Shown here piece after piece: positions 1 to 64,000 of a stretch of DNA of 64,000 nucleotides; within the stretch, counting starts at the first letter, position 1; each line of letters starts with the position of its first letter. The stretch comes from a bacterium (GTDB lineage Bacteria > Hinthialibacterota > Hinthialibacteria > Hinthialibacterales > Hinthialibacteraceae). The stretch lies in assembly GCA_963663405.2 (NCBI GenBank), contig CAXXSM010000118.1, positions 32,001 through 96,000 of the forward strand, in the 5' to 3' direction. The position numbers and the translations under genes are program-made. The notes beneath the pieces are model-generated. The model did no database searches. It saw only the letters and a list, made by a program, of their open reading frames with translations, and had not been told where the DNA came from.

Positions 1-1020
1 TGATGCGCAATCCCCAAGTCGTTGGCGGGACCCCGGCGATCCTGGCCGTGCTGCACACTTGGCGGGGAGATCTGGAATTGCATCCACATGTCCATCTGTT
101 GGTCAGCGCCGGCGCCGTGAGTGAGGACGGCCACTCTTGGATGGAACTCCGCCACCCGAAATGGCTTCTCCATGTGGGAACGCTCAGCTTACTCGTTCGC
201 CGGCGCTTTAAAGAACGGCTCGAAAAAGCGGCGCCGGAGATCTTCCAAGGCATCGAGACCAAGGTCTGGAATAGAGGCTGGAACTCGTTCTGCAAACCGT
301 ATGGCAAAGGCGTGAAAGCCATCTTGAATTACCTGGGGCGCTATGTCTATCGCATCGCGATCTCCAACCACCGGCTTCTGGCAATGGACGCTACCCACGT
401 GACGTTCCGCTACAAGACCTTCAAAGAGAAGCATTGGCGAACTCTCCGCTTGCCGGGCGAAGAATTTCTGCGGCGCTTCGTGATGCATGTGCTCCCCCGC
501 GGCTTCCATAAAGTCCGCTACTATGGGCTGTGGCATCACTGTCATCGGGACACACGCAATCGAATCCGTTTGCTCCTCGCCCCCAAGGCGGAGAGCGTTT
601 CTATTCCCGAATCGGTTGAGAATTCCATCGTTTCAAAAGAGACCAACGACAAAGCAGTATTCGATCGGACCGGCCAAGAATCGGCGCCGGAATGGCCTAA
701 ATGTCCGCGTTGCAAAAGCTGTAACGTGATTGTCATTGAAACCCTCAATCGGAATCGAAGCCCCTGATCGATTCCGATTGTAAGCATCGCGATGGTAATA
801 TAAAGAAATTATAACTTTACGCGGGAAGATTTTTTACTTTTCTTGCCGTGAGGGGATTTCTATAGCTTCAAGAGGATTTTCTCTTTCTAAACTATCAACT
901 TCTCTTCCTCAATTAAGCCGTTTCGCGAATAAATGGCGTGTTATTGGTTCTCACATTCCCCCCGCACTTCGTCCAATAGAGTTTGTATCTCGGCTTCGCT
1001 CGATAAAAACTCCTATCTAT
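1..1020 (+). mobile_element. 3' part of an IS91-family rolling-circle element, ending in a putative oriIS
   Basis: Contains the HUH/Y2 transposase. About 240 bp after its stop, GATAAAAACTCCTATCTAT (1002-1020) resembles the xCCTATxxAT oriIS ends of IS91/IS801/IS1294. The left part lies outside the window. Confidence 0.6.
3..767 (+). CDS. IS91-family transposase (5'-partial)
   Basis: LHTW...HPHVH HUH motif, YLGRY tyrosine pair, EFLRRF-HVLP-GF-KVRYYG signature, C-terminal CPRC zinc ribbon. Confidence 0.9.
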   Translation: MRNPQVVGGTPAILAVLHTWRGDLELHPHVHLLVSAGAVSEDGHSWMELRHPKWLLHVGTLSLLVRRRFKERLEKAAPEIFQGIETKVWNRGWNSFCKPYGKGVKAILNYLGRYVYRIAISNHRLLAMDATHVTFRYKTFKEKHWRTLRLPGEEFLRRFVMHVLPRGFHKVRYYGLWHHCHRDTRNRIRLLLAPKAESVSIPESVENSIVSKETNDKAVFDRTGQESAPEWPKCPRCKSCNVIVIETLNRNRSP

Positions 1021-1935
1021 TTACTCACAATTAATGACGGTTCCCAGGTTATAGGCTTTAAGAAAACGAACTTCGGATTCCATCCCGTATGAGGTAAAAA
1101 CTTCCCGCATCGCTTCGCCGATGCTTTCCCGATTCCGCTGTGTGACCGCCATCATCGTTGATCCGGAACCGCTCAAATACCCCCCAATGGCTCCGGCTTC
1201 TCTCGCGGCGTGGATCACGTCGAAGAGAGGTTTTAGCGCAGGGATCTTCGCTTGCCGATCGATTTGATGAAGCCGGTCCTCGAATAAATCCCCCATGCTT
1301 TCGTAATCCCCTTTTGCGAAAGCGAGCGCAAGAAGCGCAGCGTGATTGACGTTGAAGACCGCATCTTCTCGTGGGATTGTATCCGCGAACACGACACGGG
1401 CCTTATCGGTTTCAACCGCCTGCGAGGGCCAGACCGCGACGAAGTCGAGTGTGTTTGGAATTTCGCATTTATAGCAATAGAGTTTTCCGTTTACAATCCC
1501 CGATGCGGTCATTCCCCCATAAAATGAAGCGGCCGCGTTATCCGTGCAAGCCTCTAATTCCGAAACGATGGTAACAAGCTTCCGATCGGAAATCTCAGCC
1601 GCAAGCATCGCGTTCAATCCAGCCACCACAGCGATCCGGAACGTGGCGCTGCTGGCCAATCCACGCGCAATAGGCACATTGTTATCCACTTTCAGCGTAA
1701 AATGCGTCTCTGGAAGACCGGTCTTTTCGAAGAAATACCGCGCCGCATACTGGATCATCTTTTCGCATGGCTCATGCAACGCTGGATCAATCCCACAATT
1801 TTCATCTAACACAGTCTCTGAATCATTTTGTATTAACTCAAATGAATTCAGAAGATTAACAGCTATGCCCAGCGTATCAAATCCTGGGCCTAGATTAGCG
1901 GACGAAGCGGGCACATGGATTGTAACTGTTTTCAT
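1021..1935 (-). CDS. thrB: homoserine kinase
   Basis: VPASSANLGPGFD, GHMP motif PIARGLASSA, DRLHQ, SGSGST. Confidence 0.92.
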   Translation of the reverse strand: MKTVTIHVPASSANLGPGFDTLGIAVNLLNSFELIQNDSETVLDENCGIDPALHEPCEKMIQYAARYFFEKTGLPETHFTLKVDNNVPIARGLASSATFRIAVVAGLNAMLAAEISDRKLVTIVSELEACTDNAAASFYGGMTASGIVNGKLYCYKCEIPNTLDFVAVWPSQAVETDKARVVFADTIPREDAVFNVNHAALLALAFAKGDYESMGDLFEDRLHQIDRQAKIPALKPLFDVIHAAREAGAIGGYLSGSGSTMMAVTQRNRESIGEAMREVFTSYGMESEVRFLKAYNLGTVINCE

Positions 1936-2067
1936 TCAAGGTTGTTCCTAATTTTTACTAAAAGTGATAATCAATAATGAATTATTCCATCTCTAAATCA
2001 AACCGGGAATCCACAAAGACTGCTCTAACAAGATATTTCAAAACAAGCAGAAAATGTAGTTAATCAA

Positions 2068-2110
2068 AATCCTGAAAATCCTTTAATCCTGCCCATCCTG
2101 ATTCAGACAA
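2068..2110 (+). repeat. short intergenic ATCCT-iterated repeat element ending GATTCAGACAA
   Basis: AATCCTGAAAATCCTTTAATCCTGCCCATCCTGATTCAGACAA contains four ATCCT units. It resembles a dispersed intergenic repeat class recalled from other bacteria; only one copy is present here. Confidence 0.45.
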
Positions 2111-2134
2111 AAAAAAAACAATGTGTTAACGTTT

Positions 2135-2199
2135 CTATTCTTCCAAAAAATAATCAAAATCGATTTTCTTGATTTCGTAGGTGGATTCAACCAAAACGC
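2135..2199 (-). repeat. diverged duplicate of the mrr 3' end (copy of 2898-2962)
   Basis: 59/65 nt identical to 2898-2962 by manual alignment; encodes VLVESTYEIKKIDFDYFLEE* versus VSIESTYEIKKIDFDYFLEE*. Confidence 0.9.
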
Positions 2200-2228
2200 T
2201 GCTCTCATATTCTATTCTTTTAACGTAT

Positions 2229-2529
2229 TTACCGATAAGACGTAAACTCGGTTTCCGGATCTTCTCGTCCCAAAATTCGAAGAATAATAATTTCATCAGG
2301 ATCAATCCGGTAATATATTGAATGGACTACGGTAAACACAACGCCGCAATCCGGCTCGAATATGGGAAACCGCTGGCCAACGCTGTGGATATTCGGTTAG
2401 ATCATCTAGTTGTTCGTACAATCCATCAACATACGTATCTGCTTGTTCCAGCCCAAATTTCTCAAATCCGAAAACGAATAAACGATCAATATCAGCATCA
2501 GCGGCGTTTGTTAGTCTATATCTCGCCAT
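2229..2529 (-). pseudogene. parE: ParE/RelE-family toxin, frameshifted (+1 near 2324)
   Basis: ORF MARYRLTNAADADI...LRRCVYRS. Removing one base at GG 2324-2325 restores SHSIYYRIDPDEIIILRILGREDP...* and a 99-aa ParE. Confidence 0.85.
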
Positions 2530-2774
2530 CGGCTTTCAAACGTTTTTTTTGCCGCCTCTACAATCTGTTGTGGTGTCCGGTTACTCATTCCACTCTGTTC
2601 ACCTTCGATGATAGCGGCGCGGATCATTTCAATTTCTTCGATTCGAGTCTGTTTCTCACGGATTAAATCACGCAATAACTCACTCTCATTACCATATTTA
2701 CCGCTCTCAATTTGAGACTTAATCCAAGCGTCTTGTTGATCGGTTACCGTAATACTTTTTTTGACCATCCCCAT
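2511..2774 (-). CDS. parD: ParD-family (ribbon-helix-helix) antitoxin
   Basis: SITVT...IESGKYGNESELLRDLIRE...IRAAIIEGEQSG pattern; overlaps parE; GGAGG RBS before the ATG at 2774. Confidence 0.88.
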   Translation of the reverse strand: MGMVKKSITVTDQQDAWIKSQIESGKYGNESELLRDLIREKQTRIEEIEMIRAAIIEGEQSGMSNRTPQQIVEAAKKTFESRWRDID

Positions 2775-2797
2775 GATTCTGCCTCCAAGAAAACACA

Positions 2798-2828
2798 CGA
2801 TAATATACTAATATATCCTATATTATCG
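2798..2828. promoter_or_regulatory. inverted repeat upstream of parD, probable antitoxin operator
   Basis: CGATAATATA-N11-TATATTATCG, perfect 10-bp arms just upstream of the antitoxin start. Confidence 0.55.
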
Positions 2829-2897
2829 TATCCTAAAAGCAAAAATCGACTTTTATTTCTCAAAAAGAAAGTATCATGAAACTTTGGATTTTCTTTC

Positions 2898-3819
2898 CTA
2901 TTCTTCCAAAAAATAATCGAAATCAATCTTCTTGATTTCGTAGGTGGATTCAATTGAAACGCCGATATTATAATCAATCATATACTGCGCGAGAGCCTCT
3001 CCATCAATCAGAATGATTTTTGAATCCATTTTTCCCACACATTCAGTCGCCTGACTTGTGAAATCAGAAGTCGTGATGAAAATTCCTTTTTTAGCATGAT
3101 GCATTTGTAAAGCGCCAGCAAATTTTTGGATTTCAGGACGAGAGACGCTCCCTTCCCAACGTTTGGCTTGAATATAGATCACATCCAATCCCAACCGGTC
3201 TTCCTTGATAATCCCATCAATCCCCCCATCACCGCTTTTCCCAACCGCCTGCCCGGCGTCTTTCAAAGTTCCCCCATACCCCATTTTCACAATCAACTCA
3301 ACAACGATTCGTTCAAAATAAGCGGGGGAAACTTTCTTCAATTGATCCAACAACTCAGACGCTAATTCATTTCTGATCTTTTGGTATCCATTTTCCAACG
3401 CCTCTAATGGTTGTAATCTGATCATCTTTTTGCTCAATCTCGTCAGTACTACTTTGATCTTTACTATCATTTAAGCGTCTTTCTTTAAATTCAATAAATT
3501 CAGGAAATTTCTTTAAATAGTCATTATCGATTTTAGCAGGATTCTGTTGAAGAACATCCAATCCTCTTTGTGTAATTTTCACAATTCCTCTTGATGGATT
3601 ATCAACAAGACCCGCTTTTTTTAAATATACTTTCGCCCAAGAAACCCTATTTTCAAATTTCGATTGTCGACCGCTTGGTACAAGTACTTTTAAGTCATCA
3701 TCTGAGAGATCCATTTCCTCAGCCATTCTGTCATAAACTTCACGTATCCGATGATCTTCTTGATCAGAGCAGAATTTCAAAATGGGTAACATGAATTGTT
3801 GATAATCTGGAACAGCCAT
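2898..3819 (-). pseudogene. mrr: Mrr type IV restriction endonuclease, frameshifted (+1 near 3411)
   Basis: Mrr_N half (MAVPDYQ...FENRVSWAKVYLKKAGL) and Mrr_cat half (DGGIDG, YIQAKRW, FITTS) lie in different frames. Removing one base at TT 3411-3412 gives ITPLEALENG and a 306-aa protein. Confidence 0.88.
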
Positions 3820-3847
3820 TTCATTACCCTTAATAATAAGATTCAAC

Positions 3848-5569
3848 TCACTTCTCAATAAACTGCTTCATTCGCTTCAATCCCTCGCGGATGTTCTCCA
3901 TCGATGTGGCGAAAGAGAGCCGGATATATTCCTGGTCTTCCCCCTCATTGCGGCGTCCGAAGCAGGTTCTGGGAAGGACAGCGACGCCCGCTTGTTCCAA
4001 TAGGGCTTTCTGCAATTCATTAGCGGTCCGCAGACCAAGGCGGCGGCAGGCTTCGGTTACGTTAGGGAAAACGTAAAACGCGCCCTGCGCGGGCAGGCAT
4101 CGGACACCATCAATACCATTTAGCAATTCCACAATAATACGGCTGCGCTGGCTGAACTGTTCAATCATATATTGAGATTCATGGTGCGGGCCTTCGAGCG
4201 CGCTGACGCAGGCGATTTGTGAGAACGAGCAAGTGCAGCTGTCGATGTTGGTTTCAATCTTGGCCACATGTTTCGCCAGTTCACGGTTCATGACGCCGTA
4301 TCCCATCCGCCAGCCGGTCATCGCGTACGTTTTTGAGAATCCATCCACGATAATCGTCCGCTCCTTCATCCCCGGAAATCCAACAACGGAATGAAACTCG
4401 GAATCAAAGATGATCTGCGAATAAACCTCATCAGAAATAATCCAAAGATTATTCTCAACCGCAAGTCGCGCGATCTCTCTCAATACCTCGATCCCTAGAA
4501 GCGTTCCTGTCGGATTCCCAGGCGTATTGAGAACGATTAACTTGGTTTTCGACGTAATCCGTGAAGCGAGATCGTCAACACTGAAGTTCCAATTCCGCTC
4601 TTCCAACATTGGAAGCGGGATCGATCTCGCCCCAACCCAATCGATCACAGATTCGTAAATCGGATAGCCGGGATTGGGGTAAAGCGCTTCATCTCCTGGA
4701 TTGAGAAGCGCCATCATCACATCAAAAACAATCGGCTTGGCCCCCGGCGTTACAACCACTTCATCCGGATCAACCGGAATGCGGCGGGTGCGTTGCATAT
4801 ACCGGGCGATGGATTCCCGCAGTTCAGGAATCCCCGCGCTGGGACAGTAGTGCGTCTGATTCTCATCCAACGCCCGTTTAGCCGACTCCTTAATATGCGA
4901 TGGAGTGTCAAAATCCGGCTCGCCCAGACCGAACGAGATAATATCCCGCCCTTCAGCGCGCAGTTGATTCACCTCGGCCAACACATCAAACGCCGTCTCG
5001 GTCCCAAGTTTTGACATCCGTTCGGCTAAGGAAGGAAGACTCGCGCTTGGTTGTATATCAAAGAGCCGCGATCCTGAAAGTGGAGCGGTAATCCATAACG
5101 GTTTATTCCCCCCAGCGCGATGAGCGGTGAAGATCGATTCGAGATCAATAAGTGACAAGTTTTCGCAAGTATGAATCGTCCAGCGCGGAGAATCGACCGG
5201 CTCGATTGGACAGATGACAATGACCTGATCCGATAATCCATCACGAATTCGCGAGATCGAAACCGTGTCACTTTGATCCACTAGGCAAAAGAGACGGCGG
5301 GGATACGGCATTGTGGCTAGACAGATATCAAGCGTATCAAAACCCGCCGCGGGAAGATCCTTCGGACCACAGCCCATTCTCAGAAACGCTTCCCGAACAA
5401 CTTCCGCATAAGCTTCCGAAAAGAGCAACCGGTCCCCTCCTTCCCACATGGGATTCCCTGGATCGATTCTCATCTCAGCAAATAGAATCCCTCCAACCGC
5501 ATTGACAAGGGCTTCCGGACGATTTCCTTTACGCAGTTTTTCTATTTTAGTAACAAGATCGGCGCGCAT
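3848..5569 (-). CDS. class I/II PLP-dependent aminotransferase (AspAT-like) with a ~180-aa degenerate transketolase-N-like extension
   Basis: GEPDFDTP, NPGYPIY, PGNPTG, SDEVY, PLP-lysine motif FSKTYAMTGWRMG. N-terminal MRIDPGNPMWEGGDRLLFS resembles the transketolase N-domain. Confidence 0.85.
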   Translation of the reverse strand: MRADLVTKIEKLRKGNRPEALVNAVGGILFAEMRIDPGNPMWEGGDRLLFSEAYAEVVREAFLRMGCGPKDLPAAGFDTLDICLATMPYPRRLFCLVDQSDTVSISRIRDGLSDQVIVICPIEPVDSPRWTIHTCENLSLIDLESIFTAHRAGGNKPLWITAPLSGSRLFDIQPSASLPSLAERMSKLGTETAFDVLAEVNQLRAEGRDIISFGLGEPDFDTPSHIKESAKRALDENQTHYCPSAGIPELRESIARYMQRTRRIPVDPDEVVVTPGAKPIVFDVMMALLNPGDEALYPNPGYPIYESVIDWVGARSIPLPMLEERNWNFSVDDLASRITSKTKLIVLNTPGNPTGTLLGIEVLREIARLAVENNLWIISDEVYSQIIFDSEFHSVVGFPGMKERTIIVDGFSKTYAMTGWRMGYGVMNRELAKHVAKIETNIDSCTCSFSQIACVSALEGPHHESQYMIEQFSQRSRIIVELLNGIDGVRCLPAQGAFYVFPNVTEACRRLGLRTANELQKALLEQAGVAVLPRTCFGRRNEGEDQEYIRLSFATSMENIREGLKRMKQFIEK

Positions 5570-5701
5570 AATCGCTATTCCCCGATTTCTTTTTTTTGAA
5601 TCCTAATCGCCTGACGGATACCAAGGGCAAGGATTTTTCTGCCCATGCGTTTTACCAACATCGAAAGGCTTCATCATTGATTCCGGCTTAAAAATTCATT
5701 C

Positions 5702-5774
5702 ACGGGCGGGACGCCCGCGCTCCATTGAATATCCAATATTTCTTCTGACGGGTGGGTCGCCCGCGCTCCATTGA
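5702..5774 (+). repeat. two tandem REP-like palindromic elements
   Basis: ACGGGCGGGACGCCCGCGCTCCATTGA (5702-5728) and ACGGGTGGGTCGCCCGCGCTCCATTGA (5748-5774); a third diverged copy is at 20014-20040. Confidence 0.75.
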
Positions 5775-7853
5775 TTATTCGATTGGGAGCATATCCATAT
5801 TTTGGCCGCGCAGTTTTGCGAGAGTTTTGACCGCGTCGTTGGCCGATACGTTTTTATGTACGAGTTCGCAGACGGATTCCGCAACGGCGGCTGGATCATC
5901 ATCACCTGGGAACAGGACATTTCTACCCACCATCGCGCCACGCACATTATTCCCTTCCCCCATCCCGCGTACGAACTGCTCAATCACGGAAATCGGATTC
6001 CCTAGCGATTCTCCACCAAGCATAAGAATCGGCCCGGAAAACGCCTGCGCGACTCGGTGATATTGATCCACATAAGGGATTTTCAGCCATAAATTCGCCG
6101 ACGAATGCGAAAGCCCCGACGCCACGCCGATGACGCGGATCAGATCGTCAGCCTGTAAAACGAGTTGGTATTTCCCATCAATCTGACGAACAGGAAGCGG
6201 TTCGATAAAGACCGGCAGGCCGATATCGTTACAGGCTTCCACACTGCGCGAGCATTCTTCCATCGTTTGGAGACAATAACGGTCATAAGGATCGGGCACG
6301 GCGAGACGCAGCAACAATTTCGCTCCATCCAGTTTGAGCGCTTGTATTTTTTTCGCGTCGCGGTACGCGGTCATCCGATCGAGCATTTCGTATTTGGCGC
6401 CCGCCAAACCACTGCGATTCATACAGGCGATCAATACTTTTTCATCCATAAAACTTTTGCCCGATTTCTCCTCATAAATGGAATCAATCAGAATAAGATC
6501 TTCAATCACGTCGGCGGTCGCCATCAATCCATCAACGGAAGACGCCATCATGACTCTGGCGCATCGCCCAAGATATTCAAAACGGTTCCCCATCGCGGTC
6601 TTATCGGATCCAACGCTTGTCACCATACGTGCGGGATGATCGGCGGCGAGGATAACCATTTTCCCATCCGGCGCCAGAATTTCCCTTTGTTTCCGTTTTT
6701 TCATTCTTTCCAGGATCAATCCCGGTTGTTTCACGCGGATATCGACCAATCGATCCCATAAATCATCACTAATAAATTTTCGAGTTTGGTATACGTAATT
6801 ATTGACTAGTGAATAGTTTACATCAATTCGATTCCGTGTGCGAAACAGGATAGATTTCGCTTCCACCGCCAAATCTTCGGGAATCTCACTTCCTATAGGG
6901 CTGATCTCAAACGCGATTGTCCCCTTATAATTGGACTCAGTGAGCGCTTGCAGGAATCCAGCCAACCGTGTTTCCGTCAATTCACCATCCACAGCGCTGA
7001 GGCCGGGATGAACGTCACCATACCGAATATCCCCTTCAGGAGTATTCCGATTCAAGACAACATTGGCGACATGAAAATGACCAATGTACGGACAGAGACG
7101 CTTCAAAACATCCGGCCCTTCACCCGAAATCAGCATGTGGCTTGAATCCACGAGAAGAACCAGTTCTCTATGCCCATAAATGTTGCGGATCGATTCGACA
7201 AACAGCTCCGCCCGGTCCGCCGGACCGAGCAACGCTTCCTTGAAAAAAGAGGCGCCTTCCGGATTTTTCCGGTAATCAAAGATCTCCAAGAGAGGGATCA
7301 AGGCGGTTTGATTTTTCTTCTCGGCGGCTTCTTGAATGTAGACACAGATCTCACGAACCGATCGGCGCAGTTGAGACAACGCTTCCGAGCGGATCGCTTC
7401 CGCCTGTTCCCCTTCCGCGTCCTGCATGACGGCCGGATCTTTTCCGCTGAAGAAAGCGAATTTATCACAGCCGTATTCATACGCTTCATCTATGAATTCT
7501 TTTAGCCGCCGAACCGCTTTTTCCCTCTCGTTTTCGTCCAATGAACAAATATCCGAAGGAAGAACGATGTTGTCTTCATTGATAAGTTGTATGGGCTGAG
7601 CGGAAAAGACGATTTCCCTCAATTGATTCTTTTCTTTGGCCACGCGCAGCAAATCAGCGGCCTTGCGGCGGATCGAAGGGGATTTAATCCGGGTGATTTC
7701 AACAGATCGAAAATCCGGATCCTTGATGATCCATCCTAATGTGTTAAGCAGATATTCTTCACGGCCTTCACCACGGAGCACGGAATTTGTGTTACCCGGT
7801 CCAGAGAATTGCGAGCAGTGGACAATGCCAAGGAGATTTTGTTCCAGGGCCAC
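5775..7853 (-). CDS. fusion: sugar-phosphate isomerase/epimerase TIM barrel (AP_endonuc_2-like) + class I aldolase-like barrel (Cgl0159/DhnA-like)
   Basis: N-half has metal-ligand-like motifs LEIFD, VDSSH, HFHVAN, GDVHP, AFEI. C-half has ILAADHPAR, CMNRSGL, DGAK, EPLP, WLKIPY, LGG, GRN. Confidence 0.7.
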   Translation of the reverse strand: MALEQNLLGIVHCSQFSGPGNTNSVLRGEGREEYLLNTLGWIIKDPDFRSVEITRIKSPSIRRKAADLLRVAKEKNQLREIVFSAQPIQLINEDNIVLPSDICSLDENEREKAVRRLKEFIDEAYEYGCDKFAFFSGKDPAVMQDAEGEQAEAIRSEALSQLRRSVREICVYIQEAAEKKNQTALIPLLEIFDYRKNPEGASFFKEALLGPADRAELFVESIRNIYGHRELVLLVDSSHMLISGEGPDVLKRLCPYIGHFHVANVVLNRNTPEGDIRYGDVHPGLSAVDGELTETRLAGFLQALTESNYKGTIAFEISPIGSEIPEDLAVEAKSILFRTRNRIDVNYSLVNNYVYQTRKFISDDLWDRLVDIRVKQPGLILERMKKRKQREILAPDGKMVILAADHPARMVTSVGSDKTAMGNRFEYLGRCARVMMASSVDGLMATADVIEDLILIDSIYEEKSGKSFMDEKVLIACMNRSGLAGAKYEMLDRMTAYRDAKKIQALKLDGAKLLLRLAVPDPYDRYCLQTMEECSRSVEACNDIGLPVFIEPLPVRQIDGKYQLVLQADDLIRVIGVASGLSHSSANLWLKIPYVDQYHRVAQAFSGPILMLGGESLGNPISVIEQFVRGMGEGNNVRGAMVGRNVLFPGDDDPAAVAESVCELVHKNVSANDAVKTLAKLRGQNMDMLPIE

Positions 7854-8246
7854 GATTGTTCTCTCCTGTCAATGAATATAAGAAACTGTTTGTGATCGAT
7901 GGACGCTGCGGCAAAATGATTATGCGAGACAAAATTCCATTCGAACTCGCTAAGTCATTCTCCTGTTTCCCTCGTTTTGGGAAATCGATTTTAACATCCG
8001 TTTTTCGCCGCTTTATCCTGTTCTAAACATTATAAGTATATGTTCAAGAAGAGATAGAGGAGCGGATGTATCGTGGGATGGTTTCTAAGATGAATCCGTT
8101 CAATAATCATAGTTCAAAGATGGATAGCGGGAAATTTTGGCGGGATGAAGTCATGTTTTCAAGAATTTTCCTATAGCTAACAAATCCATATTCATCAATC
8201 AAGATTTCTAATCTGATTCACTTTTTTTTTAAAATCATAAGCTAAG

Positions 8247-9104
8247 TCAGATGGGGGAGATACTATTTTTGTTGTACATACGATCGACGATATACGCAAG
8301 TGGATCCACCACGGCGTGTCGATAGATTGTTGAATAAACCTGCCTGAATTTACTAAAAGAGAAATTCGCGTTGGATTCCCTTAATTTCGCAACATCTGAA
8401 TCCAAATTTCCAACATAGTTTTTGACATAACCAGGAAATACTTTTTCTTTATAAAATTGATACAACTCGATATCTTTCGCATTGCATTCCCGAATACGGG
8501 AGAGGAGTTTCTCGTCTTCTAAAATCTCGTCTACGACATTGGTTTTATGAACGTTAACATTCATGCGTTGATAATTGATACATAGATCTTTTATTCCTAA
8601 AATCTGCTTCATTAATACGAGAGACCGGTCGTATTCTTCGCAAGATCCAACAAACGTGAAATGATTGAGCAACGCATCTTTCGCATATTCAACATCATTA
8701 TTTGGCGCCAATCGTTTCGTCATCACATTATAAACATTCTTTCTTTTTTCCAAAAACTCTTCTATTGTGTTCATTTTCTTTTTGAGATCTTTAACTTGCC
8801 GGAATTGAGAAATGAAACGAGCGACCGGATCGCGGAGTATTGTAATATATTGAATCGGTTTACGAGTCACGTCTTGATAGCCTAAATAATGCCGCAAGCT
8901 ATGACCGGCAAAGGCTTCTAAAAAAGGCATTACCGTAAACATCGCTCTCGCTTCTTCTTTCAAGAAAATGTCTTTAGATGTTTTATCCTGATCAAAATTC
9001 CCCGTTTTTTTTGTAGACAATAAGAGAATGTGGAGATAATTGTTTATTAATATCTGCTCAAGTGTGATCCCACCGGTCTTTGCGATATGAATAAAACATA
9101 TCAT
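8247..9104 (-). CDS. sulfotransferase family protein
   Basis: 5'-PSB motif FIHIAKTGG and 3'-PB motif LRDPVARFIS; lower GC than neighbours. Confidence 0.8.
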   Translation of the reverse strand: MICFIHIAKTGGITLEQILINNYLHILLLSTKKTGNFDQDKTSKDIFLKEEARAMFTVMPFLEAFAGHSLRHYLGYQDVTRKPIQYITILRDPVARFISQFRQVKDLKKKMNTIEEFLEKRKNVYNVMTKRLAPNNDVEYAKDALLNHFTFVGSCEEYDRSLVLMKQILGIKDLCINYQRMNVNVHKTNVVDEILEDEKLLSRIRECNAKDIELYQFYKEKVFPGYVKNYVGNLDSDVAKLRESNANFSFSKFRQVYSTIYRHAVVDPLAYIVDRMYNKNSISPI

Positions 9105-9406
9105 GGATATGCGATCTCCTTTAAACGGTAACCGTTTCGATTGTATTCAGTAAATTAACTCTCTCAATAACTCCAGAAAAACAACTATAATAATTAAAAC
9201 GTCAAACGGCGGAGAAGCAATACTAAAAGTGATAAATCAGTTTTAATTTTGTTTTCTAAACAACTTGAACGATTTAAAAAAAATGAATAGTCTTTCCAAT
9301 CCAGCCATCAATAGAAGTGTTGAATTATGAAAATAGATCAGCCGAATGACTTGGAATGATGAATGATTGGAAACCAGCGATACACATGGCGATGGAAAAA
9401 TAATCC

Positions 9407-12139
9407 ATGAAAAGAAAATCTGATTCAGACAACCAGAATCCAATTCCTCGTTCCTTGCGAAAACCACAATCGAAATCGGACGCCTTCAGTAAGAAATCCT
9501 CATTTGCTTCATCCAACCCCCTAAATCGCAAGGCGTCTGACACGCAGTCTCCGCTTCCACCTTGGAAAAAAGATACCGCAAAAATCAATCAAAACAATAG
9601 TTCATTTGGAAATGAGCTCCCTCCAATAGTCCATGACAAAGAGCCGCTGAATCAGAAATACAGCCAAGCGCGTGTATCGCGCCGGATAAAAAAAACTACA
9701 CGAAAAAGAAAACTCCGATGGCCATTTATTTTCGGTTTTTTATTCCTATTAATGGGCTCAATTGTGGGTGTCGCCGCTGGGATTTTAAATTTATATTTGG
9801 ATCAACTGCCGGCGATTCCTTATTTGGAAGATTACAATCCTTGGATGCCTTCCCGCGTTTTCTCCGGGGAGGGCCGCCGGGAGCTCATCGCCGATTTTTT
9901 CAGCGCGGAGCAAAACCGCAAGGTTGTCCCGATCACGGAAATGCCTAAGAATCTAATTAACGCGGTCATCGCTCTTGAAGACCGGTATTTCTATCAACAC
10001 AGCGGGATCAGCCCACGGGGTATCCTCCGGGCCGCTTTGATCAACTTCAACGCAGGACGTATTAAAGAGGGCGCCAGCACGCTAACCATTCAGTTGGCTG
10101 AAGATCTGATCCAAAATAACAAACTCCCATATGAATTGCCGAAAGCCGGGCTTCGATCGTACACGACAAAAGCTTCGGAAGCGATTCTGGCTTTACAGAT
10201 CGAAAAACGTTATACCAAAGAAGAAATTCTCGAAATCTATCTCAATCAGGTTCTGCTCGGAGGCAATCATTATGGTGTCGCGGTCGCTGCGGAAGCGTAT
10301 TTTGGGAAAGATGTCTCGGAATTAAGTCTCAAAGAATGCGCGTTGTTCGCGGGTATGCTCCGGGCGCCCAACCGTTATGCGCCCGCGCAAGACCTCGAAG
10401 CGGCGGAAAGACGAACGGAAGTGGTTTTGCGCGTCATGCTCCGTGAAAAATTCATCACGCAAGAGGAATACGATCAAGCCATATCGGAACCATTTCATTT
10501 ACGGACGAAAGCCACCCGCACCAAACAAATCGCGCTTTTCCCCTATTTCTCCTCCGCCATTCGCCGCCAGTTCATGGATGGGAAGATCAAAAACCAGGAA
10601 GGCCTTCCAATCCAACTGTATGGGAATGGAATCGATATTGAATCCACCGCGGACGTGGATCTTCAAACCATTGCTGAAAAATCTCTAAAAAAAGGGATCG
10701 AAGAACACGAGCATACACGCCGGTTCAAACATGGGCGCGACTGGGGACGTCCTGGATATCGAAGCCCCAATCAATCCGGCGCCAATCGTTTACAAGCCGG
10801 GGAATTTTATGACGCTCGAATTCTGGACGAATACGATCCACTTTCGGGATATCTGAGTGTCACACTGCCGAATGTCCGTGATGGGAAAGGCCCATTCCGG
10901 GTACCCGTCAATTCCGATACAACGTGGCTGGATAAATTTGATCTGTTACATCCTGATTACTACGTTTACGTACAAGCCATCCAACAGGGAGGCGGGATGG
11001 AACTGCGCTTAGCCAAAGACCAGCACGTGCAAGGCGCGCTTATTGCCGCGCAACCTTCAACAGGGCGGATTCTCGCTATGGTGGGAGGATACAATTTCTT
11101 TGATGAATTGAACGACGGAAAATTCAACCGTGCGACCCAAACCACGCAGGTCCAACCAGGCAGCGCATTCAAACCTCTCTTTTACTGCGCCGCCCTCTCT
11201 GATCCTTCCGGAAAATGGACTCCCGCTACCTTGATTCATGATGTTGAACATGAGTATTGGAAGGGTTGGACGCCCAAAAATTTTGAAGATCAGTTCTTTG
11301 GCTGGGTTCCCATACGGTTTGCGCTGGTCCACTCTCTGAACGCCGCCAGCGTATGGCTGCTTGATAATTATAAAGGCAGCCGTTCCAGTGGAATTCAAGA
11401 CCTACGTCGATTCTGCCGCGATACCTTTGATCTTGTCATTGAAGAATCAAACCTTTCTCTAGCGCTGGGCACATCCGGCGCGACACCGTTGGAGATCGCT
11501 CAGGCCTACGCCGTCTTGGCGAACGGAGGAAACTTTATCCGTCTGCATTCGATCGATAAAGTCTTTCAACGCAACGACAGCCACCGGAACTACCCGAACC
11601 TCCTCTATGAATTTAAACCTCCATCCAATCAGATCCAACGCATCTCTCCCGGCGCCGCCTACCTGATGACGTATCTCCTTCGCGCCGTCGTTGAAGAAGG
11701 AACCGGCGAGCCAGCCAAGGATCTGCCTTTTTATTGCGTCGGTAAAACTGGAACAACTGATAATTGCACTTACGCCTGGTTCGCCGGCTATACAAAAGAT
11801 CTTCTATGCATCGTCTATTTCGGTTTCGATAATCCCAACCGGTCACTTGGTTATAAAATGACGGGTTCAAAAGTCGCGTTGCCTGTTTGGATGAATTTCA
11901 TGAGCGGCGCGTATGAAATCCATCCTGAACTGTTTGGAGAGATTAGCAAACCGAACGATATCGTTTTTTGTGATATTTGTCCAAAATCCAACGCCCTTGC
12001 GCGACCCACTTGTCCCTCCCCCCGCAGTATCCCTTTCCTCAAGGGAACGGAACCAACCCATAAATGTACAAAACATGGGAAAGACACTCTGCAGCCATAC
12101 CGTTTGGAAGTAAATAAGTTAATATTGAGTAGTAATTAG
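9407..12139 (+). CDS. mrcA: penicillin-binding protein 1A (bifunctional transglycosylase/transpeptidase)
   Basis: TM anchor; GT51 motifs EDRYFYQHSG, GASTLTIQL, KEEILEIYLN; TP motifs GSAFK (SxxK), SLN, KTGT. Confidence 0.9.
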   Translation: MKRKSDSDNQNPIPRSLRKPQSKSDAFSKKSSFASSNPLNRKASDTQSPLPPWKKDTAKINQNNSSFGNELPPIVHDKEPLNQKYSQARVSRRIKKTTRKRKLRWPFIFGFLFLLMGSIVGVAAGILNLYLDQLPAIPYLEDYNPWMPSRVFSGEGRRELIADFFSAEQNRKVVPITEMPKNLINAVIALEDRYFYQHSGISPRGILRAALINFNAGRIKEGASTLTIQLAEDLIQNNKLPYELPKAGLRSYTTKASEAILALQIEKRYTKEEILEIYLNQVLLGGNHYGVAVAAEAYFGKDVSELSLKECALFAGMLRAPNRYAPAQDLEAAERRTEVVLRVMLREKFITQEEYDQAISEPFHLRTKATRTKQIALFPYFSSAIRRQFMDGKIKNQEGLPIQLYGNGIDIESTADVDLQTIAEKSLKKGIEEHEHTRRFKHGRDWGRPGYRSPNQSGANRLQAGEFYDARILDEYDPLSGYLSVTLPNVRDGKGPFRVPVNSDTTWLDKFDLLHPDYYVYVQAIQQGGGMELRLAKDQHVQGALIAAQPSTGRILAMVGGYNFFDELNDGKFNRATQTTQVQPGSAFKPLFYCAALSDPSGKWTPATLIHDVEHEYWKGWTPKNFEDQFFGWVPIRFALVHSLNAASVWLLDNYKGSRSSGIQDLRRFCRDTFDLVIEESNLSLALGTSGATPLEIAQAYAVLANGGNFIRLHSIDKVFQRNDSHRNYPNLLYEFKPPSNQIQRISPGAAYLMTYLLRAVVEEGTGEPAKDLPFYCVGKTGTTDNCTYAWFAGYTKDLLCIVYFGFDNPNRSLGYKMTGSKVALPVWMNFMSGAYEIHPELFGEISKPNDIVFCDICPKSNALARPTCPSPRSIPFLKGTEPTHKCTKHGKDTLQPYRLEVNKLILSSN

Positions 12140-12421
12140 ACGGCCTTTGCTTTGACTCATCCAGCTAGTGAGTCCAATGAATATGAATCCTTTTATATAC
12201 TATCATAATTGAGATCACAACCTACAAATAAAAATAAGTCACGGAAGTGTTTACGAATGAGATAGTTTTGGGACTCATTTTCATATAAAAAAGACGGAAA
12301 ACCAACTACAATATTCAGCCTTGAAAGATTGCCAAGAAACAAATGTCCTCTTGAGACAAATAAAACTAGCCAAGGGGATTCAGCTTAGGATTTGGTCACA
12401 AACACTGATCTGGAATTCAAT

Positions 12422-13730
12422 ATGGATAATTTTATTCCCTTCCGCGGAATTAGTTACAATTCAAAGAAAATCCCCTGTTTTTCGGAAGTGATATCCCCCC
12501 CTTACGATAAAATCTCTCCCGAAGAACGGAAAATCCTCTGGGAACGGAATGAATACAATATTATCAAGTTGATTCATCCACCGCCCAGCGGAAGCCAAAC
12601 CGATCTGATGACCCAATCAGCGGATGAAGAATCAAGCAGCTGGTACGACCAAGCGGCGGAGCGGCTCAATGCTTGGATACAAGCCGGTGTATTCTGCATT
12701 GATTCACCTCGCTTCTATCATTATCAGCAAACGTTTACACATGAAAATAGTACATATACACGACCGGGGATTTTTGGCGCTCTCCGGCTGCAAGAAGAAT
12801 CAGGCGTCTATGCGCACGAGCACACATTTGAAGGCCCGAAAGCGGACCGGCTGCGGTTGCTCCGCGCCACACAGACCAATCTCTCCCCCATTTTTCTTTT
12901 AGGCGATGGATCCTATTCCGATTGGGAAAACATTTTTAAATGGGGCCACCCAACCGTTAGTTGAATTCACCGATTTAAAAGGGCGGATTCATCGAATCAA
13001 TGCGATCGATTCCGAGATGGATCGTAAAACTGCTTCGGAGTTCCTAAGCGCTCGCACATTTGTCATTGCCGACGGTCACCACCGCTATGAAACCGCGCTT
13101 AACTACAAACAGGAAAAAGAGACAGAGACTGGTCTTGATCCAAAATCCCAAACCTGGGGATACGTTCTCGCTCTTGTTGTTCCCGTCGAATGTCCCGATT
13201 TACTTGTCCTGCCGACCCACCGGATTTTATCCGGTTTACCGGACGAGTGGCTTACCAAGTTAAACGCTGGAATCACGCCTTATTTTGATATTACGCCCAT
13301 TGAAAATCCCTGCGCGGAAACCGTTTGTCAGCATCTCCAAGAAAAGGAACAAACCCTCGCTGTTGTTACAAAAGAGAAATCGTTTTGTATGACGTTGAAA
13401 GATTCCCTGCCATCGGCGCTATCGGATGTTCCCTTGGCGTTGCGAAAACTGAATGTGACGATTCTTCACCGGTTCATTCTGGAACAGTGTTTACAAATCT
13501 CCCCGCAATCGATTCCGAATCATATACGATTTGTGCGTGGGGAAAGCGAAGCGATCTCGATGGTCCAAAAAGGTCCATCACAAGCGGCCTTTTTACTGAG
13601 CGCCCTCTCTCCACAAACCGTTTTCAAGGTTTCACTGGAAGGGCAACGAATGCCGCAGAAATCAACCGATTTTTATCCCAAAATACCAACTGGTTTACTC
13701 TTACGCTCGGTGGCGGATGAAAATGCATAG
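12422..13730 (+). pseudogene. DUF1015 family protein, frameshifted (+1 near 12933-12945)
   Basis: PFRG, PPYD, HEHT...KADRL, LSPIF in the first frame; IADGHHRYETA, LPTHR, MPQKSTDFYPK in the second. Removing one base restores ~435 aa. Confidence 0.85.
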
Positions 13731-14517
13731 AACGTTTTTGATTCGTTTTTCGACGACTTTTTTGGTTTTGCTGCATTACGTTTGTATCAATCCTCAACCG
13801 GTTCTCTCTCATGCCCTGCATCCAGAGAGCATTGACCGGTACGCGGAAATCACGATTACGCCGAATCGGCTCGTATTGATCTATCAAGTGATTCTCGGCA
13901 TCAATCCGACGGAACGCGCATCAAAAGCCCTTGATCCGAACAATGATGGAACCATTACGGATGAAGAAAGAAACACTTACCTTCAACAAATATCTCAAGA
14001 ATACATTGAAGGGCAGAAAATTTACCTGGGCGATGTCGAATTGAAAATGACGTATCAAATTGGCGATGTCTATTCCGCTTATGGACATAATGGGATTCGA
14101 GTCATCCGGATCGACATTGGTTTCATATGTGACCTCCCATCCGATATCCCTAGAGAGACCCATCTCAAATTCTCTTATGAAGACCAGACGATGAAACAGC
14201 GGGTTGGATGGAAACAGATTCAATTATTCACCCGCAACGGCGTAAAATATGAAGGGCACATTCCATACACAGAATATAAACCATTCGACTACGAAATCCT
14301 CAACACAAAAGGCTTTTCTCCAGCCACGGATTCAATCACCGGTGAGATTCTCTTACCCGCAAACGAAAAAAATGGGGAAATAGCGCCCATTAAACTGCCT
14401 GAAAGAAGTATGGAAGCGGTTAAAGTGGAATCTTCATTGGATACGGTCATTCTGGTGGGAGTTTCTCTTTTACTTCTATTCTTTTTCATCGCCGTCGCGT
14501 TCCGCTTGCGCCGTTAA
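13717..14517 (+). CDS. exported membrane-anchored hypothetical protein with an EF-hand-like loop
   Basis: N-terminal hydrophobic signal, LDPNNDGTITDEE loop, C-terminal TM followed by basic residues; loosely like periplasmic domains associated with Ni/Co transporters. Confidence 0.5.
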   Translation: MKMHRTFLIRFSTTFLVLLHYVCINPQPVLSHALHPESIDRYAEITITPNRLVLIYQVILGINPTERASKALDPNNDGTITDEERNTYLQQISQEYIEGQKIYLGDVELKMTYQIGDVYSAYGHNGIRVIRIDIGFICDLPSDIPRETHLKFSYEDQTMKQRVGWKQIQLFTRNGVKYEGHIPYTEYKPFDYEILNTKGFSPATDSITGEILLPANEKNGEIAPIKLPERSMEAVKVESSLDTVILVGVSLLLLFFFIAVAFRLRR

Positions 14518-15636
14518 AAGCGCTTTTCCATTCTCTATATCAAGAAGCCGCCGTTCGAACGCGCTGAAAACGATCAATCCCCATAATACCGCCGCGATAA
14601 ATACAAGAAAAAACAATAGCGAATATCGCCTAGGCAATTGATTCGCCAACGCCGCTGACATGGAGAGTAGAAAACATAATCCATAAACATATAACACCGC
14701 TTGACGATCTGAAAATCCCAATTTTAACAACCGGTGGTGAATATGTTCGCGGTCGGGAGAAAAGAATTTCCTCCCTTTTTGACCACGGCGGATAATGGCG
14801 AGAAGCGTATCTAATAAAGGAAGCGTAAGAATCACTAATGGAAGCGACAGCGACATCGCCGTCGCGCCTTTGACGTTACTGGCCAGCGAACTCCCCGCCA
14901 ATAAAGCTCCCAGGTACAGGCTCCCCGCGTCTCCCATAAAAATCCGGGCAGGAGAGAAATTATAAGGAAGAAATCCCAATGTGGCGCCCATCAGCGCCAG
15001 CGATATCACACAGACAAAGTTTTGCCAGGGGTGAAACGAGATTGTGAGATTCGCTAAAGCGGCGAAAAAAACCACTCCGGACGCAAGCCCATCCAATCCA
15101 TCAATAAAATTGATGGCGTTTACGATAATTAAAATCCAAAAAATCGAGAGAAACCAACCGGACCAACCCATCGAAACCGGTTCCCCAAAAGGAACCGTCA
15201 ACTGCGCAATCGAAAATCCCGCTCCCACCAGCACGACGCCTAGGATCGCCTGTATGATTAATTTCACTTGTGGTGAGATCGGTTTTGTATCATCACAAAT
15301 TCCTAAAATCATAAAACACGCTGAAATAACATATAGCGCGAGAAGCCGTCCGGAAAATTCGGAGATTTCAAACGTATACGAGAATAGATGAAACCGTTCA
15401 CCGGATGACTGCGCTTCAAGGATATGCGGCGCAAATACAAATAGATAGACCATCACTGCTGTCAAAGAGACGTGAAACGCTAGTCCACCCAGATACGGAA
15501 TCGCGCGCGCATGTGTTTTTCTTTCGTTTGGGTGATCCGTGATATCCAAATCCTTCGCCAACCGGCGAAAAACAGGTGTGCTTAGAAAGGCGGCGATCCA
15601 ACTAACGCCGAAGAGTATCCAATATTCGAGTGGCAT
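14476..15636 (-). CDS. MraY/WecA/TagO-family undecaprenyl-phosphate GlcNAc-1-P transferase
   Basis: RKTH...PYLGGLA, GICDD, NAINFIDGLDGLA, IFMGDAGS, DREHIHHRLL; multi-TM. Confidence 0.9.
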   Translation of the reverse strand: MPLEYWILFGVSWIAAFLSTPVFRRLAKDLDITDHPNERKTHARAIPYLGGLAFHVSLTAVMVYLFVFAPHILEAQSSGERFHLFSYTFEISEFSGRLLALYVISACFMILGICDDTKPISPQVKLIIQAILGVVLVGAGFSIAQLTVPFGEPVSMGWSGWFLSIFWILIIVNAINFIDGLDGLASGVVFFAALANLTISFHPWQNFVCVISLALMGATLGFLPYNFSPARIFMGDAGSLYLGALLAGSSLASNVKGATAMSLSLPLVILTLPLLDTLLAIIRRGQKGRKFFSPDREHIHHRLLKLGFSDRQAVLYVYGLCFLLSMSAALANQLPRRYSLLFFLVFIAAVLWGLIVFSAFERRLLDIENGKALLTAQAERDGDEKE

Positions 15637-15762
15637 CCTATTGCTCGATTCTGATTTTCATCCTACTATACAGTTACGATAAAACAGTGAAAAATGGTTG
15701 AGAGATGAAATATACATCTTAATCGTATTTGTTACACATCGATATCCCGGCATATTAGCCGT

Positions 15763-16989
15763 TTGAGTCAAGAATTCAATTTTTACCGTTTCATTTTTGA
15801 ATCATATAACCTTGGGAAGTTAATCGTGAAAAAAAGAACAGGATTTCTCTTATTTTTTATGCTGTTTATTTTCATTATATTTGTGACGGGCGCGTTCGTG
15901 GCTCTGTTCTTCTTCGCGCTCCAAGATCAATCCCCATTTTTGTTTGGAGAAAACCGCATTGCGCTCGTTCGGATCGAGGGAGTGATCTACGACGCCGTTA
16001 AATGGGTCGATCAAATTGAAGACTACCAAGATGATGATTCGATCAAAGCGATAGTGCTCCGGGTGGACAGCCCCGGCGGCGCAGTCACACCATCGCAGGA
16101 GATTTTTGAAGCCGTTCAAACCGCGCGTCAAGATTATCACAAAGTGGTTGTCGCTTCATTCGGATCGGTTGCGGCGTCCGGGGGGTATTACGCGGCCTGT
16201 AACGCCGATCGGATTGTCAGCGCGCCCGGCGCTCTGACGGGCAGTATCGGTGTTTATATCAAGTTCTTAATCGTCAAAGACTTATTCGAAAAAATCGGGA
16301 TCGATTATGAAACCATCAAAGGCGGGAAATTCAAGGATTTCGGTTCCATGGAACGCGGCTTGAGCGACGAAGAACGTGAGATGATGGAAGAAGTCACCGA
16401 TGACATCTATCTGCAATTCATTGAAGCGGTCGCGCAAGGCCGGCGGGAGAATATCACCAAACTCTTAATGGAGTGGGATGAATCCGATGCATCGGAAGAC
16501 TATCCCTTCTCCCCCGAAACGATGGCCGTCGTTCAAACCTATCGAAAACAGTACAAAGAAAAAAAGAAGGAATTAGAAGACTCTCGTCAAGAGGAAGAAA
16601 ATGAGACGGATGATTTCTGGTCCAAATTCCACTCACTCTTCCCCCCTGTTCAGTCAGCAGATAGTGACGATGGCGATAATCCTGAATCAGCAGAGGACAC
16701 ATTACCACCAGATTTTGAAACCATTCTCAATTTTGTGAAAACGATCGCGGAAGGAAAAGTCTACACAGGCCGTCAAGCCAAGAAAATCGCTCTTGTCGAC
16801 GAAATTGGCACATTGGACGACGCGATCAAACTCGCGGCTGCGCTGGTTGGAATCAAGGGAGATGTGACGCTGGTTGAAAAAGAGGCCAGCAGGCCGTTCG
16901 ATCTAATTGACCTGATTAGTGAAAAGGTCACCAATTTTGTCAATCCTCCCTATAGCGCGCCCATCCAATACCGTTTTCCTTTCAATTGA
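15763..16989 (+). CDS. sppA: signal peptide peptidase SppA (S49) with an acidic insertion
   Basis: LRVDSPGG, AASGGYY (catalytic Ser), TGSIGV, GKFKD, EGKVYTGRQA, LVDEIG. Start may be the GTG at 15826. Confidence 0.88.
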   Translation: MSQEFNFYRFIFESYNLGKLIVKKRTGFLLFFMLFIFIIFVTGAFVALFFFALQDQSPFLFGENRIALVRIEGVIYDAVKWVDQIEDYQDDDSIKAIVLRVDSPGGAVTPSQEIFEAVQTARQDYHKVVVASFGSVAASGGYYAACNADRIVSAPGALTGSIGVYIKFLIVKDLFEKIGIDYETIKGGKFKDFGSMERGLSDEEREMMEEVTDDIYLQFIEAVAQGRRENITKLLMEWDESDASEDYPFSPETMAVVQTYRKQYKEKKKELEDSRQEEENETDDFWSKFHSLFPPVQSADSDDGDNPESAEDTLPPDFETILNFVKTIAEGKVYTGRQAKKIALVDEIGTLDDAIKLAAALVGIKGDVTLVEKEASRPFDLIDLISEKVTNFVNPPYSAPIQYRFPFN

Positions 16990-17010
16990 AGAATCTTTCC
17001 CGCCTTTCGA

Positions 17011-18111
17011 TCAACTATTCTTTTTTGAATTCAACCATACATCGATCGGCCTTTCATCGTTAGAATGATAGGGCAATTCAATCGCCTGGCCGGAGGCGGC
17101 GGACGCGTAAGCGGCGAAGACAATCTCCAACACGGCCCGGCCATCCTCACCGGTCACTTCTGGAGCCTGATCGAAACGGACACAATCGATAAAATGCTGC
17201 ATCTCTTGTGGAAATCCATAATTCCAAGCTTCTTCGTAAATCGTGAAACTCCACCCCTGAGTGCTTCCAGCTTTTTCTACCGCATACCCGTAACCAGCGT
17301 CACTGTAGGTCAGAATCGCGTTTCCCTGCAATAAATTTGCATAAGCCACGCCTTGAGAGCCATGAATTTCCGCCCGGTCGTCCATGCCCCCTTTTTTGAT
17401 CCAACTCTCCTCAGCCAGGGCGGTTACTCCGTTCTCAAATTTTAGAATGAAAAGTGTGTTGTCATCCCCCTGCGTTTTATCGCCATGCGCGTAGGTTCCC
17501 ATATCGGCATAGACGGATTTGATCTTCTTCTCGCGTCCGGCGATCCATCGAAAAAACTCAATCGCATGACACCCCATGTCCATCATCACTCCACCCCCGG
17601 ATCGTTTTACATCCCAAAAATGGATCGCGTGTGGACCATCATGCTTTTCCGATTGCTTAATGAGGATCAAATCCCCAAGCGCGCCTTCATTCAGCAGCTG
17701 TTTCAAACGGACATATTTCGGCGTAAAGCAGAGTTCCTCGGCGTACATTAGTTTAACATGGTTCCGTTTACCCGCTTCGATCATCTCATCAGCCTGCGCC
17801 AAGTTTATACAGAACGGTTTTTCGATAACAACATGTTTCCCGGCGTCCGCCGCGTCGCAGACCATCTGGCAATGGAGATCGTTGGGAGCGCCGACTATGA
17901 TTAAATCAATATCGTTGCGTTCCAGCATCGCCCGGTAATCGGTATATGCATGGGGAATCGAAAAATCGTCGGTGAATTTCTTTACATGATCTTCCATTGG
18001 CGAAGCGGCGGCGATCAATTCCGCCCCATTCACATGCCGTTTGATTGAGTCCGCGTGTATCGTAGCTATAAACTGCGTACCAATGATCCCCACTCGAACT
18101 GTATCCATCAC
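17011..18111 (-). CDS. Gfo/Idh/MocA family oxidoreductase
   Basis: VGIIG, HVVIEKP, SGGGVMMDMGCH. Confidence 0.88.
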   Translation of the reverse strand: MMDTVRVGIIGTQFIATIHADSIKRHVNGAELIAAASPMEDHVKKFTDDFSIPHAYTDYRAMLERNDIDLIIVGAPNDLHCQMVCDAADAGKHVVIEKPFCINLAQADEMIEAGKRNHVKLMYAEELCFTPKYVRLKQLLNEGALGDLILIKQSEKHDGPHAIHFWDVKRSGGGVMMDMGCHAIEFFRWIAGREKKIKSVYADMGTYAHGDKTQGDDNTLFILKFENGVTALAEESWIKKGGMDDRAEIHGSQGVAYANLLQGNAILTYSDAGYGYAVEKAGSTQGWSFTIYEEAWNYGFPQEMQHFIDCVRFDQAPEVTGEDGRAVLEIVFAAYASAASGQAIELPYHSNDERPIDVWLNSKKNS

Positions 18112-18380
18112 AATTCTCCTCCATCGATTATGTTCTATTCTCCAGAATAACGTATTTCAACAAAATCATCATAATAACACAAGGTGGATACAAGTTTAAA
18201 ACATTGCTCTCTAATCATTAGAAAAATTACCGCAAAATAACGTAAATATCATTCCATCCAATACGTCAAACAGAGCAATTCGCAGTCATAATCTCTGAAA
18301 ACATCCCCCTTCCCTTCTCTTGCGGCTACAATGCGAAACGGGAAACGGTTTGGTTTCTATTGATCCATACGGACGTGGTT

Positions 18381-20001
18381 ATGAGAAAACGTGATTCACT
18401 CCTTCGTTCAACAACGCTGTTCAGCGCCGCCACACTGATCAGCCGCTTTTTAGGGCTGGCGCGGGATTCGTGCATCGCCGCATTTATCCCTTCGGCTTGG
18501 CAGGATATATTTTGGGCGGGGATCAAAATTCCCAGCACTTTCCGTCAGTTATTCGCGGAAGGCTCTCTTTCAGCGGCGTTTATTCCTTTACTGACACGAA
18601 TCCGGGAACGCGAGGGAGAGAACAAAGCGCGGGAGGTAAGCCATGCGGTCTTCAATCTGCTCTTGATCACGGTTTTCACGATCGTCGTTCTCTTTATTCT
18701 CTTTGCGCCCTGGATTGTCCCGTTTCTATTGGATTTTCCATCCGATTCCGTCACTGTTTGGACGCCGGTCGCGGCGAAGACCACGATCCCAACAACGATT
18801 GAACTGGGAACCAACTGGAGGGTAGACGCCGGGATCTGGGTCACGCAGCTGATGTTTCCTTTCCTTCTATTCGTCGCGGTTTCCGCTTGGGCCATGGGAG
18901 TGCTGAATACGAATGGTTATTTCTTTATCCCCGCGCTGGCGCCCGCTTTTTTCAATTTGATCCTAATTATCGGATGCGTAATCGGGTCTTTTTTATTCCA
19001 AGCACCAGATTTTATGGTTTTTCTCAGCGCCGCAGTATTGCTGGGAGGTTTCATGCAATTCGCCGTACAGATCCCCCAGGCCTGGAAAATCCGCTACCTC
19101 CCACCACGTCCCGTTTCCCCCTTTCATCCACAGGTAGGCGCCTTTCTCTTCCTGTTAGCGCCCAGTATTTTGGGATTGGCCGTCTATCAGATCAACGCCC
19201 TTATCTCGCAAACCTATTTCGCCTCCAAATTCGGGGGAAGGTGGGATCTCCATAATGACCTACGCGCACCGGCTGGTTCAGTTTCCCCTTGGCGTTGCCG
19301 GTGTTGCGCTCGCGACGGCGTCGTTTCCCCGCATCGCTGAACAATTCGAAAAGAAACAGGACCAGAAGGCGGCGCAGACATTTACAGCCGTGATAAAGTA
19401 TCTACTCCTTATCATGATTCCTTCCGCAGTGGGATTCCTCGTCTTGGGAGAGGACATTGTTGGCGCGATCTATGACCGGGGCTTCTTTCATGAGCGGGGC
19501 TGGTTGCGCCCCACATATCTCACGCTTAGTTTTTACTCCTTAGGTTTATTCGGCTATGCGATGGTCAAAGTGCTGGCGCGGGTATTTCAGGCGCAGCATG
19601 ATTTTTATACTCCAGTCAAAACAGGACTCATTGGCGTAGCGCTCAATATTCTTCTTTGTGTATTGTTTATCTGGCGCGAATGGCCACTCTGGACATTGGC
19701 GTTGGCGTCTTCCATCGCCAGTTCGGCCAACGCGGGATTGATGCTGATTATTCTTCGTTGGCGGATGCGTGATCTGCGTCTGTTTTCAACGTTTCGTTTC
19801 TCGGTTCGAGTTTTACTGGCTTCGGTGGGAATGGCGCTTACATGCGCGCTGTTTCTCGCATTCTGTCCCATTGAGGGTGGAACTCTGTTATACTATTCAA
19901 TCCGCGTCGCGCTTGGAATAGCCGTCAGCGCCGCCGCTTATGGGGCCTTTGGATATTGGCTTTTTTACGAAGAACTGATGCGTTTGATAAAACGGAAATA
20001 G
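18381..20001 (+). pseudogene. murJ: lipid II flippase MurJ (MviN), apparent +1 frameshift in G5 at 19233-19237
   Basis: SRFLGLARD, RQLFAEG, YAHRLVQFPLG, TPVK motifs. Removing one G gives FGEGGISIMTYAHRL and 539 aa. Probably an assembly error. Confidence 0.88.
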
Positions 20002-20013
20002 TGTAAAATTGTT

Positions 20014-20040
20014 ACGGGTGGGACGTCCGTTCTCCATTCA
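20014..20040 (+). repeat. diverged REP-like element
   Basis: ACGGGTGGGACGTCCGTTCTCCATTCA, similar to 5702-5728, just after the murJ stop. Confidence 0.6.
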
Positions 20041-20550
20041 AACTCAATTGATTACTCTATTAGGAATCAGGTAAATTGATGAGACGTTTTTTTGATTCTA
20101 TGATAAATATAAAGTAACAGAAAAAGTATTTATTCTCGTTCTCCAAACCACCTAATGAATAAATTATGATAAAATATGACTCCCGATTCCCGATTCAAGG
20201 AAAAATTGTAATAAAATGAAAACAAGATTTCATGATGAGATATATAATCATAACTATGATTCAGGAATCATAAAAAACCGGAGAATCACTCTATAGAAAT
20301 GTTTCATTTAGAAAACTTTTTTATTCTTAATTCATAAAACATATGAAGAAATTACAAATAACCTCAAAATAAACAAAGATTTATAAAATAAATAATAACT
20401 CGCGTTAAGTGTAGCCAATACATAATTTATTACGAATAAGTTACTAAGAAAGGGGGGTGATTCGTTCCTATACGTTGATCGGGTATCCGGACACCCGCGT
20501 GTGGGCGCCGACTCATTTAGGACACCTGATAGGGAAAGGCAAAGAAGACC

Positions 20551-21276
20551 GTGAGTGATACCGCCACTGCTAGCATGATGGGAACCGCGACACTGAACGC
20601 TCCAGCATGGGGTCAAAGCGAACCGGTTTGTGAGGGTGAGACACGATCGAAGACCGGTCGAGAGACCCGGCTAATGAAATGGGATGAAGAAACTACAGAC
20701 GAGCAATTGATGCTCGCATGTCAAAAGGGACGTGAGGACGCGCTGGAAATTCTTTATAAGCGTTTCTATCGCCAAATCTTTTTGTTTATCGTACGGATCG
20801 TGCAAGATCGGCACCTGGCTGAAGACCTTGCGCAGGAGACGTTTTTACGGATTTACAACAACCGGACCGCATGGCAGCCACGTTCGAAATTCAGCTCATG
20901 GATCTATCGAATCGCGCGAAATCTCTGTATCGATGAGAAACGGCGCTACTGGAACCGGATGGTCCACATGGATTCCCAGTTCAAAGAAAGCGCTGAATTC
21001 GGTCAATCCACTTTCCTCTCCCGTGTGGAAGATAATAATGGGGACGCCCGTGACGCCTACTACTCCAAAATTGATGAAGATACGATTAAACAAGCGATTA
21101 ATCAACTTTCGGAAGAACAGAGGGAAGTGATTATTCTTAATAAATACCAAGGTCTCTCCTACCAGGAAATCGGAGAGATACTTGGCGCCTCTCCTGAATC
21201 CATCAAACAGCGGGCCTATCGCGCCCATCTTAAACTCCGGCGTATATTGGAACCGATTTTGAAAGAATACGCATAA
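20551..21276 (+). CDS. ECF sigma-70 factor
   Basis: Region 2 AEDLAQETFLR...FSSWIYRIARNLCID; region 4 GLSYQEIGEILG...IKQRAYRA. The true start may be further downstream. Confidence 0.9.
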   Translation: MSDTATASMMGTATLNAPAWGQSEPVCEGETRSKTGRETRLMKWDEETTDEQLMLACQKGREDALEILYKRFYRQIFLFIVRIVQDRHLAEDLAQETFLRIYNNRTAWQPRSKFSSWIYRIARNLCIDEKRRYWNRMVHMDSQFKESAEFGQSTFLSRVEDNNGDARDAYYSKIDEDTIKQAINQLSEEQREVIILNKYQGLSYQEIGEILGASPESIKQRAYRAHLKLRRILEPILKEYA

Positions 21277-21394
21277 TTCATGGACAGAAAATACCTGATC
21301 GTAAAATAAGTTACCTTTTTCTACTAGGAACGTTGCTTTAGTTGAATGTAATATGCTATAAATACATGAATTGTCTTGGTGAGGTTAGAGTGAC

Positions 21395-22117
21395 ATGAAT
21401 GAAGTGAATTGTCCGTTCAATCAAGAGTTATTATCGGCCTTCGCTACGGGGAACGTCGATCCCGATGAGCGGAAAATCGTCGAGCGTCATCTCGCCCAAT
21501 GTCCTGAATGCCGCCGTGAAGTTGTCAAATTTGAAGAAACCTGGTGGCTTCTTGACACGTGGGAAGTAAAAGAGGAACGGATTCCACTCCAATTCGACGC
21601 GCTTTACGGCCGGTTGTTAGAAACTCGTCAGAAGGAAAGTCCCTGGCGCCGGTTTTGGGATTCACTTTCGTTTTACCAAACAAGATTCAATCTCCGTCCC
21701 GCGTTCGTTTTCGCGACGGTTTTAGCCGCTATAATGCTCTATCCGGCCTTCCTCTATTTATTTACGAATGATAACATCTCCACTCCCGGCAATCCCGTTC
21801 TAGTCAAGAATAATTACCCGGAAATAACCGGCGCCGATTTGAGTTCCGATCCGATTCCGAGTGGGGTCGTTTCGGGTGTGTCGGAAGCGGAACTAAATTA
21901 TATGTTTACCAAAGCGGTTGACGAGAGCCGAAACGATCCCCCCGCAACTGAACAACCAGGGGTACGTGTTGATATGGCCCATTTAACCGGCATGTATTTT
22001 GCTCCCAACGAGAATATGCCCGTCAACAACATTCTTACAACGCAAGAATTAAGTGAGTTGCAACCTTTCGACAACACCATCCCGAATCCTGGCACACGAA
22101 TACGAATAGGATACTAA
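21395..22117 (+). CDS. ZAS (zf-HC2) anti-sigma factor, single TM
   Basis: HLAQCPEC (HxxxCxxC), TM segment, directly downstream of the ECF sigma. Confidence 0.82.
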   Translation: MNEVNCPFNQELLSAFATGNVDPDERKIVERHLAQCPECRREVVKFEETWWLLDTWEVKEERIPLQFDALYGRLLETRQKESPWRRFWDSLSFYQTRFNLRPAFVFATVLAAIMLYPAFLYLFTNDNISTPGNPVLVKNNYPEITGADLSSDPIPSGVVSGVSEAELNYMFTKAVDESRNDPPATEQPGVRVDMAHLTGMYFAPNENMPVNNILTTQELSELQPFDNTIPNPGTRIRIGY

Positions 22118-22306
22118 ACGAGAAATTCCATAACACTTAAAATTAATTCACCGGCTTCCATCCTCTTTGTCCGCTCCATTCTGAATACTAACCTTTCCGA
22201 GATGCAATATCGTTATAAGATCAAATTCACATTGACAGCGCAACGATCAATCACTTGTCCATTCCAATAGATGAGAAACAGTGGATAGAAAATCAGCAGG
22301 TATTAA

Positions 22307-23482
22307 ATGAAATTTAAGTATTGGCGTTTAATTCCATGGCTCACCGCTACACTCCTCGTGGGATTCTTTCTCTATCTAACGTGGGGTTCATCCATTCCCC
22401 CGATGATCGCTGCGGTACAATCCGGATCACTCGAAAAAGTACAAAAATGTATTCGCTATCAAGCGGATCTGAACGCTCGCAGGCAAGATGGTTTCACTCC
22501 CCTTATGCTCGCGGTGACGATGGGCCGGGACGATATGGTTCAAGCCTTAATTGACGCAGGCGCCATAAGCAATGATGAAAATGTGTTATCACTAGCTATA
22601 CGCTTTGATAAACCAGCCTGTATAAAGGCGCTGGCCGACGCGAACGTGGATATAATCACCACCGCGATTCATCCACAATTACTCAGAGCGATTCACAATA
22701 ACAGTGTTGAATGCGTAAAAATCCTTCTTGATCATGGCGCGGATGTCAATCAATTTTATTACGACGATTTTCCATTGCTGATCGCTTGCCAAAAAAATTC
22801 GATCGAAATCGTTAAAATTCTATTGGAACGGGGCGCCAAAGTGAATGGTGTTCTTGCGGAAGTGGCGGACCAGGATGATTTTGAGATCTTTGAATTATTA
22901 CTCGCCCATGGAGCGGATATCAATGAAACAGGCATCTCCAACAAAAGCCGATTGCTCCGTTTTACGCCCTTATCGTTCGCTGCGTACAAAGGGAAATTAA
23001 AAAATATTCAATTCTTTCTTGACCATGGAGCGAAATTCAAACCCGCGGCAAAAAACCAATGGAACGCGCTTCGAAATGCGGCTCATAATGGTCATCTTGA
23101 AGTGGTCAAATTCCTCTTTGAGAAAGATCTTGATACACAAGGCGCTCTCGTCTCCGCGGCGCAAAATGGTCATCTTGCAGTGGTCAAATTTCTCTTGGAG
23201 AAACACGCCGATCCCAAAGGCGCTTTAGCCTCCGCGGCGTCAAAAGGCCATCTCGAAGTGATGAAAGTCCTCTTACAACACGGGGTGGATTCGAACGAAC
23301 TCCATGCCGCTCTCAGGGCGGCGGTCGCTCTTGGACAATTGGACGCGGTTCAGTTATTGATTGATTCAGGTGTGGATGTCAACATACGAAACCAGGATGG
23401 GAAAACCGCCCTGCAATGCGCGATTGAATACAAAGATGTCGAAATCGCGAACCTCCTCAAACAAGCCGGCGCAGTCGAGTGA
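22307..23482 (+). CDS. ankyrin-repeat protein with N-terminal signal/TM
   Basis: Multiple TPLxxA...GxxxxVxxLLxxGAD repeats. Confidence 0.9.
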   Translation: MKFKYWRLIPWLTATLLVGFFLYLTWGSSIPPMIAAVQSGSLEKVQKCIRYQADLNARRQDGFTPLMLAVTMGRDDMVQALIDAGAISNDENVLSLAIRFDKPACIKALADANVDIITTAIHPQLLRAIHNNSVECVKILLDHGADVNQFYYDDFPLLIACQKNSIEIVKILLERGAKVNGVLAEVADQDDFEIFELLLAHGADINETGISNKSRLLRFTPLSFAAYKGKLKNIQFFLDHGAKFKPAAKNQWNALRNAAHNGHLEVVKFLFEKDLDTQGALVSAAQNGHLAVVKFLLEKHADPKGALASAASKGHLEVMKVLLQHGVDSNELHAALRAAVALGQLDAVQLLIDSGVDVNIRNQDGKTALQCAIEYKDVEIANLLKQAGAVE

Positions 23483-23640
23483 TCTCGAAGAATCCGATCC
23501 GTCAACTACACTCATCCTCATATTTTTTTAATATTTTTCTCAAAGAATACATCCGTGGGTTGTTGATGAAAATCACACTCAGTATTATGAGTATAAGCGC
23601 AAAAGCGCCATGTTTTGTCATACTATTAAGGAGCGATACT

Positions 23641-24141
23641 ATGCGGATGTCGCTTGGCAAACCCACGCCTCCTTCAGACGATCGCCGGTGGAAACTTGTT
23701 GGAGCGGCGATGCGCCGTCACGGTTTTCAGCCCCATGCGTTGATTGAAACGCTGCACTCGGTACAAGGCGCATTCGGATATTTAGATGAGGACGCGTTCC
23801 GTTTTGTCGCCAGTTCTCTTCGCGTCCCCCTCAGTCATGTTTATGGTGTCGCCACGTTTTACCATTTTTTTAAACTCAAACCCCAAGGCGAACACACCTG
23901 CGTTATTTGTATGGGAACCGCGTGCTACATCAAGGGCGCAAATAAAATTCTAGAAGCCGTTCATGAAGAGTACGACATCAAACCGGGTGAAACGACCGAA
24001 GACGGCAAGCTCTCACTTCTGACCGCCCGCTGTATTGGAACTTGCGGGATCGCTCCGGCGGTTGTGTTTGACGGTGAGATCGTTGGAGGAGTCACTCCAG
24101 ACGACGCCTTAACCCGGATTCGGAGGTGGACGGAAAAATGA
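23641..24141 (+). CDS. hoxE: bidirectional NAD-linked hydrogenase subunit HoxE
   Basis: [22 protein letters not shown] and CIGTC [2Fe-2S] ligands; AAGGAG RBS before 23641. Confidence 0.9.
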
Positions 24142-25781
24142 CACCGGAAGAACTGATCCAAATCGCCGAGGACGAACGTGAATCCCGTCAAAAATATAAA
24201 TATACCCTTTCTGTTTGCACCGCCGTTGGATGCCTCTCATCCCACGGCGATAAAGTCGTCGAATCGCTGACCGAGGCGATCAAAAAAGAAGGCCGTGAAG
24301 AGGAATACCTCTGCAAAGGAGTCGGTTGTCTGGGCCTATGCTCCGAAGGGCCGCTGGTTCTTGTTGAACCGGATGGGCTGCTATACGGGAAAGTCAAACC
24401 CGAAGACGCGGAAGAGATCATTCAAAGCCTTGGTAAAGAACCGGTCAGCCGTCTACTTGTTCCGACAGACATCCCCTTCTTCCAAAAACAAGAAAAAATC
24501 GTATTGGAAAATTCCGGGAAGATCGATCCGACACGATTGGAAGATTATATCGCCGCCGATGGGTATGACGCCTTGATCCAAGTCATCACGGAGATGACAC
24601 CGGATGAAGTCATCGAAGAAATCGTCCACAGCGGCCTGCGTGGACGCGGGGGAGCCGGATATCCCACTGGCTTAAAATGGAGCACAGTCGCTAAAGGCAT
24701 AGGCGATACGAAATACGTCGTCTGCAACGCGGACGAAGGGGATCCGGGCGCATTTATGGATCGCAGCGTTCTCGAAAGCGATCCCCACCGGGTGCTCGAA
24801 GGCATGGCGATCGCCGCGTATGCGATCGGCGCCACGTTAGGCTATATCTACGTCCGCGCTGAATATCCACTGGCGATTGAACGGCTGCAAAACGCGATTA
24901 AGCAAGCGGAACGCGCCGGATTGCTTGGCAATCATATCTGCTCGACCACATTCGGTTTTAGCATCCAGGTCCGACTTGGCGCCGGCGCTTTTGTCTGCGG
25001 TGAGGAGACCGCCCTGCTCGCTTCAATCGAAGGAAAACGCGGTGTGCCTCGCCCAAGGCCTCCCTACCCAGCCGTAAGCGGACTGTGGGGTTGTCCCACA
25101 CTTATTAATAATGTAGAAACTTTCGCCAACATCGCGCCCATTATTCGGAAGGGCGCTGAGTGGTACGCGAATATCGGCACGGAAAAAAGCAAAGGTACGA
25201 AAGTCTTCGCTCTCGCCGGCCGGGTCAATCATACCGGCTTGATCGAAATCCCGATGGGGGTTTCTCTCCGTGAAATTATCTTTGAAATCGGCGGTGGGAT
25301 TCCAGAAGACCGTCAATTTAAAGCGATTCAGACAGGCGGCCCATCCGGAGGATGCATTCCCGAACAACATCTCGATGTTTCCGTCGACTATGAATCCCTG
25401 AATGAACTAGGCGCGATTATGGGTTCCGGCGGTATGATCGTTATGGATGAAACATCAAGTATGGTCGATGTCGCCAAATTCTTCATGGAATTCTGCATGA
25501 CGGAATCGTGTGGCAAATGCGTGCCGTGCCGCGTAGGGACAGCCCAAATTTACAATTTCTTATGCAAAATCATGGACGGGAGAGCGTCGCCCGACGATTT
25601 GGAATTCCTTGAGAAACTCTGCAATATAGTGAAAGAAGCGAGTTTGTGTGGATTGGGGCAGACCGCGCCCAATCCGGTTCTCAGCACGCTTCGTTATTTC
25701 CGCCATGAATATCTGGATTATATCGTCAAAAAAGATACGCGCGCAGAAATTGGTGAGGCGCTGTCAACCAAGGAGGCGTAG
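24138..25781 (+). CDS. hoxF: diaphorase flavoprotein HoxF (NuoF-like)
   Basis: [35 protein letters not shown]...C; ATGA overlap with hoxE. Confidence 0.92.
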
Positions 25782-25783
25782 AG

Positions 25784-26503
25784 ATGAGCGCGTCGATCAG
25801 TGTTGTAACCTTTAAAATCGATGAGAAAGACGTCAGCGCCCGGTCGGATGAAACCATCCTTGAAGTCGCCCGCCAGAATGGAATCTTTATTCCAACACTC
25901 TGTTATCTTGAAGGATTGACTCCCATTGGGGCGTGCCGGCTTTGCATGGTTGAAATCAAGGGATCACCGAAACTTTTCCCATCCTGCGTCACGCGCGTCG
26001 CGGAAGGCATCGAAGTGATCACCGACTCAAAACGTCTGTATAAATACCGGCTCCGTATTTTAGAATTTCTCTTTTCCGAACGCAATCATGTCTGTTCCGT
26101 CTGTGTCTCCAATGGGCATTGTGAACTGCAAACCCTCGCGGAAAAACTCGGTTTGACGCATGTCCGTGTCCCCTATTTATACCCCAATCAGCCTGTTGAC
26201 GCTTCCCACGAGCGATTTGTCGTGGATCATAACCGATGTGTCTTATGCTCGCGTTGCGTCAGAGTATGCGAGGAAATTGAGGGCGCTCATACCTGGGATA
26301 TCATGTCGCGGGGGATTAATTCCCGTGTCATTAACGACCTTAACAGCCGGTGGGGTGAATCGGAAACCTGCACCAGCTGCGGGAAATGCGTTCATGTCTG
26401 TCCGACTGGCGCTTTGTTCGAAAAAGGAAAATCGACCGCTGAAATGTTAAAGAAACAACAATTTCTACCGTATTTAACCTGGTTGAAAGAAGGGCGGAAA
26501 TGA
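25784..26503 (+). CDS. hoxU: diaphorase Fe-S subunit HoxU
   Basis: IPTLC...GACRLC, HVCSVC...C, CVLCSRC, CTSCGKC..CP. Confidence 0.92.
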
Positions 26504-27033
26504 GTAAATTGACATTCGCCACTGTTTGGCTCGATGGTTGTTCCGGTTGTCACATGTCCTTTTTGGATCTCGATCAGAGATTAATTGAACTCGGAGACGC
26601 CGTCGAAGTCGTCTACAGCCCTTTAGTGGATAACAAAGAATTCCCGATCGGTGTGGATATTACTCTTGTTGAGGGAGCGGTCAGCAGCGAAGAAGACAGG
26701 GATAAAATCACCATGATCCGGCAACGGACAAAAACCCTAGTCTCGCTTGGAGACTGCGCCGTGACCGCCAACGTGCCATCCATGAGAAATCCGTTTAAAG
26801 TGGACGCCGTGCTGGACCGCGCGTACAACGAGAACGTGACGATCAAATCCCAAATTCCAAACGAAGTCATTCCATCGTTGTTACCCTATTCCCGCCCGGT
26901 ACACGAAGTGGTTTCGGTCGATGTCTTTATCCCCGGCTGTCCACCCCCGGCGGACGTGATCTACGAAGCGCTTACCGCTTTACTCGAAGGCCAGCCTCTC
27001 GATCTCACCGGCAAAACCCGATTCGGCGCCTAG
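26500..27033 (+). CDS. hoxY: group 3d hydrogenase small subunit HoxY
   Basis: [20 protein letters not shown]; 177 aa. Confidence 0.92.
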
Positions 27034-27046
27034 GAGAACTTAAACA

Positions 27047-28474
27047 ATGGCAAAGAAAATTGTTATCGATCCGGTAACACGGATTGAAGGACACGCCAAA
27101 ATCACGATCCATTTGGATGACAGCGGCGCTGTACACGACGCCCAGTTTCATGTTACGCAATTTCGTGGATTTGAAAAACTGTGTGAGGGACGCCCCTTTT
27201 ATGAGATGCCCTCCCTGATGGCGCGTATTTGTGGGATCTGTCCGGTGGCGCATCTCGTCACATCGGCCAAAGCCTGCGATCATATCATGGCGGTCCGTAT
27301 CCCCGAAACAGCGTTCAATCTCCGGCGCATTTTGATCCTCGCTTCGATTCTCCAATCGCACGCGCTCAGCTTTTTCCATCTCTCCTCTCCCGATTTCCTG
27401 CTCGGAATGGATTCCGATCCCGCTAAGCGCAATATTTTCGAAATTATGAAATGCCATCCAACCTTGGCGAAAGATGGTGTCCGGCTGCGACAAATCGGCC
27501 AGCAGATCATCAAGTGGCTGGGAGGCAAGAAAATCCATCCCGCCTGGGTCGTTCCCGGCGGTGTCAACGAACCCCTTTCATCGGAACTACGCGACCGCAT
27601 CCTCGCGGTTCTCCCAGAAGCGTTGAGCATCACCCAGCGAAACTTGGATTGGTTTAAAAAGACCATCGACAAATTTCAACAGGAAATCCGCACTTTCGCC
27701 AACTTCCCTTCCCTCTTCATGGGATTGGTGAAACCGGATGGCGCGTTGGAAACCTATCATGGCAGCCTTCGTATTGTCGACGCCACCGGCAAGATTGTAG
27801 AAAACGGGCTGGATCCTTCTAAATTCAACGAATATATCGGAGAAGCGGTCGAATCCTGGTCCTATTTAAAATCCCCTTATTACAAACCATTAGGCTACCC
27901 ACAGGGCATCTACCGGGTCGGCCCCTTGGCGCGATTAAACTTGATCGATCATATCGGTTCTCCTCTCGCGGATCAGGAATGGGCGGAATTCCGGTCTCTC
28001 GAACGGGGCGCTGTGCTCAGTTCATTCCATTTCCATTACGCGCGCCTTGTTGAAATCTTGATGTGCGTCGAACGAATAGAACGCATCCTTAACGAGCCCG
28101 ACATTCTCAGCAAACACGTCCGCGCTTTTGCGGGAGTGAACAACCTTGAAGGCATAGGAGTAACCGAAGCGCCTCGCGGAACGCTGTTCCATCACTACAA
28201 AGTCAATGAGGAAGGCCTGATTACATGGGCCAATATGATTATCGCTACCGGCAACAACAATCTCGCCATGAACCGGGGGATCTTGCAAGCGGCGAAGCAT
28301 TACATCGACGGCAATAATATCACGGAAGGGATGCTCAACCGAGTCGAAGCTGTTATCCGTTGTTACGATCCGTGCCTGAGCTGCTCGACACACGCGCTGG
28401 GCCAGATGCCGATGCGCGTTCAACTCATCGGTCCCGATGGAGACTTGATCAGCGAACGCTGTAGATCCTCATGA
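27047..28474 (+). CDS. hoxH: group 3d [NiFe]-hydrogenase large subunit HoxH
   Basis: TRIEGH, L1 [16 protein letters not shown]2 DPCLSCSTH followed by a cleavable C-terminal extension. Confidence 0.94.
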
Positions 28475-28914
28475 ATGTCCTAGTAATCGGCTACGGAAAT
28501 TCGCTGCGGGGAGATGACGGATTAGGGATCTACGCCGCGAACCAAATCGCCGAAGACAATCCAGACGGAAGTGTACACTTTATTACCTGTCACCAACTCA
28601 CTCCCGAACTTGCTGAAGTATTCTCTCAATACAACCGAATCCTCTTCATCGACGCCAACGTCAAAGGCGTTCCAGGCGAATTCCATCATCAAATCGTAGA
28701 ACCTTCCGCCTTTTCAACTCCGTCGTGCATTCATCACCTCGACCCATCCACACTACTCGCCTACACAAAAGAACTGTATGGGCGTCAACCGGAAGCCATA
28801 GCCCTTTCGATTACCGGCGCCTGCTTTGATTATAGAGAAGAACTATCCCCCGAAGTAAACGCCGCCCTGCCCCAGTTATATCAACATGCTCAGGATTTCA
28901 TTCAGCAAAAGTAA
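28471..28914 (+). CDS. hoxW: hydrogenase maturation protease
   Basis: [26 protein letters not shown]; overlaps the hoxH stop. Confidence 0.88.
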
Positions 28915-28977
28915 ACCTATCAACTATACTCGTAACGGGCCAAATGCTACTATAGTTCAAAACAGAGGCGCTGCATC

Positions 28978-30348
28978 ATGACGCCATCCAACGGGAGACA
29001 GCACATGCAAAAAGACACCAATCTAACACGAAGACATTTTATCGAAACAGCGGGCAAAGGCGCGGCGGCGTTGACCGCGGTCCAGATTGTAAAGGGGAAT
29101 CCAAGAGCCAGCGCGGCAAACAGCACAGTCGGCGTTGGCCATATCGGCTTGGGCGTGCGCGGGGGCACCTTGATTAGCCAAGTCGCTGGCAGGCAGTTGG
29201 GGGGCGGCGTGAAAGGCGCGAAAGTGGTTGCGGTCTGTGATGTGTATAAACAACACCTGCAAAAAGGCGTCCAACGCAGCATGAATCCCGATGTCAAAAC
29301 CTACGTGGACTATCAAGACTTGCTAGCTGATCCCGCCGTGGACGCGGTTGTCATCGCCACACCTGACCACTGGCATTCCAAAATGGTGATCGACGCGGCC
29401 AACGCGGGGAAAGATATCTATATTGAAAAAGGCTGGACACGTACAATTCCCGAAGCCAAAGCCATGCTCGCCGCCATCAAGAAAAACAAAACCGTCATGC
29501 AACTCGGTCACCAATCCCGCTCCATGACGGCGGGAATCCAAGCCGCTGAGCTGATTCGAGACGGCGCCCTTGGTCAGGTTACCCTTGTGCGAACCGGACG
29601 GTTTGAGAATCGTCCATTGGGGAACAATATCTGGCGTTGGTATGGCTGGTATAACAATTACAATCGTCCCGACCCGGCGGAAGTGGAAAGCGAGGTCGAT
29701 TGGATGCGCTGGCTCGGTCTGGCGCCCAAACATCCGTTTAATATGGAGCGCTTTTGGCATTGGCGCTGTTATTGGGATTACGGAACCGGGATCGCTGGAG
29801 ACCTGCTGTCTCACGAAACCGACTTCGTTCATTCCGTTCTGCGGCTTGGCATTCCCGACACCTGCATGTGCGCGGGACAAAACATCCTTCTAAATGATGG
29901 GCGTGAAGTGCCCGACACATGGAGTACCGTCTTCGGTTTTCAGAAAAAAGGTTGCAACGTGACGTTCGATTGCAGTATGAATACAAGCGCGCTCGTACAG
30001 CCTCCCGAATTTCGTGGAAAAGACGCGATTCTTCGATTCGACACAATCGCCCAGTCGGTCAGCACATTTGATATCTATGCCGAACCGACATCGGTTCAAT
30101 ACCAACAACGTATTGAAGACGGTAAAATTCCCGCCGGTCCGAAGCCGTTTATGAAATACGATCCCGCCAAAACGCCCGAACAACCAAGCCACATGCAGGA
30201 TTTCATTAACTGCGTCATCAATCGCAAGAAACCAAAATGCGACGAAGACGAAGCCTTCATTGACACCGCTACGTTCCTGATGTCCGTCGCCGCCTATAAA
30301 GAACAACGCCTTGTCCGCTGGGATCCGGAAAAACAAGATATCGTGTAG
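28978..30348 (+). CDS. Tat-signal Gfo/Idh/MocA oxidoreductase
   Basis: TRRHFI twin-arginine motif, IGLGVRG, ATPDHWH, YIEKG, DLLSH. Confidence 0.87.
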   Translation: MTPSNGRQHMQKDTNLTRRHFIETAGKGAAALTAVQIVKGNPRASAANSTVGVGHIGLGVRGGTLISQVAGRQLGGGVKGAKVVAVCDVYKQHLQKGVQRSMNPDVKTYVDYQDLLADPAVDAVVIATPDHWHSKMVIDAANAGKDIYIEKGWTRTIPEAKAMLAAIKKNKTVMQLGHQSRSMTAGIQAAELIRDGALGQVTLVRTGRFENRPLGNNIWRWYGWYNNYNRPDPAEVESEVDWMRWLGLAPKHPFNMERFWHWRCYWDYGTGIAGDLLSHETDFVHSVLRLGIPDTCMCAGQNILLNDGREVPDTWSTVFGFQKKGCNVTFDCSMNTSALVQPPEFRGKDAILRFDTIAQSVSTFDIYAEPTSVQYQQRIEDGKIPAGPKPFMKYDPAKTPEQPSHMQDFINCVINRKKPKCDEDEAFIDTATFLMSVAAYKEQRLVRWDPEKQDIV

Positions 30349-30468
30349 ATCTATTCAAACCAATTTCTCACTATTTATTTTATGAGACGAAATATTACAC
30401 AAATGACATTCACAACATCTACCTTATTCAACTATAATAAATCATAATAATTAAGACCAAAAGAACAA

Positions 30469-30693
30469 ATGAAAATCGTAAAAATAAAAAGTCAAATCGA
30501 TCAAAAAGGGAAACTCCAATTGGAAATTCCAACAACGTTTCCTCCTGGTTCTGTTGATGTAATAATCATCCTTCAATCCTCGGTGGTGGAGTGCAAGGAA
30601 AACAACCTTTATGATTTTTCTGATTTGATCGGAAAGTTGGAATGGAACGGAGACGCTTTGGCCGTTCAAAAGGAATTGCGGAATGAATGGTAA
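30469..30693 (+). CDS. small putative antitoxin
   Basis: 74 aa ending DALAVQKELRNEW, overlapping the start of a PIN-type toxin remnant. Confidence 0.6.
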   Translation: MKIVKIKSQIDQKGKLQLEIPTTFPPGSVDVIIILQSSVVECKENNLYDFSDLIGKLEWNGDALAVQKELRNEW

Positions 30694-30766
30694 ACGTCTT
30701 CTTCTAGATACAAACGCTATCATTTCGCTACTACTTAAATTCAGACTTTCATTCAATATGAATTAA
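30683..30766 (+). pseudogene. truncated PIN/VapC toxin remnant
   Basis: MNGKRLLLDTNAIISLL has the PIN N-terminal LDTN motif, then stops after 27 codons. Confidence 0.65.
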
Positions 30767-30858
30767 TCTTATCCCTATCCATCAACCACCATCGACAAAC
30801 ATACTCTCTTTATGCTTAGATACATACAATCATTGAATCCAACTCAATGGAGGTTACT

Positions 30859-32097
30859 ATGTCCAATTCGTCATTCAATCGCCGTCAATTTCTCGCGCGG
30901 ACGGGAAAAGCCGCCGCTGTTCCTCTCCTCGCTTCTATATCCAATACCGTGCTGGGCGCGAACGACCGGATCTCAATCGGAATCATCGGTTGTGGAAGCC
31001 GGGGCCGCAACGCGCATATGGAACAGATTCACCGCTTCAGCGAAGAACAGAATGTCGCCATCACCGCTGTCTGCGACGTTTGGAGACAACACCGCGAACA
31101 AGCCGCGGACATGGTCAAGGAATGGTACGATCTCACTCCATTTCAATGTGAAAACTATCAAGAAATCCTTGCGCGGGATGACATCGACGCCGTCAGCATC
31201 GCCAGCCCTGACCATCATCACTGCGCCCATCTTACTGCGGCGGCCAACGCGAAGAAAGACGCGTACTGTGAAAAACCTCTCGCCATGAATATGCGCGAAT
31301 TGAACAAAGCCGTTGACGCTGTCAAGCGTAACAAAACGGTCGTTCAAATCGGCACCCAGCTCCGCAGTTGGCCATCGTTCACCGGTTGCAAAAAAGTCGT
31401 CCAAGAAGGCAAACTGGGGCAGATCATCAAATGTATGCAGGTCCGCAATTCCTACCGGCCTTATTGGCATCAATACGCCAAGCCGGTAGAAGAAAAAGAC
31501 GCGAATTGGAAAACCTTTTTGGGGAACGCCCGGCCTCGGCCCTTTGATCCCGATCGGTTCAGCGCGTGGTATGGTTACCGGGATTATTCCACCGGCGCGA
31601 TCGGCGGTTTTATGAGCCACTTTATTGATCTCGTTCACTACATTACCGGCGCCAAATTCCCCCTTACAGCGGTCACCATGGGAGGAATCTATCGATGGAA
31701 GGATCAACGCACGTGCCCCGATTCCGTCCATACACTGTTGGATTATGGTGATTTCATGGTCAGCTACTGCACAGTTTTTGGTAACAATGCGGGAAACACT
31801 ATGCGGTTTCTCGGTACAAAAGGCGATCTTGACACGACGGATTGGCGCAATCCCGTCATGAGCGGCGAAAGCGTGGAAGATCCTGACCGAATAAAAGGAA
31901 CCAGTCCCGTGCCCGAAGTATCCCGGCCGCAGCATATGGAAGACTGGCTCCAATGCCTGCGCACACGTAATAAACCGAACGCCGATATCGACGCGGGATA
32001 CCAACACGCCGTCGCCGTCCTCCTGTCCGATATGGCCATGACACATCAACGCATGATGAAATTCGATCCAGCGGCGCGCCGAATCCGCCGAGTTTAG
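30859..32097 (+). CDS. Tat-signal Gfo/Idh/MocA oxidoreductase
   Basis: NRRQFL, IGCGSRG, SPDHHH, YCEKP; GGAGG RBS. Confidence 0.88.
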   Translation: MSNSSFNRRQFLARTGKAAAVPLLASISNTVLGANDRISIGIIGCGSRGRNAHMEQIHRFSEEQNVAITAVCDVWRQHREQAADMVKEWYDLTPFQCENYQEILARDDIDAVSIASPDHHHCAHLTAAANAKKDAYCEKPLAMNMRELNKAVDAVKRNKTVVQIGTQLRSWPSFTGCKKVVQEGKLGQIIKCMQVRNSYRPYWHQYAKPVEEKDANWKTFLGNARPRPFDPDRFSAWYGYRDYSTGAIGGFMSHFIDLVHYITGAKFPLTAVTMGGIYRWKDQRTCPDSVHTLLDYGDFMVSYCTVFGNNAGNTMRFLGTKGDLDTTDWRNPVMSGESVEDPDRIKGTSPVPEVSRPQHMEDWLQCLRTRNKPNADIDAGYQHAVAVLLSDMAMTHQRMMKFDPAARRIRRV

Positions 32098-32128
32098 TTT
32101 GGAAACGATTGAAAAGGAGAAGCGTAGA

Positions 32129-33445
32129 ATGTCTAAAAAAAGTGATCATAAAAACGAATTCAAATCTTCCCGCAGGAATTTCATAAAAACTTCAGCAGCC
32201 GCTCTTTCCACAGCGGTTGTCAGCGCGGCGGATCTTTCGCGGCGCGTATATGCGGCGGGCAGTGATGTGATTAAAATCGGTCTCATCGGCTGTGGTGGCC
32301 GTGGAAGCGGCGCGGCGTTGGACGCGATGCAGGTCAATGACGATGTCCGCTTAATTGCCATGACTGATGTTTTTGAAGACCGCCTGCAAGACAAACGCAA
32401 GATGTTGATGGAGGCTATGCCCAATCAAACCGCTGTTGACGCCGATCATTGTTTTGTGGGATTCGATGGATATAAGAAAGTGATTGAAAGCGATGTTGAC
32501 GCCGTCTTGATCGCCTGCGCGTCCCTGTTCCATCCGCGATACATGAAAGCCGCGATCGACGCCGGGAAGCACGTCTTTATCGAGAAACCACACGGCATTG
32601 ATCCACAAGGCGTCCGTATGGTCAAAGACGTTTGCGAATCGGCCAAGAAGAAAAATCTTTGTATTGTCTCCGGTCTTATGAACCGCTACATCCCCGCGGT
32701 TCAAGAAACCATGAAACGGATTCATGATGGCGCCATCGGCGATATCGTCGCTATTGAAGAGAACTTTCTCCGCGCGCCCTACGTCCTCGTTCCCCGAAAG
32801 CCTGGTGACAAGGAACTCGAATATCAATTCCGCAATTGGTATCATTTCTCCTGGCTTTCCGGCGATGATGTGACACAATCCCTCGTCCATAATTTGGATA
32901 AAGCGCTCTGGGCGATGGGCGAGAAACCTCCGGTCAAAGCCCACGGTCTCGCGGGACGCTCCGCTTCTTTTGGTGAGATTTATGGCGATGTCTTCGACCA
33001 CCATTCCGTTGTTTATGAATACGAAGACGGTGTCCGGATTTACGCGTTCTGTCGTACGCAGCACAACTGCCACGGCGGTGTGTCGGATATCATCATGGGA
33101 ACGAAGGGGAAATGCGATCTCCTGAAGAATAAGATCACTGGAGAAACAAACTGGCAGTACGATGGCGAATATGGCAGCGGATACAAAGTCGAGCACCAGG
33201 AATTATTCAACGCTATCCGATCCGGTAAAACATTGGTCAACGATTACATGGCCAACAGCACAATGATAGCGGTCATGGGACAAATGGCGTGCTATTCTGG
33301 AAAACAGCTCACATGGGAAGACGCCTGCCGTTCCAACTTCACGTTTGGTCCAACAGACGGTAACTTCGATTCCATTCCTCCCAAAACTCTCTGTTCTGAC
33401 GGAAATTACCCCATCGCCATCCCAGGAAAAACGAAAGTAATTTAA
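32129..33445 (+). CDS. Tat-signal Gfo/Idh/MocA oxidoreductase
   Basis: SRRNFI, LIGCGGRGSGA, HVFIEKP, WLSGD...VHNLD. Confidence 0.88.
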   Translation: MSKKSDHKNEFKSSRRNFIKTSAAALSTAVVSAADLSRRVYAAGSDVIKIGLIGCGGRGSGAALDAMQVNDDVRLIAMTDVFEDRLQDKRKMLMEAMPNQTAVDADHCFVGFDGYKKVIESDVDAVLIACASLFHPRYMKAAIDAGKHVFIEKPHGIDPQGVRMVKDVCESAKKKNLCIVSGLMNRYIPAVQETMKRIHDGAIGDIVAIEENFLRAPYVLVPRKPGDKELEYQFRNWYHFSWLSGDDVTQSLVHNLDKALWAMGEKPPVKAHGLAGRSASFGEIYGDVFDHHSVVYEYEDGVRIYAFCRTQHNCHGGVSDIIMGTKGKCDLLKNKITGETNWQYDGEYGSGYKVEHQELFNAIRSGKTLVNDYMANSTMIAVMGQMACYSGKQLTWEDACRSNFTFGPTDGNFDSIPPKTLCSDGNYPIAIPGKTKVI

Positions 33446-33523
33446 ACAATTCCCCACTCTTCATTCATAACAAACCGGCTAAAATGCTTGAATAATAACA
33501 CCCATTTTCAATGGAGGTGAATC

Positions 33524-34405
33524 ATGCCGAAACTTACACGGCGTCATTTTATCCAAACCAGCGCGGCGTTTGCCGGCGCGGCGGCCTTGCCCGGCTTCGC
33601 GGCGGATCAATCCAAACGAACCGCGACGGATTTAGTCCCTCTCGGCGATACAGGAATTAAGATATCCCGCCTCGGTATGGGAACCGGCAGCGTCAGTGGC
33701 AGCGTGCAAATGGCGCTATCCGATAAAGAATTCGAAAAACTAGCGCGTTACGCCTACGAGCGAGGCATTCGATTCTTCGACACCGCCGATTCCTATGGAC
33801 GCGGCAAAATGCAGACTCGGCTCGCCAAGGCTCTGAAAGGTATCGACCGGGATACCTATGTCGTTCAAACCAAGATGAATAAACGGAGAAATCCGTGGGA
33901 AGAAATTGAACGCTTCCGCAAGGAATGGGATACGGATTACTTCGACCTGTTTCTGCTTCATTACTGCACGTCCGCCGATTGGCCGGATGAGATAAAGAAA
34001 AACATGTACATCCTTTCGGAAGCCAAAGAAAAACAATTGATCCGCACGAAAGGCGCGTCGATTCACGGCTTGAAAAGCCTGCGGGCGATGACGGAATGCG
34101 ATTGGATGGACACAGCCCTGCTTCGCGTCAACCATGACGGTACCGCTATGGACAATGAAGAGAACGATAACAATGTCAAAGGCAATGTGAAAGAATGCGT
34201 GGGACATATCCACCAAATCGCGATGAAAGGAACCGGTGTCATTGGGATGAAAATCATTGGGGAAGGCAAATTTAAAGATCCCGCTCAACGGGAAGCGTCG
34301 ATCAAATATGTCATGGGCCTCGATTACGTTCATTCAATCGTCATCGGTTTTAAAAACACCCAGGAAATAGACGAAGCCATCAATTTAATGAATAAATATT
34401 TGTAG
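33524..34405 (+). CDS. Tat-signal aldo/keto reductase
   Basis: TRRHFI, LGMGTG, FDTADSY, QTK, LLHY catalytic tetrad pattern. Confidence 0.85.
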   Translation: MPKLTRRHFIQTSAAFAGAAALPGFAADQSKRTATDLVPLGDTGIKISRLGMGTGSVSGSVQMALSDKEFEKLARYAYERGIRFFDTADSYGRGKMQTRLAKALKGIDRDTYVVQTKMNKRRNPWEEIERFRKEWDTDYFDLFLLHYCTSADWPDEIKKNMYILSEAKEKQLIRTKGASIHGLKSLRAMTECDWMDTALLRVNHDGTAMDNEENDNNVKGNVKECVGHIHQIAMKGTGVIGMKIIGEGKFKDPAQREASIKYVMGLDYVHSIVIGFKNTQEIDEAINLMNKYL

Positions 34406-34439
34406 GGCGCTTCACGCTTTATTGACCCACCAAATTCTA

Positions 34440-35504
34440 CTACATCATCCACTCCAACTGTTTTTCATAACTGCGGGAAAGTTCGTATTGTTTAATATTC
34501 GATTTTAAATCGGCTCCTTCGATATCAATTTTAGCGAGATCCGCTTGTCCCATTCCCGCGTTGGCGCAGAAATTCAGATACCCGATCTTCGAAAAATCGA
34601 TTCCCATCAGTTCCACTGAAACACGATCCGCCGCAAGCCAATCCAAACTGGCCACCGCGACGCGGTGATCGACTGGAGATCCACCGACAGGGCCGTTTCC
34701 TTCCATCCCCTCGAATCCATCGATGATCGCGAGATCCGGATGCAACCGTGGAGCCAAAGCGAACAAGTTATAGTTTATGCCGCGGTACCCATTGCCATGC
34801 GTGATCGGTTTATCGTTTTTCGCGCCAGCCTTCCCGTCGCGTCCCCATCGAAAGCCATCATCTTTGATCGGCGCGCCGACAACGATGTTCTTAAGTGACA
34901 ACGTCGCGACCACGCGGTCATGAGTTTTCATCACGGCGGAGGAAATGACAAAGTTATTGCGATCGAGAAGCAGACTCGACATGCGGCAGGCGTGAGGGTG
35001 AATCTTTTGTTCATCCACACAGTAAACCAACTCATAATCTTCTTTATCTAAATCGACCAGTTTCGTTTTATATTTCTCCGCGAGAGGAATGTAGCCATAA
35101 TTCTCAAATCCTTCAAACGACGGACCGCTGGCCGCCGATTCAGCGATTATGACATTATCAATCCCAATCGATTGGAGAAACTCCAAAATTCCTTCCAGAC
35201 ATCCCGCATGGCTGGCGCTTAATTGCGTTGTTGTCGATACATTGTTCGGCTTGATAATTACCCGCTTCGAACCGATCGCCATCTTGATCTCTTTCTCGAA
35301 GCGTTTCAAACAAGAGAAGATATTTTCTGTGCGATCGTCTCCCGCGGAAAGAGAGACGCGGCTCCTCTTCGAATCTCCAGCGCTGAAAGCGTGAAAGGAC
35401 GTCCCGATCGAAGATAGAGCGGCGGTTCCACCCACCAGCGCAGTCCGTAAAAAGTTACGCCGGGATTGAGTTGTAAGATTCTTCATACTGATTCCCCTTT
35501 TCAT
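34440..35504 (-). CDS. Tat-signal DUF362 family protein
   Basis: SRRNFL, IKPN, KTH...TLSLKN, IIDG..GMEGNGP..G, AAD. Confidence 0.82.
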   Translation of the reverse strand: MKRGISMKNLTTQSRRNFLRTALVGGTAALSSIGTSFHAFSAGDSKRSRVSLSAGDDRTENIFSCLKRFEKEIKMAIGSKRVIIKPNNVSTTTQLSASHAGCLEGILEFLQSIGIDNVIIAESAASGPSFEGFENYGYIPLAEKYKTKLVDLDKEDYELVYCVDEQKIHPHACRMSSLLLDRNNFVISSAVMKTHDRVVATLSLKNIVVGAPIKDDGFRWGRDGKAGAKNDKPITHGNGYRGINYNLFALAPRLHPDLAIIDGFEGMEGNGPVGGSPVDHRVAVASLDWLAADRVSVELMGIDFSKIGYLNFCANAGMGQADLAKIDIEGADLKSNIKQYELSRSYEKQLEWMM

Positions 35505-36051
35505 TTGCGAAAAATCATGATGTCCATTAAAAGAATCATAGCCTTAATTCAATTCAAAGACTATTGATACGGAAAAAAGAAAATATTAACAGTTTTACAC
35601 GAATATAGTGTGTTTCACGTTTAACCGACCTATTGGGAAAAAAATGAAGCGTTGCGTAATCAAGACCAGACTAACCATTGATAGCTTTTTCGAACACCGC
35701 TAGTAAGGTAACGATTATTTACTTTGATGCACAAAATAATTACAATATCAGAGAATTCACTTTAAATGTTTTCAGATAATTCACCGATAACATTTAATAT
35801 ATTTCATTCTACTATTTAAATATGCAATATTTCATTTCAAAAAAGTTTAATGATCCGTTGTAAAAAACCGTTGAGCGAGACAATCTCAAATATGGCAACT
35901 TATCTTTACATAAAATAGATAATTGTTGACAGGATTCTACTAAAACGTTAAATCAAGTGATTAGCATTAACAGCTGTGAGATTCAATAAGGAAAAACAGC
36001 AATATTACTATGGAGCCACAGCGACCGAATTAATAATAAGGAGGAGATCAA

Positions 36052-37596
36052 TTGAAGACAGAGAGAATTGGGATACCAATGATTTTCATTTTGTTGCTTA
36101 CAGTTTCAGCGATGTCCCTGTTTGCGGCGGAAATATCTGTCCGATTTGATCGACCTCTACAGGAGTGGGATGGCTTTGGTGTCAACTACGTTGAGACATC
36201 CCAAACACGAGACTACAACGAATGGCCGCAGGATTATGGTGGAATGAGCACGCTTTCCGAAGAGCAACGGCAGGAGATTATCCAATTGATCTTCGGAGAG
36301 GATGGTCTGAAACCTGGAATCGCTAAGATGTTCATTGATTCATTCCACGAAGGCCAAACCGTTGATGATAACGATAATGATGATCCAATGTCCATTAATT
36401 TGGACGGCTATACACACGCGCGCACGACAAAAAATATGCGGTATTTCGTCCGTGAAGGGCTAAAACTCACTCGCGCGTCAGGCCGGGATTTGACGATCAT
36501 AAACACCTTGTATGGTCCCGCTCCTTGGATGACAAAACAACGGATGATCCGTGGCCGCGATCTCGTTCCGCAATTGAAACTTGAAGTGGGTGAATACATC
36601 GCTGCTTTTGCCAAATACATGCGGGACCGAGAAGGATTTCCAGTTAAATATGTCAGTCTGCACAATGAAGGCGCCCATCCGATCCGTTACAACCGGGACG
36701 GCCGGGATTCAAATGAATTACACAAACATGATTACAATTTGTTTTGGACGCCGGAGCAGATCGTAGATTTCATCTGCTTCCTCCGTGATATTCTCGACGC
36801 CAATGGAATGGAAGACGTTGGGATCACTCCAGGAGAATGCACGAACTGGATGTGGATGCGCCCCATCGCCGACGCGATCGCCGCCAATGATTGCGCGCTC
36901 AATAATCTTGGCTTAATCACCAGTCATGGATTCCAAGGCAACGCCGATCCACAATCGGACTGGTACGCGGTCAACGCGCAGGATGTCTATTCGATTCAGT
37001 TGCTTCAATCCCTCCGGCCTGACTTACACGCGTGGACCACATCCGCGTCTTGGGGAAAGATGGACGTCAACTTTTTTGAATTGATCCGCGCTCATATTTA
37101 CGAGAATCGTCATAATGGCTTTATCCCTTGGGCGGCGGTACAACGGCATAACCAATGGGTGGGCGGCGATCCCAATCCTGGATGCGCGATCAAAGTGGAT
37201 GACAACGGTGGAAAATACACCGTGCGGCCTGGTTACTATCTTTACAAACAACTCTGCCGCGCCGGTCAACCGAGAATGCGTATCGCCTCGGTTACATGCG
37301 ACGATCCATACATGGGAGTGATTGGTTTCGCAAAAAACAACACAAACAATCCTGACGCAATTTCGATCTGTAACCGGTGCTGGCACACGATCAAGGCAAA
37401 AATCCGGATCTCTGGAACACAGTCAAAGTCATTTAAAACATATCGTACGATCGTCGACACATTCCCCAAACGGTTTTGGACGGAAAAGAAGCCTGAATTA
37501 GAGAATTACAAACAGCTATCAAATGCCACTGCCATTGATGGATTACTTGTTTATGAAGCGCCACCATTATCGGTAACAACATTCTTCGGAATATAG
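36052..37596 (+). CDS. secreted GH30-like (clan GH-A) glycoside hydrolase homolog
   Basis: Signal peptide, QEWDGFG, PAPWM, SLHNEG acid/base motif, C-terminal beta domain ending PPLSVTTF. Confidence 0.6.
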   Translation: MKTERIGIPMIFILLLTVSAMSLFAAEISVRFDRPLQEWDGFGVNYVETSQTRDYNEWPQDYGGMSTLSEEQRQEIIQLIFGEDGLKPGIAKMFIDSFHEGQTVDDNDNDDPMSINLDGYTHARTTKNMRYFVREGLKLTRASGRDLTIINTLYGPAPWMTKQRMIRGRDLVPQLKLEVGEYIAAFAKYMRDREGFPVKYVSLHNEGAHPIRYNRDGRDSNELHKHDYNLFWTPEQIVDFICFLRDILDANGMEDVGITPGECTNWMWMRPIADAIAANDCALNNLGLITSHGFQGNADPQSDWYAVNAQDVYSIQLLQSLRPDLHAWTTSASWGKMDVNFFELIRAHIYENRHNGFIPWAAVQRHNQWVGGDPNPGCAIKVDDNGGKYTVRPGYYLYKQLCRAGQPRMRIASVTCDDPYMGVIGFAKNNTNNPDAISICNRCWHTIKAKIRISGTQSKSFKTYRTIVDTFPKRFWTEKKPELENYKQLSNATAIDGLLVYEAPPLSVTTFFGI

Positions 37597-37713
37597 GAGA
37601 ATGACACGCTTGACCTGAAATAAGCGAGCGCAATCACATTTGATTGTAGACGAACCAGTGGGGAGATACTGGTAAGAGGTCAAACCACCGATGGTACAAT
37701 TGGCGCAATCTCA

Positions 37714-38135
37714 GGGATGGAGGACACCGCCGCGCAGGTCATTGAATAAAGCATCAGTGAATCAACAGCACGACCGGCGCACTTGATGGTGTCCTCCCCC
37801 CTAAAATATTTCGATTGGAATTTTATATGAAAATGAGTCTCCGAGACATTCTCATTCGCAATTTCCATCGCAACTCATTTTCATTTGTACGTTGTGAACT
37901 CAATCATGATGGTTTATATGAAAATGGGTCTCCATGATTAACTCGTTTGAGATTTCTATAGCGACTCATTTTCATTTGCGGATTGTAATCTCGAATTTGA
38001 TGATTCATGTGATTTGTTCTTAATTCCGGGACGGAGGACACCGCCATACAGGTCATTGAATTTAGCAGCTTTGTGACCGGCAGCGCGGCCTGAATGTCTA
38101 ATGGTGTCCTCCACCCCAAATTTTTCGTTCCGGAA
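37714..38135. repeat. A-B-B-A array of two kinds of palindromic elements
   Basis: A units GGAGGACACC...GGTGTCCTCC at 37719-37797 and 38033-38112; B units ATGAAAATG(A/G)GT...ACTCATTTTCAT at 37827-37884 and 37918-37975. Confidence 0.8.
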
Positions 38136-38338
38136 TGCGCCTTAACGGAATGAAAACAACAGACGTATTATACTAAGCTTTATACAAATAATGAGAAAAT
38201 GCGCAGCCCTATTCTATTGATACCCGTCTACTCCACTCTTCCCGGATTTAATTAATCTCCTAAAACACTCCAATCTATCTCCACTTGCGAGAAAAAACGA
38301 ATACAATATTAGAAATGATCGAATCAACCAATTATTGA

Positions 38339-41300
38339 TTGCAAAACTTTATGCCATACAAACAGATTTCCATCATATGTCTGATCGTCACATCGTTAAT
38401 GTGGCGTAATGTTAATGCTCTCGAGATTCCACATTGGCGATTCTGGACTCCAGAAGACGGCCTGACGGAATCGTGGACGGCGTCCATTACCCACTCCCCA
38501 TCGGATACGATTCTTGCGTCGCACGGTCAAGTGAAAACAATGAGCCGCTTAAATGGTTGGGGGGATGAGAATAATATTTTTGTTACACAAATTCCAAATC
38601 CAGCCCAAGGAGCGAAAGTCTACGAAACCGAATCAGGACAACTCTGGTCTATCATTCCCGGCGCGTTGCTGAACTTTGATCAATTGAGTGGCCAATGGAT
38701 TCGTATCGAAGTACCTGAAATCGGTATGGATTGGCCTTGGTTCCCAGAATCTGGTGAACCCAGATTATGTGACCGCTTTTACCCCATCGGCGATGATTCC
38801 ATTCTGATCCTGCTGCCTGAACAATTAATCCAGTTTCAACCATCCACGCGAACATCCATCACACTGCAAGCCGCCAGCGAATCAAGAATCGGCGCCTACA
38901 ATCGAATCTTCCCCTCTTGTAAAGGTGGTTTATGGATTACCGGAACGTATGGAGCGGCGAAACTCCATGTTAAGGATTCCACTCAATGGTCAGATTTTCC
39001 TCTCCCGGTCGGTATGGAACAACTACAACATCCTGTAGAAGGACAAAAGGCGGATCTCTACGCGGTAGCGTTTTCGATTTACGACCAACAGCGCGTATTA
39101 GTTCATCTGAGTGATTCTGAATGGAGGATCCGCTACAGTGAGGATGAACACTTGTTTCGTGGGTGGGCCGGAATGGATGGGAATGTATGGATCGAGTTAC
39201 GTGAAGATGATCAGTCCACTCTCATGCAAACCGATTATGGTCAGATGCAAGTTGAAGAAAAAAACGCCGTATTGGCGGGGATTTTGTTTGATGTGCTCCC
39301 CATTGAGGGAGGCGCGTTTTGGATTTCGACATCCGCCGGTTTAGCGCGTTATTCTCCCCCTTTGTGGAGAACGCCTCCAGCGATTCAACATATTCGCCCA
39401 AGAATTTACGCCATCAAGGAAGACCAAAAAGGACGTGTCTGGTTTTTGGGTCAAAACGTTTTGATTCTTTTTCATGAGGATAAATGGAAAACATTTGCCT
39501 TGCCGGAACGATATCGCACCTCCGTCAGTTACACGCAGGGATTGGCGCCGCTGCCGGATGGACGGATCGTTATCGCCCTTCCTTATTCGAAACGGATATT
39601 GGTCTTTCATCCGGAAACAGAAAAATTTGAAACAATCGAAAATTCTTCTGGCCGTGAAATTTGCCATCTATGCCCGCGTCAAGACGGGACTATCTGGCTT
39701 AGCGCCACCCAACAAGATGATACGAATGTTATCTATCGTCTGAATTATAGGGATACTTTTTTTCTCGAATTATATGACGGTCAAATATTCAAGACGGTTT
39801 TCTCCCAATCCTGGCAATCTCTCGGAACGATCCGCTATCTGCTTGAATGTTCCAATGGGGAATTATGGTTCGGGGGCACCGGACATCCTGGCCTCGCCCG
39901 TTATAACAAAGATCGCACATTTCAAATTATAGGACACAATGAAGCCTATGAAGGAAGCGGCGCGTTTTGCCTGCACGAACTCCCAAACGGGCATATCCTA
40001 ATTGGTGGGCGGAATCGGTTATTCGAATACAATGGAGAGTCATTCATATGCCTCCGCTCCGGTCTAGACCGGGTGAATTCAATTATAACGGATAACAATG
40101 GCGCGATTTGGGTAGCGTCAGGAACGGGACTTCATCGACTTGAAAATCAATCGTGGGTCACGTATACCGCTGATGACGGATTGCCGGTTTCGTTTATCTA
40201 TAATGTGTATCAGGATTCGAAAAATAATATCTGGGCCGGAACAGCGAATGGACTGAGCCTCTTCCATCCCGGCTCTGATCTAGATCCACCCCAGACATTT
40301 ATTCGAGATAAAGAAAATTTAATGGAAACCCCTCCGGGTGGGAATGTCCGGATCGTCTTTTCTGGGATGGACAAATGGAAGCAAACTCACCAAAGCCGTT
40401 TGCTATATTCAAGCCGGCTTGATGGGAAAGAATGGGCGCCGTTTCGGCCTAGGCAGGTCGCTGTTTTCAATGGATTGCCCTCTGGTTCCCACACATTTGA
40501 AGTCAAGGCGATGGATTTAAACTTAAATATTGATCCCTCTCCCGCCATGATCTCTTTCACGGTCTTACAGCATTGGTATCAAGTTCCCTTTTTTCTGATT
40601 TTGGCGTCTAGCGGGACGATTTTAATCCTGGTACTAATCGGTCTAGTGGCGCAGCGTCACATCCTGCTGGAGAGACGGGTAAAAGAACGAACCTCGGATC
40701 TTTCGAAAGCAAACCGGCAATTAACATTCGAACTGAGCGAACGCAAACGGCTTGAGAAAGAGATCCTGGAAATACGCGACCGGGAACAGCAACGCATTGG
40801 GCAGGATCTCCATGATGGTTTAATCCAGCACCTCACTGGAATCGAATATATCTCCAAATGGCTCGAGAAGCAGATGAAAACAGTTGCGCGGCCGGAGATG
40901 GAATATGCGGGGGAAATCTCACGCGAAATCCATAACGCCATTCAAGAAACCGAAGAGATCGCCAAAGGCTTGAATCCGGTTGTTTTGGAAACGGACGGTT
41001 TAGTGGAAGCCTTGCACGAGTTATCAGTACGGACCAAGCGTTTCTTTGATATTGATTGCCGTTTTACCGGGAAAGCGCCGGAGAACCTGGTAACCAATCA
41101 AACCACTACGTTTCATTTATACCGGATCGCACAGGAATGTATCAACAACGCGGTCAAACATGGACACGCCAATTGGATTGAGATGACTTTAGAATCCGTT
41201 GAAGATAAATTAACCTTGACGGTAACGGACAATGGTGAAGGATTTCCACCGGAATCGAAACAACGGCGGGGGACGGGATTACGTATAATGAGGTACCGGG

Positions 41301-41404
41301 CCGGTTTGATCGGGGCGGATTTAAGAATCTTGAATCGCCAAGAAGGCGGCGTTCAGATCGAGTGCGCTCTTCACCGGGAGATAATTCGAACGGAAAAGCA
41401 ATGA
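38339..41404 (+). CDS. membrane sensor histidine kinase (beta-propeller + Y_Y_Y periplasmic region, HisKA_3/HATPase)
   Basis: DGLP/W-GT-xGL propeller repeats, GSHTFEVKA, TM, RIGQDLHDG H-box, NNAVKHG, DNGEGF, GTGL. Confidence 0.9.
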   Translation: MQNFMPYKQISIICLIVTSLMWRNVNALEIPHWRFWTPEDGLTESWTASITHSPSDTILASHGQVKTMSRLNGWGDENNIFVTQIPNPAQGAKVYETESGQLWSIIPGALLNFDQLSGQWIRIEVPEIGMDWPWFPESGEPRLCDRFYPIGDDSILILLPEQLIQFQPSTRTSITLQAASESRIGAYNRIFPSCKGGLWITGTYGAAKLHVKDSTQWSDFPLPVGMEQLQHPVEGQKADLYAVAFSIYDQQRVLVHLSDSEWRIRYSEDEHLFRGWAGMDGNVWIELREDDQSTLMQTDYGQMQVEEKNAVLAGILFDVLPIEGGAFWISTSAGLARYSPPLWRTPPAIQHIRPRIYAIKEDQKGRVWFLGQNVLILFHEDKWKTFALPERYRTSVSYTQGLAPLPDGRIVIALPYSKRILVFHPETEKFETIENSSGREICHLCPRQDGTIWLSATQQDDTNVIYRLNYRDTFFLELYDGQIFKTVFSQSWQSLGTIRYLLECSNGELWFGGTGHPGLARYNKDRTFQIIGHNEAYEGSGAFCLHELPNGHILIGGRNRLFEYNGESFICLRSGLDRVNSIITDNNGAIWVASGTGLHRLENQSWVTYTADDGLPVSFIYNVYQDSKNNIWAGTANGLSLFHPGSDLDPPQTFIRDKENLMETPPGGNVRIVFSGMDKWKQTHQSRLLYSSRLDGKEWAPFRPRQVAVFNGLPSGSHTFEVKAMDLNLNIDPSPAMISFTVLQHWYQVPFFLILASSGTILILVLIGLVAQRHILLERRVKERTSDLSKANRQLTFELSERKRLEKEILEIRDREQQRIGQDLHDGLIQHLTGIEYISKWLEKQMKTVARPEMEYAGEISREIHNAIQETEEIAKGLNPVVLETDGLVEALHELSVRTKRFFDIDCRFTGKAPENLVTNQTTTFHLYRIAQECINNAVKHGHANWIEMTLESVEDKLTLTVTDNGEGFPPESKQRRGTGLRIMRYRAGLIGADLRILNRQEGGVQIECALHREIIRTEKQ

Positions 41405-42069
41405 ACACTCTCCGGAAAAAATCCATACGAGTGCTGATTATCGACGATCATCCCATACTGCGGCGTGGTTTGTCGTTGGTCATCAATCAGGAAGAGGATA
41501 TGACCGTTTGTGGGGAAGCGGAGAATGCGCAATCAGCGATCCGCGCGATCGAGTCCAGGGATCCCGATATCGCATTAGTCGATATCTCCCTTAAAGGGAT
41601 CAATGGAATCGAACTGATCAAGATGATCCGGAATCAATCGACTTTACCATTGCTGGTTTTGTCGCGGCATTCCGAAACGATTTACGCCGAACGAGCGATC
41701 CGCGCGGGGGCCAACGGGTATATTATGAAGCAGGAACCTACGGAACGGGTCATTGACGCAATTCGGAAAGTTATGCGGGGTGAGCGCTATTTAAGCGAAC
41801 CGATCGCTAAGTATATTCTTGATAAACGGTTCGATCTCTCTCAAAAAGAACCTATTTCGTTAGTGGAAATATTTAGCGATCGTGAGTTGCAAGTTTTTCA
41901 ACTAATCGGACAAGGTCTGCAACCTCGCCAAATCGCCAACGAACTCAATCTGAGCGTCAAAACGATTGAAACGTATCGCTCGAATATCAAACAGAAACTC
42001 AACCTTCAAAGCGCCGCCGATTTGATCCAATATGCGATCGAGTGGCAACGGACGGAAAACACGGAATAA
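41401..42069 (+). CDS. NarL/FixJ-family response regulator
   Basis: IDDHP, LVDIS, GYIMK receiver motifs; LuxR HTH SDRELQV...LSVKTIETYR; ATGA-coupled to the kinase. Confidence 0.92.
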   Translation: MNTLRKKSIRVLIIDDHPILRRGLSLVINQEEDMTVCGEAENAQSAIRAIESRDPDIALVDISLKGINGIELIKMIRNQSTLPLLVLSRHSETIYAERAIRAGANGYIMKQEPTERVIDAIRKVMRGERYLSEPIAKYILDKRFDLSQKEPISLVEIFSDRELQVFQLIGQGLQPRQIANELNLSVKTIETYRSNIKQKLNLQSAADLIQYAIEWQRTENTE

Positions 42070-43021
42070 TCCCCCCTTCCAACGGAAGATGCAACGATAC
42101 GATCACTTCCCATCTACATGCTTCCCAAAATTATAATAGATACTAAAATAGTAAAGAATTAGATGTTAACAATCTTTTTTATTTTGGAATATTTGTATGT
42201 CAAAGGGGATATTTATGACCAAAAAAATCACAATCGATCCGATCACCCGCATTGAAGGTCATTTATCGATTTCAGTCGACCTCAAAGAACAACAAGTTGA
42301 ACATGCGTATTGTGTGGGAGAAATGTTTCGTGGATTTGAAGTCCTATTAAAAGGACGCGATCCCCTGGATGCGCAGCAAATCACACAGCGGATATGCGGA
42401 ATCTGCCCCGTCTCTCATGGGATAGCGTCAATCGCCGCCCAAGAAGAAGCGTACAATGTTTCCGCGCCGGAGAACGGACGGATTGTAAGAAACCTGATCC
42501 TCGGCGCCAATTACTTGCAATCGCATATCACTCATTTTTATCATCTATCCGCGATTGATTTTATCGATATAACCACCATTCTTCACTATCAAGGAAAAGA
42601 TCACAAACTAACATCGTTAAAAGATTGGGTTCAAAATCAAATCCAGTCAAAAATGATATACCCAGCAACCCCTTTCTTACCGCGGTATGACGTTCACTAT
42701 CTTGATAACAACGATCTCAATTTAACAGCCATTAAGCATTACATCGACGCGTTGGAAATCCGACAGATCGCTCATCAAGCCGCCGCCGTCTTTTGTGGAA
42801 AAATGCCTCACGCCACCGCCTTGGTTCCCGGTGGCGTCACGGAACAAATCACAGCGTCTAAAATCGCGGAATACCGGTCGAAACTAAAACGTATTCTCGC
42901 ATTCATCGACCAGTGTTATCTACCCGATGTCACCGCTGTCGCGTCTTTGTTCCCGGATTATTTCACTCATGGCAAAGGAAATAATCATTTTTTAGCCTAT
43001 GGTGTATTTCATGAGCCCTTA

Positions 43022-44950
43022 GTGATCACGTAAAAATTAATTCCCATTTTCAGAGGAATGTAAAGTGTAGTTCAATTTACTTAAATTTTGATCCTTGACA
43101 ATGTTTAATTGTTTCATTTGTTCATTGGTTACAGTTTTTCCTTTTTTATATTTTTTCCGGACAAGATAAGCTTTGACTTTAAGACCGGTAGTGGTTTTTG
43201 TTGTTCGAATATAATTTAAGACAGTCTCATAACTATCAAGAGGCCTTCCTGCCCAGTTCTTACTTATCTCACTGAATAAGCGATGTTCAATTGGATTCCA
43301 TTTCGAACATCCCGCAGGATAATGAGAAACGGATACAGAAATACCATGAGGATCGCATAATTTGTGTTGAAGCCAATATTTCCATGTACGGCAATTTGAC
43401 CCATTACTCCCCCCTCCATCGGCCAGGATGAGTAAATGATTGGCTGATGGATATCGCTTTCGCCCTTCATAACGCCACCACTTTTCGACGCATTCGACAG
43501 CGAATTCGGGGGTGTCAAAAGAGGTCCCGACAAAAACCGTTCCACAGTTCGCTTGACAATCGTAAATCCCATAAGGAATCCCTTTGCCTTTCGCAGTCGA
43601 AGAAAAATCATGATCGGAAACCTCGATTGATTTTTGGGTCCATGTGGTTCCTTGATTTTTAAACGATCCAATTTTTTCTTTCTTTTTCGTATCCACACTT
43701 AAAATGGGATTGCCTTCTTGAGCGAATTGCTTTCGGATTTCTTCAATGTAAACAAATTGCTCATTTCGATCGTTGGAGGAAGCCGACGAAACACTTTTTT
43801 TATTCACCCGCAGAGAGAAATCCAATTGTTTCAAAATCCGAGCAACGGTTCGTTCGCTTATTTGGATGTCTAAGCGTTTGAGTTCTTCGGCCACTTTACA
43901 GCATGTCTTTCTGGTCCACTTCAGACCGGTCATCGGATCTCCCGCTGTTTCGTAATTCATTAATTCCTCAATGACATCTATGACTTTGTCAGTTTTTTTT
44001 CCACGGATTTTCGTCCGCCTCCAGGTTTACGTATGCGCTGAATCTCCACATCTTGCTCGATCAATTCACGGCGCCCTCGAGATACCGTGCCCACGTCTAT
44101 CCCCATGAAATTGGCGATGAGGCGGTCTCCCCCATGTCCCCATCGGAGCGATTCAAGTCCAGCATATAAACGGCGTTGCTTTTCATCCAAAAGACTCATA
44201 AATAGAATGATCGCCGCTTTCAATTCATCGCTTGTCGATTCCGGTGCAATTCGTTGGGATTCAAATTCTTGTTGGATACGACGGGCCGTCACTTGTTGTT
44301 TTTTGATAGTGGATTGAGAAGAGCAATAAAGGTATCGTCCACAGATTTTTTCGCGATAGAGTCGTCCAGTATTGATCAATTGGAGTAGAGCTTCTTTACA
44401 TCCTACATGAAGAATGTCTTGAAGCTCTGCAACGGAATATCCCGACTTGGAATGATTCACGATAAATTCAAGAGTCGATAGCAAAGTACCATGCTGAGAA
44501 AAATAAACCGATTGATAAGACCACAGACCCTGCTCATCGAATTTGACAAGTTGTTGAATCGTGTAAAATCGTCCCCCATGAGAGTAACTCGTATGATAAT
44601 TGAGTTCCTTCAACTTACGGAATACCGTTATGTTTGTGTTGGTACCCAAAACCTTTTTCATCTCTTCCATCGTTGCTATTTTTTGCGTTTTCAACATTAG
44701 TTCTAACTCTTTGGCATGGTAAAGTTTCGTATTCATCTCAACCTCAAAATGTTATAGTGTCGCCTCTATAAGCGATACTATAACATTTAGAATGAAAAAT
44801 CAATCCTTCTCGCTTATTATAAAAAAACTGTTTTTTACCTTTTATTAATAGCCTTTTTGGAAATTTTTCTATGTAAGTAAAAGAAATGTATTGTATTTCT
44901 AGTATGTTTGAGATTCGCTAATTAATCCGTAGTTATTTTTGCGCCAACCC
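43022..44950 (-). mobile_element. ISAzo13-family insertion sequence (1929 bp) with TTA target duplication
   Basis: TTA at 43019-43021 and 44951-44953; imperfect terminal IRs GTGATCACGTAAAAATTAA / GGGTTGGCGCAAAAATAAC; long hairpin at ~44747-44788 upstream of the transposase. Confidence 0.88.
43037..44736 (-). CDS. ISAzo13-family transposase split into two ORFs (43978-44736, 43037-43960) joined by a -1 shift at A8
   Basis: SVDTKKKE, HDF, ADGGGSN, SKWNPIEHRLFS signatures; upstream ORF has LDEKQRRLYAG...GGGRK. A -1 shift at T8 43993-44000 gives KSVEKKTDKVID...ETAGDPM. Confidence 0.88.
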
Positions 44951-45677
44951 TTAATGGATGGAGAACGTTTTTTCCCAGCGGGTGTACTGCGGGATGACCG
45001 CCTCGAACCATTGGATGTAAGTAAAGTCAATGAACAAATCCGGTTTTCCTTTTTTTCATCTCCATCCAGTCTCGCGCCTTCCCAAGGGGAAACCTCCCCA
45101 TCCCCCGATAAGAAGGACGCGTATTCCTGGTTAAAAGCGCCCCGTTATGATGGAACAGCCATGGAAGTGGGCTCCTTGGCACGGCTCTTGATCGCATACA
45201 AGAAGAATCAACCCAAATCCGTTAAAACAATCCTGGACGATTTTTTACATGCGCATTCCTTAACGTTATCAGACCTTGTATCCACGATGGGACGGCACGC
45301 CGCACGAGCGATCGAATCTCAAATCGTCGCCCGGCAATGTTTGGAATGGATCGATCAATTGGTTCCCGGCAAACCGGCGTTTCAAGATTATTCCATTCCC
45401 AATCGGGCGGAAGGCGTTGGATTGACCGAAGCGCCACGAGGAGCGTTGGGCCATTGGATACAAATCCAGAATGGAAAAATCGGGCGGTATCAATGCGTCG
45501 TCCCAACAACATGGAATTGTTCGCCCCGTGACGACCAGGAACAACCCGGCCCCGTCGAACAGGCTCTCGTGGGGATTCCAGTCACCGATGAGAAGAATCC
45601 GATTGAAGTCGCGCGGGTGGTTCGTTCATTCGATCCATGTCTCGCATGCGCCGTTCATTAAGTAAGGAGAGAATCGA

Positions 45678-46577
45678 ATGGATAAATTCACACGGAGAGA
45701 ATGGTTGCAATTCGGCGCAAAACTTTGCGCGCTCATGGGGATTGAAACAACATCAATACCACGCATCGTCCAGGCGCTGGAATCCATCCAAACAGGAAAT
45801 ACACCAGTCGTATGGTTACAAGGACAGAGTTGTTCGGGTTGTTCCGTCTCTTTCATTAACAGTGACGCTCCCGATCCGGTTGAAATTCTAACTCAATATA
45901 TCTCTCTCCGCTTTCATTCCACCCTATCAACAGCGACGGGCGCCTTGGGAATGGAGATGATCGAAAACGTTATTGAAAATGAAAAATTTTACTTAGTGGT
46001 TGAAGGAAGTGTTCCCGCCAAAATGCCCAAGGCTTGTTTAATGGGCCATAAACCCATCACAACATGGATTGAAATGGCCGCGAACAAAGTAACCGCGTTA
46101 ATTGCGATTGGATCCTGCGCGGCCTTTGGAGGCATCCCCGCCGCGGAAAACAATCCAACCGGCGCGATCAGCGTTCCCGATTTCATCAAAGAACGCCGGA
46201 TCAACATTCCTGTTATCCGGTTGCCTGGATGTCCTTGTCATCCGGATTGGTTTGTAGGGACTCTCGCTTACACACTCGCCTATGGATTACCGGAATTAGA
46301 TTCCTACCAACGCCCAACGATGTTTTATAAACGGTTGATTCACGATCAATGTCCGCGTTTCGCCGACTATGAACGGGAACGGTTTGCCCAAACTTTTGGC
46401 GATGAAGGGTGTTTATTCAAACTGGGCTGCGCCGGCCCAATCACACATGCGGATTGCACATTGCGCCATTGGAATTCTGGAGTCAATACATGTATCCGCG
46501 CGGGTGCGCCGTGTGTCGGTTGCGCGTCAGAAACGTTTGCGAGGAAGTCCCGCTTTCCTCTTTATACAAAATCGTAA
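45678..46577 (+). CDS. Tat-exported [NiFe]-hydrogenase small subunit, no membrane anchor
   Basis: FTRREWL Tat motif; proximal CSGC, GSCA, PGCP; distal HDQC..GCL..GC; medial C...CIRAGAPCVGC; polar C-terminus. Confidence 0.92.
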   Translation: MDKFTRREWLQFGAKLCALMGIETTSIPRIVQALESIQTGNTPVVWLQGQSCSGCSVSFINSDAPDPVEILTQYISLRFHSTLSTATGALGMEMIENVIENEKFYLVVEGSVPAKMPKACLMGHKPITTWIEMAANKVTALIAIGSCAAFGGIPAAENNPTGAISVPDFIKERRINIPVIRLPGCPCHPDWFVGTLAYTLAYGLPELDSYQRPTMFYKRLIHDQCPRFADYERERFAQTFGDEGCLFKLGCAGPITHADCTLRHWNSGVNTCIRAGAPCVGCASETFARKSRFPLYTKS

Positions 46578-47108
46578 TCAATATAACTACAAGAACGGTG
46601 AAACATGAAACTGCATACAAAATTGATCCTCTTCCTTATCATCGGTCTTTCGATCGTCGTTTTTTTAGGACAATTATTTCAATACAACACCGCCAGTCAT
46701 CGACTCAATCAATTTTCTCAAAACCTTCAAACCATCCTGACGGAACGGGAAGATCAAAACGCCCGGACGATCTTTGAAATGCTGGAAAGCTCCGTCGCTG
46801 GTTCGTTGGAACGAGGGGAGATGGAGAAATTCAAGCGCACACTCGAAGAACAAAGCCGTGTCGAAGGCATTTTAGAATTTTCACTCTTTAGTAAAACTGG
46901 GCGCGTTACGCATTCATCCGATTCTTCAAATGTGAATCGTGAATTGGAACGAAACTTATTTATCGAATTAACACAAAATCCAGACCGACGTATTGTGAAT
47001 TCCGAACAATACATCGAAATCTATCAACCACAAGTTGTGACACCCGATTGTATTCGTTGCCATATGGCTTGGGTGGAAAATGAAATCGGGGGAGTCACTT
47101 ACTTACGT

Positions 47109-49342
47109 TCAGACCTCCTGATCTGGGGGATATTGATCTGACACCAATTGGTAAACGAGACGTAGATTCGTGCCAGGATAAATGGTTTCGGTTTCATTCA
47201 ATTGAGCGGCCAAATGACGGGCGGCTTGATCGGAAAGGCGGTTGGTCAAGTGATGGAGCCGAACCGTGAGAATCTCTTTTTCTTCATCGGGAATCAGATC
47301 CGCCTCGGTGGTCATGATTTCCCGCGCCAACGAACGCGCATCGTCTCCCCGGCTCAGCACCTCCCGCAGGATTGCCACCATCGCCGTTTCCGCCCGATAC
47401 GCAATCATTCGAATCGTATCCATGAATTGTTTCTTCGCTGGAGCCAATTGGTGAAATTTTGCCTCCTCTGGCAAGTCCACAAACGCGATATGCTTTTTCG
47501 TTTGCTTCCGGCTCCGCTTGAACTCATCGAGTTGTTTCTCCATCCCTCCGATCTCTTCAAGGAGGGCGCCTTTCTGGATTTCATAGCATTCGATCTCTTT
47601 CGGATCGGAGGATTCCTTTAGGACAAGGGCGCCGAATTCCGCTTGCTTTCGAGTCTTTTTCCCCGCCAGGCTTTTGATCTGACTTTCCAATTTCCGATAG
47701 GCCGGATTCACCACTTTCACCGTCTCATCCGGCAAGACCGTTTCATACCCGATAAGTCCATCTAAATGAAAGTGTTCCATCATGTACCGAAAGAAGTTTT
47801 CCTGACACCAACGCGCGAACATATGCGCCGCCAGTTGACTCGCATCCGATGTATAATCCGTACTGATCACAGCGGTTTGATGCCCTGTATCCCCCAACTT
47901 GCGAATCTCCCGCACCCAGATTTTTCCTCCCAGAAAGACGCCTCTCTCGGCCAAGCGCATCGGCGATTCATGCCCACCAGGCAGACGCACATTCACTGTC
48001 TCGAATTCTGAAACTGGCCAATCTTCTCCCTGAAACTTGCGGTACGTTTGACACGCGATCCGCGAATCCCACATCTGAGCGAAGAATCCGGGGCTATAGC
48101 CTTCCCGGTCGAACACCAGGACGAACCGGTGGAGATAGGGATTGGATTCAAGGTTTTCGGCCGTGGGTTGATGGGGAACATCTTTTAGCAACTGTGGAAC
48201 AATGTCTTGTTTGAGCCGATCCAACAAGCCGGTGGTGAATGGAGTGCTCACCACAAAGAAGGGGCGGCCTTCGCCGTCGTTCACCCAATAGTCGGTGAGT
48301 CCACGCAAACATAATCGTTGACGCGCGACATAGCGGCGGGGCAGTTTCGTTTGCGAACCGTGATAGACGCGGACATGACCATCGACATATAAAACGCCCG
48401 CCGCGTCCGGATCCGCCTCCATCCACTCCCGGGACAATTCGTCCCCCCATTCTTTGATCTGGTCTGGTTGGGCGAGAATTTTGATTTTTTCCCGCAGGGT
48501 CCGCACTTCGGGAATTCGATCTAAGCCCAGTAACTTGCCCCCTTCCCCCGCGGGATGATAGCGCAACTGTTCCGGCGTTTTGATCCGCGTCAACGCCATG
48601 AAAGCCAACACAATAAAAATGTGGACGCAACTGTAAAATCCTTTGGGGAGAGAAAAGTTCTTCGAGACATTCTTCAGCAGCCCGTTGGCGAGTAACGCGG
48701 GCATCGCCCATAACACGCCGCCTTGCGCCACATCCAATTCCGTCTCGAAACGAGTCGGGGCTTCCTCCAACTGCCCGGTCGCCGCGCAGACCCGCTCCAC
48801 CATTCGCGTACAGCCCATCCCCATCGCCGCTTGGCTGTCTTCTACGCTTCGCTCGCTTTTCGGGCGGCCTCCGGCATCGTTTTTTTTAGCGGCTCCACCA
48901 GGCGGCCGGCTTGGATCGCCTTATTCAACGTATTCCGCTTAAGGCCCAACTGATCGGCGATCTCCGCTCGAGAGAGCCCCTCGTTCAAGAACTCTTGCGC
49001 TTGCTGGAGGACGTCTTTTGTCAAGACATGCGCGCCTCGCGTTCGAGGCGTTTCAAAAAACGCCGCCGCTCCGCCTTTCCGGTATTTCTTGACCCACCGC
49101 TTCACGCTGATCGCGCTCACGCCAAACGCTCGGACAATCTCCATTTGCGTGCATTGCCCGTTCACGACAAACTGACTGGTAATCAAACGGAAACTCTTTT
49201 GATCGGTTTCCGGATGCGTGTAAATAGGAAAGGCGCCATGAAAATAATAGACCGAACCGTCCTGCTTCCGGTACGAGAGTACATCGGTGATGTAGCCTTC
49301 CTCGACATCGGCAAAGTGGGGTAAGAATCCTTGTGGCATCAA
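47109..49342 (-). CDS. transposase split into an HTH ORF (48842-49342) and a DDE ORF (47109-48824), joined by a -1 shift at A8
   Basis: YVDGH, VFDREG, RWCQENFF DDE-like motifs; -1 shift at T8 48880-48887 gives LKKNDAGGRPKSERSVED...MGMGC. Confidence 0.85.
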
Positions 49343-49440
49343 CCGGGCTCCTTTTCGGATCGAGCATTTTTATCCCCAAAAAGGTATCTTGCCAAAATCA
49401 TCAACTCTACGGAATCCCCCGGCCCAGCTCAGGAGGTCTG
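47110..49440 (-). mobile_element. insertion sequence (2331 bp, ISNCY-like/unclassified DDE) with ACGTT flanking duplication
   Basis: Terminal IRs CAGACCTCCTGA(T/G)CTGGG; ACGTT at 47105-47109 and 49441-49445 (alternatively a CGT duplication with 1-bp longer IRs). Confidence 0.9.
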
Positions 49441-50605
49441 ACGTTATTCCACCCAAGCGATGGAACAGGTCAAAGAACAAAACCTGACAACCTTTCAAGA
49501 ATTGAAATCCGCGACATTTCGAAACGGTATTATTGTTGTCATTCTAATTATCGTTTTTTGTTTATTGGTAATCTATTCACTCGTTCGTTATCTCGTATCC
49601 AAACCACTCAATGAGTGTGTTGACTTGGCGCAATCCGTCGCGTCGGGCGATCTCACTCAACGCCTGGAAATCAAAACAAAAGATGAAATTGGGCAATTGG
49701 TTCAGTCTTTGAATACGATGACAGAAAAACTGCAAACGACGATCGGCCGGATCTATCAAGCGACGGAACAAGTCGCGGCTGGATCGGATCGATTGTCTTC
49801 CTCGTCACAGAATTTAGCGGCGGCCGCCTTGGAACAATCTTCCAGCCTGAACGAAACAGCCAGTTCGTTAGACAACCTTATGAATTCAATCCGCCAGAAC
49901 GCAGACAATGCGAAAACAACAGATCAAGTCACTCAAACCTCCGTCGAACAAGCGGATCAAGGCCAAATCGCCGTCTCCAAGACCGTTGATGATATGAAAA
50001 AAATCGCGGAACAGATTGGAATCATCAATGACATTACAGATCAGACCGATCTTCTCGCTCTGAATGCGGCGATCGAAGCCGCGCGGGCGGGGGAGATGGG
50101 AAAAGGATTCGCGGTGGTGGCTGTGGAAGTGCGTAAACTGGCGGAACGAAGCCAAAGCGCGGCTAAAGAAATCGTCGCCTTAGTCAAAAAAAGCGTTTCA
50201 CAAGCCGAAAACGCAGGCGCGCGGATTCAGGAAATCTCTCCAACCATTCAAAAAGCTTCTCAATTGGTTCAAGAAATCACATCGATTTGTGACGAACAAT
50301 CAAAAATGTCCGAACAGATCCGCCATGCGTTAACTCATCTAGAATCCATCTCGAAACAAAACCAAGACACGAGCGATGAAACCGCCTCCGCAAGCGAAGA
50401 ACTCGCCTCCCAAGCCTTCTCCATGCAGGATTTAGTCAGACAGTTTAAAATGGATCAGCGTTACTGAACAGCGCCAGAGAGTACCATATCTAGCAGAAAT
50501 AAAACACAGCAAGATCATCCAGAACTATCCCCAAAAATACAATAGGTCTATGATATCTATTCAGGAAGAAAGAATAGTATACTTGACTCGATTTCAAAGG
50601 AATGT

Positions 50606-51529
50606 TTGCGAAAAATGAATAACAATAGAGAATTAATTCAAGATTTAAAAGAACTTAATAGATTAGAGAGTCAATTTTTAAAACTCTCTAATGAAGCAAA
50701 AACACCTGAAACTGAAGAGGAAATGATCCAAAATTTTGAAAATATAGGAAATATATCAATAAATGCATTTAAGTTAAAAGAGAAAATATCAACAAAAATA
50801 GCTTTTATTGATGATCCAATCATAGATATAAATAATAAGATAATTGATTTTGATGGAACAGATTATAAAGATATAGAAATTACATTTAAAAAGATAAAAG
50901 AAGATAAAAAATTTTACTCTATAGATTTTCTCTGCGAATATTATAAAATTCTCAGATCTTCCAGTATTTTCGAATCTAATGGAACTAAACAAGAATTGCC
51001 ATCAACACTCGATTTATCAACATTGAATCTATTCGAAGAAAAAGATCCAGAATATTTTCATGATCATTTTCTTGGCAATAGTCAATATAGAATAACTGAA
51101 TATTATTATAATAGATTGCGCATTTCCCCTTTATTAGTATCGAAAAACATACCGAGAAGACTGGATGATTATTTTTCTGAAATTAGGGAAACGTATTCTT
51201 GGTGTTTATACAAAGCTTGTATTTCTTTAAGCCGTGCTTTGTTAGATCACTGTATAACTGAGGAGTTAATAAAAAAGCCAAGTTATAAAAAGGAAAAAAC
51301 AGAGATAAAGAAAATAGAAGGTAGATTTGATTTTGATATAAGAATAGATTTAGCTTTAAAATTAAGAATTATCACCGAGAAATTAACAGAAGATGCTCAT
51401 ACAATAAGAAAAAAAGCAAATATAATTTTGCATGATCCAAAAAAGCACGTCAAAAATAACGACAAAGAAACTTACGATTTAATTCATAAAACTGTCGGTA
51501 TTCTTGAATGGATTTATAGAAAGAAATAG
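50606..51529 (+). CDS. low-GC protein with a C-terminal DUF4145/HEPN-like domain
   Basis: Very AT-rich; YKACISLSRALLD and IRKKANIILH (R-x3-N-x3-H) pattern. Confidence 0.55.
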   Translation: MRKMNNNRELIQDLKELNRLESQFLKLSNEAKTPETEEEMIQNFENIGNISINAFKLKEKISTKIAFIDDPIIDINNKIIDFDGTDYKDIEITFKKIKEDKKFYSIDFLCEYYKILRSSSIFESNGTKQELPSTLDLSTLNLFEEKDPEYFHDHFLGNSQYRITEYYYNRLRISPLLVSKNIPRRLDDYFSEIRETYSWCLYKACISLSRALLDHCITEELIKKPSYKKEKTEIKKIEGRFDFDIRIDLALKLRIITEKLTEDAHTIRKKANIILHDPKKHVKNNDKETYDLIHKTVGILEWIYRKK

Positions 51530-51577
51530 ATATTCACTATATGGATTATACGAAAATTGTATGGTGTAAATTGTAAT

Positions 51578-52510
51578 TCAATACATCTTCGTTCGGCGAA
51601 TCAGATATCGCATCAGAAGATGATCGAAAGGAACTGAGGTGTTGACGGGGATATAGTCGAGGCGGGCGGCGGAGCATTCGCGGGTGTAATACTGGCGCCA
51701 TTCTTCCGCCTGCTGGATGTATTCACGTCTGAGAAGAGTCGCGTCGGTTGGGAGTTCTTCGCCTGTCTCCGCATCGACAAAGGTGGTCGCGCCGGTGAAG
51801 GGGAATTCCCACTCGTCGGAATCGAGAATGTGAAAGAGAATCACCTCGTGCCCTCGATACCGCAGGTGATGCAATCCCCGAATCACTTCCAACGGCTCTT
51901 CCCATAGATCGGACAAAATTACAATCAATCCCCGCCGCGTCATGCGTTCCGCGATGGTATGAAGGATTGAAGCGATGGATGTTTCGGTCTTCTCTTTCGT
52001 ATCCGGATAGGGCAGACGGGCCATTTCTTTCAGAAGAACGGTGAGATGGGATGGACTGCTGCGAGGGGGAATATACCGCCGCATACAATCGGCGCCGACC
52101 GCGAGACCGACGGAATCGGATTGGCGGATCATGAGATACCCCAAAGCGGCGGCGACACTGCGGGCGTAATCCAACTTGGTTACCTCCGCGGCGCCGTAAT
52201 TCATCGAGGCGCTGCCATCGAGAATCAGGCAGGCCTTCAGGTTGGTCTCCTCTTCATATTCCTTGATATAGTACTTATCCGTCCGACCCCAGACCTTCCA
52301 ATCAATGGCGCACGGATCGTCGCCTTTGGCATATTCTCTATGTTCGGCGAATTCGACGCTGAAACCATGATAGGGGCTGCGGTGCAATCCGGCGATGAAT
52401 CCCTCGACAACCAAGCGGGCGACCAATTTCAAATTGGCGATCCGGCTGATTTTCGCTGGATCGAGGAATTTTCGCCAATCCCCGGATTCTAAATGATTAA
52501 GTTGATTCAT
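51578..52510 (-). CDS. DUF58 family protein (vWA-like)
   Basis: GLHRSPYHGFSVEFAEHREY..GDD..IDWK, KEYEEET, LDGSASM, ILSD. Confidence 0.9.
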   Translation of the reverse strand: MNQLNHLESGDWRKFLDPAKISRIANLKLVARLVVEGFIAGLHRSPYHGFSVEFAEHREYAKGDDPCAIDWKVWGRTDKYYIKEYEEETNLKACLILDGSASMNYGAAEVTKLDYARSVAAALGYLMIRQSDSVGLAVGADCMRRYIPPRSSPSHLTVLLKEMARLPYPDTKEKTETSIASILHTIAERMTRRGLIVILSDLWEEPLEVIRGLHHLRYRGHEVILFHILDSDEWEFPFTGATTFVDAETGEELPTDATLLRREYIQQAEEWRQYYTRECSAARLDYIPVNTSVPFDHLLMRYLIRRTKMY

Positions 52511-53529
52511 GAATAATCCCTATCCGACGCTTCCGGGATGGTCTCGAGAAGGCGGTTGATGATATCGATCACACCAACGCCTTCACTTTCCGCTGTGAAA
52601 TTGGCGACGATGCGATGGCGCAGAACCGACGGCGCGACTGCGCGGATATCATCACAGGAAACATTCAATTCCCCCCGGATAGCCGCCCGCGCTTTGCCGC
52701 CGAGTATCAAATACTGCCCCGCTCTCGGCCCCGCCCCCCAGCTGACCCATTCTTTAATGAAATCAGGTGAGTCTTCATTTTTCGGTCTTGTGCTTCGGAC
52801 CAACCGGGCGGCGTAGTCAATTACATGATCCGAAACCGGTATCCCCCGAACCGTTCGAGAAATCCACCCGAAATCGACTTGGTCAAGTTTTTGCAATTCA
52901 CCATCACGGGAAGGGAGAGTGGTGACTTTGATGATTTCACGTTCTTCTTCCGCTAAGGGATAATCGATATAGATATTGAACATAAAACGGTCCAACTGCG
53001 CTTCCGGAAGGGGATACGTGCCTTCCTGCTCAATGGGATTCTGTGTAGCGAGAACGAAGAAAGGCGGGCCGAGAGGATAATCCGTCCCAGCGACAGTGAC
53101 TTTTCGCTCCTGCATCGCTTCAAGGAGCGCCGCTTGCGTTTTAGGGGGGGTACGGTTTATTTCATCGGCAAGAACGATTTGCGCAAATACTGGCCCCTTG
53201 ATAAATATGAACTTACGCTTCCTCGTCTCAGGATCTTCCTCAATCACGTCTGTGCCGATAATATCGCTGGGCATGAGGTCGGGAGTAAACTGGATTCGTT
53301 TGAATGAAAGTTGGAAAATATCGGCGACAGTCTGCACCAGCATGGTTTTCGCCAAACCGGGAACACCAACAATCAGCGCATGCGCGCCAACAAAAAGAGC
53401 GATAAGCAACTCATCAACAACGCCTTTTTGTCCAATAATAATTTTACTGATTTCGTTGTCGATTGTTCTTTTAATTCCCGAAAGTTTTTGCACATCTTCC
53501 AAAGTGGGGACAATTTGCATAGTTAACAA
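52507..53529 (-). CDS. MoxR-family AAA+ ATPase
   Basis: GVPGLAKT Walker A, RIQFTPDLMPSD, ADEINR, ATQNP, PEAQLDRF. Confidence 0.93.
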   Translation of the reverse strand: MLTMQIVPTLEDVQKLSGIKRTIDNEISKIIIGQKGVVDELLIALFVGAHALIVGVPGLAKTMLVQTVADIFQLSFKRIQFTPDLMPSDIIGTDVIEEDPETRKRKFIFIKGPVFAQIVLADEINRTPPKTQAALLEAMQERKVTVAGTDYPLGPPFFVLATQNPIEQEGTYPLPEAQLDRFMFNIYIDYPLAEEEREIIKVTTLPSRDGELQKLDQVDFGWISRTVRGIPVSDHVIDYAARLVRSTRPKNEDSPDFIKEWVSWGAGPRAGQYLILGGKARAAIRGELNVSCDDIRAVAPSVLRHRIVANFTAESEGVGVIDIINRLLETIPEASDRDYS

Positions 53530-53532
53530 TCC

Positions 53533-54990
53533 TTAATGCGACATAGCATAGACCAGCGCGTTGATTCCCAGTTTTAAACTGTCTTCCTGTTTGAGACTGC
53601 ATCCGAATGGGTATTCAAGATCGGCCCATCCGTTTTCAATACCGTGTTTAAAATACAACACACCTAAATTTCCGCCTAGAACAATCCCATCCACAGGAGG
53701 GCGGGAAGGTTCGCGCCAGTCCATCACGTACGACACCTGTTCAACAGGAAAAGGAGCATGGAACAATGGAGCGGTGAGGGAAACTGGAGCGAGTGGCTCA
53801 TTGGGAAGAATCTGGGCGATCTCACGGCGGAACGAACGATCAAATTCTGTTCGCCCACAACAATTATTCGCCAACAGAAAACCACCGCCACGCAGATAGC
53901 GGGTGAGAGCGGTTCGCGCCGCGGTTGAAAAACTAAAATCGTAGTGTCCTGTGATATAAATCAGCGGGAACCGGCCGAGTTGATCCTCCGTGGGTTGAAC
54001 CGGCATGGAACGAATTCGTAAATCCGCGCCGGATTGCGCGGCGAATTCACTTAAAAGTTGCGAAACCGCATAAGGATTTGGATTCCAATCTCCATTATGG
54101 ATCAAGTGTCCCGCGATAATTTCACCTTCTTCGTTTGTCAAGCGTTTCTGCATTGCGTATTCTTCCGCATAACGGCGGCAGGCGAGTCCATAAACAATAA
54201 GATTCATTCCAATTTTCATCGCGTCATCCGGCATGAAACGCGTTCCATCCGGATGCGTATGATGATCCCAACCACAACTCAAGTCTGATTTTGAAAAAAC
54301 CAGCGCCGTGCGGCAACCGATATCCGTTCCAAAGAGAACTGGTTCTTCTGTATATTTATCGCCATCCTTCATCATCTCAACTTGTGTAATTTCATGATAG
54401 CACTGATAGATTGGATGGTCGTTAGGAAGCGGATGGATCGGTTTATCCGGAAAGATCAATGGATAGACACGCTCGAATGATTCAACAAAGGGTGGATGCC
54501 CACAACAAGCTTCTACGAGAAGCATCCCGCCATCCTCTAGATAGCGCCGCAGTAAAACCGGCCAATCCTCTCCAACTTGGAATGTGTTGTGGCCGGTCAT
54601 ATATAAAAAAGGAACGGTTCGAAGTTTTGAATCATTTAAAGTTACGGTTCTCGATCCATAATTAACTTTGATCCTGGGATTGACCCATCCCAGAAGCCCA
54701 TCCAAGTCACCAGGATCAGTCAGCCAGTCTTGCTCATCTCCATACGCGATTTTTCCCATAAGCGCGGAAGGACGGGGTGGACGTTTTTTTTCAGTTCTCC
54801 GCAGCGGAGTTGCGGGAAGAGGAAGGGGCGGATAGGTTTCGGCGCCTTTAATACGGCTTGGTTTTGGGGCGGGTGGTTTACCGCAAGGGCCTTTCTTTGC
54901 GTATTTGACTTTTTCCTCACCCAACGCAGGCATACCTCCGCTTGCGAGGGCGGCAATGAGGCCCAATATTTTTCGGCGATCAATTTTCAT
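53533..54990 (-). CDS. tandem DUF4159-domain protein with a twin-arginine-like leader
   Basis: Two repeats of PFLY(M/I)TGH...L.RYL..GG.L..CCG...G.N; DRRKIL leader. Confidence 0.75.
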   Translation of the reverse strand: MKIDRRKILGLIAALASGGMPALGEEKVKYAKKGPCGKPPAPKPSRIKGAETYPPLPLPATPLRRTEKKRPPRPSALMGKIAYGDEQDWLTDPGDLDGLLGWVNPRIKVNYGSRTVTLNDSKLRTVPFLYMTGHNTFQVGEDWPVLLRRYLEDGGMLLVEACCGHPPFVESFERVYPLIFPDKPIHPLPNDHPIYQCYHEITQVEMMKDGDKYTEEPVLFGTDIGCRTALVFSKSDLSCGWDHHTHPDGTRFMPDDAMKIGMNLIVYGLACRRYAEEYAMQKRLTNEEGEIIAGHLIHNGDWNPNPYAVSQLLSEFAAQSGADLRIRSMPVQPTEDQLGRFPLIYITGHYDFSFSTAARTALTRYLRGGGFLLANNCCGRTEFDRSFRREIAQILPNEPLAPVSLTAPLFHAPFPVEQVSYVMDWREPSRPPVDGIVLGGNLGVLYFKHGIENGWADLEYPFGCSLKQEDSLKLGINALVYAMSH

Positions 54991-55586
54991 TGTTCCGTCT
55001 CCCTTAACTCTTCAGCGATAGGAACTGGCGTGACTGAGGTATAACTCAAGGAACGGTATGACTCTTCTAAAATCAATTTGGCTCGTTTCCGATCCCCCAA
55101 TTCAAGATAGATTTCCGCCATCGCTAGATAGGCCCCAGCGGTAATACCAACATAACGATTTCCCTTCACAGCAATCGCGTTCCGGTATTCTTTCAGAGCC
55201 AGGCGAGGTTTTCCCATGGCGATTTCAAAGATAGAGGCGCGTGTGCAGAATGCGCGCATAATCGCTTTGGGATCAGGGCTTTGGGTAATGATCGCATCCA
55301 ATTTCTTCAGCGCGTTTTCGTAGTCTTCTTTTTCGACATAAACCCGGACCAATTGAAATCGTATATCGTCCTTCGCGTTTAGGGTTCCCCAATTGGCGCC
55401 CATAATGACACCTGCGATATGCTTTTTCTTGGCGGTTTGTTGATCGTGTTCATACTGTTCCCGGACTTGATTCAGTAGCGCTTCAGTATGTTTCTCTGGT
55501 TTCTTCTCTTCCTCCTGGGACGTCCCTGAAAACAAAAAAACGATATAAGTCAATATGATTATGAAAATACTTCGCAGATGGATCAT
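54987..55586 (-). CDS. secreted TPR-like helical protein
   Basis: Signal peptide, TPR-like A/L/Y periodicity; overlapping start/stop with neighbours. Confidence 0.6.
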   Translation of the reverse strand: MIHLRSIFIIILTYIVFLFSGTSQEEEKKPEKHTEALLNQVREQYEHDQQTAKKKHIAGVIMGANWGTLNAKDDIRFQLVRVYVEKEDYENALKKLDAIITQSPDPKAIMRAFCTRASIFEIAMGKPRLALKEYRNAIAVKGNRYVGITAGAYLAMAEIYLELGDRKRAKLILEESYRSLSYTSVTPVPIAEELRETEQ

Positions 55587-56263
55587 CTTCCACTTTCCAG
55601 TCTTTTGATTTCCTGAAGGGCTTTGTTCTTGATGCCTGAATCTTTCACGCTATCAGCCAAGGTCCGGCAGGCTTGGAGAGCCTTCTCTCTTTCTCTGTAT
55701 TTGCTGAAAATCTTGATTTTGTGCCAGAGGATTCTCTCAAGATCGTGCTCACGTTCCCAGCGGCTTTTCTTATTGCTGGAAATACGTTGAAAGCGATCGA
55801 GATTCAGAAGGGCGTTATTTTTAAATTCTTCCTGCAGGCCTTGTTGACCGTAAAGGTCGATCAATCCTGTATAGGCCAGTGGTTGAAACACGCCCTGCAC
55901 ACGTTCGAACGCCTGAATCGCTCCAATCGGATTGTCGAATTCCATGCGTTCAATATCGCCGATTATAAAATAGGCGGTCCAGCGGGATTGTTCATCAGGG
56001 CTTTTTGTGGCGGCGGTCCGCAAGACTGAAAGAGCCTTTTGAAATTCCTTGTCTTCCAAATAAAGTGTGGTGAGTTTGAAGATATTCGTATCCACAACAT
56101 TTTGATAACGTACTTTCCGTTGATTGAGATATTGAATTCGCTTGGCGCGATGGTCTTTCTGCTGTGGAGTTTCCCTCTCTTCAGCCGCCGCGCTTAGGAA
56201 GACAGCGAGGAGAAGCACAAACGTCATGACAATGCGGGTAGACGGAATGAATCGTTTAATCAT
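55583..56263 (-). CDS. secreted TPR-like helical protein
   Basis: Signal peptide ending AAA, TPR-like helices. Confidence 0.6.
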   Translation of the reverse strand: MIKRFIPSTRIVMTFVLLLAVFLSAAAEERETPQQKDHRAKRIQYLNQRKVRYQNVVDTNIFKLTTLYLEDKEFQKALSVLRTAATKSPDEQSRWTAYFIIGDIERMEFDNPIGAIQAFERVQGVFQPLAYTGLIDLYGQQGLQEEFKNNALLNLDRFQRISSNKKSRWEREHDLERILWHKIKIFSKYREREKALQACRTLADSVKDSGIKNKALQEIKRLESGR

Positions 56264-57354
56264 TTGCCTTTCTTCCCTTGGTTTAAATCCTGGATTCGTT
56301 CGGCGATCCGTTTGGCCAATCCTTCACTCGCTTTTTGTTCCCGTTCAAAACGTTTCTTAAGATCGTCCATCACATTCAGGTATGAATATTGTTCGTCGGC
56401 GCTGATGAGAAACGCCGCCGCTTCATTGTATAGTTCTTCCCGGATATAGATTTCAGCGATCGCGACATCAAACCGACTGTGGAGTGGCCCAATTGGAGAA
56501 AAGGTTTTTTCCCGCTGGAGTTCAAGAAGCGCCGCATGGGAATCTGGATTGTTGAGACACACATCGATTACGCGGCTGAATCGCTCCGGTAAAGACTCAG
56601 GTCTGGTGATACGGCGCAGGGATGCGATGGCCTCTGTGAACCGGTCTGATTCCAAGTGAACGCGGGCCATTTCGAAAATCGCTTGTTCACGTTCTTCCAC
56701 GCTTCCATTCACTAAAGCCGCTTGTTCATAGGCGGAAGCGGCTTGTCGTGAATTATTCTTGTTATTTATATCTTTTGGAAAAAGGGATGCGGCGAGAAGA
56801 TGAATTTTCTGCGCGTTTGGATTGCCTGAACGGGCAGCCCAATCCCCAACATAGGAGAGAAAAACGGCGCACGATCCCCGGATCAATTCGTCTTTAATAT
56901 CATTGATTTCCTTAGAATGGTTCAACCAATGTTCTACTGCGCTATTTTTCTGCTCTTCTGTCAATCGGAGAAATTGACGCTGGGCCTGCATTGGATTTCT
57001 TTGCACTCGGAGAAGGAAATCAAAGAGAATCAGATTGGCTTCTAAAGAAGCCGGTGAATCGCGGTCACTGGAAGCGAGACGATCCAATAAATTTATGGAC
57101 GCATTGAAATTGCCCTGCTGGAGTGCGCGGATAATCTTCCCAGCCAGATCCTGTTGATTGGGGGAACATTCTTTATTCGCCTGAATTTTTTCGAGACGTT
57201 TTTCGTAAGGAGATGAATTGAATCTCTTCGCTTTCTCGCCACCCAGAGCTGGAAAGCAGCAAAAAACGACAAAAAGAAGAACCGCCGTTACACCCCTTAT
57301 CATCATGAACTCAAATCCCAATATCAAAAAAATCCTATTCAAAAAAGGATACAA
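56260..57354 (-). CDS. secreted TPR-like helical protein
   Basis: Hydrophobic leader, TPR-like helices; first gene of the operon (start may be a later Met). Confidence 0.55.
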   Translation of the reverse strand: MYPFLNRIFLILGFEFMMIRGVTAVLLFVVFCCFPALGGEKAKRFNSSPYEKRLEKIQANKECSPNQQDLAGKIIRALQQGNFNASINLLDRLASSDRDSPASLEANLILFDFLLRVQRNPMQAQRQFLRLTEEQKNSAVEHWLNHSKEINDIKDELIRGSCAVFLSYVGDWAARSGNPNAQKIHLLAASLFPKDINNKNNSRQAASAYEQAALVNGSVEEREQAIFEMARVHLESDRFTEAIASLRRITRPESLPERFSRVIDVCLNNPDSHAALLELQREKTFSPIGPLHSRFDVAIAEIYIREELYNEAAAFLISADEQYSYLNVMDDLKKRFEREQKASEGLAKRIAERIQDLNQGKKGK

Positions 57355-57532
57355 ATCAGTGATTCAATGCAATCTTATATTTTTCCTATTCCATTACTAT
57401 ATAGTATAGAAAGCGCCATTCAGCAATTTTTTCTACCCCAAAATCGAAATATATTTATAACGCGCGAGAAAATCTCACGCAAAATATGAAACGTCTCCCT
57501 TCTAACTAATTTTTTAGAATACCTGGATTCGA

Positions 57533-57560
57533 TTGACATTTTCATTCGCCGATATATGAT
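57533..57560 (+). promoter_or_regulatory. putative sigma70 promoter
   Basis: TTGACA-N16-TATGAT upstream of the ORF at 57610. Confidence 0.4.
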
Positions 57561-57609
57561 CTAATCAAAAATTAATCAAATTTTAAACGTTCACTTACAT
57601 TATTATTTT

Positions 57610-58443
57610 TTGGTGAGTTTAATGAGCCAGGATACTCTATTTAAATGTCTGGGATATACGCCGCTTCTTCTATGCGTGATCGGTGTTTCCTTTATTTTTG
57701 ATTGGGATTATTATGTACACTCCATTGTTTGTGAAGACGGTCCAATAGAGAATGCGACGGTCATTTTTTCTTTGATGGCCTGTTTATGTTTTTATGTTTT
57801 AGCTTGGACGCGGTATCGGCAAGAAGGATTTTCGTTACCCGTCATTCTATTGGGGATTCTCGGCGCTGGCATGTTTTTTTTCGCAGGAGAAGAGATTAGT
57901 TGGGGACAGCGTATATTTGGGATTGAAACAGAAAAAGTATCCCATTGGCTGGCCGAAAAGAACCGCCAAAACGAGTTGAACCTTCATAATATCTCTGGAT
58001 TTTCCAAAGTCCGTTTATTGGCGGATATATATTGTGTTTTTTGGGGAATTTGTATACCTTGGTACTACCAAAACCGTACATTCCCCATTTCGTGGCTGCG
58101 TCCATTTCTCAGTCCGGCTTGGTTAATCCCAGGATATTTAGCGGTTATGCTGATTTCCTGGCCGAAAAAAATCTGTGAGATATTCTTTGCGGAAGATAAA
58201 AATTTCAACCTTGTCGGTATGGGAGAATTAAAGGAAGCCGGGCTAGGCTTGGCGTTGTTGCTCTATGCAATCCATATTGGAATGTATTACAGGTCGCAGT
58301 ACATTCATAACGCTACTACAACCGAAACCGAAGAGACAAAGCACCGGCGTCATCATCCTATATTCCTGCCCAAAATTCTCCGGCCGTTCTCATTCCTCTC
58401 TGACCGTCTATCAAAAGGACTCAATTCCCATCACCGGCGTTGA
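57610..58443 (+). CDS. multi-pass membrane protein of unknown function
   Basis: About 6 hydrophobic segments; conserved-looking motifs EDGPIEN, GEEISWGQRIFG, QNELNLHN. Confidence 0.7.
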   Translation: MVSLMSQDTLFKCLGYTPLLLCVIGVSFIFDWDYYVHSIVCEDGPIENATVIFSLMACLCFYVLAWTRYRQEGFSLPVILLGILGAGMFFFAGEEISWGQRIFGIETEKVSHWLAEKNRQNELNLHNISGFSKVRLLADIYCVFWGICIPWYYQNRTFPISWLRPFLSPAWLIPGYLAVMLISWPKKICEIFFAEDKNFNLVGMGELKEAGLGLALLLYAIHIGMYYRSQYIHNATTTETEETKHRRHHPIFLPKILRPFSFLSDRLSKGLNSHHRR

Positions 58444-58591
58444 TTGGACAATTACTGCCCTTAATAAAAGACGTAATATATATCACGTTTTCACAATCAA
58501 CTAATCATAATAACAATTAAAAAAACGATCTGGTTTTAACAGCTGAACACTGGGAATCCGCACACTTTTACTAAATCAGCGCTTGTTACTC

Positions 58592-59233
58592 TCATTCCAC
58601 CATCCCACCGGGGCCGAACACAGCAACATCGCCGATGCTGATTAAGCCATTACTGGGATCATAACGCAATGTATAATCATCTCCGTTACCCCCGCCGGCC
58701 AAGCTGTTTTGACCGGTGTTCGGGCCAAAGGATTTGATTAACCAGACAGTCGGACAATCCGATGTATTGGCCATGGATTCGGCCTGGCTGCGCATGGCAA
58801 AGGGAGGAAAATAAGCATAATAGTCTGCGCAATGAGCGGTTCGAAGGCTTGCTGATCCACCCCAATTTGAATCCGTGAGACCATAGACATAGCGATACCA
58901 TGTAAACTGAGCGCCCTCTTCGCCATTCGCCTGCGCCTCTTCGTAATAGGGTGAAAACACATCTGAAGGAACGCTTGCGATATAGTTGACCGGGCTGGTT
59001 AAAGGATGAAGACGAAAAGGATATGTATATAAATTGTTATCCAATTGGTACATCTCTTCCGCCATCGATAAGGCTTTTAAATCGGATTTACAGCGAGAGA
59101 TCTTTGCTCTCGTTTGTGCGTTAAGAAAGTTTGGCACCGCAATGGCAGCCAAAATTCCGATAATTGCGACAACGATAAGGAGTTCGATCAGGGTAAATGC
59201 TTTTCTCAGTTTTTGTGTCTTCATGTAATTCAC
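58592..59233 (-). CDS. type IV pilin-like (prepilin N-methylation domain) protein
   Basis: RKA|FTLIELLIVVAIIGILAAIAVPNF leader. Confidence 0.88.
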   Translation of the reverse strand: MNYMKTQKLRKAFTLIELLIVVAIIGILAAIAVPNFLNAQTRAKISRCKSDLKALSMAEEMYQLDNNLYTYPFRLHPLTSPVNYIASVPSDVFSPYYEEAQANGEEGAQFTWYRYVYGLTDSNWGGSASLRTAHCADYYAYFPPFAMRSQAESMANTSDCPTVWLIKSFGPNTGQNSLAGGGNGDDYTLRYDPSNGLISIGDVAVFGPGGMVE

Positions 59234-59337
59234 CTTTATATTGATTGTTTTGCATTCAACTTAGCGCATTAAGAATATCTCATACTCTTTATAATATTAT
59301 ATCAAGTCCTAACAAATATTTAATTGAAGATACTTAT

Positions 59338-59766
59338 TTATTCAGATATATTTGACCAAGGATTGATGATCATCACTCCTGTGTGTTCAAAATCAGAAAG
59401 ATTGCGGGTCATCAGAAATAATCCATGCTGGATAGCTGTCGCGGCAATTAGCCCATCCGATATGGGAATGTTGAATCCCTTTTTTTGTGCGTTGGCTGTT
59501 ATTGATCCCCAAATATGAACCGTTTCTAGATCAATCGAAAGAATCGATTCAGAATAATCACGTTCAATTTCATAAATCCAACGCTGTAAATCGCTTTTTC
59601 GCTTCCCATCTGGAAGAAGTTCAATTTCTTTGATCATCTCTCCAACCGTAATCACACTGAGATAAAGATTTGGGCTGGGAATGGAATCGACGACGTGTTT
59701 TACAGAGCGGTTTCCTTTAGGTTTGTGAATTTCAGAGAGAACGCAAGCGTCAAGCAATACTCTCAT
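59338..59766 (-). CDS. vapC: VapC/PIN toxin
   Basis: LLDACVLSE, SVITVGE, DGLIAATA, TRN..DF; ATGA overlap with the antitoxin. Confidence 0.9.
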   Translation of the reverse strand: MRVLLDACVLSEIHKPKGNRSVKHVVDSIPSPNLYLSVITVGEMIKEIELLPDGKRKSDLQRWIYEIERDYSESILSIDLETVHIWGSITANAQKKGFNIPISDGLIAATAIQHGLFLMTRNLSDFEHTGVMIINPWSNISE

Positions 59767-60002
59767 AGTTCGATATCTCTCATAATCGAACGATCCCGTG
59801 AGAAATCGACTTTTTCTAAGCTCGGACATTGCATGAGGTGTTCTTTAAAACTTCTCTTATTACCAATGAGTCGATTATACTCCCTCTCATCAACAATAAT
59901 GACACAGTCCTGCCGCCGAGTAATCTTTTGCGGTCCATCCCGCAAAGCCTTATTGATAACCTCACTTAATTTGTTTTTGGCTTCCGCTAATTTCCATTCC
60001 AT
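59763..60002 (-). CDS. Phd/YefM-family antitoxin
   Basis: WKLAEAKNKLSEVI...GPQKITRR. Confidence 0.9.
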   Translation of the reverse strand: MEWKLAEAKNKLSEVINKALRDGPQKITRRQDCVIIVDEREYNRLIGNKRSFKEHLMQCPSLEKVDFSRDRSIMRDIEL

Positions 60003-60016
60003 TTTTTACCTCCCAT

Positions 60017-60039
60017 TTAATCTAGATTGTCTAGATTAA
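60017..60039. promoter_or_regulatory. palindromic operator upstream of the Phd antitoxin
   Basis: TTAATCTAGA-TTG-TCTAGATTAA, perfect 10-bp arms. Confidence 0.6.
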
Positions 60040-60105
60040 TTATAGGGCAATTAACAAAGTCATCAAATATTTTCAAAATCTTTCTATTCCCAAATCAGGT
60101 TCAAA

Positions 60106-61893
60106 TCAATACCCAATCGCACAGCCATCTTTCCGGGGATCGGATCCGGCGAAGTAGCGGAGTGGTTCATCTTCACGCCAGATTGCTTGATAACCTCCAT
60201 ACATACCGGTTCCGGTTTCCTGGATCGTGTGGCCCATCGCTTCCAAACGCTGGGTGGTTTCGGGTGTGATTCCCGCTTCCAAACCGATCGATCCACCGTT
60301 CTTTATCGCGCCTCCCCAAGGATTGGAACTGCCGAAGTGTTGTGCGCGCGGTTGTTCTCCCGCCTGTTGGATCGAGAGTTTGAAATCGATCCAGTTCATA
60401 AGTACCTGCGCGTGTCCCTGCGGCTGCATATCGCCTCCCATGACGCCAAACGCGCATTTCGGGCGTCCATTGCGGGTTAAAAATCCGGGAATGATCGTAT
60501 GGAATGGCCGTTTGTGCGGTTCGAGTGTGTTCATCCGCGCTGGATCGAGGCTGAAACTGCGTCCACGGTTCTGGAGGCAGAAACCAAGACCGGTGGGAAC
60601 CTCGCGCGATCCCCAGCCCCAATAGATGCTTTGGATCAGCGAGACCATGTTCCCTTCCCCATCCGCCGCGCAGAGATAGATCGTATCTTTTGAACCATCC
60701 AAGGAGCCGGGTCGGACATCGACCGTGGCCCGTTTGGGATTAATCAGTTTGGCGCGCTCTCTTCCATATTCTTTCGATATTAGTTCCTTGAGCGGCACAT
60801 CAGCGAAGTCCATATCCGCGTAATAGACGGCGCGGTCTTCAAACGCCAGTTTTTTCGCTTCTATAAATAGATGAAGGTGTTCGGCGGAATTGGGCTGGAG
60901 AGAGCCGATATCAAACGTCTCAAGCATGTTCATGATCTGAAGCGCCGCGATTCCCTGCCCGTTTGGTGGAATCTCCCAGACGTCATATCCCCTGTAGCTG
61001 GCGGTGACCGGTTCAACCCACGTGGCTTCATGATCTTCGAAATCTTTCATCGAAAAGAAACCACCACGTTCTTTGGAATATTGAACAATCCGTTCGGCAA
61101 TCTCTCCTTGATAGAACGCGTCCGCGCCGTCACGCATGAGGATTTCAAAAAAGTGTCCGATATCAGGATTCCTTACTACCTGCCCGTATTGAGGAACGCT
61201 TCCATCAACTAAATACGTTTTGGCGGCGTTGGGGTATTCTTTGAAACTGTCTGCGGCGCCGGAGAAATACCCGGCGATGATTTCTGTGAGCGCGTATCCC
61301 TCCAGCGCGTAATATGCCGCTGGTTCAAGAATTTCGCTGAATGATAGGTTCCCGAACCGGCTTCGAAGCGCCTCCCAGCCGCTCACGCAGCCTGGAACTG
61401 ACCAGGTATGCGGTCCCAATTCGGGCAGTTGTTCGGTATACCCAAGTGAGTTGGCTTTTTCGCGGTTCCATGCGTAGGGAGAGCGCCCGCTCGCGTTCAA
61501 GCCGTACAGTTTCTGATCTTTCTCAATCCAGACAATCGCGAAGAGATCTCCTCCCGGGCCGCAGCTCATTGGTTCGACAACGCTCATCACTGCGCTCATC
61601 CCCACCGCGGCGTCGACGGCGTTCCCCCCAGATTTCAGAATATCCACTCCTACCCCACTGGCGACTGACTGACTCGTCGCGGCCACGCCATTACGACAAA
61701 CAACCGTCGATCGCGCTGAATTCCGTCCCCGTAATTTCCGCTTATCGATGAAACCAGGCTCTCCCACCCCTCTCCAAGCGTTCCGTTTAAATGAAGTCAT
61801 TTGCGCCCCCTTTGAGACTCTTCCCGTCGATACGCAGCCCTGTGAAAGAGCGCCTAAGCCAATCCCACCGGCGATGAATTGTCTTCGTTTCAT
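60106..61893 (-). CDS. ggt: gamma-glutamyltransferase with a Tat/lipoprotein-like leader
   Basis: GGNAVDAA, GPGGDLF, autoprocessing Thr in DTIYL, QNRG, KRPFHTIIP, GGDMQPQG, SDPRKDG; KRRQFI...QGC leader. Confidence 0.92.
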   Translation of the reverse strand: MKRRQFIAGGIGLGALSQGCVSTGRVSKGAQMTSFKRNAWRGVGEPGFIDKRKLRGRNSARSTVVCRNGVAATSQSVASGVGVDILKSGGNAVDAAVGMSAVMSVVEPMSCGPGGDLFAIVWIEKDQKLYGLNASGRSPYAWNREKANSLGYTEQLPELGPHTWSVPGCVSGWEALRSRFGNLSFSEILEPAAYYALEGYALTEIIAGYFSGAADSFKEYPNAAKTYLVDGSVPQYGQVVRNPDIGHFFEILMRDGADAFYQGEIAERIVQYSKERGGFFSMKDFEDHEATWVEPVTASYRGYDVWEIPPNGQGIAALQIMNMLETFDIGSLQPNSAEHLHLFIEAKKLAFEDRAVYYADMDFADVPLKELISKEYGRERAKLINPKRATVDVRPGSLDGSKDTIYLCAADGEGNMVSLIQSIYWGWGSREVPTGLGFCLQNRGRSFSLDPARMNTLEPHKRPFHTIIPGFLTRNGRPKCAFGVMGGDMQPQGHAQVLMNWIDFKLSIQQAGEQPRAQHFGSSNPWGGAIKNGGSIGLEAGITPETTQRLEAMGHTIQETGTGMYGGYQAIWREDEPLRYFAGSDPRKDGCAIGY

Positions 61894-62115
61894 GATTCTT
61901 TCTCCTTATAACTCATTAAAACATCATAGTAAACGCGCCATGTCTCATGTCTATAGATCCAATTTTCTTGCTTGAACATTTACAATATCATCCCTAAAAT
62001 ACGGATTGCAACTAGGTTTGCATAGACTCGAAAGTAATACAAGGCGAATTTAAAAGTATCCTTTTGCCATCATGGCTTCAGTAATGAAAAAAAGGAAAGA
62101 CAAAGTATGTGCTAG

Positions 62116-62340
62116 ATGAAGCTCCGGCCGGAGATGAAGATGATGGATGATCCAATTGTTGCTGAAATTAGAAAAAATAGAAGAGATATTCTCGAATCCT
62201 ACGATTGGGATTTTGAGAAGATGTCTCGTGATATCATGAAGAGGCAGTGGGAAAGTGGACGCAAAGTCATTCGCCCCAAGAAAAAACAACTCAAACAAGG
62301 TGAAGCGCCTAACGCTTATCCACTACGCAAGCCGTCGTAG
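62116..62340 (+). CDS. small hypothetical protein (DPIVAEIR-type)
   Basis: Short charged ORF MDDPIVAEIRKNR..., of a kind often seen in TA neighbourhoods. Confidence 0.5.
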   Translation: MKLRPEMKMMDDPIVAEIRKNRRDILESYDWDFEKMSRDIMKRQWESGRKVIRPKKKQLKQGEAPNAYPLRKPS

Positions 62341-62383
62341 TTGAGTAATTATCATCGAAAACTTAAGGGCGAGAAGACTCACC

Positions 62384-62917
62384 ATGACCAAGAGCGCAGC
62401 AGACATAGCTACATTAATCGATTCGCTACAAGCAACATTCGCCGCCACGTCAATAATGCTGGTAACTATCAACGATAATGATTTTTTGAATCTTTTTACG
62501 TCGAAGGGCTATGACCATGGATCATCAATTCGACTTGGACTGAAGGACGATACATACTATGAAGGAATTGATCTCTGGAAATCAGTATATTCCATAAAGA
62601 ATAATCCAGAATTCAATCTGAATTACCTTCGTACTCAATTGGGAACAATGATATCATGGATCGGGCACGAACTAAAAGAGTCAAACTATTTCGATAAAGC
62701 ACCTCTATTGGAATTCTTTCGTCATGTTCGCAATGGAATCAGCCACGGTAATGCATTTAATCTAAGTAACCAAGAACCGAGGCGACTAGCTGAGTTTCGC
62801 AAATTCAGAATCACAAGATTACTTAACGGCCAATGTGTACTATTTGAGTATATGAAACCCGGTGATGTAATGTATTTATTAGACGATGTAAAAGCTTATT
62901 TACGAACACTGCCGTGA
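62384..62917 (+). CDS. hypothetical protein with a HEPN-like RxxxxH motif
   Basis: FFRHVRNGISHG (R-N-x3-H); AT-rich. Confidence 0.5.
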   Translation: MTKSAADIATLIDSLQATFAATSIMLVTINDNDFLNLFTSKGYDHGSSIRLGLKDDTYYEGIDLWKSVYSIKNNPEFNLNYLRTQLGTMISWIGHELKESNYFDKAPLLEFFRHVRNGISHGNAFNLSNQEPRRLAEFRKFRITRLLNGQCVLFEYMKPGDVMYLLDDVKAYLRTLP

Positions 62918-62956
62918 AAGTATAATCAGTACACTTCAACGGATTTCTAAACACAA

Positions 62957-62982
62957 CAGGGCGCGAATCGCTCCGCGCCCTG
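62957..62982. terminator. GC-rich hairpin between convergent genes (terminator or REP-like)
   Basis: CAGGGCGCG-N8-CGCGCCCTG, perfect 9-bp stem; no clear U-tract. Confidence 0.5.
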
Positions 62983-63007
62983 CATAGAATCAACGTAAGT
63001 ATTTCAA

Positions 63008-63991
63008 TTAATCCAATCCAGCCGCTTTCACAATTTTATCTACATCCGCTTCCACTGCTGATATGGGAGCGATGTCAAAGATCTTCCATTTTTCTACGTG
63101 GGTGACGGATTTTTCCGGGGTGAGTTTTACCATTGGGCCGATGGATTCGATTTCGAAGATCTCTTCGTTGGTGAAGATCTCGACCGAGCAGCCGAAGTCG
63201 GGATAGGTGGATTCATCGTGGTAAGCCACATATTTCACGAAGAGCTGATCCTTCAGCGCGTAACCCGCCCAGCCTCCGGTATAGGAGAATCCGAGTTTGA
63301 ATTTCACAGAGTTGTTTGGATCTTGCTGAACCGCGATGTATTTATCCATGAATTTTAATCGTGGATCGGTCAGGTCGGTGTAACTCCAAAGGGAAAGACT
63401 GCGGACCGGCAGAAAATGCCCCGGTCCATGCGGGGCATATGGCGCATTGGAAAAAATTCCTACTCCGCCTTGGTTCATGACCGTCAGCACCCACGGCGCG
63501 ATTTCAAGCGTTTTCACGCCACAGTTGGTCAGTTTATGAGTCAAAGTAACCAGGCCGTCTTCATCCATCGAGATATGCATCTCTTTGCGCAGTTCCAGAG
63601 CGCCGTGGAAATTGTAATCCTCAAGTTTCGCTTCAATCGCTTCTTGCGTTCCCAATTCATTGCGTAATTCAACGTCAACCACTTCTGGAGCCGCGACTAA
63701 AGAGAGCGTGTTCCCTTTTACTTCCGCGCGCACGGGGATATTGTCAGGTAGATAGGTTCCGATTGGATCTTCCGGCGCTCTCCACAGGCGGTGGCCGCCG
63801 TACGCGACCCATTCGTCGCCGCCGGTCTGTCCAACGGTCTTCTCATCCACGTACAGAATGTTGCCTTTTCCCTTTTTAGCGAAGTAGAGAACCCGCGGCC
63901 CAATCTCCGCTACGACAACCATTTCTACGTCGCCGTTGGTGATCCGGTAGCACTCATCCCAGCCTTTAAACGATGTCTTTTCAATGTTCAC
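63008..63991 (-). CDS. hypothetical protein, galactose-mutarotase-like/DUF4380-like
   Basis: IGPRV, YGGHRLWRAPE, YPDFGC..E, EIES.GP, HVEKW pattern. Confidence 0.6.
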   Translation of the reverse strand: MNIEKTSFKGWDECYRITNGDVEMVVVAEIGPRVLYFAKKGKGNILYVDEKTVGQTGGDEWVAYGGHRLWRAPEDPIGTYLPDNIPVRAEVKGNTLSLVAAPEVVDVELRNELGTQEAIEAKLEDYNFHGALELRKEMHISMDEDGLVTLTHKLTNCGVKTLEIAPWVLTVMNQGGVGIFSNAPYAPHGPGHFLPVRSLSLWSYTDLTDPRLKFMDKYIAVQQDPNNSVKFKLGFSYTGGWAGYALKDQLFVKYVAYHDESTYPDFGCSVEIFTNEEIFEIESIGPMVKLTPEKSVTHVEKWKIFDIAPISAVEADVDKIVKAAGLD

Positions 63992-64000
63992 GGTATCCGC

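Follow-up and report, generated by a model that had tools for sequence, protein, structure and literature searches.

A three-gene set encoding the large and small subunits of a [NiFe]-hydrogenase and a transmembrane chemoreceptor with a putative periplasmic heme c site is real and conserved. It was recognised in a stretch of bacterial DNA of 64,000 nucleotides (the window), where the operon copy is broken by two insertion sequences (ISs) and is inactive. Judged from the features described below, the conserved set is probably a periplasmic H2 sensor, in which the exported hydrogenase would reduce the heme of its partner receptor. The module is apparently undescribed and is called a sensory hydrogenase by working analogy; no description of the operon was found in full-text searches of largely open-access literature.

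The features of the locus are collected in Table 1. Cutting out each IS in silico, together with one copy of its duplication, yielded a large subunit of 504 aa, its start being picked from an upstream GGGG and homolog N-termini, and a receptor that is a 508-aa MCP with two hydrophobic segments, Met 73 and the CxxCH motif at 149. The gaps in the repaired operon are 16 and 27 nt, and the claim of the sequence-only reading that two ISs hide three tightly spaced genes was thus borne out. The large subunit terminates at the L2 His with no C-terminal extension, in line with the proposed label "unprocessed", and the L1 and L2 CxxC motifs and ligand sets for three Fe–S clusters in the small subunit are all present. 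The small subunit begins with a twin-Arg leader (MDKFTRREWLQ) and the repaired receptor shows the order TM–sensor–TM–HAMP–signalling domain with a periplasmic CIRCH, so that the description of both proteins stands. No cytochrome b, membrane anchor or maturation protease was found in the operon, again as first described. A 100% identical copy of IS-A, itself interrupted, lies on contig C47, and IS-B has 11 other full-length copies in the genome (93–100% identity); since near-identical copies of both ISs occur elsewhere in the genome, the insertions are probably recent. All four IS junctions are spanned by short-read contigs from one sample, which may be the source (runs X1/X2), and no empty-site joint occurs among the matches listed for these contigs.

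Table 1. Features of the interrupted operon, in window coordinates
Feature	Position	Strand	Remarks
[NiFe]-hydrogenase large subunit, 5' part, interrupted	42215..43021	+	L1 RICGIC; PF00374 positions 1-252; best matches NF033181 and HysA
IS-A, ISAzo13 family (NF033519, PF07592), 1929 bp	43022..44950	-	TTA duplications at flanks
IS-A ORFs	43978-44736 and 43037-43960	-	
Large subunit, 3' part	44954..45661	+	PF00374 positions 261-508; DPCLACAVH-stop, i.e. L2 His, without C-terminal extension
Small subunit, intact, 299 aa	45678..46577	+	Twin-Arg leader; ligands for three Fe–S clusters; without membrane anchor
Chemoreceptor, 5' part, interrupted	46605..47108	+	TM1 and periplasmic single-Cache sensor
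Met73 of receptor	46821..46823	+	Predicted distal heme ligand; invariant in linked sensors; by analogy with GSU0935 Met60 (PMC8396549)
CIRCH, heme c attachment motif of receptor	47049..47063	+	
IS-B, 2333 bp	47109..49441	-	19-nt inverted ends; CGT duplication
IS-B ORFs	48842-49342 (HTH ORF) and 47109-48824 (PF21804 transposase)	-	
Chemoreceptor, 3' part	49445..50467	+	Sensor end, TM2, HAMP, MCP signalling domain

The host genome encodes CheA, CheW, CheR and CheB as well as flagellins, and it has a gene for cytochrome c assembly, as a functional heme-c receptor had been expected to need. Its tatC is split over two frames, and hypD, hypE and hypF were not found in the assembly, which is 82% complete; HypD is present in all 24 relatives searched. 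CheA was detected in 40 of 42 genomes searched and cytochrome c assembly in 24 of 25.

Conservation of the set was assessed in relatives and in more distant genomes. The small subunit occurs in 12 of 40 relatives at 55–67% identity. Among these enzyme-bearing relatives the intact large–small–receptor order is found in five, and five have no adjacent sensor. The receptor precedes the hydrogenase genes in G020, while in G021 the hybrid kinase that lies two genes downstream of the hydrogenase bears the same sensor. In G011 and G022 the receptor lies elsewhere in the genome, beside cheA, and in G023, G024 and G025 (77–93% complete) CheA is present and a full-length sensor was not found. A GTDB scan by large-subunit motifs (at least 80 matches) revealed the same trio in several lineages, which by record title include, among the matches listed, Desulfobacteraceae, Desulfurivibrionaceae, Deferrisomatales, Deltaproteobacteria, Verrucomicrobia/Opitutaceae and Phycisphaerales. 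Intact orthologs include L025 and the copies on long contigs, L174, L184 and L187. In an evenly drawn sample of 401 Desulfobacterota genomes, a sensor profile found 33 places in 26 genomes, 30 of which were inspected and three weak ones left out. Immediately upstream of the 21 strongest matches (E ≤ 2.3e-41) lie genes for both hydrogenase subunits, which is not the case for the nine weaker ones inspected. A small-subunit profile gave 21 places at E ≤ 1e-95 in the same 401 genomes, identical to the sensor-linked 21, and no match between 1e-95 and 1e-127. As this profile already contained those 21 sequences, with at most six candidates scored per genome, the search is a check for missed unlinked members and not an independent discovery.

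Linkage was also traced in a tree of 100 large subunits, in which 41 group together as one clade that includes the window sequence (SH-aLRT 90 by a quick method). A sensor lies nearby in 35 of these 41 and in none of the other 59 rows; 19 of the 35 had been chosen via the sensor itself, and among the clade rows chosen via the hydrogenase the figure is 15 of 21. L066 has an MCP without the sensor domain, and in L038 neither sensor nor CheA was found. Hence, the expectation that intact homologs adjoin heme-c receptors held up, with a minority of loci devoid of sensor or heme motif. A Pfam scan of 110 flanking ORFs, picked from 174 candidates by a procedure that is crude in GC-rich loci, returned neither cytochrome b nor cytochrome c3, and no family of maturation proteases or GGDEF proteins. 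What it did show was one di-heme peroxidase at L064, hyp genes at L039 and L046, and cheA, which is the neighbouring gene in L025, L026, L041, L045, L047 and L170.

By its sequence features, the hydrogenase is group-1a-like and belongs to neither group 2b nor group 2c. Its nearest families are group 1a NiFeSe enzymes (best PDB match E 1e-131, compared with 1e-66 for the group 2a enzyme Huc), an assignment that derives from NCBIfam and PDB matches, the tree being built with no 2b reference. The closest named homologs of one relative's large subunit are labelled Candidatus Omnitrophota. The medial-cluster Cys is kept in the window small subunit, and the medial cluster is predicted to be 4Fe–4S. 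Two traits of group 1a are absent in the clade: the protease-cut C-terminal extension (41/41 large subunits end at His) and the small–large order, the genes being arranged large–small wherever both were seen together. Loss of the extension is not unique to the clade, because the group-1 large subunits L057 and L080, which fall outside it, lack it as well. In alignment A3 all 29 clade small subunits carry the twin-Arg leader, and none of the 29 has a C-terminal membrane anchor. The group 2b enzymes have a narrow gas channel formed by bulky Ile/Phe residues. At the positions of the clade alignment that we take to be these sites the pattern is not kept: 40 of the 41 sequences have Val and that of the window has Ile, and the HFY segment has Leu or Ser, never Phe. 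Membership in group 2b is thus ruled out by the export leader, the group 1a affinity and the unlike gas-channel residues. Group 2c is ruled out by its unlike L2 motif (consensus SFDxCLVCTVH, PMC4853749, versus S(F/Y)DPCx(A/S)C(A/S)(V/I)H in the clade) and by the absence of a GGDEF family among the flanking ORFs. The earlier comparison with these regulatory enzymes survives as an analogy in sensing and fails as a relationship.

The predicted structure of the sensor is a single Cache domain (pLDDT 85), in which strands 3 and 4 are separated by a short helix that carries the CxxCH; the elements around the motif are E136-144, H147-152 and E161-170. Foldseek retrieved Cache domains including GSU0935 and GSU0582 (3B42, 3B47), and the model is consistent with an sCache_heme-type fold with a putative heme c site. 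Matches to PF11845 and PF21563 are weak and below cut-off, in 13/34 and 7/34 members (best E 0.0037 and 0.00035). The CxxCH, whose conservation had been posed as a check on the proposal, is invariant in all 34 aligned linked sensors in the form CxRCH, as is a Met that precedes the heme His by 80 residues, giving the signature SLxRGEM...CxRCH. CxRCH also appears in 7/7 unlinked sensors of enzyme-bearing relatives, and its Arg position holds another residue in 12/12 weaker stand-alone paralogs. That this Arg serves as a docking residue for the hydrogenase is a guess. Shared ancestry would equally give the observed distribution of the Arg.

The sensor and the signalling domain appear to have had different histories. 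A tree of the sensors contains three main groups that match the large-subunit tree; the signalling-domain tree mixes those groups, and several length classes occur. Over 496 pairs, the identity of the small subunits follows that of the sensors (rho 0.75) more closely than that of the signalling domains (rho 0.33), both values being raw and inflated by relatedness. The gap between them is not explained by linkage alone, because sensor and signalling domain share one gene; still, the contrast is not specific, because MCP signalling domains shuffle often. Between window and relatives, the signalling domain is about 33% and the sensor about 49% identical. In addition, five hydrogenase-bearing relatives hold a second sensor copy on an unlinked hybrid kinase, followed by a receiver protein in four of the five, as in G021. 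As far as these comparisons go, the cytoplasmic output is swapped while the sensor is kept with the hydrogenase. The proposal of chemotaxis as output is supported by the linkage to MCP and cheA and is too narrow in one respect: the same sensor also sits on hybrid histidine kinases, so the output would not be taxis only.

The most likely sequence of events would begin with Tat export of the active [NiFe]-hydrogenase. Once exported, the enzyme would oxidise H2, and its distal cluster would hand the electrons to the receptor heme, either directly or via a small carrier. On reduction, the heme may then take the invariant Met as its sixth ligand; in GSU0582/GSU0935, Met60 likewise binds the heme on reduction and leaves on oxidation (PMC8396549). 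The resulting shift of TM2–HAMP would be relayed to CheA or, for sensors carried by a hybrid kinase, to a response regulator. The heme potentials of the two Geobacter domains are -156 and -251 mV (PMC8396549); by hand calculation, that of the H2/H+ couple is about -240 to -270 mV at 1–10 nM H2. The missing extension, typical of H2-sensing enzymes (PMC7294309), suggests the same function by analogy. More tentatively, at somewhat less than an even chance, we propose an undescribed group-1-derived, Tat-exported sensory lineage whose members would bind to a CxRCH heme-Cache domain of their own and reduce its heme directly, the modular receptor having been repeatedly re-wired to chemoreceptor classes and hybrid kinases. 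Several observations count against H2 sensing: there are enzyme loci without a sensor and three heme-less receptors (see below). The unkept 2b gas-channel residues and the extension-less L057 and L080 would weigh in the same direction, as would, by analogy, the fused sCache_heme domain characterised as an NO sensor (PMC12889525).

The best-surviving alternative, albeit an unlikely one, is a soluble periplasmic uptake hydrogenase that feeds the general cytochrome pool, the co-transcribed receptor reading periplasmic redox state (energy taxis) and not being a dedicated partner. The closest solved structures are the respiratory NiFeSe enzymes mentioned above, genome G000 holds nine ORFs with at least three CxxCH motifs, and the enzyme persists without a sensor in G023–G025 and L038. 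Within the window's order, the clade enzyme is moreover the sole one of group-1 type in 11/11 genomes, a pattern that suits an uptake role and speaks against the sensor reading. However, 17 of 24 non-kin carriers own a separate group-1-type enzyme, no respiratory partner gene is kept nearby among the flanking ORFs, and the sensor subfamily goes together with this clade but not with hydrogenases outside it. It is distinctly less probable that the receptor senses NO, CO or O2, with the hydrogenase only keeping the heme ferrous or being co-expressed for the avoidance of enzyme-poisoning gases. Fused sCache_heme domains bind NO tightly (PMC12889525), and GSU0582/0935 bind CO and NO with displacement of the Met (PMC8396549); conversely, the NO-sensing example is predicted to be five-coordinate (PMC12889525), against an invariant Met here, and a gas sensor would have no need of a specific hydrogenase clade; stand-alone paralogs of the sensor also exist. 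Signalling by contact, as from HoxBC to HoxJ or from a binding protein to a receptor, with the heme as an accessory, is improbable, for although three receptors of the planctomycete sample lack CxxCH and Met yet retain the CxRCH Arg and their place in the operon, and their partner small subunits change a proximal-cluster Cys to Asp/Glu in 3/3 cases, each of the other 34 linked sensors has both CxxCH and Met.

Under the favoured reading as a periplasmic H2 sensor, the gene set names a candidate H2-taxis receptor, its enzyme partner and single residues to mutate. H2 taxis has been shown in Methanococcus maripaludis, with no receptor named in the available text (PMC3817446), and for a sulfate reducer it is no more than a suspicion (PMC12004927). 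If true, the more tentative proposal of direct docking would give bacterial hydrogen taxis a receptor defined at the molecular level. The sensor reading would also define a sensory subgroup inside group 1, whose members metagenome surveys read as respiratory; such calls would then be wrong for this clade, found in 20 of the 401 sampled Desulfobacterota genomes. Finally, it would supply an electron donor for a heme-c chemoreceptor, none being named for GSU0582/GSU0935 or DcrA in the portions of the literature available.

Sensing roles in HydDB comprise only [NiFe] groups 2b and 2c and [FeFe] groups C1–C3 in the available text (PMC5037454). Natural lack of the extension is listed for no group 1 enzyme in PMC7294309, which in its available part names 2b/2d (sensing), 4c, 4e and 4g. 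A neighbourhood survey tabulates 87 MCP genes near hydrogenase-related genes, with no discussion found in the portion available (PMC12727194), and the word "hydrogenase" is absent from the main text of the sCache_heme family preprint (PMC12889525). Group 2b systems (HoxBC–HoxJ, HupUV–HupT) resemble the present set in having two subunits, no C-terminal extension, no respiratory partner and a co-encoded signal transducer (PMC5037454 Table 1, PMC7294309). Group 2 enzymes are, however, cytosolic (PMC4853749), whereas the set described here is group-1a-like with a twin-Arg leader, large–small order and a membrane receptor bearing a periplasmic heme-c Cache domain. The periplasmic [NiFeSe]/[NiFe] hydrogenases of group 1a (Desulfovibrio HysAB) give the best NCBIfam and PDB matches and share the Tat leader and the Cys at the medial cluster; they differ from the clade, which has Cys and not Sec at L2, no extension, a reversed gene order and, where cytochrome or protease genes would stand, a gene for a receptor. 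In [FeFe] group C2 ("chemotactic (putative)") and [NiFe] group 2c ("diguanylate cyclase-linked (putative)"), H2 sensing was likewise proposed from linkage to signalling genes (PMC5037454), with enzymes of a different class or group. The modelled sensor is most like the sCache_heme domains (DUF3365/Tll0287; PF21563; GSU0582, GSU0935, DcrA), sharing the single Cache and the CxxCH helix between strands 3 and 4 that defines that family (PMC12889525), with a Met-to-His spacing of about 80 residues compared with 84 in GSU0935 (PMC8396549). It is set apart from these receptors by scores below the Pfam cut-offs, by a signature of its own and by its tie to a hydrogenase.

In three loci from a planctomycete sample (L040, L198 and L199), the receptors have lost both the CxxCH motif and the invariant Met of the sensor, and the second proximal Cys of the small subunits is replaced by Asp or Glu. 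Judged from their sequences, these loci represent a heme-free variant of the hydrogenase–chemoreceptor module. The sensor is also found on hybrid kinases, each paired with a conserved receiver protein of 433–467 aa (L034, L189–L191 and L193). The C-terminal part of this protein gave no match in Pfam; in L034, it carries two CxxC pairs.

Features of the window and of the compared loci L034 and L044
Feature	Location	Strand	Remark
murJ	window 18360-20001	+	split over two overlapping ORFs
hoxEFUYH cluster, cytoplasmic bidirectional hydrogenase	window 23479-28474	+	looks intact
Beta-propeller sensor kinase and NarL-type regulator	window 38339-42069	+	directly upstream of module, same strand
307-aa ORF, AT-rich	window 50606-51529	+	directly after receptor gene
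Hybrid kinase with module's sensor and paired receiver protein	L034 10117-14251		likewise in L189-L191, L193
Two divergent copies of module hydrogenase	L044 5068-13777		

Within the window, the kinase–regulator pair is not conserved with the module. The 307-aa ORF has no match in Pfam or NCBIfam, and a convergent MoxR/DUF58/DUF4159 operon lies downstream of it. The hox cluster is located about 14 kb upstream of the module; despite its intact appearance, no hypD, hypE or hypF was found in the assembly. Besides murJ, two-frame genes occur elsewhere in the assembly, namely tatC (contig C91), one cheB (C146) and an mvhA-like gene (start of C118), reflecting either gene decay or assembly indels.

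In L044, one hydrogenase copy is followed by two tandem heme-c MCPs, hypF is found nearby, and a standard group-1 enzyme is encoded on the same contig. Other group-1a-like hydrogenases, of small-large order and with the C-terminal extension, precede histidine kinase and receiver genes in L060, L063, L065 and L069, possibly constituting a second signalling-linked set.
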